Shown: positions 1-64,000 of the stretch, one piece after another | Layout: each line of letters opens with the position of its first letter | Position numbering within the stretch: the stretch's first letter is position 1 | Assembly: GCA_016939335.1 (NCBI GenBank) | Contig: JAFGHC010000039.1 | Coordinates: 2,376 to 66,375 of the forward strand | Origin: Candidatus Saganbacteria bacterium | GTDB lineage: Bacteria; Margulisbacteria; WOR-1; O2-12-FULL-45-9; XYB2-FULL-48-7 | Length of the DNA: 64,000 nucleotides | Reading direction: 5' to 3' | Translations under genes and position numbers: made by a program | Notes under the pieces: model-generated | Database searches by the model: none | What the model saw: the letters and a program-made list of their open reading frames with translations, nothing else | What the model was told of the DNA's origin: nothing

Positions 1-28
1 TTCGCGGCCTGAAAGTTCGGGTTTAGTT

Positions 29-319
29 TTGGTTGCAGCGGGGATATATGATCTGGCGGAAAAACATCCCGAGCTTAAAAAAGTTCCCCGGCGAAAGGCA
101 AAAAGGCAGTCAAACGTGTTTAATATTGTTTACGCTATACTTAGAGACGCTGGGCAAAAACTGACAGCGAGCGAGATACATAATAGAATATTAAAGAACT
201 ATGCCGGCTGTTCCTGGTCACGGCCAGCAGTCGATCTTGTTTTGACGTCAGCAGAACTTCACCAGGGCAACTTTACGGGAAAAGACGGCCGCTTTTGGTT
301 GTCCGGTAAAAAACGATAG
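29..319 (+). CDS. Hypothetical protein, possibly 5'-partial; C-terminal winged-helix-like segment
   Basis: Lower-GC ORF; 'VYAILRDAGQKLTASEIHNRI...GRFWL' resembles wHTH patterns; true start may lie outside the window. Confidence 0.45.
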   Translation: MVAAGIYDLAEKHPELKKVPRRKAKRQSNVFNIVYAILRDAGQKLTASEIHNRILKNYAGCSWSRPAVDLVLTSAELHQGNFTGKDGRFWLSGKKR

Positions 320-340
320 TATTTTGGCCTCAAATTTTTT

Positions 341-418
341 CTTACCGTTCACAATCTGCGCTTCTTCATGCGGATGATGGCGAAGGTCAGGCAGGAGATC
401 GCGGCGGGGGAGTTTTAA
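341..418 (+). pseudogene. Remnant 3' end of a tRNA-guanine transglycosylase (tgt)-like gene
   Basis: Translates LTVHNLRFFMRMMAKVRQEIAAGEF*, matching the Tgt C-terminal T-x-H-N-L...R-x-x-I-x-x-G-x-F pattern; in-frame stop at 317-319 upstream. Confidence 0.65.
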
Positions 419-491
419 TGGGCCCTATAGGACTCGAACCTATAACCAATCGGTTATGAGCCGATTGCTCTAACCATTGAGCTAAGGGCCC
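419..491 (-). tRNA. tRNA with CAT anticodon, most likely tRNA-Ile2 (lysidine); CCA not encoded
   Basis: GGGCCCTTAGCTCAATGGTTAGAGC...ATCGG-CTCATAA-CCGAT...GGTTCGAGTCC...GGGCCCA cloverleaf; acceptor stem resembles ileX-type. Confidence 0.9.
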
Positions 492-495
492 TTTT

Positions 496-609
496 AACTA
501 AAAACAGATAACTTATAACTGATAACCAAATCTTATCACGCCTTGACTGACCAGAGCAAGATAAGTAAGATAGTATGGTATAAGTTATCGGTTATAAGTT
601 ATAAGTTAA
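496..609. repeat. Inverted heptamer repeats (AACTTAT/ATAAGTT) around divergent tRNA promoters
   Basis: ataacttataactgataacc (508-527) versus ataagttatcggttataagttataagtt (580-607); TTGACT-N17-TAAGAT at 543-571. Confidence 0.6.
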
Positions 610-611
610 AA

Positions 612-683
612 GGGCGCGTAGTTTAGTGGTAGAACGCTTCCTTCACACGGAAGAGGTCAGAGGTTCAATCCCTCTCGCGCCCA
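612..683 (+). tRNA. tRNA-Val(CAC)
   Basis: Cloverleaf; anticodon arm CTTCC-TTCACAC-GGAAG; T-loop GGTTCAATC. Confidence 0.95.
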
Positions 684-689
684 GTTTAC

Positions 690-761
690 GGGCACCTAGT
701 TCAGTGGTAGAATGCCTCGCTTACACCGAGGAGGTCGTTGGTTCGATCCCAACGGTGCCCA
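690..761 (+). tRNA. tRNA-Val(TAC)
   Basis: Cloverleaf; anticodon arm CCTCG-CTTACAC-CGAGG; T-loop GGTTCGATC. Confidence 0.95.
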
Positions 762-781
762 GTTAAAAGGAGGGAGCGCAA

Positions 782-946
782 ATGGCGGAACAGAAAGCGA
801 AGAACCTCGACGAGCTGATGAAGCAGATCGAGGATTTTGAAAAGACGATCCAGGGTCTCGGCCAGAACGTCGCCGATCTCAAAAAGAAATTGCTCGAGAA
901 TCGCGACAAGTACGGGGCCGATATGACGAAGTGGCCGAAAGAATAA
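782..946 (+). CDS. Small 54-aa coiled-coil protein (below ORF-track cutoff)
   Basis: AAGGAGG RBS upstream; MAEQKAKNLDELMKQIEDFEKTIQGLGQNVADLKKKLLENRDKYGADMTKWPKE*; host-like codon usage. Confidence 0.8.
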   Translation: MAEQKAKNLDELMKQIEDFEKTIQGLGQNVADLKKKLLENRDKYGADMTKWPKE

Positions 947-978
947 AATTCGAATTTCGAAATTCGAATTTCGAAATT

Positions 979-979
<1 letters not shown>
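946..979. repeat. Palindromic AATTCGA/AATTTCG heptamer repeat (family A) between convergent genes; possible bidirectional terminator
   Basis: aaaattcgaatttcgaaattcgaatttcgaaattt. Confidence 0.75.
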
Positions 980-2034
<1,055 letters not shown>

Positions 2035-2067
2035 GCGATCCCTCCCAAGTAGTTATCGGGCCGTTAG

Positions 2068-3813
2068 TCAGTAAATTTCATTTTTCAGGGCCGCGATCAA
2101 TTCCCGGATCTTCGGCCCGTCCCGGCGCTGTTCGGCTTCTTTCAGCTCCTGCTTGAGCGCCTCGATCCGGCGGCGGGCGCCGTCGTTCTTGATCACGGCG
2201 ATGCAGTCGCGCAACAGCTCGGCCGGGTTGCCCAGCTGCTCGCCCAAAAGCGCGCCGGTCAGATAACGCTGGTCGGCCTCGTCGGTCAGCCTGGCCAGGA
2301 CCTGATGCGAGAGCTCGGCCGATTCGTCCAGCGCCCCGTTGAACAGGACCGCGGCGATCCGGCCCGCCTCCGGGCCGGTAAAGTCCTGGACGGTCAGCTC
2401 CCGCTTCAGTTCCGTCGCTATCCCCGGGACGGCGGCCGCCAGCGCCAGCAGCTGCTTCTCGGCCGCCGCGCGCCGCGAACCGGGCTTCTCCGTGACGCGG
2501 CGCAGGTCCTTTTCGTTGCCGCGGTCGTAATAGCTTTGCCGCTTGACTTCGGTCAGGACGGTTTCCGGCTCGACCTTAAGCCGGGCGGCGACGCTGCGGG
2601 CGTACTCCTGCCGGGCGAAATCGTCCGGCTCCCCGCCCAGCACCCGGGCGGTCTCGCGCAACGCCTGCGAGCGGCCCTCGATCTCGTCGAGCCGGAAGCG
2701 CGCCAGCACACGGCGCAGCTTGAATTCCAGATAGGGCAGGGCCTGTGCGACCGCCTGGTCGAACGCGCCGGCCCCCTGTTTTTTGATCAGTTCATCGGGG
2801 TCCTTGGCGCCGGTCCAGACGGCGATCCTGGCTTTCAAGCCCTGGCTGCGGATGATCTCGGCGGAGCGCTCGGCGGCGGCTTCCCCGGCGGCATCGGCAT
2901 CAAAGGCCAACACCAGTGTATCGGCGAAACGGCCGAGCAACTTGCACTGGGCGGCCGTCAGCGCCGTGCCGAGCGGCGCGGTGACGTTCAGTCTGCCGCC
3001 CTGATGGACCGAGACCGTATCGAGATTCCCTTCGACCAGCACGGCGGTCTTTTCTTTTTTGACCGCCTCCCTGGCCAGGTTCAGCCCGAAGAGGGTTTCG
3101 CCTTTCTGGTAGACCGGCGTTTCGGGCGAGTTCAAGTATTTCGGCTCGCTGTCGTCGAGCGCGCGGCCGCTGAAGGCGATCACCCGGCCGCGCAGGTCGC
3201 AGACCGGGAAGATCAGCCGGTGGCGGAAACGGTCATAATAGCCGTCCTGGTTTTCCCGCGCCAGGACCAGCCCGGCGCGTTCGATCACCGCCGGGGCGAC
3301 CCCGCGGCCGATCAAATGCTTGAAAAGGCTGTCCCAGGAGTGCGGCGCGTAACCGAGGCCGAAAGTTTTGGCCGCCGCTTCATTGACCCCGCGGCCGGCC
3401 AGATAGTCGCGGGCGGGCCGGCCCGCTTCGGCCTCAAAGGCCGCCCGGAAGAACCTGGCCGCCAGCAGCATTGTCGAATAAAGCCTTTCTTTTTCCGACG
3501 TGGAAACGCCGGAGGAAGCAAGGGGCTGGCTGACCTTGACGCCGAGCTTCTCGCCCAGCTCGGCCGCCGCCTCGGCGAAACTGATCCCCTCGATCTTCAT
3601 CAGGAAGGAGAAGACGTTCCCCCCCTCGCCGCAGCCGAAACAATGGAAAAGCTGTTTCTCCTGGGAGACCGTGAACGAAGCGGTCTTCTCCGAATGGAAC
3701 GGGCAGAGGCCGAGGTAGCTCCTACCGCGCTTCTTGAGCGGGACGTATTCGGAAATTACCTGGACGATGTCCGATCTATTTCTAATATCTTCTATTAATT
3801 CTCGAGGTATCAT
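2068..3813 (-). CDS. dnaG: DNA primase
   Basis: CPFH..C..C zinc finger, KYLNSPET, TOPRIM VEG..D and DAD; start set at ATG 3813 because the upstream in-frame part is a repeat element. Confidence 0.96.
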   Translation of the reverse strand: MIPRELIEDIRNRSDIVQVISEYVPLKKRGRSYLGLCPFHSEKTASFTVSQEKQLFHCFGCGEGGNVFSFLMKIEGISFAEAAAELGEKLGVKVSQPLASSGVSTSEKERLYSTMLLAARFFRAAFEAEAGRPARDYLAGRGVNEAAAKTFGLGYAPHSWDSLFKHLIGRGVAPAVIERAGLVLARENQDGYYDRFRHRLIFPVCDLRGRVIAFSGRALDDSEPKYLNSPETPVYQKGETLFGLNLAREAVKKEKTAVLVEGNLDTVSVHQGGRLNVTAPLGTALTAAQCKLLGRFADTLVLAFDADAAGEAAAERSAEIIRSQGLKARIAVWTGAKDPDELIKKQGAGAFDQAVAQALPYLEFKLRRVLARFRLDEIEGRSQALRETARVLGGEPDDFARQEYARSVAARLKVEPETVLTEVKRQSYYDRGNEKDLRRVTEKPGSRRAAAEKQLLALAAAVPGIATELKRELTVQDFTGPEAGRIAAVLFNGALDESAELSHQVLARLTDEADQRYLTGALLGEQLGNPAELLRDCIAVIKNDGARRRIEALKQELKEAEQRRDGPKIRELIAALKNEIY

Positions 3814-3819
3814 CTTTAT

Positions 3820-3910
3820 TAAATCCGAATATCGAATTTCGAAATCCGAAACAAGTTCGAAATTCGAATTTATAATTTCCTTCGAATTTCGTGTTTCGGA
3901 TTTCGAATTT
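3820..3910. repeat. Family A heptamer palindromic element
   Basis: aaatccgaatatcgaatttcgaaatccgaaac...ttcgaatttcgtgtttcggatttcgaattt. Confidence 0.85.
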
Positions 3911-4903
3911 ACCCGGCCTGCCTCCACTCGTTAGGCACAAAAAGCTCCTGGAATTTCATGATGGCGTAGCGGTCGGTCATGCCGGCGATGAAATCAACCG
4001 TGTGCTGGAGCTGGTCATCCTGTTTGATGCCGTTCTGGAACGATTCGTCATAGTGATAGTGGCGGAAGAGCTGGGTGAGCAGTTCGGGGACCTTGGCCTC
4101 TTCGCTTTTGGCCGCCGGATTGGTGTAGACTTTCTCGTACATAAAGTCATAGAGCCCGTCCATGGCCGTCCGCGCCCGCTTGTCCATTTTGATCTCCGCC
4201 TGGTCCAGGCTGCTGTTGATGATGCTGGAGACCAGGACGTCGAGAATGTTGTGCCCGAGCGCCTTCATGTATTTGCCCGGTAGCTGCTTTTCCGTCAGCA
4301 CGCCGGCCCGGACCGCGTCCTCGATGTCGTGGCGCAGGTAAGCCAGCCGGTCGGCCAGCCGGACGATCTGGCCCTCGAGCGTCGCCGGCTGGGGATCGTC
4401 GGGCGTATGGTTGCGGACGCCGTCGATCACCTCGGCGCAGAGATTGAGCCCCTGGCCGTCGCGTTCGATCACTTCGACCACGCGCACGCTCTGCTCGTTA
4501 TGGAAAAAACGCCGGCCGTAGTTGGTCTTTAAAATATCGTCAAGGACGAACTCGCCGGCGTGGCCGAACGGCGTGTGGCCGAGGTCGTGCCCCAGGGCGA
4601 TCGCTTCGGTCAGGTCCTCATTGAGCCGCAGCGCGCGCGCGATGGTGCGGGCGATCTGGGAGACCTCGAGCGTGTGGGTCAGCCGCGTGCGGAAATGGTC
4701 CTTCACCGGCGAGATGAAAACCTGCGTCTTGTGCTTCAGGCGCCGGAAAGCCTTGCAATGGATGATCTTGTCGCGGTCGCGCTGGAAAGCGGTGCGGAAC
4801 TCGTCTTCCCGCTCCGGCCGCCGGCGGCCGCGGCTGTTCGCCGCCAGGGCCGCGTGGGGCGACAAAAATCGGGCTTCACGCTCTTCTATTTCCCGCCGAA
4901 TGA

Positions 4904-4907
<4 letters not shown>
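3909..4907 (-). CDS. dgt: Deoxyguanosinetriphosphate triphosphohydrolase-like HD protein
   Basis: FQRDRDKI, FRRLKHKTQVF, RTRLTHTLEV, HDLGHTPFGHAGE, DFIAGMTD. Confidence 0.94.
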
Positions 4908-7648
<2,741 letters not shown>

Positions 7649-7674
7649 TGCCTTTTTCCTCCCTTTCCTTCTTT

Positions 7675-7745
7675 GTCGCGAGTCAGCGAGCCGCGGGTCG
7701 CGAGTCTTTTCGACCCGTGACTCGTAGACCCGCGACCCGTTGACT
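7675..7745. repeat. GTCGCGR heptamer palindromic element (family D)
   Basis: gtcgcgagtcagcgagccgcgggtcgcgagtc...gacccgtgactcgtagacccgcgacccgttgac. Confidence 0.75.
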
Positions 7746-7755
7746 TGTAAAAAAA

Positions 7756-7828
7756 TGGAGCTGATGGGAGTTGAACCCACGACCTCTTGACTGCCAGTCA
7801 AGCGCTCTCCCAACTGAGCTACAGCCCC
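7756..7828 (-). tRNA. tRNA-Ala(GGC)
   Basis: GGGGCTGTAGCTCAGTTGGGAGAGCG-CTTGA-CTGGCAG-TCAAG...GGTTCAACTCCC..AGCTCCA; G3-U70 pair. Confidence 0.95.
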
Positions 7829-7922
7829 ACACCCGCCTGCGGCGGTAAATTCAAAGTTCAAATTTCAGGGCCCCAAACAAATCAAAGATCACAGGCACAA
7901 ACATAACATTATAACACTTCTG

Positions 7923-8306
7923 TCAGTAATGATAGACGACCGCTTCTTTGCCCCAGAGCTCCTCCAGCTTGTAATATGCGCGTTCCTCTTCTTTTAAGAG
8001 ATGAACGACGATCGAACCAAGGTCAAGGATCAGCCAGCCAGAACCGGGCAGCCCCTCCCAGCGAAAATCCTTGAACCCATTCGCCCGCAGCCGCGCCTCG
8101 ATCTCTTTGGCGATCGCCCGCAGCTGCGGCTGCGAATCGGCGCCGCAGATCACCAGATAGTCGAGCAGCGCTGAACTTTGCCTGACGTCCAGGATCTTCA
8201 GGTCGAGCGCCTTTTTGCTCTCGGCCGCCCGGACGATCAGCTCCAGCGCAGCGGGCGCTTTTTTCCCGCCGGAGGCGGACCCGTCTTTGGCGGACTTCCT
8301 GGCCAC
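7923..8306 (-). CDS. rsfS: Ribosomal silencing factor RsfS
   Basis: KKALDLKILDV, DYLVIC, WLILDLGSIVVHL...RAYYKLEELW. Confidence 0.92.
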   Translation of the reverse strand: MARKSAKDGSASGGKKAPAALELIVRAAESKKALDLKILDVRQSSALLDYLVICGADSQPQLRAIAKEIEARLRANGFKDFRWEGLPGSGWLILDLGSIVVHLLKEEERAYYKLEELWGKEAVVYHY

Positions 8307-8309
8307 TGA

Positions 8310-9194
8310 TCAGTTGGACGCCGCCAGCGTCCGGCTGGTCAGGTACAGGTCGGTGATACGCGCGATGTCCGCTTCGTTCGGTTTGTAATAATAGATCCCG
8401 TCGACCATCAGGTCGCTGCCGGGGAGCGTCGTCATGCTGATCTGGCCGAGCTCGCTGGCCGAACGCAGGGCCAGCGCCAGGCCGAGGATCTCCCGGGAAT
8501 TCAGGTTGGTGTTGATGCAGCTGACCATCGAAAGGAAGAGGGAAGGGGACTTGATCAGGTTCTCGCGCTTGATCATCTCGGCGGCCAGGTCGCGCAGGAA
8601 GTTTTGCTGCCGGCCGATCCGGGCGAAATCGTTGTCGGTGTGGCGGAAACGCAGGTAGCCCAAGGCCTGGCGGCCGTTGAGCTTTTGCAGGCCCGGCTGC
8701 AGGTCGATGTCGAGCCCGCCGGCGTAGTCGACGTAATACATCCTTTTTTCCACGTTGACCGTGATGCCGCCGAGCTTGTCGACGATCTTTTCGACCTCCG
8801 AGAGGTCGACGGTGATGTCATAGGGGATGGCGACGTGCAGCAGCTCTTCGGCGGTGCGGCGGGCGAGCTCACTGCCGCCGAAGGCGTAAGCGGCGTTGAT
8901 CTTATTAAGGCCGCGGTCCGGGATGATGACGACCGTGTCGCGCGGGATCGAAACGACCGCGGCCGATTTCTTGTCGGGATTGACGTGCAGGACCATGATC
9001 GTGTCCGACAGGCGGCCGCCGGTGTTATCGACGCCCAGGACGAGGAGGTTGGTCTCGCCGATGATCGGCAGCGACGGCGTCAGGCTCAGGAAGACGTCGA
9101 AAAGCGCCAGCCGGGCCGCCAGGCTGACGGTAAAGCCGACGAACGCCGCCAGGCAGATGAGGAACACCATGGTAACGATCAAAAACTTTTTCAT
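8310..9194 (-). CDS. LCP (LytR-CpsA-Psr) family protein
   Basis: N-terminal TM; LVLGVD, SDTIMV, SIPRDT, KINAAY, YLRFRH, RIGRQQ. Confidence 0.93.
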   Translation of the reverse strand: MKKFLIVTMVFLICLAAFVGFTVSLAARLALFDVFLSLTPSLPIIGETNLLVLGVDNTGGRLSDTIMVLHVNPDKKSAAVVSIPRDTVVIIPDRGLNKINAAYAFGGSELARRTAEELLHVAIPYDITVDLSEVEKIVDKLGGITVNVEKRMYYVDYAGGLDIDLQPGLQKLNGRQALGYLRFRHTDNDFARIGRQQNFLRDLAAEMIKRENLIKSPSLFLSMVSCINTNLNSREILGLALALRSASELGQISMTTLPGSDLMVDGIYYYKPNEADIARITDLYLTSRTLAASN

Positions 9195-9778
9195 AGTTTT
9201 GCCGAACCCCGCCTGCCGGCAGGCAGGTAATAGTTGCGCGTGACGACCGTCGGCGGATAGATCGGCCGCCCCTGTTTGACCAGGAACCGGATCATGGCCG
9301 AGGCCGATTCATAAATTGCCCTGTCGAGGTCGCGGAACGCCAGCCGCCGCAGTTTGTCTACCCCCGTAAAAGCCCGCCCTTCCTCGATGTGGTCGGCCAG
9401 GTAGATGATCTTGTCGAGCTTGGTCATCCCCGGCGCCCCCGTCGTGTGGCGGCGGATCGCGTTCAGGACGCCGGCCGACCTGACGCCGAACTCGCGCCGC
9501 GCCAGCCAGGCGCCGATCTCGCCGTGAAAGAGCTTGGGTTCGAATTTCCTGATGGGATCGATCAGCAGGCCGAGCCGCCGGGCCTTTTGCAAAAGCTCTT
9601 TCCGGTCATAGCGCCGCGCGCAGTCATGAAGCAGGGCCGCCAGCGACGCTTTTTTCTGGCCGACCCCGAACTTTTTTGCCAGGGCCAGGGCGATCTTTTC
9701 CGCTCTCAGACTGTGTGTGAACCGCTCGCGACCGAGTTCGGCCTCAAGTTTTTCGACGATCTCTTTTCGTTCCAGCAT
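9191..9778 (-). CDS. yqeK: YqeK family HD hydrolase (Ap4A hydrolase)
   Basis: RFTHS, ALLHDCAR, HGEIGA, AIRRHTTG, IYLADHIEEGR; next to rsfS. Confidence 0.9.
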   Translation of the reverse strand: MLERKEIVEKLEAELGRERFTHSLRAEKIALALAKKFGVGQKKASLAALLHDCARRYDRKELLQKARRLGLLIDPIRKFEPKLFHGEIGAWLARREFGVRSAGVLNAIRRHTTGAPGMTKLDKIIYLADHIEEGRAFTGVDKLRRLAFRDLDRAIYESASAMIRFLVKQGRPIYPPTVVTRNYYLPAGRRGSAKL

Positions 9779-9887
9779 TAAGTTTTAGAGCGCTTTCAGG
9801 CCAAAAAAATACCAAGGCGGCAAAGACGGCCCGGCCTTGGTTTTTCGCGAAAGGGTTTACAAAAAGCGCGTCCTCATCGAATGATTG

Positions 9888-9917
9888 ATTATAACTTTGA
9901 CGGCCGGAGTTTGTCAA
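9888..9917 (-). promoter_or_regulatory. Sigma-70 promoter upstream of yqeK leader
   Basis: TTGACA (9917-9912)-N18-TATAAT (9893-9888). Confidence 0.7.
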
Positions 9918-10752
9918 GAGCGAAAGCAACTTCGAGCGCGCAGTCAACATTGGACGGGCCGCCTTGGGCGATCATTTGATAAAAAGCTTCGGCGGCCTGA
10001 GCAAGGTTGTCCTGTTCGCCGGGAGCGGAAAACATGTCGTATCCGGCGGCCCCCCGGCTGCCGTAAATTTCTATTTTTCTGGTTTTGTCCGGGCTGTGCA
10101 AGTTTAGGATCATCAGGCCGTTAAATGGCAGGGAATTATGCGTGAAGAAGATCAGTCCGCTTTCGGCGACGCCTTTTTGGGTTGAGGTGTCACTGCTGCT
10201 GAAGGAAAATTCATGGAGCGGGGCAAGCATGTTCAGTATGCTCAACATATGGCTGCCCAGGGTCAAATACACTCCTTCGGGTTTGAGCCGCCCGGGCTGG
10301 CCCATCTCAAAAGAGGCCGAAACCAGGCTGCCGATCTGTCCCGACCGGGCGGCCGCTACCATGTTCCTGACGCCCCGGGAAAAGGTAAAAGTAAAATCGA
10401 CCATGATCTTGAGCCCTTGCGAATCAGCTAAGACTTTCAGGCGCTCGGCTTCGGCGGCAGTTTCGGTGAAAGTTTTCTCGCAGAAAAGATGCTTGCCCGC
10501 GGCCAGAACTTTGCCGGCCAGCTCAAAGTGTGTCGCGACGGGGGTTGCGACGATGACGGCCTGAATATTCCTGTCTGTCAGGACATCTTCGGCCGTGGTC
10601 AGCCTGATCGCTGCTTTGCCCCGCTCTTTGGCCGCGTCCCGGACCGCGACCTTGGTCAGCTCAAAGCCGGGATGGGAGGTAAAATAGCGGTGGAGCTTTT
10701 GCCCCCAGTAACCGTAGCCGATCTGGCCGAGCCTGATCCGTTCGCCGGTCAT
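9889..10752 (-). CDS. Gfo/Idh/MocA family oxidoreductase
   Basis: IGYGYWG, VATPVATH, GKHLFCEK; ATG 10752 overlaps upstream stop (ATGA). Confidence 0.88.
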   Translation of the reverse strand: MTGERIRLGQIGYGYWGQKLHRYFTSHPGFELTKVAVRDAAKERGKAAIRLTTAEDVLTDRNIQAVIVATPVATHFELAGKVLAAGKHLFCEKTFTETAAEAERLKVLADSQGLKIMVDFTFTFSRGVRNMVAAARSGQIGSLVSASFEMGQPGRLKPEGVYLTLGSHMLSILNMLAPLHEFSFSSSDTSTQKGVAESGLIFFTHNSLPFNGLMILNLHSPDKTRKIEIYGSRGAAGYDMFSAPGEQDNLAQAAEAFYQMIAQGGPSNVDCALEVAFALDKLRPSKL

Positions 10753-11909
10753 GGTTTCACTTCCCCGGCCGGATAAAAACGCCGGTCGAATTCCCGGTTG
10801 ATCTCGATCGAGGCCCGGTTGCATCTGGCCCCGAGAGGCAGACAGCATTTTTGAGGATCAAAGCCCTCCTGCTGGTTTTTGCGGATCAAGGCGTAGAACT
10901 CATCAAGGTTGTCGGTGACCGGGCCGAGCTGGTGCCCCCGGAAGCCGGGATGGGCGACCGCGGAGCAGCGGTAAAAAAAGCCGTCGGCCCCGAGATTGAT
11001 CATATAATACCCGTAAAAACAGTGACGGAAATCGATGCTGGCCACGTCCTGCTTTTCGGGCGGCATGATGAAAACGCGGGTCCCGGTTTCATCGTCTTTG
11101 GTCAGGAACGGCGAGACGACCGGCCAGTATTTTTCATAGAAGGGCGCCTCGACCTGCTTTTTGTGCTCCAGGCACGCGTCAAGCGACGAGCCGTAAGGAG
11201 CGTAGGGAGCCGCGAACCTGACCGAGTCGACCTCGACCGATCTCATCAGCGCGACGAATTTCTCCAGTTCCGAAGGGTCGCTGTTAAAATCGTTAAGGAG
11301 ATAAGTTATCCTGACGGACAGGGCCGGCTTGGGCGCTTGCTGTCTGACTTGCTGCAGTATTTTTAACCCGGCGATGACCGCGTCATAATAGCCGGGCGGC
11401 GCTCTTTTGACCCGGGCGAATGATTCCGGACTGCAGGCGTCGATCGCCACGGTCACATAATCTTCTGGCGAAGAGGCGGCTGCGTGCAGCCTGGTCAGGA
11501 AGCCGTTCTTTTTTTCCAGCGCGCCGAGCAGCGTCCCGTTCGTATGCAGGCCGAAGCTAGCGCCCGAAGATTTGACGAGCTCAACCAGGTCGATCAGCTT
11601 GTGGTTCAAGGTCGGTTCCGTATAGGCTCCCGAGAGAACGAAGAGCGGGATCGCTCCCTTTAATTTAGCGATCAAAGAAGAGATCTTGTCGTAGAAAGGC
11701 ACGACCTCCTGCACGAGGTTCTGGCCCTGGCAGTGAACGCAATTAACGTTGCAGCGCTTGCCCTGGTCGTTGGAAAGATGTATCTCCAATTGCCGGGGGA
11801 GCGTCATTGCCCCGTCAAACGGCCGGAAGGCCGCGCCGCGCTGTCGCGCCAGATGCCTGGTCAATAATTGGGAGTATTTGTTGGCTTCAGGTATCAGGTT
11901 TGATCTCAT
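10749..11909 (-). CDS. Radical SAM enzyme with Cys-rich SPASM/twitch-like C-terminus
   Basis: CNVNCVHC motif, SGAYTEP, LHTNG; C-terminal CFY...YRC...CC...RCN. Confidence 0.88.
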   Translation of the reverse strand: MRSNLIPEANKYSQLLTRHLARQRGAAFRPFDGAMTLPRQLEIHLSNDQGKRCNVNCVHCQGQNLVQEVVPFYDKISSLIAKLKGAIPLFVLSGAYTEPTLNHKLIDLVELVKSSGASFGLHTNGTLLGALEKKNGFLTRLHAAASSPEDYVTVAIDACSPESFARVKRAPPGYYDAVIAGLKILQQVRQQAPKPALSVRITYLLNDFNSDPSELEKFVALMRSVEVDSVRFAAPYAPYGSSLDACLEHKKQVEAPFYEKYWPVVSPFLTKDDETGTRVFIMPPEKQDVASIDFRHCFYGYYMINLGADGFFYRCSAVAHPGFRGHQLGPVTDNLDEFYALIRKNQQEGFDPQKCCLPLGARCNRASIEINREFDRRFYPAGEVKP

Positions 11910-13066
11910 AAAATATTTCTGCGGATCGTTGCGCTGCCGTTGTGCACTATGATCTGGTCAGCCGCGTCCTGTTCCAGCCGGCCGCTGCCGGCGGCGCAAT
12001 TGGTGACCGAGACCCCCGCCCCGACGCTGAAATATTCCGGATGGGAAAGCAGCCCTGCGTCCGCCGGCCAGAGTACCGAACGGGTGATCCGTGAATTGGC
12101 TCCCACCGTCCAGCCCGAACCGATCACCGCATACGGGCCCAAGAGACTGCCCGCTCCGATGTCGCAATTGTTGCCAATAACGCTCGGGCCGGCGATCCGG
12201 TGGTTGCCGATCCGGTAAGTCCGGCCGGCTGGATAAAAATCGCCAAGGCAGGGGAAGGCCAGCCTTTTCTCCAGCGCCAGCCGCTGGGCGTTCAAATAAT
12301 AGTCCGGCTCGCCGATGTCCGACCAAAGATCGTCAGTGGCGTAGCCCATGAATTTGGCGGCCCGGCTGCCGGCCAGCCAGGGGAAAATGTCCGCGCTAAG
12401 GTCGAGCGGTCGTTCGCCGAACTTATCCCTGACCAGATCGAAAAAATCGGTCTCGAAAAAATAAACTGAAGAGTTCCTGTGCGAACTCAAGGCCAGGGCC
12501 TCCGCCTGCGCCAGCTTGTGGCGGTAATCAATAACACGCCCGCTCTTTTGTCCCGGATTTTCCAGGGCGATTGGCGAACAGCTTCTGATGTCATCGGTGA
12601 TGGGGGTGGAGGCAATGGTAGCCGTTGCGTTTTCCCCCTGGTGATACTCCAGGATGGGGCGGGGATCGATATTGGAAACGATGTCCCCGCTCAAGACCAC
12701 GACGCTCCCCCTGAATCCTTTTGCCATCTCTTCCTCGGCCATTCTCTTTATGTCCCAAAAAGGGTTGGACCTTATGTCCCGGCGGATGACAACTTCCGCC
12801 GGCCCGGCGCTGGGCAGGTGCCGCGCGAACGCGTCGTGCCATTTCCCCGCGATGATGAATATTTTGTCGACCCCCAGGGAGTTCATCATCTTGAGCGACG
12901 AAGAGATCATCGGGCAATTCGTGACCGGAGCGAGGGGTTTTGGCCGGGCATTGATATTGAAATGGTCCGGGGGCAGTTTCTTTTCCAGGCTTACACTGTT
13001 GGGCTTGTCCAACGTTAAAGGATAAAGCCTCGACCCGTGGCCCGCGGCAAGGATAAAACCTATCAT
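11906..13066 (-). CDS. NDP-sugar pyrophosphorylase (Man-1-P guanylyltransferase-like) with hexapeptide tail
   Basis: ILAAGHGSRLYPLT, PKPL, SGDIV, WSDIG, left-handed beta-helix repeats. Confidence 0.88.
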   Translation of the reverse strand: MIGFILAAGHGSRLYPLTLDKPNSVSLEKKLPPDHFNINARPKPLAPVTNCPMISSSLKMMNSLGVDKIFIIAGKWHDAFARHLPSAGPAEVVIRRDIRSNPFWDIKRMAEEEMAKGFRGSVVVLSGDIVSNIDPRPILEYHQGENATATIASTPITDDIRSCSPIALENPGQKSGRVIDYRHKLAQAEALALSSHRNSSVYFFETDFFDLVRDKFGERPLDLSADIFPWLAGSRAAKFMGYATDDLWSDIGEPDYYLNAQRLALEKRLAFPCLGDFYPAGRTYRIGNHRIAGPSVIGNNCDIGAGSLLGPYAVIGSGWTVGANSRITRSVLWPADAGLLSHPEYFSVGAGVSVTNCAAGSGRLEQDAADQIIVHNGSATIRRNIL

Positions 13067-13072
13067 GACTTG

Positions 13073-13100
13073 ATTTCCGCCGATATTAAGGAAAATTTCA
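13073..13100 (-). promoter_or_regulatory. Sigma-28-like promoter motif
   Basis: TGAAATTT-N12-GCGGAAAT, 6 nt before ATG 13066. Confidence 0.55.
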
Positions 13101-13153
13101 TTGAAAATCGCTATACGCTCACCGCTTTGATTTTTTTGTGATAAAATAACTTT

Positions 13154-13891
13154 ATGAACGATTTGGCCGCGATAATTTTAGCCGCCGGCAAAGGGACGCG
13201 GATGAAGTCAGACCTGCCCAAAGTTTTCCACGAGATCCTGGGGGAGCCGATGTTGAGCTATGTCCTGAAGACGGTGGCGAAGCTCGGGCCGGCGAAGACC
13301 ATCGTGGTGGTCGGCCACCGGCGGCGCCTGATCATGGACTATTACAAGGACTGGCCGGTCGAGTTCGCCGTCCAGTCGCCCCAGCTGGGGACCGGGCACG
13401 CCGTCATGCAGGCCGAACCGAAACTGCGGGAGTTTTCCGGGCAGGTGCTGGTCCTGGCCGGCGATGTGCCGCTCATTTCCGAACAGACGATGCGCCAGCT
13501 GGTCGATTTCAATGCCAAAAACAAAGCTGCCGCCACTGATCTGACGGCGGTTTTGCCTGACGCGGGCAATTACGGGAGAATAATCAGAGGTTCAGGAGAT
13601 CAGATCATCAGAATAGTCGAGAAAAAGGACGCTTCGCCGGAAGAGCTGAAGATCAAAGAGATCAACACCGGCACTTTCTGTTTTGAAAAATCCGCTTTAT
13701 TTTCCGCGCTCAAGGAAGTCAAGGCCGAGAACGCCCAGAAAGAGTATTACCTGACCGACACGATCCACATTTTGAGAAAGATGGGCCGGCCGGTCTTTGC
13801 CTTCCCCGCCGCCAACCCCGCCGAGACGCTCGGGATCAACACCAAAGAAGAGCTGGTTGAGATCGAGAAGGCCCTCTTGTCAGCCAAATAG
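13154..13891 (+). CDS. glmU: GlmU N-terminal (uridyltransferase) domain-only protein
   Basis: ILAAGKGTRMKSDLPKV, QLGTGHAV, GDVPL, YGRI, EINTG, NAQKEYYLTD; lacks the acetyltransferase domain. Confidence 0.85.
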   Translation: MNDLAAIILAAGKGTRMKSDLPKVFHEILGEPMLSYVLKTVAKLGPAKTIVVVGHRRRLIMDYYKDWPVEFAVQSPQLGTGHAVMQAEPKLREFSGQVLVLAGDVPLISEQTMRQLVDFNAKNKAAATDLTAVLPDAGNYGRIIRGSGDQIIRIVEKKDASPEELKIKEINTGTFCFEKSALFSALKEVKAENAQKEYYLTDTIHILRKMGRPVFAFPAANPAETLGINTKEELVEIEKALLSAK

Positions 13892-13894
13892 GGT

Positions 13895-14584
13895 TTAATC
13901 GTTGGTCATGTAGAGATAATTGGCATAGCCGCGCAAATTACTTCCCAGGTCTCTCATTCCCGAGACAGCATCTATCACGGCTTTGTCCGGATCAGATAAG
14001 TTAAGTAGAATAGAATATTGAGCGCCGGTCGTGCCTATTACTCCGTATTCGCTGCAGGCGCAAAAATGGGCCCAAAAAGCATAAGTATTTCCTAATTCCC
14101 TGGCGATCTCTTGCTTCTTCGGCTCGAGCAGGGGGAACAACTCGCCAATTATGTCAGAGTCGGGCCTTCTATCTTCTTTTTTAGCGGTTCGGTGATTAAG
14201 GATCCCTTCCCAGACGTTCTTAGCCACCCAATATTTTGGGGCGCGAGGATCATCGGCCGGTTTCGACTCGGCAGCGTCAACAATCATCTGTTGCACAGTG
14301 GTTAAACGTTCTTCGGCATATTCCGCGATCAGGGCAGCCTTTCCCTCGATAGGTAAACTGCCAAAGGTACGCGATACCCGAAGGAACTCCGCTCGCATCT
14401 CTGGGTCACGCTCTGCAATATCGCAGCCAGCCTTGCTTGCAGTGGTAAAGGCCGCCTTTATTTCTTGTAGTGTGAGTTTAGGCGCAACCGCGGCCCCTCC
14501 GCCGGAAGCTTCCGAAGCTGCAAAACACATGGATCTGTAACTAGGCCTGTAGAAACCCGGATGCCATATCGTTTTCATTCCCAT
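13895..14584 (-). CDS. Orphan hypothetical protein
   Basis: 229-aa ORF, GGAGG RBS, lower GC than flanks, sigma-28-like motif upstream. Confidence 0.75.
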   Translation of the reverse strand: MGMKTIWHPGFYRPSYRSMCFAASEASGGGAAVAPKLTLQEIKAAFTTASKAGCDIAERDPEMRAEFLRVSRTFGSLPIEGKAALIAEYAEERLTTVQQMIVDAAESKPADDPRAPKYWVAKNVWEGILNHRTAKKEDRRPDSDIIGELFPLLEPKKQEIARELGNTYAFWAHFCACSEYGVIGTTGAQYSILLNLSDPDKAVIDAVSGMRDLGSNLRGYANYLYMTND

Positions 14585-14634
14585 TTTATTCCTCCGTGCG
14601 GGTAGGGGGAGCCTTGAATTGTGCCCGCAGAAGA

Positions 14635-14662
14635 ATATCAGAAACTTTGCTCAGGGATTTCA
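14635..14662 (-). promoter_or_regulatory. Sigma-28-like promoter motif
   Basis: TGAAATCC-N12-TCTGATAT. Confidence 0.5.
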
Positions 14663-14667
14663 CGCTT

Positions 14668-14776
14668 TTTTTGTGCCCTCAGTGTCCACGGTTAGCGATA
14701 GGTCTTCGTGCCTTGATGGTTAAATTACCCTTTCTGATTTTACCGCCAAGACGCAAAGGCACTAAGGGCACGAATA
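14668..14776. repeat. Degenerate 8-9-mer inverted repeat element (family H)
   Basis: ttgtgccctcagtgtcc...cttcgtgccttgatggttaaa versus tttaccgccaagacgcaaaggcactaagggcacgaa. Confidence 0.6.
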
Positions 14777-14794
14777 AGATGGTATAATTCTGTC

Positions 14795-16570
14795 ATGAAA
14801 CACCGCTTTATGAGCGTCGGCTTTCTCTTTCAGCGCGGCGCCGCCTACGCCGTTGCCACGATCATAATCATCCTGATCTTCAGCCTGGCCGCTATTTTTT
14901 CCGAAATGGTCCTGCAGCCGCTGATCGGTTACTGGTACATAATGGTCACGGCGCTGGTCGCTCTGGCACTCGCCATCCTCTACGCGCCGCTGGTCCGCGG
15001 CTTCGAGAGAGTGACCGACCGCCTCTTTTTCCGCGGCCGCTACGACTATCAGAAGATCCTGCGCAAGATCAGCCATGAGATCGCTTCGGTCATCAAGCTG
15101 GAACAACTGGCCAGGCTGGTCGCCGTCTCCTGCCTCGAAACGATGAAGCTCTCGGAGGTCTCCTTTCTCCTGCCGGACAAGGAAGGGGGGCGCTTCCGCT
15201 CCATCCCGCTCTCGGTCCAGCGCTACAAGAAGCTCGAGCTCGATCTTGACAATCCGATCGTCGCCTGGCTGAACAACGCCCGGGACATCCTGGCCCGTGA
15301 CGAGGTCCGGGTGGCCGAGGTCGCCGCCGCGCTCGACCGGCTCGGCATCCCGGTCTGGGTACCGATCATCGGCAAGAACCGGATGATCGGCATCATCGCC
15401 CTGGGCGGCAAGCTCTCCGGCGACGCTTTCACGCCGGAAGACCTCGGCCTGCTGACCACGCTGGCCAACCAGACCGCCGTCGCCCTCGACAACGCGCGCC
15501 TCTATGACGAGGTCGTGACGATGAAGAATTACAGCGAAGAGATCCTCCAGAGCATGACCAACGGCGTGCTGACGACCGACGCGAAAGGGAGGATCGTGAC
15601 CTACAACAGCATGGCCGAGCGGATCACCGGCCGCAAGCTCGGCGAAGTGATCGGCAAAACTAGCGAGGAGCTCTGGGGCAAGCGCGGCACGATCACCCAG
15701 GCGGTCGAGCAGACGTTCAAAGAGCGCAGTTATCTCAATTACGAGACCGGCATCTCCTCGCCGGAGCGGGGGCTGGTGCCGGTGGCGATCTCGACCACGC
15801 TGCTGCGGGACAGCCAGGGGAAGAAGACCGGCGCGCTGCTCTCGATCCATGACCGGTCTGAGCTCAAGGAACTCGAAGATAAGATTCGGCGGGCCGACAA
15901 GCTGACCGCGCTGGCGACCATGGCGGCCGGCATGGCCCATGAGATCAAGAACCCGCTCTCTTCCATGAAAGTTTTTGCCCAGCTGCTGCCGCTCAAGATC
16001 GACGATCCGGAGTACCGTAAGAAGCTCGAAGAGGTCCTGCCGCGCGAGATCGACCGGATCGACCGGATCGTCGAAAGCCTGCTCGGCTTCGCGCGCGGGG
16101 CGGCGCCGGCCTTTGCGGCGGCCAAGCTCGAGAGCATCCTTGACGAGACCCTGAAATATTTTGCCGACCAGGCGGCCGCGGCCGGCGTCCGCTTTAAAAC
16201 TAATTACGCGCCGCTGCCGGAGATCGAGGTCGACCGCGAGCAGATCGCCCGGGTCTTTTCCAACTTGCTGCTGAACGCGCTCCAGGCGCTGCCCGAGGGC
16301 GGCGAGATCACGGTCACCACCGCGCCCGGCAAAAAAGTCGAGGAACTGCTCCAGACGGTCAAGATCAAGGTCGCTGACACCGGCCACGGCATGCCGGCGG
16401 AGATGCTCAAGAAGCTGTTCGATCCTTTCTTCACGACCAAGTACGGCGGCACGGGGCTCGGCCTGACGATCGCGCACAGCGTTGTCGACGGCCATAAAGG
16501 TTTCATCGATGTCGAGAGCAAAGTCGGCAAAGGGACGACTTTTACCGTCACTTTACCCACTCACCAATGA
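14795..16570 (+). CDS. Membrane sensor histidine kinase (TM-GAF-PAS-HisKA-HATPase)
   Basis: MAHEIKNPL H-box, NLLLNA, DTGHG, FDPFFTTK, GTGLGL. Confidence 0.94.
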   Translation: MKHRFMSVGFLFQRGAAYAVATIIIILIFSLAAIFSEMVLQPLIGYWYIMVTALVALALAILYAPLVRGFERVTDRLFFRGRYDYQKILRKISHEIASVIKLEQLARLVAVSCLETMKLSEVSFLLPDKEGGRFRSIPLSVQRYKKLELDLDNPIVAWLNNARDILARDEVRVAEVAAALDRLGIPVWVPIIGKNRMIGIIALGGKLSGDAFTPEDLGLLTTLANQTAVALDNARLYDEVVTMKNYSEEILQSMTNGVLTTDAKGRIVTYNSMAERITGRKLGEVIGKTSEELWGKRGTITQAVEQTFKERSYLNYETGISSPERGLVPVAISTTLLRDSQGKKTGALLSIHDRSELKELEDKIRRADKLTALATMAAGMAHEIKNPLSSMKVFAQLLPLKIDDPEYRKKLEEVLPREIDRIDRIVESLLGFARGAAPAFAAAKLESILDETLKYFADQAAAAGVRFKTNYAPLPEIEVDREQIARVFSNLLLNALQALPEGGEITVTTAPGKKVEELLQTVKIKVADTGHGMPAEMLKKLFDPFFTTKYGGTGLGLTIAHSVVDGHKGFIDVESKVGKGTTFTVTLPTHQ

Positions 16571-16646
16571 ATATTGGTGAAGTGGGTTTACCCGTCAGGC
16601 AGGGGCTGGTATAATTGGAAAAGTCAAAAGTTAAAAGTCAAAATTT
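16555..16646. repeat. Hairpin ACCCACTCACCAAT..ATTGGTGAAGTGGGT, then CAGGCAGG and AAAGTCA heptamers (family B)
   Basis: Direct reading of 16555-16587 and 16618-16646. Confidence 0.6.
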
Positions 16647-17927
16647 ATGAAGAAAACAATACTTTTAATAACTCATGAGACGCCGGTCGAGCAGGCGGTC
16701 AGAAGTGCGCTGGACGGTTTTAGCATAGAAACAGCCGGCGCCCCCGAAGCCGCCGCTGAAAAGCTGCGCCAGAGCAAGCCCGCCCTCGTCATCCTCGATC
16801 ACGACCTGAAGCAGGACGAGGGCCTCCAGCTCTTCCGCCAGCTCCGGCTGCTGGCGCCCGCCACCGGCTTTATCCTCCTTTCACAGCAGAATGATATCCC
16901 CACCGCGGTGCAGGCGGCCAAGCTCGGCGCGGCCGATTTCCTGCAAAAACCGGCCGGAGCCAAGGCACTGCGGCTCTCCGTCGAGCGGAACCTGGCCGCG
17001 GCCGAAGGATCGGCCCTGGCCGCCGCCGGCCTCCCCTGGCTGCAGGGCGAGAGCCCGGCGCTGAAAAAGATGTTCGAAGCGATCGGCGGCGCGCTGCTGA
17101 CGCGCGCCAGCCTTATTCTGGTGGCGGAGCGGGGGATCGACAAAAGCGATGTGGCCGACTGCATCCACCGGCGCAGTCTCAAGCGCAAAAGCCGCCTGCG
17201 GGTGATCGACCTCGCCTCTTTCCGCCGGGAGGACCTGGAAGGGTCGTTCTGGGCGACGGTGCAGGAGGCGGCGGGGGAGAACCAGGCCGCCGACGAAGAG
17301 GACCGCTGCGGCACGCTTTATCTCGAGAATATCGAAAGTTTGGAAGAGAGCTTCCGCTTGAGCATTTTCGAGTTTTTCAAGGAGAAGAAACCGAAGCTCG
17401 ATCCCGAAGTTCTGATCGTGATCGGCCTCTACGACCCGCATGCTCTGCCGCCCGCGCTGGCCAAACATTACCTGCAGGTGCCGGTCCCGCCGCTCTGCGA
17501 GCGCAGGGGCGACCTGCCGCTTTTGGTCGGCCGCGAGCTGGCGGCGCTCTCGCTCCGGCACGGGAAGAACGTCAACGCTCTCTCCGCCGACCTGCTTTAT
17601 CTTCTCGGTCTTTACGATTTTCCCGGCAATTACCATGAGCTCTCGGCGCTGCTCGAGATCGGCGTGCTGGCGGCCGGCGGCGAGGTGATCGGGCTGGCCG
17701 ACCTGCCGCTCGATTTCCGGACGCTGCTGCAGGCGGCGGTCACCGCGGCGCACGTCAAAGGGGAGTTGAGTTTGGAAGCGGCCCGGCGCTGGCTGGAAAA
17801 GCTGGCTTACAAAACGCTGCTGGCCAAAACGAAGTCCGATCCCGGGGCGGTAGCGCGTTTCCTCGACCTGCCGCGCACGGCGCTGGCCGAGCGGGCGGCC
17901 GAACTAGGCACTGACCTGCTTAATTAA
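16647..17927 (+). CDS. NtrC-like response regulator with degenerate AAA+ domain
   Basis: Receiver (ILD, GAADFLQKP), GTLYL, LCERRGDL, FPGNYHEL, Fis-like HTH; Walker A and GAFTGA not recognisable. Confidence 0.85.
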   Translation: MKKTILLITHETPVEQAVRSALDGFSIETAGAPEAAAEKLRQSKPALVILDHDLKQDEGLQLFRQLRLLAPATGFILLSQQNDIPTAVQAAKLGAADFLQKPAGAKALRLSVERNLAAAEGSALAAAGLPWLQGESPALKKMFEAIGGALLTRASLILVAERGIDKSDVADCIHRRSLKRKSRLRVIDLASFRREDLEGSFWATVQEAAGENQAADEEDRCGTLYLENIESLEESFRLSIFEFFKEKKPKLDPEVLIVIGLYDPHALPPALAKHYLQVPVPPLCERRGDLPLLVGRELAALSLRHGKNVNALSADLLYLLGLYDFPGNYHELSALLEIGVLAAGGEVIGLADLPLDFRTLLQAAVTAAHVKGELSLEAARRWLEKLAYKTLLAKTKSDPGAVARFLDLPRTALAERAAELGTDLLN

Positions 17928-19235
17928 CTCCTCGGCCCGTTCCTTCGTTTTGGCCTCGGCGATGATCCTGACGATCGGTTCGGTGTTGGACGGGCGGATA
18001 TGGATCCAGCCGTCGGGATAGACCGCTTTCACCCCTTCGGTCAGGACAAGGTTGCCGCCGCTGAACACTGCTTTGCTTTTTTCAAGGAAAGCAGCCGCCT
18101 CCGCCTGGCTCCCGCATTCGACTTTCGTCTTGATCATCTCGTAACGGGGGAGTTCGGCCGCGAGCTGCGAAATTTTTTTGCCGCTGCCCGCGACAAGGGA
18201 GAGAATGAGCGCGGCGCCGGAGAGACTGTCGCGGTTCCAGCCGACTCCCGGCAGGATCACCCCGCCGTTCCCTTCGCCGCCGATCACCCCGCCGAGGCGC
18301 TTGAGCTCTTCCGTCACGTTGACCTCGCCGACCTTGGTCCGGACGAGCGTCGCGCCCGCTTCGCGGCAGACATCGTCCATTACCTGGCTGGTCGAAAGAT
18401 TGACGACGACGGTCGGCTGGCCGCCCGGTTTCGTCCCCAGCAGGTATTTGGCCGCCAGGGCGAGCGTCAATTCTTCGCCGATCGCTTCCCCCGTATCGGA
18501 AACGATCGCCAGCCGGTCGGCGTCGGAATCGACGGCAAAACCGAGGTCGGCCTTTTTCTTCCCGACCAGTTCCATCAATTCCCCGAGATTGGCCGCGACC
18601 GGCTCGGGGTCGTGCGGAAAAGGGAGCGTGATGTCGCAGTTGAGCGGCAGGACGCGGCAGCCGAGTTTTTTGAGCAGTTTGACGAGCGCTTCCGAGCCGG
18701 CGCCGTTGCAGCCGTCGACGGCGACCTTGAGCCGCGCTTGTCTGACCGCGACGGCGTCGATCTGCTGTTCCAGCACTTTCTTGATGTGGCAGTCCGTCCC
18801 TTTGCGATAACCGATAACCTTTCCTCCGGGAGCCCGGCGGAACTTCTTCCCCTCATAGATCTTGAGGAAATCGGCCCCTTCCGCCCCGTTAAGGAAAATG
18901 CCGCTCCCGCGCATGAACTTGAGCCCGTTCCACGGCAGGGGATTGTGCGAAGCGGTGATGACGATCCCGCCGGCGGCCGCCAGCTCGCGCGTCATGATCC
19001 CGACGGTCGGCGTCGGCGCGACGCCGAGGTCGATAACTTTGCAGCCGGCCGAAAGGAGCCCGGCGAACATTATCCCTTTGATCGGTTCCGACGAGCGGCG
19101 CGGGTCGGTCCCGATGACGACCGTCCCCCCTTCAAGATAAGTGCCGAACGCTTTGGCCAGGTCGAGGCAGACGTCGGGGGTGAGCGAATCGGGGACGGTC
19201 CCTCTCACGCCGGAGATCGAGATGATGAGTGTCAT
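17904..19235 (-). CDS. glmM: Phosphoglucosamine mutase / phosphohexomutase
   Basis: SGVRG, ITASHNP phosphoserine motif, DSDADR, GGEGNGG, RPSNTEP. Confidence 0.88.
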   Translation of the reverse strand: MTLIISISGVRGTVPDSLTPDVCLDLAKAFGTYLEGGTVVIGTDPRRSSEPIKGIMFAGLLSAGCKVIDLGVAPTPTVGIMTRELAAAGGIVITASHNPLPWNGLKFMRGSGIFLNGAEGADFLKIYEGKKFRRAPGGKVIGYRKGTDCHIKKVLEQQIDAVAVRQARLKVAVDGCNGAGSEALVKLLKKLGCRVLPLNCDITLPFPHDPEPVAANLGELMELVGKKKADLGFAVDSDADRLAIVSDTGEAIGEELTLALAAKYLLGTKPGGQPTVVVNLSTSQVMDDVCREAGATLVRTKVGEVNVTEELKRLGGVIGGEGNGGVILPGVGWNRDSLSGAALILSLVAGSGKKISQLAAELPRYEMIKTKVECGSQAEAAAFLEKSKAVFSGGNLVLTEGVKAVYPDGWIHIRPSNTEPIVRIIAEAKTKERAEELIKQVSA

Positions 19236-19253
19236 GAGGTTATTATAACCAGC

Positions 19254-19313
19254 TGGGCAAGTTTAGGCAAACTTATGAGCGGACAAAGGGCGGGACAAGG
19301 GCAAGGGAAGAAG
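19254..19313. repeat. 11-12-mer GGGC-A-rich repeats (family G, half element)
   Basis: gggcaagtttaggcaaac...gcggacaaagggcgggacaagggcaagggaagaagg. Confidence 0.6.
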
Positions 19314-19358
19314 GTGCGTAACCGCGCCCCGGCCATTCGGGCATTCGCGGCTTATTCT

Positions 19359-20273
19359 TTATCCTTTACTGCCGGCCCTAGCCGCTTCGATCAGGCGCTG
19401 AAAGATCAGTGCGATATCCTTATTAGGGCTGTAAAGAAAGCTGAATTGCGAGTGGTTTTCACGATATGGCCCGTAGATCGGCACGCCGGCTCTGTCAAAA
19501 CCATAAAAATAGACAGGGTCATACCACTTTTTATCCATGGTCAAGCCATTGGTATCCAGATGCTTAAGCGGAACGTCCGCTTCGACGGTCGCCCACCAGG
19601 CATCAAAGTTGTTCGACAGCCAGAGACGGAAGCCCGGGTTGGCCAATGAGAGGGAGACCACAGGCAAAATGACCGACTTGCTGTTATGCGAACCAACCAC
19701 ATTAAAGATGCTCCCCTTTGGATCGGCTGCCAGCCCGGCTGCTCGCAGATCGTCCAGCATATTGAACTGGGCCCTGGCGTTTGATGCCCAGGCGCTGCGG
19801 TTGCCGTCCGGGGGATTGCGTCTGATCCATTGCCCCAGACTCAAGCAATCTTTAGTTTCGCAGAGCGCCGCCGCGGCGACGAGCCGGCCGAAAACAGTTT
19901 CAAAATTCGCGGCGGTAGCAAAGCTGAACGTCGAGCGATCTTCTTCGTAATTTAGGTAGATCGGGAAATTGCTCCCTTCGTAGCGTCCCTCGGAACTGGC
20001 CGGCCGCATTTCTTTGGTGTCCAGCCTGATCTCCCGGGCGAGGCTGACGGAAACCTGCAGCTTGCCCCCGGGCAGTTCGTGCGCGTGCAGCGTCAGGCCG
20101 AGCTGATCGAGTAAGATGGTGGAAACAGGCGAAGAGAAATCCCCCCGGATGTAAGTTCCTGACTGGCAGGCGAACCCGCTGCCAGTCCTGTCAAGCAGAG
20201 TGACTGCGGCCTGCAGCCTCCTGCTTAGGTTTGATCCGGCCGGTTGTGTTGGAGCGGTCCGTTCCATTCTCAT
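19359..20273 (-). CDS. Orphan protein, tandem paralog 2 (internal two-domain repeat)
   Basis: Shares YGPYREN.xQFS and SKG* terminus with 20290-21171; GGAGG RBS. Confidence 0.85.
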   Translation of the reverse strand: MRMERTAPTQPAGSNLSRRLQAAVTLLDRTGSGFACQSGTYIRGDFSSPVSTILLDQLGLTLHAHELPGGKLQVSVSLAREIRLDTKEMRPASSEGRYEGSNFPIYLNYEEDRSTFSFATAANFETVFGRLVAAAALCETKDCLSLGQWIRRNPPDGNRSAWASNARAQFNMLDDLRAAGLAADPKGSIFNVVGSHNSKSVILPVVSLSLANPGFRLWLSNNFDAWWATVEADVPLKHLDTNGLTMDKKWYDPVYFYGFDRAGVPIYGPYRENHSQFSFLYSPNKDIALIFQRLIEAARAGSKG

Positions 20274-20289
20274 AAAATTTCCTCCGTTT

Positions 20290-21171
20290 TTATCCTTTAC
20301 TGCCGACCTTGGCCGCGTCGATCACGCGCTGGCAGAGCGGCAGGAAATTGGCGCCGGCATAACGCAGGCTGAACTGTGCCCGGTTTTCCCTGTACGGACC
20401 GTAAACCGGCGCCGCGGCGTCGCGGAACCCTTTGAAAGCCGATGGCCTTGGCCGGTAAGCCCCCGCCCGACCCAGACGGAGAGCGATGGCCCGCGCGTTA
20501 ACCGACAGATGCGAGCGGAAAAGATCATTGGACAGCCAGCAGTCGAGTGCCAGGTTTGGCAGGGAAAAGCGGACCACGGGCAGGCCGAAAAGCTCCCGGC
20601 CGTAAAAGAGATCATGTTCGCCGATCACGCTGAAAACGCTCTCCGGATCGGCAGCAAGACAGGCGGCGCGCAGCCTCTCCAGCCTGGCGAACTGGCTTCC
20701 GGCTTTTGTTCCCGGGAGAACACACATGGTGTTCCGCTCTGACCATTCAGCCAGACTCAAACTGTGTTCGCCCTGGTGCCTCAAGGCCGCCGCCGCTGCC
20801 ATGACCAGCTGGCCGACGACGGTTACGGGGTTCCAATAGGTAGTAAAGCTGAAGCGCGAGTGATTTTGATGATAGTCCTGATAAAGTGGGAAGCTGTGGC
20901 CTTTATCGCCCGAAAGGTCTTGCTTCTCGGCCGGCAGCGTTCCCGTGGTATCGAAACTTATTTCCCTTCGCGTGGCGACCGACATCATCAGCCTTGGCGA
21001 GACGGCCTCTCGTATCGTTACTTGCAGCCCGACGCCCGGCAGCCAGAAGACCGCGTGGTTTCCGTGGATCATTGTTGAGCCGTGGTGGTCGAGGCCCGCG
21101 GCCGCTTGATGCAATCTATCCAGTTTTGCTCTTGATCTTAAAGTTGTTGTGCCGGTCCGTTCTATGTTCAT
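20290..21171 (-). CDS. Orphan protein, tandem paralog 1
   Basis: As above; near-identical 5' leader GATAAAAACGGAGG(A/G)AATTTTATG. Confidence 0.85.
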   Translation of the reverse strand: MNIERTGTTTLRSRAKLDRLHQAAAGLDHHGSTMIHGNHAVFWLPGVGLQVTIREAVSPRLMMSVATRREISFDTTGTLPAEKQDLSGDKGHSFPLYQDYHQNHSRFSFTTYWNPVTVVGQLVMAAAAALRHQGEHSLSLAEWSERNTMCVLPGTKAGSQFARLERLRAACLAADPESVFSVIGEHDLFYGRELFGLPVVRFSLPNLALDCWLSNDLFRSHLSVNARAIALRLGRAGAYRPRPSAFKGFRDAAAPVYGPYRENRAQFSLRYAGANFLPLCQRVIDAAKVGSKG

Positions 21172-21187
21172 AAAATTCCCTCCGTTT

Positions 21188-21240
21188 TTATCGGGCAGTT
21201 TCCACCTTGAATTTATCTTAACCTTCCGGCGGAAATTTCA
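21188..21240 (-). promoter_or_regulatory. Tandem sigma-28-like promoter motifs
   Basis: TGAAATTT-N12-TAAGATAA (21240-21213) and TAAA-N16-CCCGATAA (21215-21188). Confidence 0.65.
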
Positions 21241-21252
21241 CTTTTTTCAGAC

Positions 21253-21408
21253 AGGGGGCAAGAGAAAAGGCAAGGGAAGGCAAGGAAGGGCGGGATAAAG
21301 GGCAAGACAAAAGGCGCCTTCTGTTCCGCCTTTTGCCCCGCCTTCTGTCCCGCCCTCACGTGCCTTCATGTGCCGTTTGTCCCGCCTTCTGTCCCGCCCT
21401 CTGTCCCC
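21253..21408. repeat. Family G palindromic element
   Basis: agggggcaagagaaaaggcaagggaaggcaagg...aaaaggcgccttctgttccgccttttgccccgcc... centred on GGCGCC. Confidence 0.8.
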
Positions 21409-21446
21409 ATTGCAGTTTTATTTCATTTATATTATATTAATGAGCA

Positions 21447-22229
21447 ATGAGCATCGTTTTCGCCGCGATCATGCCGCATCCGCCGATCCTTGTTCCGCCG
21501 ATCGGCAAAGAGCGCTTAAAGGACGCGGAAAAAAGCAAGCTGGCGCTGGAAGAGATCTCCCGCCGTTTTAAAAATCTTGATTTCGATACTATCGTCGTCA
21601 TCACGCCGCACGGCGACGTCGGCCAGGCCTCGGTCCCCGTCTACACCGGCCACGTTTTCGAGGGGAACTTCGGGGCGTTCGGCCTGCCCAAGCCTTCTTT
21701 CGTCTATAAAGGCGACCCGCAGCTCGGCCTGGCCGTCGTCAAGGATTCGCCGCTTGCCACCGCCTGCCCGGAGACGATCCTCGACCACGGCGTCCTCGTG
21801 CCGCTCTATTATCCGACCGCCGCCGGGATCAGGAAACTCCTCCTGCCGATCGCCGTCGGCTTTCTGCCGCTCTCAAAATTGTTCGAGTTCGGGCGGTCGC
21901 TCGCGCGGACGATCGACCGGCTCGGCCGGAAAGTTCTGCTGATCGCTTCCGCCGACCTGTCGCACCGGCTGACGCACGAGGGGCCGGGCGGCTACTCGCC
22001 GCGCGGCAAGGAATTCGACGACAAGCTGGTCGGGCTGGTCGGCAGTTACGACGTGAACGGGCTCCTGAAATTCGATCCCGACCTGGCGGAAGAGGCCGGG
22101 CAGGACGCCCTCTGGTCGATCGCGATCCTGCTCGGCGCGCTCGACGGTAAAAAGGTCGGGCCCGAGGTCATTTCTTACGAGGGGCCGTTCGGCGTCGGTT
22201 ATCTGGTCGCCGCTTTAGAGGTGAACTGA
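21447..22229 (+). CDS. AmmeMemoRadiSam protein B (MEMO1/LigB-like)
   Basis: [36 protein letters not shown]. Confidence 0.88.
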
Positions 22230-22741
22230 TGGGCGAGCACCCGCTGGTCCAGCTGGCCAGAAGGACGATCGAAAAATATATCCGCGAAGGTTTGGTGCTT
22301 GAAACGCCGGCGGAGCCGACGCCGGAAATGAAGGAGCGGGCGGGCGTTTTCGTTTCGCTCCACCGCCGCGGCGAACTGCGCGGCTGTATCGGCACGTTCC
22401 AGCCGGCGGCGGAGAACGTTGCCAAGGAGATCATTAACAACGCGATCGAGGCGGCGACGCGCGACCCGCGCTTCCCGCCGCTCACGCCGGCCGAGCTGGC
22501 GGACCTGGAAATTTCGGTCGACGTCCTGGGCCGGCCCGAACCGGTCGCTTCGCAAGCCGAGCTTGACCCGAAGCAATACGGCTGTATCGTCCGGGCCGGC
22601 GCCCGCCGCGGGCTGCTCCTCCCCGACCTGCCGGGGGTGGAGACGGCCGGCCAGCAGATCGCCAGCTGCAAGGCGAAGGCCGGCATCCCGGAGCGGGACG
22701 AAGTGGAACTGTACAGGTTCGAAGTTAAGCGCTATCATTGA
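22229..22741 (+). CDS. AmmeMemoRadiSam protein A (AMMECR1)
   Basis: GVFVSL, LRGCIGT, DPRFPP, GLLLP. Confidence 0.92.
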
Positions 22742-22744
22742 GAC

Positions 22745-22864
22745 AAAGTCAAAATTAAAAAGTCAAAAGTCAAAAGTGCAATTCAAAAGTAAAAAGTTGA
22801 CGAGCGTGGGTAAATTTTGAATTTTTACTTGTAATTTTGAATTTTTACTTTTGACTTTTGAATT
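22745..22864. repeat. Family B (AAAGTCA) palindromic MITE-like element
   Basis: aaagtcaaaattaaaaagtcaaaagtcaaaagt...ttttgaatttttacttttgacttttgaatt. Confidence 0.85.
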
Positions 22865-22905
22865 AGAAGGCCGTATCTTATGTTAAAGGGGAGTCGATGT
22901 AAGCT

Positions 22906-23958
22906 ATGTTGAAAGTTGGTATTATCGGGGCGGGCGGCTACGCCGGGGCGACGCTGATCAATCTTTTGCTGCGCCACCCGGAAGCCGCGATCGTCTGGCT
23001 GATGTCGGAGGACGCGCACCAGGGGAAAAAGATCGCCGATCTCTATCCGCATTTGACGGGGCAACTCAACCTCGCCTGCCAGACGCTGGCCGACCTTGAC
23101 AAGAATTTAAGCTCCATTGATCTCGTTTTCCTGGCCCTGCCGCACGGCATCGCTATTAATTATGTCCCCAGGATCATTGACGCCGGCAAGCGGGTCGTCG
23201 ACCTCGGGGCCGATTACCGCTTCGCCGACAACGCCGTCTTTAAAAAATGGTACGGCCTCGAGCACGCGACGGAAAAATATTTAAAACAGGCGGTCTTCGG
23301 CCTGCCCGAGCTCTACCGCGCCGAGATCAAGAAGACAAAGCTCGTCGGCAACCCCGGCTGTTATCCGACCGCCGCGATCCTCGGCGCGGCGCCGCTCGTG
23401 AAGCACGGCCTGGTCGAGCTCGATTCGCTCATCGTCGACGCCAAATCGGGCGTTTCCGGCGCGGGGCGCGGCGTCTCGCTCAAGGCCCACTTCTGCGAGC
23501 GGAACGAGGGGCTCGAGGCTTACGCCGTCACCACCCACCGCCATATGGGGGAGATAGAATATCAGATCAGCAGAATATCAGGGGGCCAGATAAACGTAAC
23601 GTTCGTCCCCCACCTGACGCCGATGACGCGCGGGATTTTGGCGACGATCTATGCCAAAGTCAAAAGTCAAAAGTCAAAAGTCAAAAATGAGGAATTAACG
23701 CAATTATATAAAGATTTTTATAAGGGCGAGCCGTTTGTCCGGGTCTTTGACGATAAATTGCCTAACACCAAGTTCGTGGCGGGGACCAATTATTGCGACA
23801 TCGGCGTGCAGTACAACGAAGCGACCGGGCAGGTGATCGTCATTTCGGCGATCGATAACCTCGTGAAAGGCGCGGCCGGCCAGGCCGTCCAGAACATGAA
23901 CCTTCTCTGCGGCTTCCCGGAAACGACTGCGCTCCAGCAGCTCGCCGTCTACCCATGA
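22906..23958 (+). CDS. argC: N-acetyl-gamma-glutamyl-phosphate reductase
   Basis: GAGGYAG, LALPHG, DLGADYR, NPGCYPT, SGVSGAG, DNLVKGAAGQAVQN. Confidence 0.97.
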   Translation: MLKVGIIGAGGYAGATLINLLLRHPEAAIVWLMSEDAHQGKKIADLYPHLTGQLNLACQTLADLDKNLSSIDLVFLALPHGIAINYVPRIIDAGKRVVDLGADYRFADNAVFKKWYGLEHATEKYLKQAVFGLPELYRAEIKKTKLVGNPGCYPTAAILGAAPLVKHGLVELDSLIVDAKSGVSGAGRGVSLKAHFCERNEGLEAYAVTTHRHMGEIEYQISRISGGQINVTFVPHLTPMTRGILATIYAKVKSQKSKVKNEELTQLYKDFYKGEPFVRVFDDKLPNTKFVAGTNYCDIGVQYNEATGQVIVISAIDNLVKGAAGQAVQNMNLLCGFPETTALQQLAVYP

Positions 23959-25061
23959 GCATCACCGCGCCGGAGGGCTTTACCGCGGCGGCGCTCGCCG
24001 CCGGCATCAAACAGTCGGGCAACCTCGACCTCGCCCTCATTTATTCCGAGGCGCCGGCGGCGGTCGCCGGAGTTTTTACCGGCAATAAATTCAAGGCGGC
24101 GCCCGTTCTTATTTCGCGGAAGCACATCAAGTCCGGTCTCTGCCAGGCGATCATCGCGAACGCCGGCTGCGCCAACTGCGGCACCGGCCGGCAGGGCCTG
24201 GCCGACGCCGAACTGATGGCGGCCGAGGCCGCCCGGGCGCTCGGCCTCAAACCGGAACATGTCCTTGTCACCTCGACCGGCTCGATCGGCAAGTTCCTGC
24301 CGATGAAAAATATCGTGCCGGCCATCCGGCCGCTGGCCGCGAAACTCGCGAAAGCGGGCGGGGCGGACGCCGCGCGGGCGATCATGACGACCGACACGCG
24401 CCCGAAGGAGATCGCCGTCAAAGTTGACGGCTACACCGTCGCCGGGATCGCCAAGGGCTCCGGCATGATCCATCCGGATCTGGCGACGATGCACGCCTTT
24501 ATCACCACCGACGCGGCGGTCCCGCGTGCGCTGCTGCAGAAATTCCTCAAGCAGGCGGTCGCCGTTTCGTTCAACATGACGACGGTCGATCAGTGCCAGT
24601 CGACCAACGACTGCGTCTTCGCGCTGGCGAACGGTCTCTCCGGGTCGCGGGTCACGAGTCACGGGTCGCAGGCGCGGTTTTACAAGGCGCTGGCAGCGGT
24701 CTGCGTTTATCTGGCCAAGGAGATCGCGCGCGACGGGGAGGGGGCGACCCAGCTGATCGAAGTACGGGTCAGCGGCGCGCGCAGCGACAAGGAAGCGCGG
24801 CTGGCCGCGCGCGCCATCGCCGGTTCCGATCTTTTGAAATGCGCCGCCTACGGCAGGGACTATAATCCCGGCCGGGTCCTGGCGGCGGCGGGCGCGACCG
24901 GCGTCCGGCTCGATCAGGACCGGATGACCGCTGACATGAAATTCCTTGATAAAGAAACGATCGTTACCTGTGACCTGGGCGTTGGCAAAGCTTCGGCCGT
25001 CGCCTGGGGCTGTGATCTGACCGAAGGGTACATTAAAATAAACGCGGAGTACCATACGTGA
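23955..25061 (+). CDS. argJ: Ornithine acetyltransferase
   Basis: STGSIG, IMTTDT, KGSGMIHPDLATM, STND, DGEGAT, WGCDLT..YIKINAEYHT. Confidence 0.95.
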   Translation: MSITAPEGFTAAALAAGIKQSGNLDLALIYSEAPAAVAGVFTGNKFKAAPVLISRKHIKSGLCQAIIANAGCANCGTGRQGLADAELMAAEAARALGLKPEHVLVTSTGSIGKFLPMKNIVPAIRPLAAKLAKAGGADAARAIMTTDTRPKEIAVKVDGYTVAGIAKGSGMIHPDLATMHAFITTDAAVPRALLQKFLKQAVAVSFNMTTVDQCQSTNDCVFALANGLSGSRVTSHGSQARFYKALAAVCVYLAKEIARDGEGATQLIEVRVSGARSDKEARLAARAIAGSDLLKCAAYGRDYNPGRVLAAAGATGVRLDQDRMTADMKFLDKETIVTCDLGVGKASAVAWGCDLTEGYIKINAEYHT

Positions 25062-25062
25062 A

Positions 25063-25198
25063 CAATCAAATAACAAACAACAAATTACAGACAATACCAA
25101 ATTGCCGAAATTCTAATGTTCAAAACGGCGCTGTTTATTCACTTTGATCATTGTGATTTAGAAATTGTTTGTTATTTGATGCTTGTTATTTGTTATTT
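25063..25198. repeat. Family C MITE-like inverted-repeat element, copy 1
   Basis: aatcaaataacaaacaacaaattacagacaataccaaatt...ttgtttgttatttgatgcttgttatttgttattt; similar copy at 41321-41451. Confidence 0.85.
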
Positions 25199-25217
25199 AT
25201 GAGGAATGGAGGCATGA

Positions 25218-26084
25218 ATGTTTAAGCATCTGATCAGACGCGCTAACGCGGTCCTGGAAGCTCTGCCGTACCTGACCAAGTTCAACGGCAAGACGATCGT
25301 CGTTAAATACGGCGGCGCGGCGATGCAGAGCGACGAGCTCAAACAGGGAGTGATCCAGGATATCGTCCTGCTCAAGATGTGCGGCATGGAGCCGATTCTT
25401 GTCCACGGCGGCGGCCCCGAGATCAACAAGTACCTGCGCAAGAAGGGGATCGAGCCGAAGTTCGTCGGCGGTTACCGCGTCACCGATAAGGAGACGATGA
25501 AGATCGTCCAGAAAGTGCTCGGCGAAAAGATCAACCAGCAGATCGTTTCGCTGATCAAAAAAGCGGGCGGCAAGGCCAAGGGGTTCTACGGCAAAAAGGG
25601 CCGCGTGATCAAAGCTTTCAAATACTGGAAGAAGGATGCCGAGGGGAACAAGCTCGACCTCGGCTTCACCGGCCAGGTCGGCGGCATCCGCTACCGCTAT
25701 CTCAACAAGTGGATGAAGCTCGGCTACATCCCGGTGCTGACCTCGATCGGGGTGGGGAAGCGCGGCGGCATCTACAATATAAATGCCGACAAGGCGGCGG
25801 CGGCGATCGCCGCCTACCTCAAGGCGGAAAAGCTGATCATGATGACCGACGTGCAAGGGGTCCTGGAGGGCGGCAAGCTGGTCTCCGAGCTGAACACCTA
25901 CCGGGCGGAGAAGATGATCAGGCAGGGCTCGATCTCCGGCGGCATGATCCCCAAGGTCAAGTCGTGCCTCTACGCCCTGCGCAAAGGGGTCAAGACCGCG
26001 CACATCATCGACGGCCGCCTGCCGCACTCGATCCTCCTCGAGCTCTTCACCGACCACGGCATCGGCACGATGGTAAGGAAATAG
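25218..26084 (+). CDS. argB: Acetylglutamate kinase
   Basis: VKYGGAAM, VHGGGPEI, YNINAD, GGMIPKV, ELFTDHGIGT. Confidence 0.97.
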   Translation: MFKHLIRRANAVLEALPYLTKFNGKTIVVKYGGAAMQSDELKQGVIQDIVLLKMCGMEPILVHGGGPEINKYLRKKGIEPKFVGGYRVTDKETMKIVQKVLGEKINQQIVSLIKKAGGKAKGFYGKKGRVIKAFKYWKKDAEGNKLDLGFTGQVGGIRYRYLNKWMKLGYIPVLTSIGVGKRGGIYNINADKAAAAIAAYLKAEKLIMMTDVQGVLEGGKLVSELNTYRAEKMIRQGSISGGMIPKVKSCLYALRKGVKTAHIIDGRLPHSILLELFTDHGIGTMVRK

Positions 26085-26907
26085 GGGGCAAGATGACTTG
26101 GCTGTCTAAAATACTTCATCGCAGTGGCCGGCCCCAAATTCCGGTTGGCATTTCCCCGAAGCCGAGTATTGATAGCCCAAATTGTCCGCGCTCATTTCTG
26201 GAGGAACGCTATCTGAGCGATGGACGACATTTTAGTATTGCCCAAAGGATTACGAGTAACCCGACAGTAGTGGCAAATGATTAACAAGGCTTCGATCAGC
26301 CGGGGTCAGGGGGAGTTGGCCGATCTGGCCCGCAGCCCGATCCATGATGTGAAAATACCGGTGGCCAAGAATTCAGCGGCAGGCGGCGATACACTACGAG
26401 AACTGGCGGTTGCGGCTGAGAAAGAGTTGCAGGATGTTAAATTGCCTGACTGGCAGGCCTGGCAGAAAGAGCCCAACAACAACATCTTAGCGGCTTGCGC
26501 CGCCCATCTGAATACCCCGCCGGATATTTTGGGGAGACTGGTAAAGGGCCCGAACTCGGGACGAATAGCCGTGCTTAATCCCCGGACGCCAGCGCAGGCA
26601 GTAGTTGATTATTTGAAGGCAAATGAGGAAAAGATAGCGGAAACAGAGCTTGGCTTGGCAGATCAATATTTTGTCGATCATTATCCGCTAGAAGAGACCC
26701 TGGTCGATCCAGCGGCGGTAAGGGAAATCGAGTTTTTATTGCAACTGGTCGGATCATTAGATAAGCGCTCGGACAGGCAAGACATTGAACAGAAATTGTC
26801 GACTGAAATGAAAGATCAGTTTGCGCAGCTGCGGCGAATTAATCAGCAAATGCTTGGTTCGCGCGCATAGACCACGGCATCGGCACGATGGTACGCAAAT
26901 AGGGGGC
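26052..26907 (+). repeat. 38-bp direct repeats (argB 3' end) flanking an inserted orphan cassette
   Basis: 26052-26089 gaccacggcatcggcacgatggtaAGGaaatagggggc versus 26870-26907 gaccacggcatcggcacgatggtaCGCaaatagggggc. Confidence 0.92.
26093..26870 (+). CDS. Orphan with LRV/HEAT-like repeats; split into 26093-26284 and 26277-26870, possibly by a 1-nt frameshift
   Basis: VAKNSAA..LRELA, AAHLNTPPDILGRL, AVLNPRTP motifs; removing one A in gcaaatg (26273-26279) fuses the ORFs. Confidence 0.65.
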
Positions 26908-27045
26908 GGGACAAAAGGCAAGTAAGGGCAAGTGAGGGCGGAACAAACGGTGGGAAAGAGAAAAAGGGCGCCCTTTGTTCCGCCTTTTGTTTTGCCCTTT
27001 CCCCCTTTCCTTGCCCTCCCTTGCCCTTTGTTCCGCCCTTTCCCT
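26901..27045. repeat. Family G palindromic element
   Basis: gggcgggacaaaaggcaagtaagggcaag...aaagggcgccctttgttccgcc...ttgccctttgttccgcccttt. Confidence 0.8.
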
Positions 27046-27052
27046 AATTCCC

Positions 27053-27080
27053 TGAAATTTCCCGGCCCCCCTGCCGAAGA
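27053..27080 (+). promoter_or_regulatory. Sigma-28-like promoter motif
   Basis: TGAAATTT-N12-GCCGAAGA, 9 nt before ATG 27090. Confidence 0.65.
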
Positions 27081-27089
27081 ATAACTGTT

Positions 27090-27608
27090 ATGGCATATAT
27101 GCGAATAGTCAGGGGGGATTCGGGAGACGCGATATTCCAGGCCAGGGCCGAGAGGTATTTCAATAGTTCGCGCTTTCCTCTGAACATGAAACATGAAGTG
27201 CTGGCCCTCTTCATGGGCAGGTGCCTGAATATCTCGAACTCTCCCCGTAGCGCCGTCCATCTGACCGGCGAGACCGTGGAGTCGCTGTCACGCAAATTTC
27301 CCGTAAGCCACCACGCCTTTGCCCAGACGGTACTGCTTGGCCCGGCAGACGGCTTTCTTTTTGAAATAACGCAGGCGGAATGGACCTTGAACCGGCACTG
27401 TTCTCTCTTTTCTTTACGGTTGCAGTATTCAAGCGGCGCCGACCTGGCCAAACCCCGGCAGGCCGCAGAAGTCGATTGGCCGGCGGTAGTAGCGAACCTC
27501 CGCGCTTACGTCATGTCTCGCATTCCGGAGTATTTGCGTTCCCAGACCCAGGCTTACTTCGAGGTTGAAAACAACGCCATCGATGGCCTGCTGATCGTCC
27601 CCCGCTAA
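27090..27608 (+). CDS. Orphan hypothetical protein
   Basis: 172-aa ORF directly behind the motif; no recognisable family. Confidence 0.7.
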   Translation: MAYMRIVRGDSGDAIFQARAERYFNSSRFPLNMKHEVLALFMGRCLNISNSPRSAVHLTGETVESLSRKFPVSHHAFAQTVLLGPADGFLFEITQAEWTLNRHCSLFSLRLQYSSGADLAKPRQAAEVDWPAVVANLRAYVMSRIPEYLRSQTQAYFEVENNAIDGLLIVPR

Positions 27609-27624
27609 AAACTTTCTTCAACCA

Positions 27625-27775
27625 CCCAACCCCTCTCCCCCTGGGAGAGGGCGTAAACGACAAAATATTGTATGACGAGAAATTGGGTGAGGGCTGTTCG
27701 CTTCTCCAGCTTCACCGCCTTTCCCCTCTCCCTCTGGGAGAGGGGGGCCGGTTTGTGTAAGCGGGTGAGGGCTGT
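27625..27775. repeat. Two REP-like CCCTCTCCCnnnGGGAGAGGG...GGGTGAGGG units between convergent genes
   Basis: Hairpins at 27631-27651 and 27724-27744, each followed by gggtgagggctgt. Confidence 0.85.
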
Positions 27776-27776
27776 C

Positions 27777-29207
27777 TCAAAGTGCCGCTATCGCCTTGTC
27801 CAGCCTCGCGCCGACCTTCTCTTTCCCCAGAATGGCGACCACATCGTACATCGGCGGGGTTTCGGCGCGGCCGGAGAGGGCGAGGCGGCACGGGTGGATG
27901 ACGGCGCCGAGTTTCAGCTTCATCTCTTCTGCCAGAGTTTTGAAAACCGGCTCGATCTTCTCTTTGGCGAAAGGCTCAAGCGCGGCCAGGCGGTCCTTCA
28001 AAGTCGTCAGGATAACTTTTGCGTTCGCCGTCTTAAAATGCTTCTCGGCCGCCTTGGGGTCATATTCAAAATCATCTTTAAAGAAATAAGCCGAGAGCCC
28101 GACGATCTCGGGGATGAGGACCAGCCGGTCCTGGAAGACCGCGACGACTTTTTTCATGTACGCCAGGTCGTGCCTGCCGTAAGCGTCGATGAGGAGCGGT
28201 TCGCACAGGTCGAAGAGCCGCTCCGGCAGCAGCTTGCGGATATACTGGCCGTTCAGCCACTTGAGCTTTTCCATGTCGAAGACCGCCGGGTTCTTCGTCA
28301 CCCCGTCGAGCGAAAAGAACTCGATCAGCTCCTGCCGGGAAAAGACCTCCTGGTCGCCGTGCCCCCAGCCGAGCCGGGCGATGTAATTGATCATCGCTTC
28401 GGGCAGATATCCCAGGCCGTTGTACTCGATGACCGAGGTCGCGCCGTGCCGCTTCGACAGCCGCGCTTTGTCCCGGCCGAGGATCATCGGCAGGTGGGCG
28501 AATTTGGGGAGCGCCCAGCCGAACGCCTGGTATAATAAAATTTGGCGCGGCGTGTTGGAAAGATGGTCGTCCCCGCGGATGACGTGCGAGATTTCCATCA
28601 GGTGGTCGTCGACCACGCAGGCGAAATTGTAGGTCGGGAAGCCGTCCGACTTCAAGATGACGAAGTCGTCGAGCACTTCGTTCTGGAAAACGACCCGCCC
28701 GCGGACCAGGTCGTCGACCGCCGTCTCGCCGACCGGCGGCAGCCGGAACCGGATGACGTACGGCGTCCCGGCGGCCAGTTTGGCCTTGAGCTCTTCGGCG
28801 GAGCGTTTGCGGCAGGTGCCGTCGTAGCGCGGCGCCTCTTTTCTGGCTTCGGCTTCTTTCCGGCGCTGCGCTAGCTCTTCCGCCGTGCAGAAACAGTAGT
28901 AGGCTTTGCCTTCGTCGACCAATTGTTGCGCGTATTTCTGGTGGAGCGCCAATCTTTCCGTTTGGTAATAGGGGCCGAATGGGCCGCCGGTGTTGGGACC
29001 TTCGTCCCAGTCGATCCCCAGCCATTCGAGGCCGTGAAAGATCGCTTTGTTGGCCTCAAGCGTCGAGCGCTCCCGGTCGGTGTCCTCGATCCGCAGGATG
29101 AACTTGCCGTTCAGGTGGCGGGCGAAGAGCCAATTGAAGAGCGCGGTCCGCGCGCCGCCGATGTGCAGGGCGCCGGTGGGGCTGGGTGCAAAGCGTACTC
29201 GTACCAT
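27777..29207 (-). CDS. gltX: Glutamate--tRNA ligase
   Basis: RFAPSPTG, HIGG, LRIEDTD, VIRGDDH, LSKRHG. Confidence 0.97.
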   Translation of the reverse strand: MVRVRFAPSPTGALHIGGARTALFNWLFARHLNGKFILRIEDTDRERSTLEANKAIFHGLEWLGIDWDEGPNTGGPFGPYYQTERLALHQKYAQQLVDEGKAYYCFCTAEELAQRRKEAEARKEAPRYDGTCRKRSAEELKAKLAAGTPYVIRFRLPPVGETAVDDLVRGRVVFQNEVLDDFVILKSDGFPTYNFACVVDDHLMEISHVIRGDDHLSNTPRQILLYQAFGWALPKFAHLPMILGRDKARLSKRHGATSVIEYNGLGYLPEAMINYIARLGWGHGDQEVFSRQELIEFFSLDGVTKNPAVFDMEKLKWLNGQYIRKLLPERLFDLCEPLLIDAYGRHDLAYMKKVVAVFQDRLVLIPEIVGLSAYFFKDDFEYDPKAAEKHFKTANAKVILTTLKDRLAALEPFAKEKIEPVFKTLAEEMKLKLGAVIHPCRLALSGRAETPPMYDVVAILGKEKVGARLDKAIAAL

Positions 29208-29222
29208 GTATAATATTCTATC

Positions 29223-31613
29223 ATGTTATTAAGGCAGGCGATCGTTTGTTGCTTGCTGGCGGCGCTTGCTGGCGCGTCTTTCGCCGACGACCTTGGCCAT
29301 CTGCTCTTGAAAGGCGGCGTCAGCACGCGCGCGCTCGGGATGGGCGGGGCGTTCTCCGCCGTGGCGGACGACGCCGGCGCCGTCTTCTGCAATCCGGCCG
29401 GGCTGGCCGAGCCGGGGTTCGGCTACACCACCGGCAGCCTTGATTCGCAGCTGACCAGGAACGAGTTCACTTACAGCGCGCTCAAACTTGGCTACCTCGG
29501 TTACTCCGAAGGGAAAGTGGCCGGCCCCGGCGTCGGTCAGGTCACTTTCTCCGCCTTTGGTTTCGGCAACCGCTACGGCTGGCTCAACTGGGGGACCAAT
29601 TACAAGACGTTTAGCGCGACGATCGGCGGAGCGGCCAGTGAAGGCTGGAGCGGCGATCTCGGCCTGCTGCTGCGCATCACGCCGCAGTTCAAGGTCGGGG
29701 TCGTGGCGCGCGAAGTCCTGACGACGCAGGCGCGGCTGGCGCCGGCTTCCCTGCGGCTCGGCCTCGGCTACAGGCCGTTCAACAATAATCAGCTCGTGCT
29801 GGCGGCCGACGCCGAGCTCTATCGCTCACTCCCTTACGAAGGCCACCTGGGGGTCGAATCGAGCCTGGTCCCGGGGCTGACTTTCCGCGGCGGCCTTGAC
29901 GGCAGCCACCCGACCGCCGGCGCTTCGCTCGACCTCGCCTTTTTCACGCTCGATTACGCGCTCCAGTTCCTCCCGGGCGACCAAAATATCCAGCGCTTCG
30001 AGGCGGGGCTGAAATTCAACCTTGGCCGCGAGCGCCCCTTCTCCTTTATCAAGCCGAAGGAATTCGTCATCATCGACGTCAACGGCTTGCTCAAGGGCGG
30101 GCAGTCGGAGATCAGCCTGCTCGGCGGCTACCGGTCGGGGCTTGATAGCCTGCTCGAGCAGGTCCGCGCCGCCGAAAAGGACGGCTCGATCGACGGGATC
30201 TTCCTCCGCCTGGGCGGCTTTTCCGGCGGGCTGGGGGGCGCGGCAGTCGTCCAAGAACTGCGCGCCGAGCTGCTGCGCGCCAAAAACAAGGGGAAGAAGA
30301 TTATCGCCTATGTCGAGGACTCGGCGCTCGGCGACGAATATTATCTTGCCTCGGTCGCCGACAAGATCGTGGCGGCCCCGGGGGCGGCGATCGGCGGCTT
30401 CGGCCGCAGCCTCGAGATTTACCGCTTCGGCGGCCTGTTCAAGAAATTCGGCGTCGATTACCAGGTGAAGTATAAAGGCAAGTACAAGTCTTCCTTCGAC
30501 TGGCTTGCCGGTTCGCTGAGCGCCGAGCAAAAAGAGATGATGGAAGGGCTCGTTGGCGATATTTACCGGCAGATGCTGACCGATATCGCGGCCAGCCGTA
30601 AGATGAAGATCGAGAAGGTCAAGGAGATCGGCGACGGGATGATCTTCCCGGCCGGCCTGGCGCTCAAGATGGGGCTGATCGACCGGGTCGGTTTCTTCCG
30701 CGACGCCTCGGTCGCCGCCAACGAGCTTTACGGCAACAAGGACGAAGTCAAGATCGTCCAGCCCAACCTGCTTGAGCCCGAAGAGTCGTTCTTCAGCCAG
30801 CTCTTCGGCGTGGCGGTGATCGAGGTTGACGGCGAGATCGTCGAGGGCGACAGCGGCCAGAACCTAGTCTTCGGCGGCAGCTATGTCGGCGCCGACAAGC
30901 TCGCGCGCGACATCCGCGGCGCGGCCGATGATCCGTTCGTCAAGGCGCTGCTCGTGCGCGTCAACAGCCCGGGCGGCTCGGCGGTCGCCGCCGGCGAGAT
31001 CTACCAGGCGCTCCAGTACGCGCGGGAAAAGAAAAAAGTCATTATCGCCTCGCTGGGCGACGTCGCCGCCTCGGGCGGCTATTATGTGGCGGTCGCCGCC
31101 GACAAGATCGTGGCCGATCCTTCCAGCATCACCGGCAGCATCGGCGTGATCGGCGCCTTCCCCGTCTATCACCGGCTGATGGAAAACTGGGACGTGGCCG
31201 CCGACGAGGTCAAGGAGGGGGCGCACGCCGACATGTTCTCCGGCCTCCGCCGCTTCTCGACGATCGAGAGCGAAGCGGTCGACCGGATCTTTGACGAAAC
31301 ATACCGGACGTTCGTCAATGCGGTGGCGGCCGGCCGGAAGCTGGCGACCGCCGAAGTGGAAAAGCTGGCGCAGGGCCGCGTCTATACCGGCAACCAGGCG
31401 CTGGCGGTCAAACTGGTCGACAAGCTTGGCGGCTTCAGCGACGCGGTCGAACTGGCCAAGTCGGAGGGAAAGGTCAAAGGCGAGGTGCGGCTCATCTATT
31501 ACCGGCGGCTCAATCCGCTGCTGCAGTTCGGGCAGGGGGTCAGTTCAGCTCTCGGCTTCCGCCAGCCGTTGCTCGATCTGCCGGCCCTGGGCCGGACGTT
31601 ACAATATAAGTGA
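29223..31613 (+). CDS. sppA: SppA (S49, tandem domains) fused to an N-terminal PorV/FadL-like beta-barrel region
   Basis: Signal peptide; RALGMGGA..AVADDA.AVFCNPAGL; GKYKS, RVNSPGGS, AASGGYY, TGSIGV, QGRVYTG. Confidence 0.88.
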   Translation: MLLRQAIVCCLLAALAGASFADDLGHLLLKGGVSTRALGMGGAFSAVADDAGAVFCNPAGLAEPGFGYTTGSLDSQLTRNEFTYSALKLGYLGYSEGKVAGPGVGQVTFSAFGFGNRYGWLNWGTNYKTFSATIGGAASEGWSGDLGLLLRITPQFKVGVVAREVLTTQARLAPASLRLGLGYRPFNNNQLVLAADAELYRSLPYEGHLGVESSLVPGLTFRGGLDGSHPTAGASLDLAFFTLDYALQFLPGDQNIQRFEAGLKFNLGRERPFSFIKPKEFVIIDVNGLLKGGQSEISLLGGYRSGLDSLLEQVRAAEKDGSIDGIFLRLGGFSGGLGGAAVVQELRAELLRAKNKGKKIIAYVEDSALGDEYYLASVADKIVAAPGAAIGGFGRSLEIYRFGGLFKKFGVDYQVKYKGKYKSSFDWLAGSLSAEQKEMMEGLVGDIYRQMLTDIAASRKMKIEKVKEIGDGMIFPAGLALKMGLIDRVGFFRDASVAANELYGNKDEVKIVQPNLLEPEESFFSQLFGVAVIEVDGEIVEGDSGQNLVFGGSYVGADKLARDIRGAADDPFVKALLVRVNSPGGSAVAAGEIYQALQYAREKKKVIIASLGDVAASGGYYVAVAADKIVADPSSITGSIGVIGAFPVYHRLMENWDVAADEVKEGAHADMFSGLRRFSTIESEAVDRIFDETYRTFVNAVAAGRKLATAEVEKLAQGRVYTGNQALAVKLVDKLGGFSDAVELAKSEGKVKGEVRLIYYRRLNPLLQFGQGVSSALGFRQPLLDLPALGRTLQYK

Positions 31614-31857
31614 TGTCGTCAGGGTAGATCATCCCCAGCTTCGTTTTTGCCGTTTTTTCGATATAAGCGAGGTCCTCTTCCCGGGCCGCCTGGCTTCCCA
31701 GCGTCCGCGCCAGGCTGCTCAATTCCGCCCGCTTGATCTTCAGGTCGGTGATCCGGTAGGTCAGCGCCATGTTCTGCGCGTACATGTATAAATGGGCGGC
31801 GGCCAGGACCAGGAAGAGGATGAGGACCGCGACCGCTTTCCGGAAATTACTGTTCAT
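31540..31857 (-). CDS. ftsL: FtsL-like cell division protein
   Basis: Follows rsmH with ATGA overlap; TM, coiled coil and IEKTAKTKLGMIYP. Confidence 0.75.
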   Translation of the reverse strand: MNSNFRKAVAVLILFLVLAAAHLYMYAQNMALTYRITDLKIKRAELSSLARTLGSQAAREEDLAYIEKTAKTKLGMIYPDDITYIVTSGPGPADRATAGGSRELN

Positions 31858-32723
31858 AGTTTCTCCGCCGCCCGCAGCTTGGCGCTCCGCGCCCGCGGGT
31901 TGCCCGCCAGTTCGGCCACCCCGGCCGTCACCGGCTTTTTGGTCAGCGGCTTCAGTATACCATTTTGGGCGGCTGACCTGAACAGCCGCTTGACGGCCCG
32001 GTCCTCCAGCGAATGGTAAGAAATAACGACGAGCCGCCCCCCCGGTTTGAGGAGCCCCAGCGCCTGGCCAAGCGCCAGTTTCAAGCTGTTCAGCTCGTCG
32101 TTGACGGCGATGCGCAGCGCCTGGAAGACGCGGGTGACCGACTCTCTTTTCTTCCACGTCGGGATCGCCTTTTCCACGATCCCTTTTAACTCAAAGGTGC
32201 TTGTCACGGGCCGCGAGTCGCGGGTCGCGACGATCGCCTTGCTGATCCGGCGGGAGAACTTCTCTTCCCCGCACTCATAAAAGAGCTTCGTCAGCTCTTC
32301 GGCCGGCCAGTTATTGACGATCTCGGCGGCGGTCAGCTTGCCGCGCCGGTCCATCCTCATGTCGAGCGGCCCGTCATGCTGCAGGCTGAAGCCGCGCCCC
32401 CCTTCGTCGAGCTGGTAGGAGGAAACTCCGAGGTCAAAAAGTATCCCGTCGACTTTTTCTTTGACGTGCTCTTTTAGGCGCGCGAAGTTATCGTGGACGT
32501 ATTCGATGTCCGAAAAGCCGGCTAAGTTCTTCCGGGCAGCTGCCAACGCGTCGGCGTCCCGGTCAAAGCCGATAATTTTGATTTTTGATCTTTGATCTTT
32601 GATTTTAGACGCGTGCCCCCCGCCGCCCAGCGTTGCGTCCACAAAAACCTTGCCGTCCGCCGGTTTCAGGAACGCCGCCGCCGCTTCGGCCAGCACGGGC
32701 TCGTGTTGATAGGCAATGGTCAT
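31854..32723 (-). CDS. rsmH: 16S rRNA m4C1402 methyltransferase
   Basis: HEPVL, DATLGGGGH, DLGVSSYQLD, PLDMRMD, FQALRIAVNDEL, SYHSLEDR, NPRARSAKLR. Confidence 0.97.
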   Translation of the reverse strand: MTIAYQHEPVLAEAAAAFLKPADGKVFVDATLGGGGHASKIKDQRSKIKIIGFDRDADALAAARKNLAGFSDIEYVHDNFARLKEHVKEKVDGILFDLGVSSYQLDEGGRGFSLQHDGPLDMRMDRRGKLTAAEIVNNWPAEELTKLFYECGEEKFSRRISKAIVATRDSRPVTSTFELKGIVEKAIPTWKKRESVTRVFQALRIAVNDELNSLKLALGQALGLLKPGGRLVVISYHSLEDRAVKRLFRSAAQNGILKPLTKKPVTAGVAELAGNPRARSAKLRAAEKL

Positions 32724-32740
32724 TATGCTAGCATTATAGC

Positions 32741-33520
32741 ATGACCGTTCTCGACGATATTATTGCCGACAAGCGCCGGGAAGTCGCCGCCCTCAAGGCC
32801 CGCGGGGGCCCCGGCAAGCTCGAGACGCTGGTCGGTCAGCTTCCCGCCCCGCGAGATTTCCTGGCCGCGCTGCCGCGCGGCAGGATGTCGCTCATCGCCG
32901 AGATCAAGAAAGCTTCCCCTGCGGCCGGCGTGCTGGCGGAGCGGTTCGAGCCGGCCGCTCTCGCCCGGGCTTATGAGGAGGGCGGGGCGGCGGCGCTCTC
33001 GGTCCTGACCGACGGCAAGTATTTCCAGGGGAAGCTCGCTGACCTCAAGGCCGCCAAGGACCCGACCACCATCCCCGTCCTGCGCAAGGACTTCATCATC
33101 GACGAGGCGCAGCTTTATGAATCGCGTATCAACGGCGCCGACGCCGTCCTGCTGATCGCCGCCGTCCTCGCGCCGGCGCAGCTGAAGAATTATCTTGAGC
33201 TTGCGCACCGGCTGCGAATGCCCTGCCTGGTCGAGATCAGGGACGGGGCGGAGGCCGAGCGGGCCCTGAAGGCCGGCGCGCGGCTTATTGGCATCAATAA
33301 CCGCGACCTTAAGACATTTAAAGTGGATTTCAGGACGACCCTGGACCTGCTGGCAAAATATCCGGAACTGAAAAAAAAGGTCATCGTTTCCGAAAGCGGC
33401 ATCATTGCCGCGGAGCAGGTCGGGGAGTTGCGAGCGGCCGGCGTTTCCGCTGTCCTGGTCGGCACCAGCCTCATGACCAGCCCTGACATTGGGAAGAAGA
33501 TAAGGGAACTGTTGGGATGA
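32741..33520 (+). CDS. trpC: Indole-3-glycerol phosphate synthase
   Basis: IAEIKKASP, LSVLTD, LRKDFI, GINNRDL, SESGI. Confidence 0.96.
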   Translation: MTVLDDIIADKRREVAALKARGGPGKLETLVGQLPAPRDFLAALPRGRMSLIAEIKKASPAAGVLAERFEPAALARAYEEGGAAALSVLTDGKYFQGKLADLKAAKDPTTIPVLRKDFIIDEAQLYESRINGADAVLLIAAVLAPAQLKNYLELAHRLRMPCLVEIRDGAEAERALKAGARLIGINNRDLKTFKVDFRTTLDLLAKYPELKKKVIVSESGIIAAEQVGELRAAGVSAVLVGTSLMTSPDIGKKIRELLG

Positions 33521-34560
33521 AAATCCGAAATCCGAAATCAGAAATACGAAATAATTTCGAAATTCGAAATTCGAATTTCCTTCGAATTTCGTTATTCGTA
33601 TTTCGGATTTGCGCGCTCTCATTAGTGGCGGCATCCGCTTTCGCCCTCGGCGAGGTCCCCGCCACTAGCGAAATAATCAACCCGTCGGTCGCTTACGTCC
33701 GGGAGTTCGGTTCGGGCGGCTCCGGTGAGCGCCAGTTCTACTTTCCGCAGGACGTCAGGTCGGCCCAGCTCGGCGACCTCGAGACGGCGCTCAATAATCT
33801 CTATATCGCCGACACCGGCAACAACCGGGTCCAGCGGCTCGACGAGAACGGCGGTTTCGTCTACCAGTTCGGCGGCTTCGGCCACGAGGACGGCAGGTTC
33901 AACACGCCGGTCGGCATCGCCGTCGACTTCAATTTCCGCCTTTATGTTTCGGAAAAAGACAGCGACCGGATCCAGCAGTTCGACATACGCGGCAACTTCC
34001 TCCGCGAGGTCGGCAGCGGCGAGGTCAACCTGCGCGCCCTCCAGGACCCGGCCGGCCTCGACGTCGACTCGCTCGGTTATCTTTACGTCGCCGATTCGGG
34101 CAACGACCGGGTGCTGAAGTTCGATCCCGCGGGCAATTTCGTCAGCGAAGTCGGCGGCTTCGGCATCGGCCCCGGCTTTCTCAACAAGCCGCTCGATGCG
34201 GCGGCCGACCGCGACCGCAACATTTACGTGGCCGACACCGGCAATAACCGGGTCCAGAAGTTCGATTTTGACGGCCGCCCCGTCTTCTCCTTCGGCCGCT
34301 CCGGCGGCGGGCCGGGCGAGCTGTCGGCCCCTTCGGCGCTCGCGGTCGACGACAAGTTCATTTATGTTTCCGACACCGGCAACGACCGCCTCTGCCTTTT
34401 TTCCCGGCAGGGGAAGTTCCTCCTTGCTTTCGGCCAGAAAGGGGCGGGGCCGGGCGAATTCAACGCGCCGCTCGGGCTCAGCCTCGGCCGGCAGGGGCGC
34501 ATTTACGTTGCCGACAGCGGCAATCACCGGATCGTTGAGCTTAGGGTAAAATGGCGCTAA
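33517..34560 (+). CDS. Secreted NHL-repeat beta-propeller protein
   Basis: About six YVADTGNNRVQKF-type repeats; N-terminus is repeat-derived and ends ..AASAFA. Confidence 0.9.
   Translation: MKIRNPKSEIRNNFEIRNSNFLRISLFVFRICALSLVAASAFALGEVPATSEIINPSVAYVREFGSGGSGERQFYFPQDVRSAQLGDLETALNNLYIADTGNNRVQRLDENGGFVYQFGGFGHEDGRFNTPVGIAVDFNFRLYVSEKDSDRIQQFDIRGNFLREVGSGEVNLRALQDPAGLDVDSLGYLYVADSGNDRVLKFDPAGNFVSEVGGFGIGPGFLNKPLDAAADRDRNIYVADTGNNRVQKFDFDGRPVFSFGRSGGGPGELSAPSALAVDDKFIYVSDTGNDRLCLFSRQGKFLLAFGQKGAGPGEFNAPLGLSLGRQGRIYVADSGNHRIVELRVKWR
33519..33610. repeat. Family A element inside the NHL gene 5' end
   Basis: aaatccgaaatccgaaatcagaaatacgaaat...ttcgaatttcgttattcgtatttcggattt. Confidence 0.85.
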
Positions 34561-34680
34561 AATCCGAATATCGAAATTCGAAATACGAAACGAATTCGAA
34601 ATCCGAAACAGAGAAAACCGTTTTAGAAATTCGAATTTTCCCCGTTTGTTTCGAGATTCGATATTCGAATTTCGGATTTA
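34558..34680. repeat. Family A MITE-like element
   Basis: aaatccgaatatcgaaattcgaaatacgaaac...gtttcgagattcgatattcgaatttcggattt. Confidence 0.88.
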
Positions 34681-34710
34681 AACCGGCAAGCCGGCAAGGG
34701 GGCAGGTTAA

Positions 34711-35049
34711 ATGAATGATTGCCTCTTCTGTAAAATAGCGGCGAAGCAAATACCGAGCAGCGCGGTCTACGAAGACGACAAAGTCTTTGCCTTTAACGAC
34801 ATCGCTCCCCAGGCGCCGACGCACATCCTCGTCATACCGAAAGAGCATGTCGCCACGCTGGCCGACGTCAAGGATTACTCCGTCCTGGCCGACATTTTCC
34901 GCGTCGTCAATAAACTGGCGGCCGAGCGCGGCCTTGACAAGACCGGCTACCGCACGGTGATCAACACCGGCCGCGCCGCCGGCATGGCCGTGCATCATCT
35001 GCATATCCATCTGCTTGGTGGCCGCGACTTCTCCTGGCCGCCGGGCTGA
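34711..35049 (+). CDS. HIT family nucleotide-binding protein
   Basis: CLFCKI, DIAPQAPTHILVIPK, HLHIHLLGGR..WPPG. Confidence 0.95.
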   Translation: MNDCLFCKIAAKQIPSSAVYEDDKVFAFNDIAPQAPTHILVIPKEHVATLADVKDYSVLADIFRVVNKLAAERGLDKTGYRTVINTGRAAGMAVHHLHIHLLGGRDFSWPPG

Positions 35050-35059
35050 CAAAATTCCC

Positions 35060-35087
35060 CGAAATTTTTTCCGGCTTCCCCCGATAA
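35060..35087 (+). promoter_or_regulatory. Sigma-28-like promoter motif
   Basis: CGAAATTT-N12-CCCGATAA. Confidence 0.7.
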
Positions 35088-35105
35088 GCTTATTGAGGTG
35101 AGACC

Positions 35106-36152
35106 ATGGCTGCTTCGGCTTTGTACCTGAAGGGCAACTATTCAAAACGCTTTTACCCGCTGCTGATCGATAAAAGAGTCATCGCGAGCGACCCCCGGCT
35201 GCACGCGACTCCCGGCGTCAGGGCGCAGGTCAGGCGGGCCGGTGATTTTATCATTGATCTGACGACGGAGGGGGTGCAGACAAGGGAACAAGGTATTATG
35301 CCGTTCCCCTCAATTTATATCAGGCTTGCGCACGGCCATGGCAATGAAGGAGTGCGCCAGATATTTTCGACCGAGGAGGAACTTGACCGGCTCGGCGGTC
35401 CGTTCGACCTTGCCGCGCGGGTCGTGTCAGGGGCGTTTTTCGTTTACCGGGGCGGTTTGCGCGGCGCGGAGATCATGGTATCGCCCGCCTGGCATGAATT
35501 GCTGGAACCCGACTGGCGCCAGGCCCAGCATGTCTGGGTGCGCGATCCCGTCGCCAACCCGGAGCCCGATCCACCCGGCTTGCCCTGGCGGACGATCCCT
35601 TATTTTCTGCCGGTCCCGGGGATGGTGCTCAAGGCGAGTTTTATGGAAAACAGCCAAAAGATCGTCCGGGGCGAGTTCTTTTTCCGGACGGTGAACGGCC
35701 AGGCGCGCGGCTTTTTTCGTTATAACGGGACGGCCCGCACTTATTTGATCCGGCCTGACAAGATCACGTATCTCGGCGATGAACAGGCGGGGCGTGCCAG
35801 CTTCGAGCTGGCGAAGTTCAGGACGATGCTGGGCGAGCGCCCTGCGCTAACCGACTACTCATTCTATAAAAAATGCTGGGGCGAACAGATCCAATTTGGC
35901 GATAAACTGCTCATCTTTATCCAGCCGGCCGATTTCCAATTCCTGGACAGGGAAGGGGTCTATTTCTTACGGTTGGTCCGGCACGAGCGCGATCTTTATC
36001 TTTTTTGTCACCGGGACGCTTCCTCCCCGCGTCCGCTCGCCTGGGGCTGCCGGTTCCTGACCGAAGATGGGCAGCTGCCGCTCAGTCCGTTTATGACCGC
36101 CCGCCGCCCTGAGGATAATATGCCGGAGTTTGGTATAATAGCGAACACCTAA
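35106..36152 (+). CDS. Orphan hypothetical protein
   Basis: 348-aa ORF, GAGGTG RBS; aromatic/Arg-rich and likely beta-rich. Confidence 0.78.
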   Translation: MAASALYLKGNYSKRFYPLLIDKRVIASDPRLHATPGVRAQVRRAGDFIIDLTTEGVQTREQGIMPFPSIYIRLAHGHGNEGVRQIFSTEEELDRLGGPFDLAARVVSGAFFVYRGGLRGAEIMVSPAWHELLEPDWRQAQHVWVRDPVANPEPDPPGLPWRTIPYFLPVPGMVLKASFMENSQKIVRGEFFFRTVNGQARGFFRYNGTARTYLIRPDKITYLGDEQAGRASFELAKFRTMLGERPALTDYSFYKKCWGEQIQFGDKLLIFIQPADFQFLDREGVYFLRLVRHERDLYLFCHRDASSPRPLAWGCRFLTEDGQLPLSPFMTARRPEDNMPEFGIIANT

Positions 36153-36245
36153 ATCAGAATATTGAATATCGAAACTCGAAATAATTGGGGCAAAATTCGA
36201 ATTTCGAATTCCCTTCGAATTTCGAGATTCGGTTTTCGAATTTAG
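36150..36245. repeat. Family A element
   Basis: aaatcagaatattgaatatcgaaactcgaaat...ttcgaatttcgagattcggttttcgaattt. Confidence 0.85.
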
Positions 36246-36255
36246 AAGGCATGAG

Positions 36256-36543
36256 GTGACTAAAATGAACATGTTCGGCAATTTAGGCAAGATGGGCGAG
36301 ATGATCAAGCAGGCGAGGGCGATGAAGGACGCGATGTCGAAGATCAGGTGCGAAGGCGAGGCGGGCGGCGTCAGAGTTGCCGTGAGCGGCGAGATGAACA
36401 TTCTCGAGGTCAGGATCCCGCCCGACATGAACGGCGCGAAAGCCGAAGGCCTGGTCAAAGAAGCGGCGAACAAGGCTTTACGCTCGGCGCAGATGGAAGC
36501 GGCCAAGCGGATGCAGGGGATGGGCGGGTTTCCGGGGATGTAG
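36256..36543 (+). CDS. YbaB/EbfC nucleoid-associated protein
   Basis: MIKQA..M, GEAGG.VRVAVSG, VKEAANKAL; start uncertain (36256-36271). Confidence 0.85.
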   Translation: MTKMNMFGNLGKMGEMIKQARAMKDAMSKIRCEGEAGGVRVAVSGEMNILEVRIPPDMNGAKAEGLVKEAANKALRSAQMEAAKRMQGMGGFPGM

Positions 36544-36548
36544 GCCCC

Positions 36549-37010
36549 CTAGCCCCTAGCCCCTTTGTCAATAAGCTCGGCAAATTTCCAGGCCATCATA
36601 AAGATCTCCCGCAGTTGTCTGGAAGTAGGCCTTTCAATAACGCTAATGCTGTGCCCGCTTTTGCCGGGTCCAAGCGGTTCGATCCAGAGAAAACGCTGGC
36701 GGACTGGCGGCCTGGCCCTGTTCGTCCCTTCGCCTCCCAATATATTTGTCATCAGCGCGTCCACTTCTGAACTGGAAAGGCGGGGAAGTTTTCTCCCCGG
36801 GGCGGCGGCGCCATTTTTTTGCGGCCCAAAATATATTTCAGCCGAGGTGAGAGTGGCGATGCCGCTGGCCGCCAGGCGCGCATTATAAGCCGCTACCCGC
36901 AGTGTTCTTAATGTGATCGGTTTCGGCCTGACCATCAGTTCATTCCCGCTCATAGTAATTTCCTTTCCGCGCTCCTGGTTCCCGGCCGCAGCGTTCGCGC
37001 GTTCGTACAT
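36549..37010 (-). CDS. Orphan hypothetical protein (probable start 36953)
   Basis: ORF with GGAAAGGA RBS before ATG 36953; sigma-28-like motif upstream. Confidence 0.65.
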   Translation of the reverse strand: MYERANAAAGNQERGKEITMSGNELMVRPKPITLRTLRVAAYNARLAASGIATLTSAEIYFGPQKNGAAAPGRKLPRLSSSEVDALMTNILGGEGTNRARPPVRQRFLWIEPLGPGKSGHSISVIERPTSRQLREIFMMAWKFAELIDKGARG

Positions 37011-37014
37011 ATGT

Positions 37015-37043
37015 ATATCGGGGGATTTCGGGGGGGGATTTCA
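37015..37043 (-). promoter_or_regulatory. Sigma-28-like promoter motif
   Basis: TGAAATCC-N13-CCCGATAT. Confidence 0.6.
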
Positions 37044-37050
37044 GGGGAAT

Positions 37051-38856
37051 TTATTTGTTGCGCGCGCGCTCATTCTCCGTCAGCAGCTTCTTCCGCAGGC
37101 GTATGTTATGCGGCGTCACTTCCACCAGCTCGTCGTCGTCGATGAATTCGAGCGCCTGCTCGAGCGTCAGCCTGATCGGCGGCGTCAGCTTGATCGCCTC
37201 GTCGGCGCCGGCCGCGCGGATGTTCGTCTGCTTCTTCTCCTTGGTCGGGTTGACCGTCATGTCGGAACGGCGGGCGTTCTCTCCCACGATCATCCCCTCA
37301 TAAACTTCGACCCCGGGCCCGACGAACAGCCGCGAGCGCTCCTGCAGGTTGTCGAGCGCGTAAGAAGCGGTCTTGCCGAAGTTGCCGGAGACCAGCACCC
37401 CGTTCTGCCGCTTGGCGATCTCCCCCTTCATCCGCTCGTAACGGGCGAAGGCGTGGTGGAGCAGCCCTTCGCCCTTCGTGTCCATGATGAACTGGGCGCG
37501 GAAGCCGAGGAGGCCCCGCGTCGGCACCAGGTAGACCAGCGTCGTCGTCCCGCTGCGCGACGACATCTCCTGCATCTCGCCGCGGCGCTTGCCCAGGCTT
37601 TCGATCACCACGCCGGCGTGCTCGTCGGGGACGCTGATGATCGCCTGTTCGATCGGCTCCATCTGCTCGCCGTGCACCGTCTTGAAGATCACCTGCGGCT
37701 GGGAGACCTGCACCTCGTACCCCTCGCGCCGCATCGTCTCCAGCAGGATCGAGAGATGGAGCTCGCCGCGCCCCGAGACCCTGAAGCCCTCGGCCCCGCC
37801 CAGGTCCTCCACCTTTAGCCCGACGTTCGTCTGCAGCTCGCGCTCCAGCCGCTCCCGCAGGTGGCGGTTGGTCACGTACTTCCCTTCGCGCCCGGCGAAG
37901 GGCGAGTCGTTGACCAGGAAGTCCATGTTCAGCGTCGGCTCGTCGATCTGGAGTAGCGGCATCGGCCGGGGATTGTCGGCCGCGCAGATCGTTTCGCCGA
38001 TCGTGATCCCTTCGATCCCGGCGACCGCGGCGATGTCGCCGCACTCGACAGTTTCGACTTCGACCTGCTTCAGCCCCTCGAAGATGGAGAGCCTGCTGAT
38101 CTTGCCGGGCTGGACCGAGCCATCGCGCTTGCAGACGGCGATGGTCATGTTCTTCTCCAGCCGGCCGCCCGTCACCCGCCCGATCGCGATCCGGCCGACG
38201 TAGTCGTCATAAGCCAGGTTGGTCACCTGCATTTGCAGCAGAGCGGCGCTCCGGTCGGGGTAAGGGGAAACGCGCCCGAAGATCGCGTCGAAGAGCGGCC
38301 CCAGGTCTTTCCGCTCGTCGGTCATCTCCTTCATTGCCACCCCTTCACGCGAAACGCAGTAAACCACCGGAAAATCCAGTTGTTCATCAGTCGCGTCCAG
38401 TTTAACGAAAAGGTCGAAGATCAGGTCGATCACCTTGTGGGCGCGCCGTCCTTCTTTGTCGACCTTGTCGATCTTGTTGATGACAACGATCGGCCGCAGG
38501 CCGAGCTTGAGCGATTTGGCCAGCACGAACTTGGTCTGGGGCATCGGCCCTTCCTTGGCGTCGACCAGGAGGAGGACGCTGTCGACCATCTTCAGCACCC
38601 GCTCGACCTCCGAACCGAAGTCGGCGTGGCCCGGCGTATCGACGATGTTGAGCTTGACCCCCTGATAGCGGATCGAGCAGTTCTTGGAGAGGATCGTGAT
38701 GCCGCGCTCCCGCTCGAGGTCGTTCGAGTCCATCACCAGCTCCGGGACCTCGTCCCGCTCGCCGAAGGCGCCCCCCTGGCGGAGCAGGTGGTCGGTCAGC
38801 GTCGTTTTGCCGTGGTCGACGTGCGCGATGATCGCGAGATTTATTATCTTCGTCAC
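37051..38856 (-). CDS. typA: Translational GTPase TypA/BipA
   Basis: [44 protein letters not shown]; GTG start 38856. Confidence 0.97.
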
Positions 38857-38890
38857 AAATTCATTATAGCATGGGAAATCACCGCAAATT

Positions 38891-38910
38891 CCACACACTT
38901 TAGTGTGTGG
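38891..38910. repeat. REP/IS200-605-like hairpin
   Basis: CCACACAC-TTTA-GTGTGTGG; exact reverse complement at 62648-62667. Confidence 0.75.
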
Positions 38911-39061
38911 TTTCAATCTTATTCGCTTTGGCCAGATTCTGGGGGAAACTCCACAGCACTTGACATTTGTAACTGTTAACTTGCCGGCCCGTTCAAATTG
39001 CATCGTGATGAAACGCCCGGGAATGGTTAAGCTTCCCCATCTTATTTGATATAATAACTCC

Positions 39062-39526
39062 ATGGCCGAACGGATGACCCAGGAGAACTACGACAAGATC
39101 GGGCAGAAGCTCGCCGCGCTCAAGAAGCGCCGCGCCGCCATCTCCAAGACGATCGGCGAGGCGCGCGAGCACGGCGACCTGCGCGAGAATTCCGCTTACC
39201 ACACCGCCAAGGACGAGCAGGGGCTCAACGAGATGCGGATCCGCGAGCTGGAGGCCAAGCTGGCCGGCGCCACGATCGTCGACAAGAGCGAACTGGCCGC
39301 CGCCGGCTGCGTCACGCTCGGTTCGACGGTGCGGATCAAGGCGCTCGACACCGGCCAGGAGTTCGAGTACGCCATCGTGGCCGAGGACGAGGCCGACGTC
39401 CTGGAGGACAAGATCTCGACCGCTTCGCCGATCGGCGGCGCGGTCGTCAACGAGCCGGTCGGCGCCGTCGTCGAGGCCGAACTGCCGCGCGGCAAGGTCA
39501 AGTTCAAGGTCCTCGAAATAAAATGA
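39062..39526 (+). CDS. greA: Transcription elongation factor GreA
   Basis: AREHGDLRENSAYH.AK.EQ, ISTASPIG. Confidence 0.95.
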   Translation: MAERMTQENYDKIGQKLAALKKRRAAISKTIGEAREHGDLRENSAYHTAKDEQGLNEMRIRELEAKLAGATIVDKSELAAAGCVTLGSTVRIKALDTGQEFEYAIVAEDEADVLEDKISTASPIGGAVVNEPVGAVVEAELPRGKVKFKVLEIK

Positions 39527-40296
39527 CAATACTTCAGTCGGTCGTGCTCGGTGTCGTCCAGGGGATCGCCGAATTCCTCCCGATCAGCAGTTCCGCCCAC
39601 CTTGTCTTCATCCCCTGGCTTCTTGGCTGGCCGGAACATACGCTCACCTTCGACGTCGCCCTCCATCTGGGGACGCTCGTTTCCCTGCTCGCCTTTTTCT
39701 GGCGTGAGTGGTGGGGGATCATCAGGGGCAAACTTGTCTGGCTGCTTCTCCTCGGCTCCGTCCCCGGCGCGCTCGCGGGGGTGCTGGGCGAGAAATATTT
39801 TGAGGAGACTTTCCGCGGTCCGGTGACGATCGCTGTTTTCCTGATCAGCCTCGGCTTGCTGCTCTGGGCGGCCGAAGTCTTCAGCCGGCGCCGGCGTGAG
39901 TTGGCGTCGGTCGGCTGGCTCGACGCGGGGGCGATCGGCCTGGCGCAGGCGCTGGCGCTGATGCCGGGGGTGTCGCGCGCCGGCATCACCATGACGGCCG
40001 GCCTTTTCCTGGGACTCAAGCGGGAGACGGCCGCCAAATTCTCTTTTCTCCTTTCGGCGCCGATCATTCTCGGGGCCGGACTGTACAAAAGTTACGGCCT
40101 CTTCAAGCACGGCGGCCTGCCGGCCGATGAGCGCATGCCGTTCCTCGCCGGCCTGCTCACCGCCGCGCTGGTCGGCTTCTTTGCCATCAAATATCTTCTC
40201 CGCTATCTGCAGAAGAACACTTTTTATCTCTTCATCTGGTACCGGCTGCTGGTCGGCGCGGGGTTGATTGCGCTGGTTTTGCTTAGGCTCCGTTGA
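39523..40296 (+). CDS. uppP: Undecaprenyl-diphosphatase
   Basis: QGIAEFLPISSSAH, ALMPGVSRAG. Confidence 0.95.
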   Translation: MTILQSVVLGVVQGIAEFLPISSSAHLVFIPWLLGWPEHTLTFDVALHLGTLVSLLAFFWREWWGIIRGKLVWLLLLGSVPGALAGVLGEKYFEETFRGPVTIAVFLISLGLLLWAAEVFSRRRRELASVGWLDAGAIGLAQALALMPGVSRAGITMTAGLFLGLKRETAAKFSFLLSAPIILGAGLYKSYGLFKHGGLPADERMPFLAGLLTAALVGFFAIKYLLRYLQKNTFYLFIWYRLLVGAGLIALVLLRLR

Positions 40297-41305
40297 TCGC
40301 CCGGATCAGTTCGTTCAGCCGCCCGTAGCTCTCCCGGTCGAAGCGCATGACGAGGCGCGGCAGGTCGGGCAGGTCTTTGTCCTTGAGCTCCTCGGCGGTC
40401 GGCCCGCCCGCTTCGATCTTCCCCCCGGTCAGCAGATCGGCGAACTTCTTGTTCAATTGCTTAAGTTTGGCCGCCGGCAGCGGCTGGTTGAGCCGGAGCA
40501 CGGTCAGCGGCCCGACGTAGCGGAGCGAATTGTAAACGCTGTAAAAATCGAGTATTTCCTTAACTGCCGCTTTGGCCGAGTGGACCAGCGTGAAAAGCTT
40601 GAGGTCATGCTTGGCGATGAAGCCGCGCCGCGCCATCTCGCGCCTGATGAAGTTCAGCCACCCCCGCCAGAAGCCCCAGCGCGGCTCGATCAGGACGATG
40701 GGGCGGGGGACGCTCTTGCCGGTCTGGTAAAGCGTCAGCATCTCAAACGCCTCGTCGCAGGTGCCGAAGCCGCCGGGGAAAAGGACGGTGGCGTTCGATT
40801 CCTTGACGAAGATCAGCTTCCGGTCGAAGAAGTATTTGAACGAGATCAGTTTTTCGCACCGCGCCACGTAAGGGTTCGGCTTTTGCTCGTGCGGCAGACT
40901 GATGTTGACGGCAAAGCTCCGGCCGCCGGCGCCGCAGTTGCCCGCCGCCATTGCCCCGCCGCCCCCGCCGGTGATCACCAGGTAGCCGGCCCGCGTGATC
41001 AGCCGCGAGAACTCGGCCGCCATCCGGTACTCGGCCGAGGCCGGCTTGATCCGGGCCGAACCCCAGACGGCGACCTTGGGGACGCCGCGGTACTGGCGGA
41101 AAACGCGGAAAGCGTGGCGCAGCTCCTTGAGCGAAGTGTTGAGGAGGCGCAACTCGTAACTGTCGGCCCCGTCGAGGTGGAGCTTGACGACCGAAGTGAA
41201 CATTTGCCGGATCAACTCGGCCGTCGCCGGCGCGCTGTATTTTTCCGCCAGCGCCCCGATCTCCCGGTCGATCTCCGCTTGCCCGGTCGCGTATTTGCCG
41301 CGCAT
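40283..41305 (-). CDS. LOG family (TIGR00730-like) protein
   Basis: VAVWGSAR, ITGGGGGAMAAGN, FPGGFGTCDE. Confidence 0.9.
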   Translation of the reverse strand: MRGKYATGQAEIDREIGALAEKYSAPATAELIRQMFTSVVKLHLDGADSYELRLLNTSLKELRHAFRVFRQYRGVPKVAVWGSARIKPASAEYRMAAEFSRLITRAGYLVITGGGGGAMAAGNCGAGGRSFAVNISLPHEQKPNPYVARCEKLISFKYFFDRKLIFVKESNATVLFPGGFGTCDEAFEMLTLYQTGKSVPRPIVLIEPRWGFWRGWLNFIRREMARRGFIAKHDLKLFTLVHSAKAAVKEILDFYSVYNSLRYVGPLTVLRLNQPLPAAKLKQLNKKFADLLTGGKIEAGGPTAEELKDKDLPDLPRLVMRFDRESYGRLNELIRAINGA

Positions 41306-41320
41306 TACTATAGTATATAA

Positions 41321-41451
41321 TAATCAAATCACAAATAACAAACAATACCAAATTACCGGAATTCGAATGACTAAAACAGGCAACGTTTATTTCATTGGGT
41401 AATTGTGGTTTGGGATTTGTTTGTTATTTGATGCTTGTGATTTGTTATTTT
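41321..41451. repeat. Family C MITE-like element, copy 2
   Basis: aatcaaatcacaaataacaaacaataccaaatt...tttgtttgttatttgatgcttgtgatttgttattt. Confidence 0.85.
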
Positions 41452-41465
41452 GTTATACTGGCCCC

Positions 41466-42779
41466 ATGGTTGGCATGGATAAACAGGCCGCTCTTGACGC
41501 TTGCCTGACTCGCCTCGGGATCAAACTTTCCGATGTGGTGGAGAAGTTTATCCATTCGGGCGGCCCCGGCGGCCAGAACGTCAATAAGGTCGCCAGCGGC
41601 GTCTATCTCAAGCATCTGCCGACCGGCCTCGAGGTCAAGATGAGCCGCGCCCGCTCGCAGGCGCTCAACCGCTTCCTCGCCTGGCGGCTGCTGGCCGACA
41701 AGCTCGCGGCCCGGCTCCTCGGCAAGAAGAGCGCCGAACGGGCGAAGGCCGAAAAACTCCGCCGCCAGAAGCGCCGCCGCTCCCGCCGCGCCAAAGAAAA
41801 AGTTTTGCGGGAGAAAAAGCTGACCGCCGAAAAGAAACGCCTCCGCCGGCGGCCGCTCTTCTTGCTCTGTCTGGCCGTCCTGCTGACCGCGGCTGCCGCC
41901 TGGGCGGCCGTCCCGTCACTGGCCGGCCTGATGCAGCGCGATTATCACGGACGCGATCTGCAGCTGAAAAAAGTCCTGGCCGAGAACAACGTTTACACCC
42001 GCTATCTCATCACTTACAAAAGCGATGACCTGACGATCTCCGGCATCATGAATTTGCCGAAGGGGAAGGGGCCGTTCCCCGTCCTGATACTTAACCACGG
42101 CTTCATCGATCCGAAAATCTATACGAACGGCCGCGGCTTGAAGCGCGAACAGGATTATCTGGCGCGCCGTGGTTATATAGTGATTCATCCCGATTACCGC
42201 AATCACGCGTTTTCCGATCAGGACCCGGACGACCTGGCCGGCTTCCGGCTCGGCTACGTCATCGACGCGATCAACTGCGTCATGGCGGTCAAGGGGAGCG
42301 ACAAGCCGTATTTCAATAAGGAGAAGATCGGGCTGCTGGGCCATTCGATGGGGGGCGGGGTCGTCCTGAACTTTCTGGCCGTGAAACCCGGGCTGGCCAA
42401 AGCGGCGGTCCTTTTGGCGCCGGTCAGCGCCGATTACCGCGACAATTTCACCCGCTGGCTCTGGCGGCGCAAGCGCCATCCGGAAGTGGCTGAAAGAATC
42501 ATCGCCGAATACGGCTCGCCCGAATCAAACCCCGCCTTCTGGGCCGGCCTCTCGGCCGTCAGTTACTTAAATAATGTTAAGGCGCCGGTCATGCTCAACC
42601 ACGGCACCGCCGACGAGTCCGTCCCCTTTGACTGGTCGGTCCGGCTGGAAAAAGAGCTGAAGGCCCGCGGCAAAAGCGTCGTCTTCTACCGGTATCCCGG
42701 CGAGCGCCACGAGTTCGGCCCGCAGTGGCCGCTCATGATGGCGCGGATCGTCAAGTTCTTTGACGGATATTTAAAATGA
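41466..42779 (+). CDS. Fusion: GGQ release-factor-like (ArfB/C12orf65 type), signal-peptide-like segment, S9-type alpha/beta hydrolase
   Basis: SGGPGGQNVNK, RSQALNR, basic tail, LFLLCLAVLLTAAAAWA, then GHSMGG, HGTADESV, GERHEF. Confidence 0.85.
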   Translation: MVGMDKQAALDACLTRLGIKLSDVVEKFIHSGGPGGQNVNKVASGVYLKHLPTGLEVKMSRARSQALNRFLAWRLLADKLAARLLGKKSAERAKAEKLRRQKRRRSRRAKEKVLREKKLTAEKKRLRRRPLFLLCLAVLLTAAAAWAAVPSLAGLMQRDYHGRDLQLKKVLAENNVYTRYLITYKSDDLTISGIMNLPKGKGPFPVLILNHGFIDPKIYTNGRGLKREQDYLARRGYIVIHPDYRNHAFSDQDPDDLAGFRLGYVIDAINCVMAVKGSDKPYFNKEKIGLLGHSMGGGVVLNFLAVKPGLAKAAVLLAPVSADYRDNFTRWLWRRKRHPEVAERIIAEYGSPESNPAFWAGLSAVSYLNNVKAPVMLNHGTADESVPFDWSVRLEKELKARGKSVVFYRYPGERHEFGPQWPLMMARIVKFFDGYLK

Positions 42780-42991
42780 TGATCAGCGTCCGCGTCGTCC
42801 CCCGCGCCAGGCAGAATAAAGTTGTTGAAGAAGCGGACCGCTTGAAAGTTTATTTGACCGCTCCGCCGGTCGAAGGGAAGGCGAACGAAGCTTTAATTGA
42901 GGTTCTAGCCAAGCACTTCGGCGTCAAGAAAAGGCGGCTGCGCCTCCTCCGCGGCGAGAAGGGCCGGGACAAGGTCGTCGAGCTTCAGTAG
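42776..42991 (+). CDS. DUF167 (YggU) family protein
   Basis: VRVVPRA, APPVEGKANEAL, GEKGRDK. Confidence 0.9.
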   Translation: MMISVRVVPRARQNKVVEEADRLKVYLTAPPVEGKANEALIEVLAKHFGVKKRRLRLLRGEKGRDKVVELQ

Positions 42992-43509
42992 TAGAACGTC
43001 AGCCCGCCGATCTCGCAGCCGATGTAAAAATGTTTGACTTCATACGGCATCCCCGGCACGTGGCTCAACGCGTCATAATACTCTTCGATCATCATCACGG
43101 CCCCCGACGGCAGTTCCCAGCGCTGCCGGCCGGAGAAACAGAAATTGTATCCCTCCTGGAGCAGAAATGATTTGATCGGGGCGGCGTTCTTCTCCGGCTT
43201 TTGCTCTTGCCAGAGGGTGTGCACCTGCGCCACGGTCGCTGCCGGTTGTTTGGCCAGCAGTTTGAAGAAGTCCGGCAGGGCAATGGCCGGCGGCTGCCGG
43301 CCGAAAAGCGGCTGGTTCGCATTATGGACGGAGCAGAAGAAATCCATTTGTTTTATTGCCGCTCTTTTTTCCGCCGGGCTCTGCTCCCCCGTTAATATCT
43401 TGAGCGCCAGCCGGGGCTGGCCCTGGACGCGGGCGGGCGGCGGCACTCTGCCGGGCCGGGCCTCCCGCGCCGGCAAAAACAATCTCCCGATCCCTGCCAG
43501 TAAATTCAT
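42985..43509 (-). CDS. Orphan hypothetical protein
   Basis: 174-aa ORF; Pro/Arg-rich N-terminus; sigma-28-like motif upstream. Confidence 0.7.
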   Translation of the reverse strand: MNLLAGIGRLFLPAREARPGRVPPPARVQGQPRLALKILTGEQSPAEKRAAIKQMDFFCSVHNANQPLFGRQPPAIALPDFFKLLAKQPAATVAQVHTLWQEQKPEKNAAPIKSFLLQEGYNFCFSGRQRWELPSGAVMMIEEYYDALSHVPGMPYEVKHFYIGCEIGGLTFYY

Positions 43510-43518
43510 TCTGTGTTT

Positions 43519-43628
43519 TCTTCGTCCGTTCCCGCCGATAATTTCAGCCGTAATATTCGGGAAGTAATTCGTGCATTCGGGTCGTAAGGCGGTAATTCAG
43601 TGAAATTTTCCGGCCGGGGCGCCGAAAG
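43519..43628. promoter_or_regulatory. Divergent pair of sigma-28-like promoter motifs
   Basis: Minus: TGAAATTA-N12-GACGAAGA (43546-43519); plus: TGAAATTT-N12-GCCGAAAG (43601-43628). Confidence 0.7.
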
Positions 43629-43635
43629 AAAGAAG

Positions 43636-44313
43636 ATGGCAACAACACAAACGGCAAGGATCAGGGAGCATGTTCCGGGGATCAGCCCCCGCACCCGTAA
43701 TGGCAAGGGCGCAGCTGCCAGGTTGGCGCGCTGGGAACCGCTGGAAACTTTCCATATCTCGAGTCTTGATCTTCGCCTCAAAGCCGAACGCTTGTATCTT
43801 CTGGCTAGGACAACGGGAGAGGGCGCCGACCGGAGATTTAAGGAAGCGATCGAACTCCAGGTCGGGACCCTCGGTTTTGGCTTGGCGGATATAAATATCT
43901 GGGGCCGTCTCCTGCAGTGCTTCGCCGGGAAAAATAATCCTCAAGCCAGCGCCCGGCTGTTGACCTCGCTCGGCTCTCTTTTGTGCGCCAGCCCGCAAAT
44001 GGGCGTAAATCCCGACCAGAGACGGGCGGAAACCGTCCGGTTTCTCGGCGACCTCCTTTTCGCTTATGATGCGAGCATTATTAATGATCTCCTTAGCCGT
44101 CAGGCCGATCCGCTCATGGTGAGCGTGGTCGAGGCGCGCGCCGGGATCAATTTGAGACAGGTTGTGGCGCTGTTAAGGGCGGAGAACGTTGATCCGGGGT
44201 TCGCCCGCGCCCTGCTGGCCCGGCTCCGGGGGAGCCAAACTTACGATGCTTTGGCTGCCAAACTGCCGCCCGAGGTACTGGCAAGGATAGCGCCTCCGGC
44301 GACGGCTCCGTGA
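43636..44313 (+). CDS. Orphan helical hypothetical protein
   Basis: ATG 43636 lies 7 nt after the motif; Leu/Ala-rich. Confidence 0.7.
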   Translation: MATTQTARIREHVPGISPRTRNGKGAAARLARWEPLETFHISSLDLRLKAERLYLLARTTGEGADRRFKEAIELQVGTLGFGLADINIWGRLLQCFAGKNNPQASARLLTSLGSLLCASPQMGVNPDQRRAETVRFLGDLLFAYDASIINDLLSRQADPLMVSVVEARAGINLRQVVALLRAENVDPGFARALLARLRGSQTYDALAAKLPPEVLARIAPPATAP

Positions 44314-44453
44314 ACCGGTTTTTGCTTGACAAAAAGGGGGTTTAGGTAGTAATATTATTAATGTACAAAGGGAAAGAATCGCACTGGTTAAAACCTCGCA
44401 ATTCTCTTCACTTCGGACGATTAATAATTTCCAAATTAATGAGGAGGAGTCAA

Positions 44454-45824
44454 ATGAAAAAGGTATTTCTGTTCTTATTTTTGGTGATCATGGTCGGGGC
44501 GGCTTTTGGCATTGCCGTGCCCAAACTGTCGGCGGTCCCGGAGAAATTATCTTATGAAGGGAGACTGCTCGACTCCGCCGGCAATCCGGTGATTGCCGCC
44601 AAGACCTTTGACGTCAGGATCTACGATGCCCCGACCGGCGGCAACGCCGTCTGGGGGCCCGAGAGCCAGACGGTCACGCCGAACGAACAGGGGGTTTTCA
44701 GCCTGATCTTGGGTGATAGCGTGCCGGTCACCGCCGCGGTCTTCAGCGGAACACCCCGATACGTCGAAGTCACCGTTGCCGGTGAAACGATCTCCCCCCG
44801 CACCCAGCTTGTCTCCGTCGGCACCGCTTTAAAAGCGGCGGTCGCGGAGAGCGTGGATAATGGTTCGATAACGAATAACAGTCTTGCCAACGCCACGATC
44901 CAGAACACTAAAGTTGCCCCCGGCCAATTTGTCAAACAGATCGTGGCCGGCGCCGGCATCGGCGTTTCCGATGATGAAGGCGGCGGCACCGGGATTGTGA
45001 CCCTGACGGCGACCGGCACCAGCGGCGGCACCGTCACGCGGGTCAATGCCGGGACCGGTTTGCTTGGCGGGCCGATCACGTCAAGCGGCACGATTTCGGT
45101 GGATGTCGGCACCGGCGCCCGCAAGATCGTTCAGCTTGACAATTTTGGAAGATTACCGGCGGTCAATGGTTCAAATTTAACGGCGCTGGATGCCGACAAC
45201 ATTTCCAGCGGCACGCTCGACGAAAGACGGGGCGGGACCGATCAATCAAGTTTTGCTCGCGGCGACATTCTTTACGCTTCAGGAACGAATAGATTGTCGA
45301 GATTGTCAATTGGCTCGAGCGGGCAAGTCCTGAAGGTCAGTGGCGGAGTACCCACCTGGAGTACTGGAGCAGCTGGCCCTGCCGGACCGCAAGGGCCGAC
45401 CGGCGAGGCCGGACCGAAGGGTGACAAAGGTGAGAAAGGTGATCCTGGGCCAGCCGGAGCCGATGGTGTTGCCGGACCAGCCGGGCCGATGGGGCCGACC
45501 GGCGAGGCCGGACCTGCGGGGACGGGGGGGAATGCTGACACAGTTGGTGGCAAATATTTCCTGGCCAAAACCGCCACTTGGATGTCAACGGCCTCGAGTA
45601 CTAAAACAATTACTGATTCCGATGTCACAACCGGGAGTATTATTATTGTTAATCTGGTCGATCAACCAGCCCCAGCATGGGGTTCTTCTTATAAATATAT
45701 TAGCAAAGTTGTTCCGGGCGACCAAGCTTTTACCTTAACTTTTGATGGAAATTTAAGGAACAATCAATCGCACACCGTAAATTATATTGTTATTAATAGT
45801 AGCGCGGCTCCTATACCGCAATAA
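44454..45824 (+). CDS. Secreted fibre/adhesin-like protein with collagen (G-X-Y) region
   Basis: GGAGGAG RBS, signal peptide, LSYEGRL N-domain, [18 protein letters not shown] fibre repeat, about 18 GXY triplets. Confidence 0.85.
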
Positions 45825-45859
45825 ATTAAATAAACTAAGCGAAGGTTAAAAAGGTTAAA

Positions 45860-46693
45860 ATGGGCCGAAATTTGGTTTTACTGTTACTGCTCGCTCTGCT
45901 GATCGGCAGTCCGGCCGCCGCATACCAGATCACCGGCGGCGCGGCCAACAGCGGCTCGCTTGCGGGCGGTTCGGCCGGCTACAACATCCAGGGCGCCGGC
46001 TACGGCTCGGCCGGCACGTTCGGCACCAGCAGCGGCTATTCGCTCTTTTCCGGCTCGGCTAACTGGCTGCTCTTGTTCACCACCGCCGCCAGCGCCACGT
46101 TCGATACGCCGGCGATCCTCTCCATCACTCCCGACGCCGGCCCGCCCGGCGCCAAGTTCACCGTCATCGGCAGCAAGTTCGGCGCCGCCCAGGGGGGCAG
46201 TTCACTCGTTTTTGAAAATGATCTCACCCACATCACTTACACGGCTGCCATCCTCTCCTGGAGCGACACGCTGATCGAGGCGATCAGGCCGAACCTGGCG
46301 ACGTCCGGCAGCTACACCGTCAAAGTCATCAGGAGCACGTTCTTGAGCGGCGCCACCTACTTTGTTGATTCAAATGCCGTCGCCCAGCGGATCAACGCCG
46401 CCGCGGCGGGAGAGGCGACCGTCTATCCCAATCCGTTCAACCCGCTGGCGGCGCCGATTAATCTGCTGATCGCCAATACCAGCGGGGCGACTAACGTCGG
46501 CTTTTACATATATGATATGACCGCGGAACTGGTCAGCCGGCAGATCGTCAGCGCCGCCCCTTATTCGGTCACCTGGGACGGCAAGGACCGGTCCGGCGCC
46601 CAGCTGGCCGACGGCGTCTACCTGCTGCGGGTCGTCAACGAAGATACCCATGCCCTGATCGCCAAAGGGAAGATCTTGCTGGTGAAGAAGTAA
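45860..46693 (+). CDS. Secreted IPT/TIG protein with C-terminal T9SS-CTD/FlgD-Ig-like domain
   Basis: Signal peptide; ILSITP..G..G.KFG...WSDTLI; VYPNPFNP..IYD..WDGKD..GVYLLRV..KILLVKK. Confidence 0.85.
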   Translation: MGRNLVLLLLLALLIGSPAAAYQITGGAANSGSLAGGSAGYNIQGAGYGSAGTFGTSSGYSLFSGSANWLLLFTTAASATFDTPAILSITPDAGPPGAKFTVIGSKFGAAQGGSSLVFENDLTHITYTAAILSWSDTLIEAIRPNLATSGSYTVKVIRSTFLSGATYFVDSNAVAQRINAAAAGEATVYPNPFNPLAAPINLLIANTSGATNVGFYIYDMTAELVSRQIVSAAPYSVTWDGKDRSGAQLADGVYLLRVVNEDTHALIAKGKILLVKK

Positions 46694-46694
46694 A

Positions 46695-48515
46695 ATGAAA
46701 CAATTCATGATTTTAGCTTTGTGCCTCTGCCTGGCCTCCGCCGCCGGGGCGGTGGGCAGCCTTAGCGATCCGCTGGCGATCGGCGTCGGCGCGCGCGCCC
46801 TCGGCATGGGGAAAGCTTACGTCGGCCTGGCGGAGAACAGCGACGCCCTCTTCATGAACCCGGCCGGGTTGGCCCGGATCAACGGCCTGCAGTTCTCCAG
46901 CATGTCCGGCTCGCTGCTCGGCGAGGTCAATTACCAGCTCGGCGGCGTGGTCTATCCGCTCGGCGGCCTTGGCACGGTCGGCTTCGGCTACGTCGGCACT
47001 TCGGTCGGCGGCATCCAGTTCACCGACGCGACCGCCGCGCCGACGGGGACCGGCGACTGGGGCAATAGCGTCATGTTCCTCTCCTACGGTTCACAGTTGC
47101 TCAATACGCCGCTCCTCTTCGGCGGCAGCCTCAAGTACTTTAAGGTCGGGGGGAGCGGCACGGCCGACGCGGTCTCCGCCGCCGGCTCCGGCTACGACCT
47201 CGACCTCGGCCTGCTTTATCCGGTGAACGGCTTCACTACGCTCGGCGCCAACTGGCAGGACTGCCTCCCCGCTTCGCTCGGCGGCAAGATCAGCAAGACG
47301 GCGGGCGACGAAAATATCCCCGCCACGTTGAAGCTGGGCGGCAAGATGACCTTGCTCGGCCGGGAAGGAGAGGCGCTGCTGGCCAGCAATTCGCGCCGCC
47401 TCTACGGCTGTCTGGATTACGATCTCTGTCAGAATTCCGGTAAGACCGGCGCGCTCCACGCCGGGCTCGAATTCTGGCCGAGCCGCAATTTCGCGTTGCG
47501 GGCCGGCAGCGACAGGAGCGACCTGACCGCCGGGGTCGGCCTCCGCTTCTCCGGCTTTGAGTTCGATTACGCCTACCATCTCTACGGCGAGATCAGCGAG
47601 AACGCCACCCATTACTTCTCGCTCGCTTACCTCGGGGAGGGGCCGACCGAGCTCAACGTGAAACTGAATACGCCGCGCGACCATATGGTGGTTTACGACG
47701 ACCATGTTTCGCTCTCGGGCCAGGTCAAGGCGCTGACCGATGACGGCTGGGAAAAAGACGGGCCGTTCAAGGTCAAGGTCAACGGCCAGCCGCTCCAGCT
47801 CCTTCCCGGCAACAGTTTTGAGAGCGAAGTGCCGGTCGAGAGTTACGGCAAGAAGAAGCTGGTTGTCGAGGTCGTCGACGACGGCGGCAACCGCCGCGTG
47901 GCCGAGCTCGAGATCGTCCGGCTGACCGCCTTCGCCGACGTGCCCGACGGCTACTGGGCGAAACAGTCGATCGAACGGAACGGCACGCTCGGGCTGGTCC
48001 CCGGCTACGCCGACGGCACGTTCAAGCCGGAAAACCCGCTGACCCGGGCCGACATGGTCGCGCTCCTCCTGCGCGCCAAAGGTTTGACCCCGCCGGCCGA
48101 AGGGACCGCCAAGGCCGTGTTCAAAGATGTTAAGCCCGATTTCTGGGCGGCCAAATACCTTGAGCTGGCCTGGAAAGAAGGGCTGGTCAGGGGCTATCCC
48201 GACGGCACTTTCCGGCCGAACAATCACACTTCGCGGGTCGAGAGCGTCGTGCTGATGACCCGGTTTGACGGGGTCCGGCCGGTCGCGATGGTCGAGGGAA
48301 GACCGTACAATGATGTTGCGGCCGACCACTGGGCGGCCGGCTCCGTTGCCGCCGCGCGCGACGCGGGGATGATCGGCTTCACTTCAGCCAACCGCTTGGA
48401 ACCGCAGGCCGCGGTCACCCGCTCGCAGCTCGCCGACATGTTCTCCCGCACGGCGGTGGCGGGCGGCCGGATCAAAGACCTCCTGACCTGGGAAAAAGGC
48501 CGGACCGGCTACTAA
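46695..48515 (+). CDS. PorV/PorQ-like beta-barrel, Ig-like domain and three SLH domains
   Basis: GVGARALGMGKAY..NPAGL, FDYAY..HYFSL; FADVP..YWA..GYADGTFKP..TRA repeats. Confidence 0.85.
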   Translation: MKQFMILALCLCLASAAGAVGSLSDPLAIGVGARALGMGKAYVGLAENSDALFMNPAGLARINGLQFSSMSGSLLGEVNYQLGGVVYPLGGLGTVGFGYVGTSVGGIQFTDATAAPTGTGDWGNSVMFLSYGSQLLNTPLLFGGSLKYFKVGGSGTADAVSAAGSGYDLDLGLLYPVNGFTTLGANWQDCLPASLGGKISKTAGDENIPATLKLGGKMTLLGREGEALLASNSRRLYGCLDYDLCQNSGKTGALHAGLEFWPSRNFALRAGSDRSDLTAGVGLRFSGFEFDYAYHLYGEISENATHYFSLAYLGEGPTELNVKLNTPRDHMVVYDDHVSLSGQVKALTDDGWEKDGPFKVKVNGQPLQLLPGNSFESEVPVESYGKKKLVVEVVDDGGNRRVAELEIVRLTAFADVPDGYWAKQSIERNGTLGLVPGYADGTFKPENPLTRADMVALLLRAKGLTPPAEGTAKAVFKDVKPDFWAAKYLELAWKEGLVRGYPDGTFRPNNHTSRVESVVLMTRFDGVRPVAMVEGRPYNDVAADHWAAGSVAAARDAGMIGFTSANRLEPQAAVTRSQLADMFSRTAVAGGRIKDLLTWEKGRTGY

Positions 48516-48604
48516 GCCCGGCCTCGCCGCCCCCCGCTCCGCATCGAATCCTTGGCACTAAATTCTCCGCGCTGTGCTATAATCCCGGCCAGAGGTGAGC
48601 TTAA

Positions 48605-49636
48605 ATGAAAAAGAAAGCCCTGGTCTCCGCCGTCTTTGGCCCGGTAATGATCGTTGCCTGCGTTCTGCTCGTCGTTCACGGTTGCGGCCAGACGGGAGGG
48701 GGCGGCAGTGCCGGCATCCAGTCGATCAGTTTTTACAGCGTGGGGGCCAGCACCACCCCCGTTTTTGATCCGCTCGCTTCGGCCTCTGCTGCCATCTCCG
48801 GCGGCTGGGGTTCGGGCAATACCATGTATGCGCTTTATTACACGCTCCGGGAATATGTCAACAGCCGCGACGGCGGCACGATCGACCGGGCGAACCTTTA
48901 CCGTCTGCTCTACGACGTTGAAACGCTTTTCAGCGCCATGACCCACCAGGTCGTTGCCTTGCCGTCGGCGGAGGTGATCGCGCCGCCGTTCGATTTCGGC
49001 AATAATCTTGCCTATTCGGCCGCGCTCAATAACGAGACCGAAAAAATGGCCGCCGCCATGACCCAGGAAGGGAACGTTACTAAAGGGATCGTTTCCTGGA
49101 TCTGGACCGAAAGCTCCGACGGCCACAAAGAGTACGGCGTCCTCGAGGCGGTGATGGACCAGAGCACCAAGGATATCACCGTCGATTTCGTCTTCAGCGT
49201 CGATTACACACCGGGCGACACGACTTGCGATTACAACAACCGGACCCATATTTCCGGCAACTCCGATACGCACGCTTTCCAGTTCGTCCAGACGCTCGGC
49301 AACACCGGCGAGGCCGTCACCCAGCTGGTCGGCAAGGGCGTTTCCCGGGGGGCGGGGAACTATTTCCTCTTCAAGGTGCAGAGCAGCAACGGCGACGGCT
49401 TCGGTTCGCCGCTCTACGTGGTGCTGAGCGCCGAAGCGGACGAGGCGACGCTCAAGAACTTCGACGTTTCCGCCGAAGCGTATAGCAGCGCGGCCAGCCT
49501 GCCGGCCAGCGTGGCGTCTTATGTGAATTATGTCGAGAACACGCCGTTCTTCGCCTGGTCGGACCTTTTGGTCGATCTCAACGACCTTAATCGCGGCATC
49601 ACCGGCAAACAGGGCACGATCTATCTTAATTACTGA
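48605..49636 (+). CDS. Hypothetical lipoprotein
   Basis: MKKK, hydrophobic stretch and VHGC lipobox. Confidence 0.78.
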   Translation: MKKKALVSAVFGPVMIVACVLLVVHGCGQTGGGGSAGIQSISFYSVGASTTPVFDPLASASAAISGGWGSGNTMYALYYTLREYVNSRDGGTIDRANLYRLLYDVETLFSAMTHQVVALPSAEVIAPPFDFGNNLAYSAALNNETEKMAAAMTQEGNVTKGIVSWIWTESSDGHKEYGVLEAVMDQSTKDITVDFVFSVDYTPGDTTCDYNNRTHISGNSDTHAFQFVQTLGNTGEAVTQLVGKGVSRGAGNYFLFKVQSSNGDGFGSPLYVVLSAEADEATLKNFDVSAEAYSSAASLPASVASYVNYVENTPFFAWSDLLVDLNDLNRGITGKQGTIYLNY

Positions 49637-49637
49637 C

Positions 49638-50351
49638 CTGAGGCTTAAATTCACTGCCGGCATTTTGCTCCTGATGCTGGCCGCGCCCGCGCCGGCGGAA
49701 ACGGTCATCGACCGCAAGCTCTCCCTCGGCGGCAAGCTGGCCGCCGGCAACACCGACCTCCAGTCGGTCAGCTTCGTCTTCCGGCTCAACCGGAACCGGC
49801 GGCTGACCGACGAGACGACGCTCAAGGGGCGGTTCGACCGCGAGTACGCCGACGGGCTGGAAACGGCTTACAAGCTTTACGGCTCCGGCCGCTACGCCCG
49901 CTCCTGGAACGAGCGGCTGTACAATTATTATAAGCTGGAAGCGGAGCACGACCGGTTCCAGGACATCGCCCTCCGGCTGATCCCAACGGTCGGCCTCGGC
50001 TACTGGTTCGCGACCGGCGCGGAGGAGAGCGCCATGATCGAGGCGGCGGCCGGCTACCAGTGGGAAAGCCTGATCAGCCGTGAGGAGCGGGACGTTCTCC
50101 TCCTGACCGTCAGCGCCGATTACGGCCGCGGGCCGTTCTCCAACGACTTCGACCTCTACCTGGCGGCCGGCGACCTTGCCAATTACCGTTTCACCAACCT
50201 GGCCGGGCTGGCCGCCAGGCTGAACGGCCGCTTCGCCCTCAAGCTGACGCTCAAGGAAGAGTACAACAACCGGCCCGCCGCCGGCGTCGAACGCAACGAC
50301 CTGGTCCTGACCGTGGCGCTGGAGTATTCGTCCAGGGGCCAAGAAGAGTGA
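49638..50351 (+). CDS. DUF481-like outer-membrane beta-barrel (start uncertain)
   Basis: AGNTD..S, EHDRFQDI.LR..GLGY, C-terminal ALEY; signal-like LLLMLAAPAPA. Confidence 0.75.
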   Translation: MRLKFTAGILLLMLAAPAPAETVIDRKLSLGGKLAAGNTDLQSVSFVFRLNRNRRLTDETTLKGRFDREYADGLETAYKLYGSGRYARSWNERLYNYYKLEAEHDRFQDIALRLIPTVGLGYWFATGAEESAMIEAAAGYQWESLISREERDVLLLTVSADYGRGPFSNDFDLYLAAGDLANYRFTNLAGLAARLNGRFALKLTLKEEYNNRPAAGVERNDLVLTVALEYSSRGQEE

Positions 50352-50422
50352 GCCGGGGAACATTGTCACCGCAGCGGGCCGCTGTTCATTATGAGTTTTA
50401 GTTGTGCTAAAATAGCGGTAAG

Positions 50423-51217
50423 ATGCTGATCTGGATAATCGCCAGCACGGTCGTTATCAGTCTTTTCTCCCTCGCCGGGGTGGCCGCCCTCGGCCTGAAG
50501 GAAAAGACGTTAAAAGAGCTGCTGCTCCTCCTGGTCGGTTTTTCCGCCGGCGCGCTGGCGGGGGGCGCTTTCCTTCATTTGCTGCCGGAGGCGCTTGAAG
50601 AGCTGCCGGCGGGACGGGCGTTCGTTTACGCCCTGCTCGGTTTCTCGCTTTTCTTCCTGATGGAGCGGCTCTTCTACTGGCGCCACTGCCACAAAGGGAA
50701 GTGCGACGTCCACGCCTTCACCTATCTCAACCTCTTCGGCGACGGCCTGCACAACTTTATCGACGGCCTGGTCATCGCCGCCAGCTTCCTCGGCGGCCTC
50801 CCGCTCGGGATCGCGACCAGCGTCGCGGTCGCCTCGCACGAGATCCCGCAGGAGCTGGGCGACTTCGGGGTCCTCGTCTACGGAGGTTTTCCCGTCGGCC
50901 GGGCGCTGTTTTTTAACCTGCTTTCGGCCCTGACGGCGGTCGCGGGCGGGGTCGCTGGCTTTTATCTCTCGTCGGCCGTGGCCGGCCTGGCCGTGGCGCT
51001 GCTGCCGTTCACCGCCGGCGGCTTTATCTACATCGCGGCTTCCGACCTGATCCCGGAGCTCCACAAGGAAAAGGACAACCGCAAGGCCAACCTGGCGTTC
51101 GTCCTTTTTCTCCTCGGGTTGCTTTTTATGTGGGGGATGACGTTTTTGGCCGGCCATGACCATGCCGGCGGTCACGCGGAAAATCATCCCGCTCTTAGCC
51201 GGCAGCACGCCCGGTAA
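50423..51217 (+). CDS. ZIP family metal transporter
   Basis: HLLPEA, HCH, DGLHNFIDG, HEIPQELGDF, DLIPEL. Confidence 0.95.
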   Translation: MLIWIIASTVVISLFSLAGVAALGLKEKTLKELLLLLVGFSAGALAGGAFLHLLPEALEELPAGRAFVYALLGFSLFFLMERLFYWRHCHKGKCDVHAFTYLNLFGDGLHNFIDGLVIAASFLGGLPLGIATSVAVASHEIPQELGDFGVLVYGGFPVGRALFFNLLSALTAVAGGVAGFYLSSAVAGLAVALLPFTAGGFIYIAASDLIPELHKEKDNRKANLAFVLFLLGLLFMWGMTFLAGHDHAGGHAENHPALSRQHAR

Positions 51218-51223
51218 ATCCTC

Positions 51224-51271
51224 TTGACAAGGCGCGCGGCGGCTTTTATACTAAAAGTTAGGCATACCTAA
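51224..51271 (+). promoter_or_regulatory. Sigma-70 promoter with DtxR-type operator
   Basis: TTGACA-N17-TATACT followed by TTAGG-CATA-CCTAA (51258-51271); DtxR-family gene in the same operon. Confidence 0.85.
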
Positions 51272-51294
51272 TAAATGGAAAGAAGTAACGGGCA

Positions 51295-51540
51295 ATGGCT
51301 AAAAAAATGATCGTTTCGCTGGCGGAGATGAGGGTGGGGGAGGGCGGCCTGGTGGCCGGGTTCGCCGCCGGCCGCGGGGCGGCCCATCGTTTCGTGGCGC
51401 TGGGGATCAGGGTGGGGCGGCCGATCACCAAAAAAAGCCGGGGGCTCTTCGGGGGGCCGGTGATCGTCCAGGCCGGCGGCACGCAGATCGGCCTGGGGCG
51501 CGGCATGGCCCGCAAGGTGATGGTCGAGGTGGAACGGTGA
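51295..51540 (+). CDS. feoA: Ferrous iron transport protein A
   Basis: SLAEM..GE, LGIRVG, GPVIV, LGRGMARKV. Confidence 0.9.
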   Translation: MAKKMIVSLAEMRVGEGGLVAGFAAGRGAAHRFVALGIRVGRPITKKSRGLFGGPVIVQAGGTQIGLGRGMARKVMVEVER

Positions 51541-53270
51541 AAAAGATACTGCTGATGGGGAATCCCAACGTCGGCAAGAGCGCCTTCTTCTCCCGCCTGA
51601 CCGGCGTCGAGGTCATCACCTCCAATTACCCCGGCACGACCGTCGAGTACACCCGGGGCTACGCGCTGATCGCCGGCGAAAAATACGAGGTCCTTGATGT
51701 GCCGGGCACCTACACGCTGGAGCCGACCTGCAAGGCGGAAGAGATCGCCCGCGAGATGCTCAAGGAGGCCGTCAGCCGGATGGTCGGCGAAGCTGATATC
51801 GTCATCAATATCGTGGACGCCACCAATCTGGAGCGGAACCTTTACCTGACGCTGGAATTGCTGGAGCGGCCGCTGCCGGTGATCGTTGCCCTGAACCTGT
51901 GGGACGAAGCCAGGCACCACGGCATCGAGATCGACGTCGAAAAATTAAAGGAATGGCTGCGCGTCCCGGTGGTGCCGACCGTGGCGGTGACCGGCGAGGG
52001 TTTTATCGGCCTGAACACCGAGATCTACAAGGCTTACGCCCCCCGGGTGCGCCCCCATTCCGCCGAAGAGCGGTTGCTCGATGTCGGCAAATTGGTCAAG
52101 GACGTCCAAACGATCCATTACCGGCGCCACACGCTCCGGGACCGGCTGGAGGAGCTGACGGTCCACCAGCTGACCGGTCTGCCGATCGCGCTGCTGGTCA
52201 TGGTCGCCGCCTTTTTCGTCATCCGGCAGATCGGCGAGGGTTTGATCGGTTATCTGCTGGACCCCGCTTTCGAGAATTTTTACACGCCGCTGCTGATGAA
52301 ATTGAGCGGCTGGCTGGGCGGGGCCGGTTTTTGGCATGACTTGCTGGTGGGCCATCTAATCGCCAGTAAAGTTGATTACCTGCAATCGTTCGGGCTGTTA
52401 AGCACCGCCATCTACATCGAGATCGGGGCGGTACTGCCTTACATTATTGCCTTTTACCTTGTCCTGGGGATACTGGAAGATTCCGGTTATTTGCCCCGCC
52501 TGGCGGTGCTGATGGACAATCTCCTTCACCGGATCGGCCTGCACGGCTTTGCCATCGTGCCGACCCTCTTGGCTTTCGGCTGCAACGTGCCGGGGATCAT
52601 GGCGACCAGGATACTGGAGAGCCGGCGGGAGCGCTTTATCGCTGCCACGCTGATCTCGATCGGCGTTCCCTGCGCGGCGCTCCAGGCGATGATCATCGGC
52701 GTGCTGGGCAAGCATGGCGGCGGGCCGATCGCTATCGTTTACGCAGCGCTCTTCGGCTCCTGGTTCATTCTGGGATTTATCCTGAACCGGCTGCTTCCCG
52801 GTTTCAGCCCGGAGCTTTTGCTCGAGATCCCCCCTTATCGTCTGCCGCCGCTGCGGCTGCTGTTTAAAAAGCTTTGGTGGCGGGTCAAGGCCTTCCTCAA
52901 GGAGGCGCTGCCGATTGTGATGCTTGGCGTCCTGGCCGTGGACCTGCTGTATTTAGCCGGCGTCTTTAATTTACTGATAGGCTTGTTCGCTCCGGTGATG
53001 CGCGGCCTTTTAGGCTTGCCGAAAGAGGCGGTGACGGCGATCATTATCGGTTTCTTGAGAAAAGACGTGGCGGTCGGCCTGCTGCTGCCGCTCGGCCTGT
53101 CGGTCAAACAGCTGATCGTCGGCTGCGTGGTGCTCTCGATGTTCTTCCCCTGCGTGGCGACGTTCGTCGTCCTCTGCCGGGAGCTGGGCTGGCGCGACAT
53201 GCTCAAGTCGACGGCGATCATGATCGCGGCGGCGCTGGCGGCCGGCGGGCTCCTTAATCTGGTCCTCTAA
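51537..53270 (+). CDS. feoB: Ferrous iron transporter B
   Basis: GNPNVGKS, NYPGTT, DVPG, DATNLERNL, LEDSGYLPR, FGCNVP. Confidence 0.95.
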   Translation: MKKILLMGNPNVGKSAFFSRLTGVEVITSNYPGTTVEYTRGYALIAGEKYEVLDVPGTYTLEPTCKAEEIAREMLKEAVSRMVGEADIVINIVDATNLERNLYLTLELLERPLPVIVALNLWDEARHHGIEIDVEKLKEWLRVPVVPTVAVTGEGFIGLNTEIYKAYAPRVRPHSAEERLLDVGKLVKDVQTIHYRRHTLRDRLEELTVHQLTGLPIALLVMVAAFFVIRQIGEGLIGYLLDPAFENFYTPLLMKLSGWLGGAGFWHDLLVGHLIASKVDYLQSFGLLSTAIYIEIGAVLPYIIAFYLVLGILEDSGYLPRLAVLMDNLLHRIGLHGFAIVPTLLAFGCNVPGIMATRILESRRERFIAATLISIGVPCAALQAMIIGVLGKHGGGPIAIVYAALFGSWFILGFILNRLLPGFSPELLLEIPPYRLPPLRLLFKKLWWRVKAFLKEALPIVMLGVLAVDLLYLAGVFNLLIGLFAPVMRGLLGLPKEAVTAIIIGFLRKDVAVGLLLPLGLSVKQLIVGCVVLSMFFPCVATFVVLCRELGWRDMLKSTAIMIAAALAAGGLLNLVL

Positions 53271-53274
53271 TCCG

Positions 53275-53679
53275 ATGAAGAAACACAGGCTGACGCCGAA
53301 CATGGAGAATTACCTGGAGACGGTGCTCGTCCTGGAGCGGGAGCATGGCCACGCCCACGTCAAGGATATCGCCCAAACGCTCGGGATCAAGATGCCGAGC
53401 GTGACCCAGGCGCTGGGCAAGCTGAAGAAAGCGAGCTTGGTCAACTACGGCCGCTACGGCGCCGTTACTTTAACCGCCCGGGGGAGGGCGATCGGCCGGC
53501 GGTTCATGAAAGACCATCGCGTCCTGGCCCGTTTTTTCCGCGGGGTCCTGGGGGTTGACCCGGCCGTGGCTGAAGAGGACGCCTGCCGGATCGAGCACGT
53601 GATCAGCCGCCGGACGCTGGACAAGCTGGAGAAGTTGAGCCGGCGGCTGGCCGGCGCTAAGCGGCGGAGTAAACGGTGA
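53275..53679 (+). CDS. DtxR/MntR family metal-dependent regulator
   Basis: MENYLE, DIA..LGIKMPSVT, DACRIEHVIS. Confidence 0.94.
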   Translation: MKKHRLTPNMENYLETVLVLEREHGHAHVKDIAQTLGIKMPSVTQALGKLKKASLVNYGRYGAVTLTARGRAIGRRFMKDHRVLARFFRGVLGVDPAVAEEDACRIEHVISRRTLDKLEKLSRRLAGAKRRSKR

Positions 53680-54217
53680 ACGACTGCTCCGGGAGGAACG
53701 AATATTCCGCGGTCTTTTTATAGCCGGCCCGCTCCGCTTCGCTGACGATCTTTTCCTGCGGCACATTATGCCCGAAGAACCGCCGGAAGTGGAAAAGACT
53801 GCCGCCCGGTTTATATTCGACGATAGCCAGCCGGCCGTTCGTTTTTAGCTTGGTTTTCAGGCCCGCCAGCAGCGCGACGCGGTCCGTCAAGTGGTGATAG
53901 ACGTTGCGCATGAAGATCAGGTCGAAATGGCTGCCGGGCAAAGTTGAGGCGGCCCCGGCCGGCGCGGTCTTAACGTTATTCAGTCCCCTGGCCTGGCCGA
54001 GCCGCTCGATCAGCCGGAGATGCTCGCGGTCCTTGTCGAGGGCGACGACCTCGCCGGCCGGCCCGACCAGTTCGGCGAAGCGGAGCGCGAAGTAGCCGCC
54101 GCCGGCGCCGTAGTCAAGGGCGTTCTGCCCCGGCCTTAGGCCCAGCGCCCCGATGATCTCGTCCGGCCGGCTTTTCGCGGTGGCGGCTTTCTTGTTGAAC
54201 ATTTCGGCGCGGCACAT
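53657..54217 (-). CDS. Class I SAM-dependent methyltransferase
   Basis: LDYGAGGGYF, FDLIF..NVYHHL. Confidence 0.9.
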   Translation of the reverse strand: MCRAEMFNKKAATAKSRPDEIIGALGLRPGQNALDYGAGGGYFALRFAELVGPAGEVVALDKDREHLRLIERLGQARGLNNVKTAPAGAASTLPGSHFDLIFMRNVYHHLTDRVALLAGLKTKLKTNGRLAIVEYKPGGSLFHFRRFFGHNVPQEKIVSEAERAGYKKTAEYSFLPEQSFTVYSAA

Positions 54218-54231
54218 GGGAGTATTTTATC

Positions 54232-54289
54232 ATGAGCATAAGCGCTTGACAAACGGAGCGGCCAGGCTGTATAATGTGCGTATGCACGT
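54232..54289 (+). promoter_or_regulatory. Sigma-70 promoter overlapped by two imperfect ATGnGCATATGCnCAT-like palindromes
   Basis: TTGACA 54246-54251, TATAAT 54270-54275; ATGAGCATAAGCGCTT and ATGTGCGTATGCACGT. Confidence 0.65.
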
Positions 54290-54293
54290 AACG

Positions 54294-54327
54294 GATCATC
54301 AGATTATCAGAGTATCAGAATATCAGG
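54294..54327. repeat. ATCAGAnT octamer array (family F)
   Basis: gatcatcagattatcagagtatcagaatatcagg. Confidence 0.75.
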
Positions 54328-54340
54328 GGGAGGGGAGAAC

Positions 54341-54679
54341 ATGACGCCGCGGCAAAGGAAATGGCGTGTTTGCCAGCCGTTCGGCGGGGATGCGTTTTAC
54401 AAGCCGCGCGCCGTCCCTTTGTCCGCTCTGGAGATAATAAAGCTCGGCCATGACGAGGTCGAAGCGATGCGCCTGTGCGATTATGAAGAGCTGGAACAGG
54501 AAGCGGCGGCCCAAAAAATGAATATTTCCCGGGGGACGGTGCAGCGGCTGCTTTATTCCGGCAGGAAAAAGGTCGTCGAGGCGATCACGCGGGCCAGGGC
54601 CTTGCAGATCGAAGGCGGGGAGCACATTGTGCCGCCGGGTTTTGGCGGCCGGGGACGCGGTTGGTGTGGAAGGAGGTGA
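54341..54679 (+). CDS. DUF134 HTH DNA-binding protein
   Basis: FYKP, DEVEAMRLCD, QEAAAQKMNISRGT, IEGG. Confidence 0.92.
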   Translation: MTPRQRKWRVCQPFGGDAFYKPRAVPLSALEIIKLGHDEVEAMRLCDYEELEQEAAAQKMNISRGTVQRLLYSGRKKVVEAITRARALQIEGGEHIVPPGFGGRGRGWCGRR

Positions 54680-54940
54680 ATGATCATGCCGGGAGGAGAT
54701 GGAACAGGACCGTGGGGCCAGGGGCCGGGGACCGGTTGGGGCCGGGGCGGCTGCGTGCCCTGGGGCCGCGGCGCCCGCGTTGGCCGGGGTCGCGGCGGTT
54801 GGTGGGGCAGGGCGTTCGGAGCGTTTAGGGATGTTTTTGCCCCGTACAATCCCGCTGACGAAGAGGCGGAACTCAAAGCGGAGCGCGACGCGGTCAACGC
54901 GCGGTTAGCGGAGATCGAAAAGGGGAAAAAAGTAAAATGA
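54680..54940 (+). CDS. DUF5320 family protein
   Basis: MPGGDGTGPWGQGPGTGWGRGGC and C-terminal coiled coil. Confidence 0.88.
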   Translation: MIMPGGDGTGPWGQGPGTGWGRGGCVPWGRGARVGRGRGGWWGRAFGAFRDVFAPYNPADEEAELKAERDAVNARLAEIEKGKKVK

Positions 54941-55332
54941 AAATAGCCATATCTACCGACAACGGGCAGGTATCGGCGCATTTTGGGCGGTGCCCCGAGT
55001 TCACGGTCGTCACGATCGAGAACGGCACGGTCGTCGATCAGGAGACCGTGCCCAATCCGGGGCACCAGCCCGGGTTCCTGCCGAAGTTCCTGCGCCAGCG
55101 AGGAGTGCAAATGATCGTGGCGGGGGGGATGGGGGCGCGCGCCCAAATGCTCTTTGCCGAAGAGCAGATCGAGACCGTGGTCGGCGTTACCGGCAGTGTC
55201 ATGGAAGCGGTCAAAGGGCTGCAGGCCGGAACTTTGCGGAGCGGAACATCGCTCTGCAGTCCGGGAGCCGGGCGAGGCTACGGTTTAAATAAAACGGAGT
55301 GCGATCATCCGCACCATGAGGAGGAAAAATGA
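54937..55332 (+). CDS. NifB/NifX family protein
   Basis: MKIAI, SAHFGRC, GGMGARA. Confidence 0.9.
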   Translation: MKIAISTDNGQVSAHFGRCPEFTVVTIENGTVVDQETVPNPGHQPGFLPKFLRQRGVQMIVAGGMGARAQMLFAEEQIETVVGVTGSVMEAVKGLQAGTLRSGTSLCSPGAGRGYGLNKTECDHPHHEEEK

Positions 55333-55703
55333 AGATCTGTGTGACCGCCGCGGCCGGCTCACTTGACGCGGCTATCGACCCGCGCTTCGGACGCTGCGCT
55401 TTTTTTATCATCATCGACCCGGCCACGCTCGAATTTAAGGCGTTGCCCAATCCTAATCTGGAATCTTCCGGAGGGGCCGGGATCCAGTCGGCCCAGCTGG
55501 TGGCTAACGAAGGGGTTGAGGCGGTGGTCACGGGGAATGTCGGGCCGAACGCCCATCAGACCTTATCCGCCCTGGGGATCAAGGTCCTGATCGGAGCGTC
55601 GGGGACCGTCAGCCAGGCGGTCGCCGACTACCGGGCCGGCAGACTTCAGGAAGCGGCCGGTCCGTCGGTTAGCGGCCACTTTGGACAGGGAGGGGGGAAA
55701 TGA
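55329..55703 (+). CDS. NifB/NifX family protein
   Basis: DPRFGRC, GGAGIQ, TGNVGPNA. Confidence 0.92.
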   Translation: MKICVTAAAGSLDAAIDPRFGRCAFFIIIDPATLEFKALPNPNLESSGGAGIQSAQLVANEGVEAVVTGNVGPNAHQTLSALGIKVLIGASGTVSQAVADYRAGRLQEAAGPSVSGHFGQGGGK

Positions 55704-56035
55704 GCGATTTACCGTCGGTCACAGGAGAGAATTTCCAGTCAGAAGTATTGCAAGGCCAGAAACCGGTCCTGGTCGATTTCTGGGCGCCCTGGTGCGTTCC
55801 CTGCAAGATGATCGGCCCGGTGCTGGAAAAGGCCGCCGCCAAGCTCGGCGACCGGCTCAGGGTGGTCAAACTGAACGTGGAAGAGGAGAAGGCGACGGCC
55901 GACAGCCACGGGGTGATGAGCATCCCTTCGCTGGTCATGTTTGCCGGGGGAAAGGAGGTCGGCCGGATCGCCGGGTTCATGGACGAGGCGCGCTTGAGCG
56001 CCGAGATCGCCGACCTCTTGGAAATGGCGGGATGA
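55700..56035 (+). CDS. trxA: Thioredoxin
   Basis: VLVDFWAPWCVPCK, VMSIP. Confidence 0.9.
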   Translation: MSDLPSVTGENFQSEVLQGQKPVLVDFWAPWCVPCKMIGPVLEKAAAKLGDRLRVVKLNVEEEKATADSHGVMSIPSLVMFAGGKEVGRIAGFMDEARLSAEIADLLEMAG

Positions 56036-56355
56036 CGGCCCCGTCCTTTGCCGAGGTCGACCAGGCCCGCAAGGTTCTGGGCCTGGGAGATAAAGCGGAC
56101 CTGGCAGAAGTCAAGCGGGCGCAGCGGCGGCTGGTAAAGGAGTGGCACCCCGACAAACGCCGTAAGGCTGAGCAGGCGGAATGCCATGAAAAGATGAAAG
56201 AGATCAACCGGGCCTATAAGATCATTATGAAGTACATTGAGAACTACCGTTATGACTTCGTCGAAAGTAAAGTGAGCGAGGACGATCCCATCGCCCGCTG
56301 GAAAGCGCAATTCGGCGACGACCCGACCTGGGGAACGGGCAAAGGGTGGTCTTAG
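56032..56355 (+). CDS. Small J-domain protein
   Basis: ARKVLGL, WHPDK, MKEINRAY; ATGA overlap. Confidence 0.88.
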   Translation: MTAPSFAEVDQARKVLGLGDKADLAEVKRAQRRLVKEWHPDKRRKAEQAECHEKMKEINRAYKIIMKYIENYRYDFVESKVSEDDPIARWKAQFGDDPTWGTGKGWS

Positions 56356-56356
56356 G

Positions 56357-57043
56357 ATGGCGCTGGAGTTCCGGGGAGCGATCGCCGGCGGTTATGAAGC
56401 CTGGTTCTCGACAGTAAGAGGTCGGTACGCCGACCGGCTGGAGAAAAAGGTCATTTCTGGTCTGGTCAAAATAAGGCCGGGCGAAAAGATTTTAGATGTC
56501 GGTTGCGGCACCGGCCATTTTTCCGCTTTTTTCCGGAAGATGGGCGGTCAAGTCACCGGGCTTGAGCCGTCGCCGGAGATGCTGGCCGAAGCAAGGCGTC
56601 TGTACGGTGAAAGAGGGATAAATTTCATTGCGGGGAACGCCGAACGGTTGCCCTTTGCCGACCGCTCTTTTGACCTGGTCACGCTGATCACGGTCCTGGA
56701 ACTGCTCGACGATCCAGGTCAAGCCTTAGCGGAGGCTTTTCGGGTCGGCAAGGGGAAGGTCTTTCTCGGTATTCTGAACCGGGACAGCATTATTAACCGG
56801 CAGAGGGCAAAAACGGGTAAAGGGATCTGGCGGCAGGTCCATTTTTATACTTTACGGGAGATCAGGGCACTGCTGGGGAAGGGGGCCAAGGTCGTCTGGC
56901 GCGGGGCCCTTCATTTGCCGCTGCCGGCGTCGGAGCGAAGCGCCGTCTGGCGCTATCCGCTCGAAAGCTTATTGTCGAACCTGAAAATGCTCGGCGGCGC
57001 TTTTATTGGGATGATGGCGGAAAGAAAAGATGGGAGGGAATGA
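56357..57043 (+). CDS. Class I SAM-dependent methyltransferase
   Basis: ILDVGCGTG, AERLPFADRSFD. Confidence 0.9.
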   Translation: MALEFRGAIAGGYEAWFSTVRGRYADRLEKKVISGLVKIRPGEKILDVGCGTGHFSAFFRKMGGQVTGLEPSPEMLAEARRLYGERGINFIAGNAERLPFADRSFDLVTLITVLELLDDPGQALAEAFRVGKGKVFLGILNRDSIINRQRAKTGKGIWRQVHFYTLREIRALLGKGAKVVWRGALHLPLPASERSAVWRYPLESLLSNLKMLGGAFIGMMAERKDGRE

Positions 57044-57044
57044 A

Positions 57045-57218
57045 ATGGCTTATATTATTGATCAGGAAAAGTGTATCGGTTGCGGGGCCTGCGCTCCTCA
57101 ATGCGCGGCGGAGGCGATCGCCCCGGATGAGGATAAATACAGGATAGACAGGGAAAAATGCACGGAATGCGGCGCCTGCGTCGATTCCTGCCCGGTCGGA
57201 GCGATCAGCAAGCCATGA
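57045..57218 (+). CDS. 2[4Fe-4S] ferredoxin
   Basis: CIGCGACAPQC and CTECGACVDSCP. Confidence 0.93.
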   Translation: MAYIIDQEKCIGCGACAPQCAAEAIAPDEDKYRIDREKCTECGACVDSCPVGAISKP

Positions 57219-57556
57219 ACGCCAAGCGCAAGATCGGGATCATCAGGTGTCAGCAAACTGAGGATATGTGCCCGGGGAATACCGGTTTGAAAGCGGCGGC
57301 CGAGGGCAAACTGGCTTTTGCCGAAATTGGCCCGTGCGAGATCGTCGGTTTTGTTACCTGCGGCGGCTGCCCGGGCAAAAGGGCGGTTACCAGGGCGAAA
57401 ATGCTGGTCGAGCGGGGAACGGACACGATCGTCATCGCGTCGTGCATCAGCAAGGGGCATCCGGTCGGAGTTCCCTGCCCGCATTTTGCGCAAATGAAGG
57501 AAAGTATTGCCAAAAAAGTCGGTCCGGAGATAAAAATAATCGATTGGACGCATTGA
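57215..57556 (+). CDS. CGGC domain protein
   Basis: KIGIIRC, CPG, TCGGCPG, ASC, CPH, DWTH. Confidence 0.92.
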   Translation: MNAKRKIGIIRCQQTEDMCPGNTGLKAAAEGKLAFAEIGPCEIVGFVTCGGCPGKRAVTRAKMLVERGTDTIVIASCISKGHPVGVPCPHFAQMKESIAKKVGPEIKIIDWTH

Positions 57557-57996
57557 AATTGATAATTAAGTCAAGGCCGATAGGCATAATTCATTCCCCT
57601 TTCAAGACCAAGGAAGAAGCGCCGATCCAGCCGTTCAAGTCGGACGCTGAAGGGCGGGTGGAAGTCTATGAAAAATATGCCGCGGGGCTGGAAGGGATCG
57701 AGCAGTTCTCCCACGTGATCCTGGCCTATTATTTCCACCAGATCAAGGACGAACGGCTCAAGGTAAAACCGTATCTTGACGACAACGAATACGGGGTGTA
57801 TGCCACGCGGCATCCCCACCGGCCGAACCACATCGGTATTTCAACGGTCAGGCTGCTCGGGAGGAAAGGGAAGATCCTGCGGGTCAAGAATATTGACATT
57901 GTTGACGGCAGTCCGTTGCTGGATATCAAGCCGTACGTTTCGGCCTTTGACCGCCGGGATAACGTCAAAGACGGCTGGCTGGAGGGGAAGATATGA
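57553..57996 (+). CDS. tsaA: TsaA/TrmO-like tRNA methyltransferase
   Basis: PIGIIHSPF, GVYATRHPHRPNHIG, DGSPLLDIKPY. Confidence 0.9.
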   Translation: MKLIIKSRPIGIIHSPFKTKEEAPIQPFKSDAEGRVEVYEKYAAGLEGIEQFSHVILAYYFHQIKDERLKVKPYLDDNEYGVYATRHPHRPNHIGISTVRLLGRKGKILRVKNIDIVDGSPLLDIKPYVSAFDRRDNVKDGWLEGKI

Positions 57997-58718
57997 ACAA
58001 AGGCCCGGGGGGGCTGGAGATCAAAGGTTTTATCGAAACCTCTTTCCTCGATTGGGACGGAAAGATCGTTTCGACTTTATACGTGGCCGGGTGTAATTTC
58101 CGCTGTCCCTTTTGTCATAACGCCGGACTCATTGAGAGGCCGCACGAGTATGAAACGATCCCTCTGGAGCGCATAGAGAATTACCTGCTGGCCCATAAGG
58201 ATTTTATAGACGGGATCTGCCTGACCGGCGGCGAACCCTGTTTGCATAAGGGCCGGGGGCTTTTTGAGTTCATGAAGCGGGTTAAGGACAAGGGGTTTGA
58301 AATAAAATTAGACAGCAATGGGACGGACCCGGAATGCTTGAAGACGGCGCTCGACCAAAAACTGGCCGATTATTTCGCCATGGATATCAAGGGGCCGCTG
58401 GACGAAAGGTACGACGGCCTTTCCGGGGTAAAGACGGACCTGGCCGGGATCAAAGAGAGCGTTAAAACCATCAGAGAAAGCGGCGTCCCACATGAGTTCC
58501 GCACGACGGTGCTGCCGACCCTGCTGGGAGAGGAAGAGATCGCGGCGATCGCCGGTTACCTGGCCGGCGCGGAGAAGTTCGTGCTTCAGCAGTTCGCGCC
58601 GGACCATGCCTGGGACGAGAAGCTGCGTTCGGTCAAGCCGTATGAAAAGCCGGAGCTTGAGCGTCTGGCCCGGGTTGCCAGAACGCACGTGCCCAATGTC
58701 CTGATCCGGGGGGTATGA
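57993..58718 (+). CDS. Anaerobic ribonucleotide reductase activase-like radical SAM
   Basis: SFLDWDG, GCNFRCPFCHN, TGGEP, KLDSNG, MDIK, EFRTT. Confidence 0.88.
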   Translation: MNKGPGGLEIKGFIETSFLDWDGKIVSTLYVAGCNFRCPFCHNAGLIERPHEYETIPLERIENYLLAHKDFIDGICLTGGEPCLHKGRGLFEFMKRVKDKGFEIKLDSNGTDPECLKTALDQKLADYFAMDIKGPLDERYDGLSGVKTDLAGIKESVKTIRESGVPHEFRTTVLPTLLGEEEIAAIAGYLAGAEKFVLQQFAPDHAWDEKLRSVKPYEKPELERLARVARTHVPNVLIRGV

Positions 58719-58753
58719 TGACGGCAGCCAATTAAAGCAAGGGAGGAAAAAGG

Positions 58754-60103
58754 ATGAAAGAGAAAGAAGCCGATGTCATTGTTGTCGGGGGCGGCCCGGC
58801 GGGGGTGATCAGCGCGGTGACGGCGCGCCGGTATTATCCCGACAAGAAAATATTGGTCATTAAGAGCGTCGGCCGGGGCGTGATCCCCTGCGGCATACCT
58901 TACATGTTCGCCACCCTGGAAAAACCCGAGGACAACGCCATGAGCGATCTTCCCCTGGAAAAGAGCAATGTGGAGTTGCTGGTGGACGAGGTGACCGCGG
59001 TCAACAGGCAAGGGAAGACCGTCAGCACCAAAAGCGGCAGGGAGCTGGCCTACGACAAGCTGGTCCTGGCCCACGGCTCCGAACCGGTCGTCCCGCCGGT
59101 CAAAGGGATAGAGAAGAAAGGCGTTTATCCGATTTACAAAGACCTGGATTATCTGAAGGCGATGAAGGAGGAGATAAGGAAAGCCAAAAGCGTCCTGATC
59201 ATCGGCGGCGGCTTTATCGGCGTCGAATTTGCGGATGAATTGGCCGGCCTTAAGGGGCTAAAGGTTTACCTGGTCGAGCTTTTGCCGGGCCTTCTGGCGA
59301 ACTCGTTTGACGCGGAATTCGGGCAAATGGCGCTGGCCAAGCTTAAGGCCAAAGGGGTGGAGGTCATCTGCGGGGAAAAAGTGGAGGAGCTTACCGGGGG
59401 GGATCAAGTGACCGGCGTCCTCTTGTCCGACGGGACCAGGCGGCCGGTGGAGGCCGTGGTCCTGGGTATCGGCGCGCGGCCGAACGTGAAACTCGCCGAA
59501 GCGGCCGGTATCGATCTGGGCCGTGGTCAGGGCATTTGGACGGACGAGTATATGCGCACTTCGGACCCGGATATTTTCGCCGTCGGCGACTGCGCGGGGA
59601 AAAGGGATTTCTTTACCCGCAAAAGTTTGCCGGTCATGCTGGCGTCCACCGCCACGGCGGAAGCCAGGATCGCCGGGGCCAACCTGTTCCAGCTGAAAGT
59701 GGTGCGTGAGAACAAAGGGACGATAGCGATCTATTCGACTTATGTGAACGGGCTGGTGCTCGGTTCGGCCGGATTAAATGAGGCGACCGCGGGGAAAGAG
59801 GGCTTTGATTACATAGCAGGCGAGGCGGAGGCGCCGGACAAACATCCGGGCGGGATCCCGGGGATGGTCAAGATGAGGGTTAAACTCGTTTTTTCCAGGC
59901 AATCGGAGATACTTTTGGGCGGCCAGGTGTCCGGCGGGATGTCGGCCGGTGAAGTTATAAATATAATCGGGATGGCGCTGCAAAAGCGGGTATCCGCCAC
60001 GGAACTCGAGACCCTGCAGATAGCGACCCATCCCTGTTTGACCGCCGCGCCGACGATGTACCCGCTGGTCCTGGCGGCGCAGGACGCGGCGGGCAAGATC
60101 TGA
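58754..60103 (+). CDS. FAD-dependent pyridine nucleotide-disulfide oxidoreductase (CoA-disulfide reductase/NOX-like)
   Basis: GGGPAG, PCGIPY redox Cys, GGGFIG, FAVGDC. Confidence 0.92.
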   Translation: MKEKEADVIVVGGGPAGVISAVTARRYYPDKKILVIKSVGRGVIPCGIPYMFATLEKPEDNAMSDLPLEKSNVELLVDEVTAVNRQGKTVSTKSGRELAYDKLVLAHGSEPVVPPVKGIEKKGVYPIYKDLDYLKAMKEEIRKAKSVLIIGGGFIGVEFADELAGLKGLKVYLVELLPGLLANSFDAEFGQMALAKLKAKGVEVICGEKVEELTGGDQVTGVLLSDGTRRPVEAVVLGIGARPNVKLAEAAGIDLGRGQGIWTDEYMRTSDPDIFAVGDCAGKRDFFTRKSLPVMLASTATAEARIAGANLFQLKVVRENKGTIAIYSTYVNGLVLGSAGLNEATAGKEGFDYIAGEAEAPDKHPGGIPGMVKMRVKLVFSRQSEILLGGQVSGGMSAGEVINIIGMALQKRVSATELETLQIATHPCLTAAPTMYPLVLAAQDAAGKI

Positions 60104-60870
60104 TGAAATATATTTACGGCCCGGTGCCGTCGTGGCGTCTGGGGCGGTCGCTGGGGGTCGACCTGGTTTCCGGGGATAAAACCTGCTCTTTCGATTGCGT
60201 CTATTGCCAGCTGGGCAAAACGGTCAGGCACTATATCAAGCGCCAGCTTTTTGTCCCGATCGCGGAGATTGTTGAAGAGCTGGAAAGCGTCCCCCGTTTG
60301 AACATCGATTACATCACTTTATCAGGGACCGGAGAGCCGACGCTGGCGCTGAACCTGGGTGACGCCATTGAGAAGATCAAGGGGCATTTCACCAAGCCGG
60401 TGGCGGTTCTGACCAATTCTTCGCTGTTGCACGATTCGCAGGTGAGAAAGGAACTGGGGGCCGCAGACCTGGTCGTAGCCAAGCTGGACGCGCCAAACGA
60501 AGAAATTTTTCATCGTGTCAGCCGGCCATCCGGGGGGATAACCTTTCACATGATCGTGGATGGGATCAAGCGCTTCAATCAGGAATATCCCGGCAAGCTC
60601 GCTTTGCAGATGATGTTCGTGCCGCAAAACAAGGAACACGCGGCGGCCATGGCCCGGCTGGCCAAGGAGATCGGTCCGGTTGAGGTCCAGCTCAATACCC
60701 CCCTGCGGCCCAGCCCGGTCAAACCGCTGACGGTTGAAGAGCTGGCCGAAGTCAAAAAAATATTCCTGGCCGCCGGGCTGGAAAGAGTCTATTCCGTTTA
60801 CGATGTCGAGCGCCCGGAAACGCGGCCGCTCGACGAGAGCGAAACGAGGCGCCGGAGGCCGGAAGCTTGA
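60103..60870 (+). CDS. Radical SAM protein (YGPVPSxRLGRSLG family)
   Basis: CSFDCVYC, SGTGEPTL. Confidence 0.92.
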   Translation: MKYIYGPVPSWRLGRSLGVDLVSGDKTCSFDCVYCQLGKTVRHYIKRQLFVPIAEIVEELESVPRLNIDYITLSGTGEPTLALNLGDAIEKIKGHFTKPVAVLTNSSLLHDSQVRKELGAADLVVAKLDAPNEEIFHRVSRPSGGITFHMIVDGIKRFNQEYPGKLALQMMFVPQNKEHAAAMARLAKEIGPVEVQLNTPLRPSPVKPLTVEELAEVKKIFLAAGLERVYSVYDVERPETRPLDESETRRRRPEA

Positions 60871-62249
60871 TCATCAATGATAAACAAATCGAGTCCTTAT
60901 TGGCCGGAGCAGCCAAATCCGGTCCATCATTAGTCGCTGATATCTTAGCCAAGGCCCGGGAGACTAAAGGGCTGACTCCGGCCGAAACCGCGGTTCTTTT
61001 GCAGTGCGAAGATAAAGGCTTGATCCAGCAGATACTCCAGGCCGCTAAGCATGTGAAAGAAGAAATATATGGCAAGCGGCTGGTCCTTTTTGCCCCGCTT
61101 TACGTGACGAACGAGTGTATTAACAATTGCCTTTATTGCGGTTTTCGCAAGGACAATACCAGTTTAACAAGGAAAACCCTCTCGCTGGACGAACTGGCGG
61201 AAGAAGTTACTATCCTTGAAGATATGGGGCACAAAAGAATCCTGATGGTTTTTGGGGAGCATCCCCGGCATTCGAACATCGATTTCATTGAAAAATCAAT
61301 TGCAAGGGCCTATGCCACCAAGTCAAAAAAGGGAGAAATGCGGCGGATAAATGTGAACCTGGCTCCGCTTTCCCTGGAAGATTTTAAGCGGCTGAAAGCG
61401 GCCAAGATCGGTACCTATCAGGCTTTTCAGGAGACCTACCACCGGGAAACTTATAAATACCTTCATCCTTCAGGCAAAAAAGCCGATTACGACTGGCGGG
61501 TGACCGCTTTTGACCGGGCCCAGCAGGCCGGGATCGATGATATCGGCGCCGGAGTTTTATTTGGCCTGTACGATTATAAATTCGAGGTCCTGGCCCTGCA
61601 GTACCATTCTATGCATCTCGAAAAGGAATATGGGTCCGGCCCGCACACCATTTCCGTCCCACGCCTCGAGCCGGCCTTAAACGCCCCGGCGGCGAATTGC
61701 CCGCCCCATCCCGTTTCTGACGAGGAGTTTAAAAAACTGGTGGCGATCATCCGCCTGGCCGTTCCTTACACCGGCATGATCCTTTCCACCAGGGAAGCGC
61801 CCGCCTTAAGGGATGAGCTGGTCGGCCTGGGCATTTCCCAGCTCTCCGCCGGCTCGCGAACCTATCCCGGCGGGTACAAGGACCAGCTGGCCCATGTCGA
61901 AGTCGAAGAGCAGTTCCAGATCGAAGATACACGGCCGCTCGATCAGGTTATTTATGACCTGTGCAAGATCGGCTATATTCCCAGCTTTTGCACGGCTTGT
62001 TACCGGTTGGGCCGGACCGGGGAAAATTTCATGGGGTTTGCCAAAACCGGCTTTATTCGCAACTTTTGCACCCCCAACGCTTTGCTGACATTTAAAGAAT
62101 ACTTGCTCGACTACGCTTTGCCGGCGACCCGGGAGCTGGGAGAGCGGGTCTTTAAAGAGCACCTGGACAAGTTGCCTGAAAATATCCGCGAAAAAACCTT
62201 GGCCAAGTGCCGGGAACTGGAGGCGGGAGAAAGGGACAGGTATTTCTAG
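60867..62249 (+). CDS. hydG: [FeFe]-hydrogenase maturase HydG
   Basis: CINNCLYC, FQETYH, GPHTISVPR and C-terminal CTAC-x22-C, which distinguishes HydG from ThiH. Confidence 0.9.
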   Translation: MIINDKQIESLLAGAAKSGPSLVADILAKARETKGLTPAETAVLLQCEDKGLIQQILQAAKHVKEEIYGKRLVLFAPLYVTNECINNCLYCGFRKDNTSLTRKTLSLDELAEEVTILEDMGHKRILMVFGEHPRHSNIDFIEKSIARAYATKSKKGEMRRINVNLAPLSLEDFKRLKAAKIGTYQAFQETYHRETYKYLHPSGKKADYDWRVTAFDRAQQAGIDDIGAGVLFGLYDYKFEVLALQYHSMHLEKEYGSGPHTISVPRLEPALNAPAANCPPHPVSDEEFKKLVAIIRLAVPYTGMILSTREAPALRDELVGLGISQLSAGSRTYPGGYKDQLAHVEVEEQFQIEDTRPLDQVIYDLCKIGYIPSFCTACYRLGRTGENFMGFAKTGFIRNFCTPNALLTFKEYLLDYALPATRELGERVFKEHLDKLPENIREKTLAKCRELEAGERDRYF

Positions 62250-62250
62250 T

Positions 62251-62568
62251 ATGGATAAGATCAAACATAAAATAATGGTCATGAGCAATAAAGGGGGCGT
62301 CGGTAAAAGCACCGTGTCCGTCAACCTGGCCTTTGGCTTGAGCGAGCAGGGCAAAAAAGTCGGGCTCCTCGACGCCGATCTGCACGGGCCGAGCCTGGCG
62401 AAAATGAGCGGCTCACAGGGCAATCTGCTCTCCGCCCGGGAGGGGAGGATCGCGCCCTTGGAAATGGGCGGGAACATGAAAATTGTCAGTTTAGCTTTAT
62501 TGTTCGGCCGGCAAGACGAGCCCATTATCTGGCGCGGCCCGCTAAAAATGAAAGCGATCAAACAATGA
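62251..62568 (+). pseudogene. mrp: Truncated Mrp/ApbC Fe-S carrier ATPase
   Basis: KGGVGKST, DADLHGPS, IWRGP..KAIKQ* then stops at a hairpin array. Confidence 0.85.
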
Positions 62569-62760
62569 AAAGATATCCCCGCCGCTTGCGGCGCGGGTAC
62601 CTTATGGTGGCCGAAGGGGTAAGGGGCAATAAAGAAAGGGTTTGGAACCACACACTAAAGTGTGTGGAATATTCCCCAGACTTTAGTCTGGGGTTACAGC
62701 CAAAAAACAGGAGAAGAAACGTGAAAGCTAAAGATACCCCACCGCTTGCGGTGGGGAGTT
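62569..62760. mobile_element. Non-autonomous array of four REP/IS200-605-like hairpins
   Basis: Hairpins at 62577-62597, 62648-62667, 62674-62693 and 62737-62756. Confidence 0.65.
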
Positions 62761-62769
62761 AGGTCATTT

Positions 62770-62916
62770 AGCAAGGGGCAGGGGAATTTCGAGGCCTTAT
62801 CGGATGAGGAGCGGCCGATCTTTTTTATGTTCAAGGTCAAATGCCCGGTCATCGGCAAAGATGTCAAAGGGGAAATGGGCGAAGCGGTCCTAAAAGCCCA
62901 TGCTTACCGTGACTAA
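62770..62916 (+). pseudogene. C-terminal fragment of a DUF89/ARMT1-like phosphatase
   Basis: SKGQGNFEALSDEERPIFFMFKVKCPVIG...* with no start codon for the conserved motif. Confidence 0.8.
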
Positions 62917-63081
62917 GGCGGGGAGCGCGGTCCCGCTGGCGAAGAATGCGGCCAAAGCGCCGACGGCCGAGCTGCCGTACCCGGGCAAAATCTTCGGCCC
63001 GGTCGTTTCGGTCAACGCTTGCCGTCGCTTCGAGCGGGCCGAAGGCCGTTGCCGGGCGGTTCATAAAACGGAGGGAAAAAG

Positions 63082-63936
63082 ATGATCATCGCGGTCGCTT
63101 CGGGGAAAGGCGGGACCGGCAAGACGCTGGTCGCGACCTCGCTGGCCCTGTCCCTCGGCCAGAACGTCCAGCTGCTCGATTGCGACGTGGAGGAGCCGAA
63201 CGCAGCCATTTTTATCAAACCAAAGATCGAACAGAGTATGACGGCTTCCGTTCCGGTCCCGACGGTCGATGAAAGCAAGTGCGACTATTGCGGTAAATGC
63301 GCCGAAGTTTGTGAATACCACGCCATCGTGGTCGCGAAGAATAAAGTCTTGATCTTTCCCGAGCTTTGCCATAGTTGCGGCGCGTGCACGCTGCTTTGTC
63401 CGCGGCAGGCGATAACCGAGCGGGAACGGGTTATCGGCCGGATCGACATTGGTCATAAAGAGGGGCTCAGGTTCGTCCAGGGGTGCCTTAATGTCGGCGA
63501 AGCGATATCGCCGCCGCTGATCAGGCGGGTTAAAGAGTTGATCGATCCCGGGCGTACGGTGATCATCGATTCGCCGCCGGGAACATCATGTCCGGTCATT
63601 GCCGCGGTTAAAGGATGCGATTTTTGCCTGTTAGTGACCGAGCCGACCCCATTCGGCTTGAATGACCTGGTTTTGGCGGTGGAGACGGTCCGCAAGCTTG
63701 GGATCCCGTTCGGCGTGATCATTAACCGCGCCGACCTGGGAGATAATAAGACGGAAGAGTACTGCGCGGCGGAAAATATCCCGGTGCTGTTAAGGATCCC
63801 GTTCAAAAAAGAGATCGCGGAGGCGTATGCAAAAGGGACCGCGGCCGTTGAGATAATGCCGGAATGCGGGCCAAAGTTCAGGGGAGCGTTCGAGGCGGCC
63901 GGCAGGATCGTTGAGCGGCGAGGCGGGAAAACGTGA
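63082..63936 (+). CDS. MinD-superfamily P-loop ATPase with inserted ferredoxin
   Basis: ASGKGGTGKT, DCDVEEPN, two CxxCxxCxxxC, DSPPGTSCP, VTEPTPFG. Confidence 0.94.
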   Translation: MIIAVASGKGGTGKTLVATSLALSLGQNVQLLDCDVEEPNAAIFIKPKIEQSMTASVPVPTVDESKCDYCGKCAEVCEYHAIVVAKNKVLIFPELCHSCGACTLLCPRQAITERERVIGRIDIGHKEGLRFVQGCLNVGEAISPPLIRRVKELIDPGRTVIIDSPPGTSCPVIAAVKGCDFCLLVTEPTPFGLNDLVLAVETVRKLGIPFGVIINRADLGDNKTEEYCAAENIPVLLRIPFKKEIAEAYAKGTAAVEIMPECGPKFRGAFEAAGRIVERRGGKT

Positions 63937-64000
63937 AAGCTAAAAGAGCGGTCGAACATTTTATCGGGAGAGGGGGGCGGGGGCGGCTTAATTGCGCGCA

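Follow-up and report, generated by a model that had tools for sequence, protein, structure and literature searches.

One reading frame for a C12orf65-like GGQ factor and a secreted hydrolase: a probable recent join of two separate genes in a Candidatus Saganbacteria genome

Introduction

Does a reading frame that runs from a GGQ peptidyl-hydrolase domain, through a signal peptide, into a serine hydrolase encode a ribosome-rescue factor coupled to the membrane, or does it record an accident that befell two ordinary genes? The question is raised by one locus in a 64,000-nucleotide window (the whole stretch of DNA analysed here) from Candidatus Saganbacteria bacterium. A preliminary description of the locus proposed that the basic tail of an ArfB-type factor doubles as the n-region of the signal peptide, so that cleavage would leave a rescue factor tethered near the translocon or released by intramembrane proteolysis; a recent stop-loss or deletion fusion was offered as the alternative. 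The parts of the frame, its distribution, its genomic setting and its support in the assembly are considered below.

Layout of the reading frame

The frame is free of stop codons from 41403 to the TGA at 42777-42779, and the ATG at 41466 gives an ORF of 437 codons plus the TGA (41466..42779, + strand, as are all its parts) with no in-frame stop. This ATG aligns with the first residues of free-standing GGQ relatives (MIGPDKQ.. against MVGMDKQ..). From its N-terminus, the 437-aa product has an RF-1/GGQ domain with a basic tail of 45 residues, then a hydrophobic stretch of 17 residues with AWA at its end, and finally a complete alpha/beta hydrolase with a Ser/Asp/His triad. Pfam gives RF-1 74.9 bits at residues 18-112 (cut-off 35) and Peptidase_S9 (PF00326) 71.8 bits at residues 227-436 (gathering cut-off 22.6), and further alpha/beta-hydrolase models also match. 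The ORF, the Pfam matches and the motif positions bear out the layout first described: GGQ, basic tail, hydrophobic AxA stretch and GHSMGG/Asp/His hydrolase within one ORF. In the public gene call for the contig (P0002) the hydrolase begins at Met156 and has 282 aa, with neither signal peptide nor GGQ domain, so that a widely conserved rescue-type factor, present once in this genome, is left unannotated. Met156 was rejected as the start, as it would delete the signal peptide present in all full-length relatives.

The GGQ domain and its basic tail

The GGQ domain (RF-1, release-factor peptidyl-hydrolase) occupies residues 18-85 (41517..41720), with the GGQ motif at residues 35-37 (41568-41576). 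RF-1 is the only Pfam domain of the N-terminal part, and the motif thus lies in a stand-alone domain without PCRF or codon-recognition domain. The tail, delimited by composition and alignment at residues 86-130 (41721..41855), holds 24 K/R against 5 D/E in 45 residues and can be aligned with the tails of six free-standing relatives as far as about residue 129-130. At the 53 sites invariant in these relatives the fused GGQ part deviates twice; the relatives themselves deviate at 0-6.

The top solved match of the single sequence is C12orf65/mtRF-R (7a5h_C; 58.7 bits, E 5.7e-15), and a family profile aligns contiguously with the same chain over positions 18-123, domain and tail (78.3 bits, E 4.8e-21), as it does with domain 3 of RF1/RF2. 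E. coli ArfB/YaeJ and mitochondrial ICT1 ("ArfB class 1") share the GGQ motif, small size and basic C-terminal tail, but score low: only 27-31 bits against the family profile for ArfB/YaeJ chains (positions 18-51) and 16-22 bits for ICT1. The NCBIfam ArfB equivalog model PRK09256 reaches 29.1 bits, over residues 16-49 only, against a cut-off of 100. The profile aligns with ArfB, YaeJ and ICT1 only across the GGQ loop (positions 18-54 at most), which suggests that the alpha-i helical insert of ArfB class 1, placed between the last two strands of the domain, is absent. Nor is the tail free at its C-terminus as in that class, 307 further residues following it. In a passage of Burroughs and Aravind (2019; PMC6514570), C12orf65 is grouped with ArfB forms that lack the alpha-i insert ("classical ArfB"). 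The apparent lack of the insert, the charged helical tail and C12orf65 as the closest solved chain by alignment extent all agree with this group. On sequence grounds, the GGQ part is C12orf65/mtRF-R-like ("classical ArfB") and not an E. coli-type ArfB, and the earlier label "ArfB-type" holds in the broad sense only. Like C12orf65/mtRF-R (7a5h chain C; mouse homologue 2rsm), it combines a stand-alone GGQ domain, no codon-recognition domains and a positively charged helical tail; unlike it, the tail is not terminal and continues into a signal peptide and hydrolase.

This assignment also bears on the premise of tail insertion into the empty mRNA channel. Such insertion is described for the E. coli-type ArfB family (PMC7641280; PMC6514570), so the premise stands for that family, but the match here is to C12orf65/mtRF-R instead; mtRF-R is described as working with MTRES1 on split large subunits (PMC8786322).

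The hydrolase and its inherited signal peptide

Residues 131-147 (LFLLCLAVLLTAAAAWA; 41856..41906) comprise a hydrophobic core and AWA cleavage motif, which hydropathy and alignment identify as the hydrolase's inherited Sec-type signal peptide, now internal. Residue 131 starts the most hydrophobic 15-residue window of the entire protein (Kyte-Doolittle mean 2.71). The plan of a Sec-type (signal peptidase I) signal can be recognised in RRRP, then LFLLCLAVLLTAAAA, then A145-W-A147, and the segment can be aligned to the signal peptides of the 309-310-aa relatives, where WA closes the signal and (E/D)xPSL comes next. Its location departs from the N-terminal one of such signals, as it sits behind a folded part of 130 residues. 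A topology in which the basic tail serves as n-region to this inherited cleavable signal is putative, and reasonable.

The mature alpha/beta hydrolase (residues 148-437; 41907..42776) is delimited by Pfam and motifs. Ser294 (42345-42347) lies in GHSMGG (residues 292-297), and Asp383 (42612-42614) in GTADES (380-385) and His415 (42708-42710) in ERHEF (413-417) complete a triad in which Asp and His are assigned by motif position. These motifs are kept across 17 aligned hydrolase rows; the combined MAFFT alignment put GGQ-only rows onto the hydrolase C-terminus, and only the hydrolase rows were used. The closest free-standing hydrolases, of 309-310 aa and from Margulisbacteria/Saganbacteria (P0003-P0009; named "alpha/beta fold hydrolase" or "dipeptidyl aminopeptidase/acylaminoacyl peptidase" at source), are 83-87% identical over about residues 131-437 and have the same triad, signal core and cleavage motif. 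They differ in starting on their own (MKLR/MKFR) and in lacking a GGQ domain. The N-terminal beta-propeller of a true prolyl oligopeptidase or DPP-IV is absent, the mature part having just 290 residues, and DPP-IV chains match the hydrolase through the catalytic domain only. The best solved matches are small and esterase-like (MHETase-like, 46.8 bits; cephalosporin C deacetylase; cinnamoyl esterase).

Both halves are intact, with the GGQ motif, triad motifs and conserved sites kept, and the full-protein query found no second copy of either in the source genome, which is 95% complete. Undamaged halves without a second copy fit a tolerated or even useful fusion equally as well as a very young one.

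The junction and the start signals

Alignments to free GGQ and hydrolase relatives place the junction at codons 129-133, RPLFL (41850..41864). Free GGQ relatives extend 4-8 variable residues beyond the position of R127-P130; these last residues and the stop of the GGQ gene are missing, as are the start and n-region (MKLR/MKFR) of the hydrolase gene. Judged by these alignments, the join is no more than a few codons from where each gene naturally ends or begins. DNA alignment of the junction with two related genomes (G009 and G008) met divergence too high for a base-level breakpoint. A hidden frameshift or stop (TGA of the +1 frame at 41821) was considered and rejected, the zero frame continuing to match the relatives' tails to about residue 130.

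Upstream of the frame, the extended -10-like element TGTTATACT (41451..41459, + strand) ends 6 nt 5' of the ATG and is likely to be the promoter of a leaderless transcript. A TAnnnT hexamer ending exactly 6 nt 5' of the first ATG occurs in 57 of the genome's 1055 ORFs of at least 250 aa, a clear peak, and the nearby greA and LOG-like genes have the same spacing. A consensus promoter scan lists no + strand site at 41451..41459 because there is no -35 match. Within the frame, the only start-type codons between codons 59 and 156 are TTG at 114 and 133, neither with a Shine-Dalgarno-like or -10-like sequence upstream, in agreement with the initial remark that no RBS or ATG precedes the hydrophobic stretch.

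Distribution of the fusion

The phylum set comprised 146 genomes, this one (G000) and 145 others. A query of 160 residues centred on the junction found a stop-free match spanning it in one of them, G000 itself. Both genes occur in 19 phylum genomes and are always apart (on different contigs in 16, and separated by 5.6, 31 and 231 kb in three). With the full protein as query, the two parts were found at separate places only in 40 of 40 relatives; by our own count, 33 of these 40 have the free GGQ gene. Among 1.84 billion representative proteins, the best 150 align to the hydrolase part alone, from about residue 124 onward. RF-1 was found in none of 30 longer hydrolase homologues scanned, whose extra domains are LysM, SLH, Gmad2, DUF192, GDSL lipase, M23 and C39-like peptidase, and ankyrin. 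A metagenome scan returned 8 loci, none with the fusion (the closest 85%, partial). Open frames of 721-764 aa in four genomes (G010, G012, G013 and G014) were examined as further fusions and rejected: the hydrolase ORF of G010 has 311 aa and lies between separate genes, and those of the other three have 311-313 aa. RF-1 plus Peptidase_S9 is thus not a recurring architecture, being found in 0 of the 145 other phylum genomes and in none of the best 150 representatives.

The preliminary description had allowed that a fusion unique to this assembly, with two separate genes in relatives, would speak against it. This is the distribution found, and the reading as a tethered or released rescue factor is thereby left without comparative support; it is the recent stop-loss or deletion fusion that the same observations support. 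G000 is the sole member of its genus in the genome set and the nearest identity found is 87%, so "recent" means only since the split from those relatives.

Fifteen other long proteins (P0272-P0286) contain a GGQ domain of the same C12orf65-like type. Each is, like the present frame, a single-copy, single-contig fusion to adjoining sequence, but none includes the hydrolase family of this fusion. All form single-member clusters with unrelated partners (porin-like barrel, ArgRS, response regulator, ABC ATPase, enoyl-CoA hydratase, PCRF domain and others); P0272 carries a different alpha/beta hydrolase, on the N-terminal side. In P0273 and P0276 the tail is followed by a hydrophobic segment resembling a signal, and then by a secreted or outer-membrane protein.

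Genomic context and assembly support

In G009, the closest genome with the hydrolase, the order is greA-hydrolase-DUF167 and the hydrolase ATG overlaps the greA stop. The same anchors flank the fused frame: greA on the left (39062..39526, + strand; Pfam GreA_GreB_N and GreA_GreB) and a DUF167/YggU gene on the right (42776..42991, + strand; Pfam DUF167, 91.2 bits). Between greA and the hydrolase, G000 has three genes that are absent there in G009, namely uppP/bacA (39523-40296, + strand; Pfam BacA), a LOG-like gene (40283-41305, - strand; Pfam Lysine_decarbox) and the GGQ gene. The uppP gene of G009 adjoins genes located on another G000 contig. The neighbours of the GGQ gene in six relatives gave no match to window ORFs of at least 90 aa within 34000-47000, and a search for the LOG-like gene in five family relatives, run without a positive control, gave none at E 1e-20.

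Support for the DNA itself comes from a Logan contig of run X1 (14232 nt, depth 20), which covers 41561-42400 with 0 differences and 0 gaps, flanking the junction by 280 nt on the GGQ side and by several hundred on the other. The segment 41840-41910, singled out at the outset as the one in need of read support, is thereby spanned without difference, at contig level and from what is probably the same sample: X1 is probably the one from which G000 was assembled, so that the second assembly does not amount to independent evidence, and contigs would hide minor variants. The X1 contigs (about 56% of the run read) cover neither 41466-41560 nor 40700-41396, gaps from which no conclusion is taken. For the attachment of the first 32 codons to the remainder of the frame, the evidence is the submitted assembly together with the greA/DUF167 synteny. 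From runs X2-X4 came short pieces only, which cover 36-151 nt of the stretch, show differences and do not bridge the junction; they were used for neither habitat nor support. As a second assembler's contig crosses it without difference, the join is probably real DNA.

An assembly or consensus artefact, in which two real genes lost stop and start bases or two strains or loci were joined, is consequently unlikely. The genome was binned from a metagenome as 42 contigs, comparable singleton fusions exist in public collections (4 of the 15 above look like assembly chimeras joined at the conserved GGQ motif), the Logan contig itself ends at 41561, inside that motif, and three genes of scattered origin set the locus apart from that of G009. 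Against these points, besides the other assembler's contig, the junction stretch has no second copy in the genome, the longest chance matches being 16 nt; both sides stay in their homologous frame up to the join, so that at least 6-7 bases would have to be lost from a non-repetitive stretch; and greA upstream and DUF167 downstream agree with the G009 order.

Origin and possible function of the fusion

The reading that best accommodates these results is an in-frame join, in this genome only, of two normally separate genes, which we consider probable; a recent local rearrangement is its most likely cause. Such a rearrangement would have put a free-standing C12orf65-like GGQ gene directly 5' of the secreted hydrolase gene, removing the stop of the former and the start of the latter. 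Translation would begin with the ATG of 41466, the transcript being probably leaderless, and would yield a GGQ domain that stays in the cytoplasm with its strongly basic tail. The inherited segment 131-147 would then serve as an internal signal, or as a signal-anchor, by which the hydrolase crosses the membrane. If signal peptidase cuts after AWA, as is probable, the hydrolase would acquire the mature end of its relatives, and a membrane stub of 17 residues would stay attached to the GGQ factor. The genome encodes tmRNA (145 bits) and SmpB (183.7 bits), so impairment of a back-up GGQ factor could be tolerated; NFACT_N (RqcH) is under the cut-off. Topology, cleavage and expression of the fusion are here deduced from its sequence, and the fusion is likely to be a rearrangement accident and not a new kind of machine.

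A selected, working fusion is a rather improbable alternative. In it, the signal peptide would be a cleavable linker, freeing the hydrolase and leaving the GGQ factor tethered near translocon-bound ribosomes or released by a protease. The intact halves, each the sole copy in the genome, the wide occurrence of the free GGQ gene, and a join that retains every conserved tail position, the whole hydrophobic core and the AWA site are all compatible with it, and P0273 and P0276 likewise pass from tail to signal-like segment. The fusion is nonetheless absent from every other genome and protein collection searched; P0273 and P0276 each stand alone in their cluster and have unrelated partners, and in P0276 the downstream gene's own Met is retained, as plain read-through would leave it. 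A full-text literature search found no paper on a membrane-anchored ArfB-type factor and nothing relevant on Saganbacteria ribosome rescue or on ArfB with a signal peptide, the matches to "arfB" being other genes. The putative membrane-tethered rescue factor is an unlikely idea. It seems doubtful indeed that the protein is a two-in-one precursor, from which signal peptidase would free a periplasmic hydrolase while the C12orf65-type factor would act by translocating ribosomes, anchored in the membrane, or be freed by proteolysis. Least of all is it to be expected that the frame gives two products, with the hydrolase started separately at TTG 114 or 133 and the long fusion a minor or unstable by-product: a start at TTG 114 (41805) would supply a basic n-region, hydrophobic core and AWA, but neither TTG has either of the two signals found at other starts here, and in relatives the hydrolase begins with ATG or GTG, at the position corresponding to codon 129 of the fusion.

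Implications

As it stands, the fusion, probably a join of two genes, is mainly a point of annotation and quality, and GGQ-motif chimeras and read-through fusions form a recurring class of artefact in metagenome protein sets. Were the protein a two-in-one precursor after all, it would be the first GGQ rescue factor to be coupled to the membrane. Provided that the DNA is right, the only C12orf65-like factor of this cell is made with 307 additional residues at its C-terminus, and the sole copy of the envelope hydrolase sits behind a cytoplasmic domain of 130 residues. The locus would then be a natural experiment on the importance of the free tail end in a little-studied bacterial GGQ clade, and on the tolerance of Sec targeting for long basic N-terminal extensions.

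Architecture of the fused protein

In the ORF listing of the window, a stop-free frame on the forward strand runs from 41403 to a TGA at 42777-42779. Starting at the ATG at 41466, which alignment places in register with the N-terminal residues of free-standing GGQ relatives, it encodes a 437-residue product. RF-1 (Pfam) matches residues 18-112 (74.9 bits, cut-off 35), with the GGQ motif at residues 35-37. The following basic tail (residues 86-130) has 24 Lys or Arg among its 45 residues and leads into a hydrophobic segment ending in A-W-A (residues 131-147), the hydropathy maximum of the entire protein. Peptidase_S9 matches residues 227-436 (71.8 bits, cut-off 22.6), as do further alpha/beta-hydrolase models, and the catalytic triad motifs are GHS294MGG, GTAD383ES and ERH415EF. 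The preliminary description, a GGQ domain, basic tail, hydrophobic stretch with an AxA site and triad hydrolase in one frame, is thus correct, as open frame, domains, motifs and start-codon scan all agree. It was also right that neither ATG nor ribosome-binding site precedes the hydrophobic stretch: from codon 59 to codon 156 only TTG 114 and TTG 133 are start-type codons in this frame, and the start-signal scan found no ribosome-binding or -10-like sequence upstream of either.

The public protein collection lacks the 437-residue product and holds a 282-aa call from Met156 (P0002, window 41931-42779) without the signal peptide and without the entire GGQ half; the annotation therefore misses the genome's sole copy of the small GGQ factor. 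The mature hydrolase part comprises 290 residues, with the triad intact and no beta-propeller, and among solved structures it is most like small enzymes of esterase type (at most 46.8 bits). The LysM, SLH and M23 modules of longer homologues and the signal peptides of close relatives suggest that it belongs to an envelope enzyme family. Relatives of the hydrolase are named in their sources as Candidatus Margulisbacteria or Margulisiibacteriota.

Identity of the GGQ part

The best solved-structure match is C12orf65/mtRF-R (7a5h_C; E 5.7e-15 with the single sequence), and a profile of seven family members matches the same chain contiguously across domain and tail (78.3 bits), whereas likeness to ArfB/YaeJ chains (27-31 bits) is confined to the GGQ loop. 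RF1, RF2 and PrfH chains come next after mtRF-R (39-58 bits), ICT1 reaches 16-22 bits in the profile search, and the NCBIfam ArfB model, whose cut-off is 100 bits, scores 29.1. Burroughs and Aravind (2019; PMC6514570) distinguish within ArfB a 'class 1' with an alpha-i insert, to which ICT1 belongs, from a 'classical ArfB' that is more ancestral and groups with C12orf65; judged by its sequence, the GGQ part fits the latter. The mRNA-channel mechanism is that described for ArfB (PMC6514570; PMC7641280), and mtRF-R, together with MTRES1, is reported to act on split large subunits bearing peptidyl-tRNA (PMC8786322). A free-standing relative bears the NCBI name 'peptide chain release factor-like protein'. 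No decay is visible in the GGQ part, as it deviates at 2 of 53 sites invariant in six relatives, inside the range of the relatives themselves (0-6).

Distribution of the fusion

With the full protein as query, all 40 relatives searched gave matches to the separate parts only: a gene of ~125-145 aa matching residues 1 to ~130 (33 of the 40) and one of ~310 aa matching residues ~131 to 437. A junction-centred query of 160 residues matched in 81 of 146 genomes of the phylum, and a stop-free match over its whole length occurs in the window's own genome (G000) only. Two further stop-free matches (G002 and G031) extend 12-17 residues into the tail part; their open frames, of 332 and 369 aa, with full-protein matches starting at residues 113 and 118, are too short for fusions of both domains. 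Both parts are present in 19 genomes of the junction-query table, on separate contigs in 16; the three same-contig pairs lie 5.6 kb apart in G012, where the gene order is reversed, 31 kb apart in G005, where the strands differ, and 231 kb apart in G004. At all 17 hydrolase loci inspected (11 genomes and six metagenome contigs), the hydrolase ORF measures 293-320 aa, with similarity to the window setting in near fused-protein residue 149-151 and no adjoining GGQ ORF. Among 1.84 billion representative proteins, the best 150 all match the hydrolase part; of these, 30 picked for extra length or a second matched stretch were scanned for domains, revealing LysM, SLH, Gmad2, DUF192, GDSL, M23, C39-like or ankyrin modules and RF-1 in none (0/30). 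Separately, in another genome of the phylum (G082, contig C46, 3926-4297), residues 2-126 of the junction query are matched at 37% identity, interrupted by one TAG; this may be a GGQ gene directly before another ORF with a similar N-terminal region.

On present sequences, the fused protein combines the domains of two known families in a new way and has been seen once. Best supported is a recent deletion or rearrangement fusion, which the preliminary description had offered as its alternative (stop-loss or deletion), with the fusion in one genome and the genes separate in the others searched. The adaptive reading of that description, a membrane-tethered rescue factor, fails the test it had set itself, in which two separate genes in relatives and a fusion confined to this assembly were to count against it, and a full-text literature search turned up no membrane-anchored ArfB-type factor.

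Support for the joined DNA

That the join arose in assembly is less likely. The window lies in a 1.53-Mb bin (42 contigs, 95% complete) as contig C13, and a sediment metagenome run, X1, probably the source sample, contains 87% of the sampled words. A Logan contig of X1 (14232 nt, depth 20) covers 41561-42400 with 0 differences and 0 gaps and extends downstream, so a second assembler crosses the junction; over that stretch the two assemblies, both contigs from the same reads, are identical. No repeat of the junction longer than 16 nt occurs elsewhere in the genome. The Logan contig terminates at 41561, inside the GGQ motif, a place where release-factor genes of this genome share 31/33 and 29/31 positions with it and where contigs of other organisms reach very high depth; 41479-41560 has no coverage among the X1 contigs read. 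Because the contig stops there, the connection between the first 32 codons and the remainder of the gene is drawn from the submitted assembly and the greA/DUF167 synteny with G009, the closest genome with the hydrolase (85% identity, BLASTP).

Among longer proteins, the GGQ-part query found 15 with the same GGQ type (96-136 bits), all one-member clusters. Seven have an unrelated domain N-terminal of the GGQ part. In four (P0281, P0282, P0284 and P0285), the N-terminal (PCRF) part of an RF1/RF2 protein gives way at the GGQ motif to the C-terminal half of the small GGQ family with its basic tail; each forms a cluster of one and comes from a short contig, and they are likely metagenome assembly chimeras at a conserved motif. 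The GGQ part comes first in four of the 15. In P0273 (498 aa) and P0276 (496 aa), the GGQ tail continues into a signal-like hydrophobic segment and then a secreted or outer-membrane-type protein: a part of ~360 residues of unknown type in P0273, and a porin-like barrel (PF07642) in P0276, where a downstream Met is retained, as plain read-through would leave it.

The junction and its locus

The six closest hydrolases among those listed (P0003-P0008; 82-87% identity, 309-310 aa) begin with MKLR or MKFR, followed by a hydrophobic core, WA and (E/D)xPSL; counting back from PSL, their Met corresponds to codon 129 of the fused frame. Six aligned free GGQ proteins are conserved to the position of R127 and then have 4-8 variable residues to their end. 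These two limits place the join at about codons 129-133 (41850-41864). Lost are only the variable end and stop of the GGQ gene together with the hydrolase's start and n-region, and the basic tail now occupies the place of that n-region.

In G009 the order is greA, hydrolase (its own ATG overlapping the greA stop) and DUF167; in the window, greA is followed by uppP, an oppositely oriented LOG-like gene and an AT-rich spacer of 160 nt, after which come the fused gene and DUF167. Only G009 (82%) and G018 (70%) contain close homologues of the uppP/bacA gene (39523-40296), against 34-39% identity in 12 other relatives, and in G009 uppP is preceded by two genes whose counterparts here sit on contig C26. 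The LOG/SLOG-type gene (340 aa; 40283-41305, reverse strand) was not found in five same-family relatives, in a search without a positive control. The GGQ neighbours of six relatives match no window ORF of at least 90 aa in 34000-47000, and their matches elsewhere in the genome are on other contigs. From the difference in gene order and the distributions of uppP, the LOG-like gene and the GGQ neighbours, we infer that the locus was rebuilt in this lineage, the fusion being one of the new joints.

The LOG-like and uppP genes beside the fusion are patchily distributed among relatives. The divergent spacer (41306-41465; 31% GC) has mirrored promoter-like modules in its arms, one per divergent gene. 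A 34-nt piece of it (~41417-41450) recurs at 92-97% identity on contigs C13, C28 (several copies) and C42, and in four metagenome runs its contig depth adds up to very high values.

Probable expression and fate of the product

Among 1055 ORFs of at least 250 aa, 57 have a -10-like TAnnnT hexamer whose end lies exactly 6 nt from the first ATG, a clear peak (7 nt: 23; 9 nt: 30), and GGAG-type words occur in 180 of the 1055 upstream regions versus 54 in the control position, which suggests that leaderless transcripts are frequent in this genome. The 6-nt spacing is common to greA (39062), the LOG-like gene (41305, reverse strand) and the fused gene (41466), whose -10-like element is TGTTATACT (41451-41459, forward strand). 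Given this arrangement, the fused gene probably has a promoter of its own that yields a leaderless message, which is translated into a single chain.

By the positive-inside rule, basic segments stay on the cytoplasmic side. The GGQ domain and tail would accordingly stay inside, while residues 131-147 would enter the membrane as an internal signal or signal-anchor and direct the hydrolase outwards. A cut after A147 would give a mature end equal to that of the relatives and leave the GGQ factor with a 17-residue hydrophobic stub. No RqcH-type NFACT_N match in the genome reaches the cut-off. As tmRNA (145 bits) and SmpB (183.7 bits) are present, loss or impairment of the back-up GGQ factor could be tolerable.
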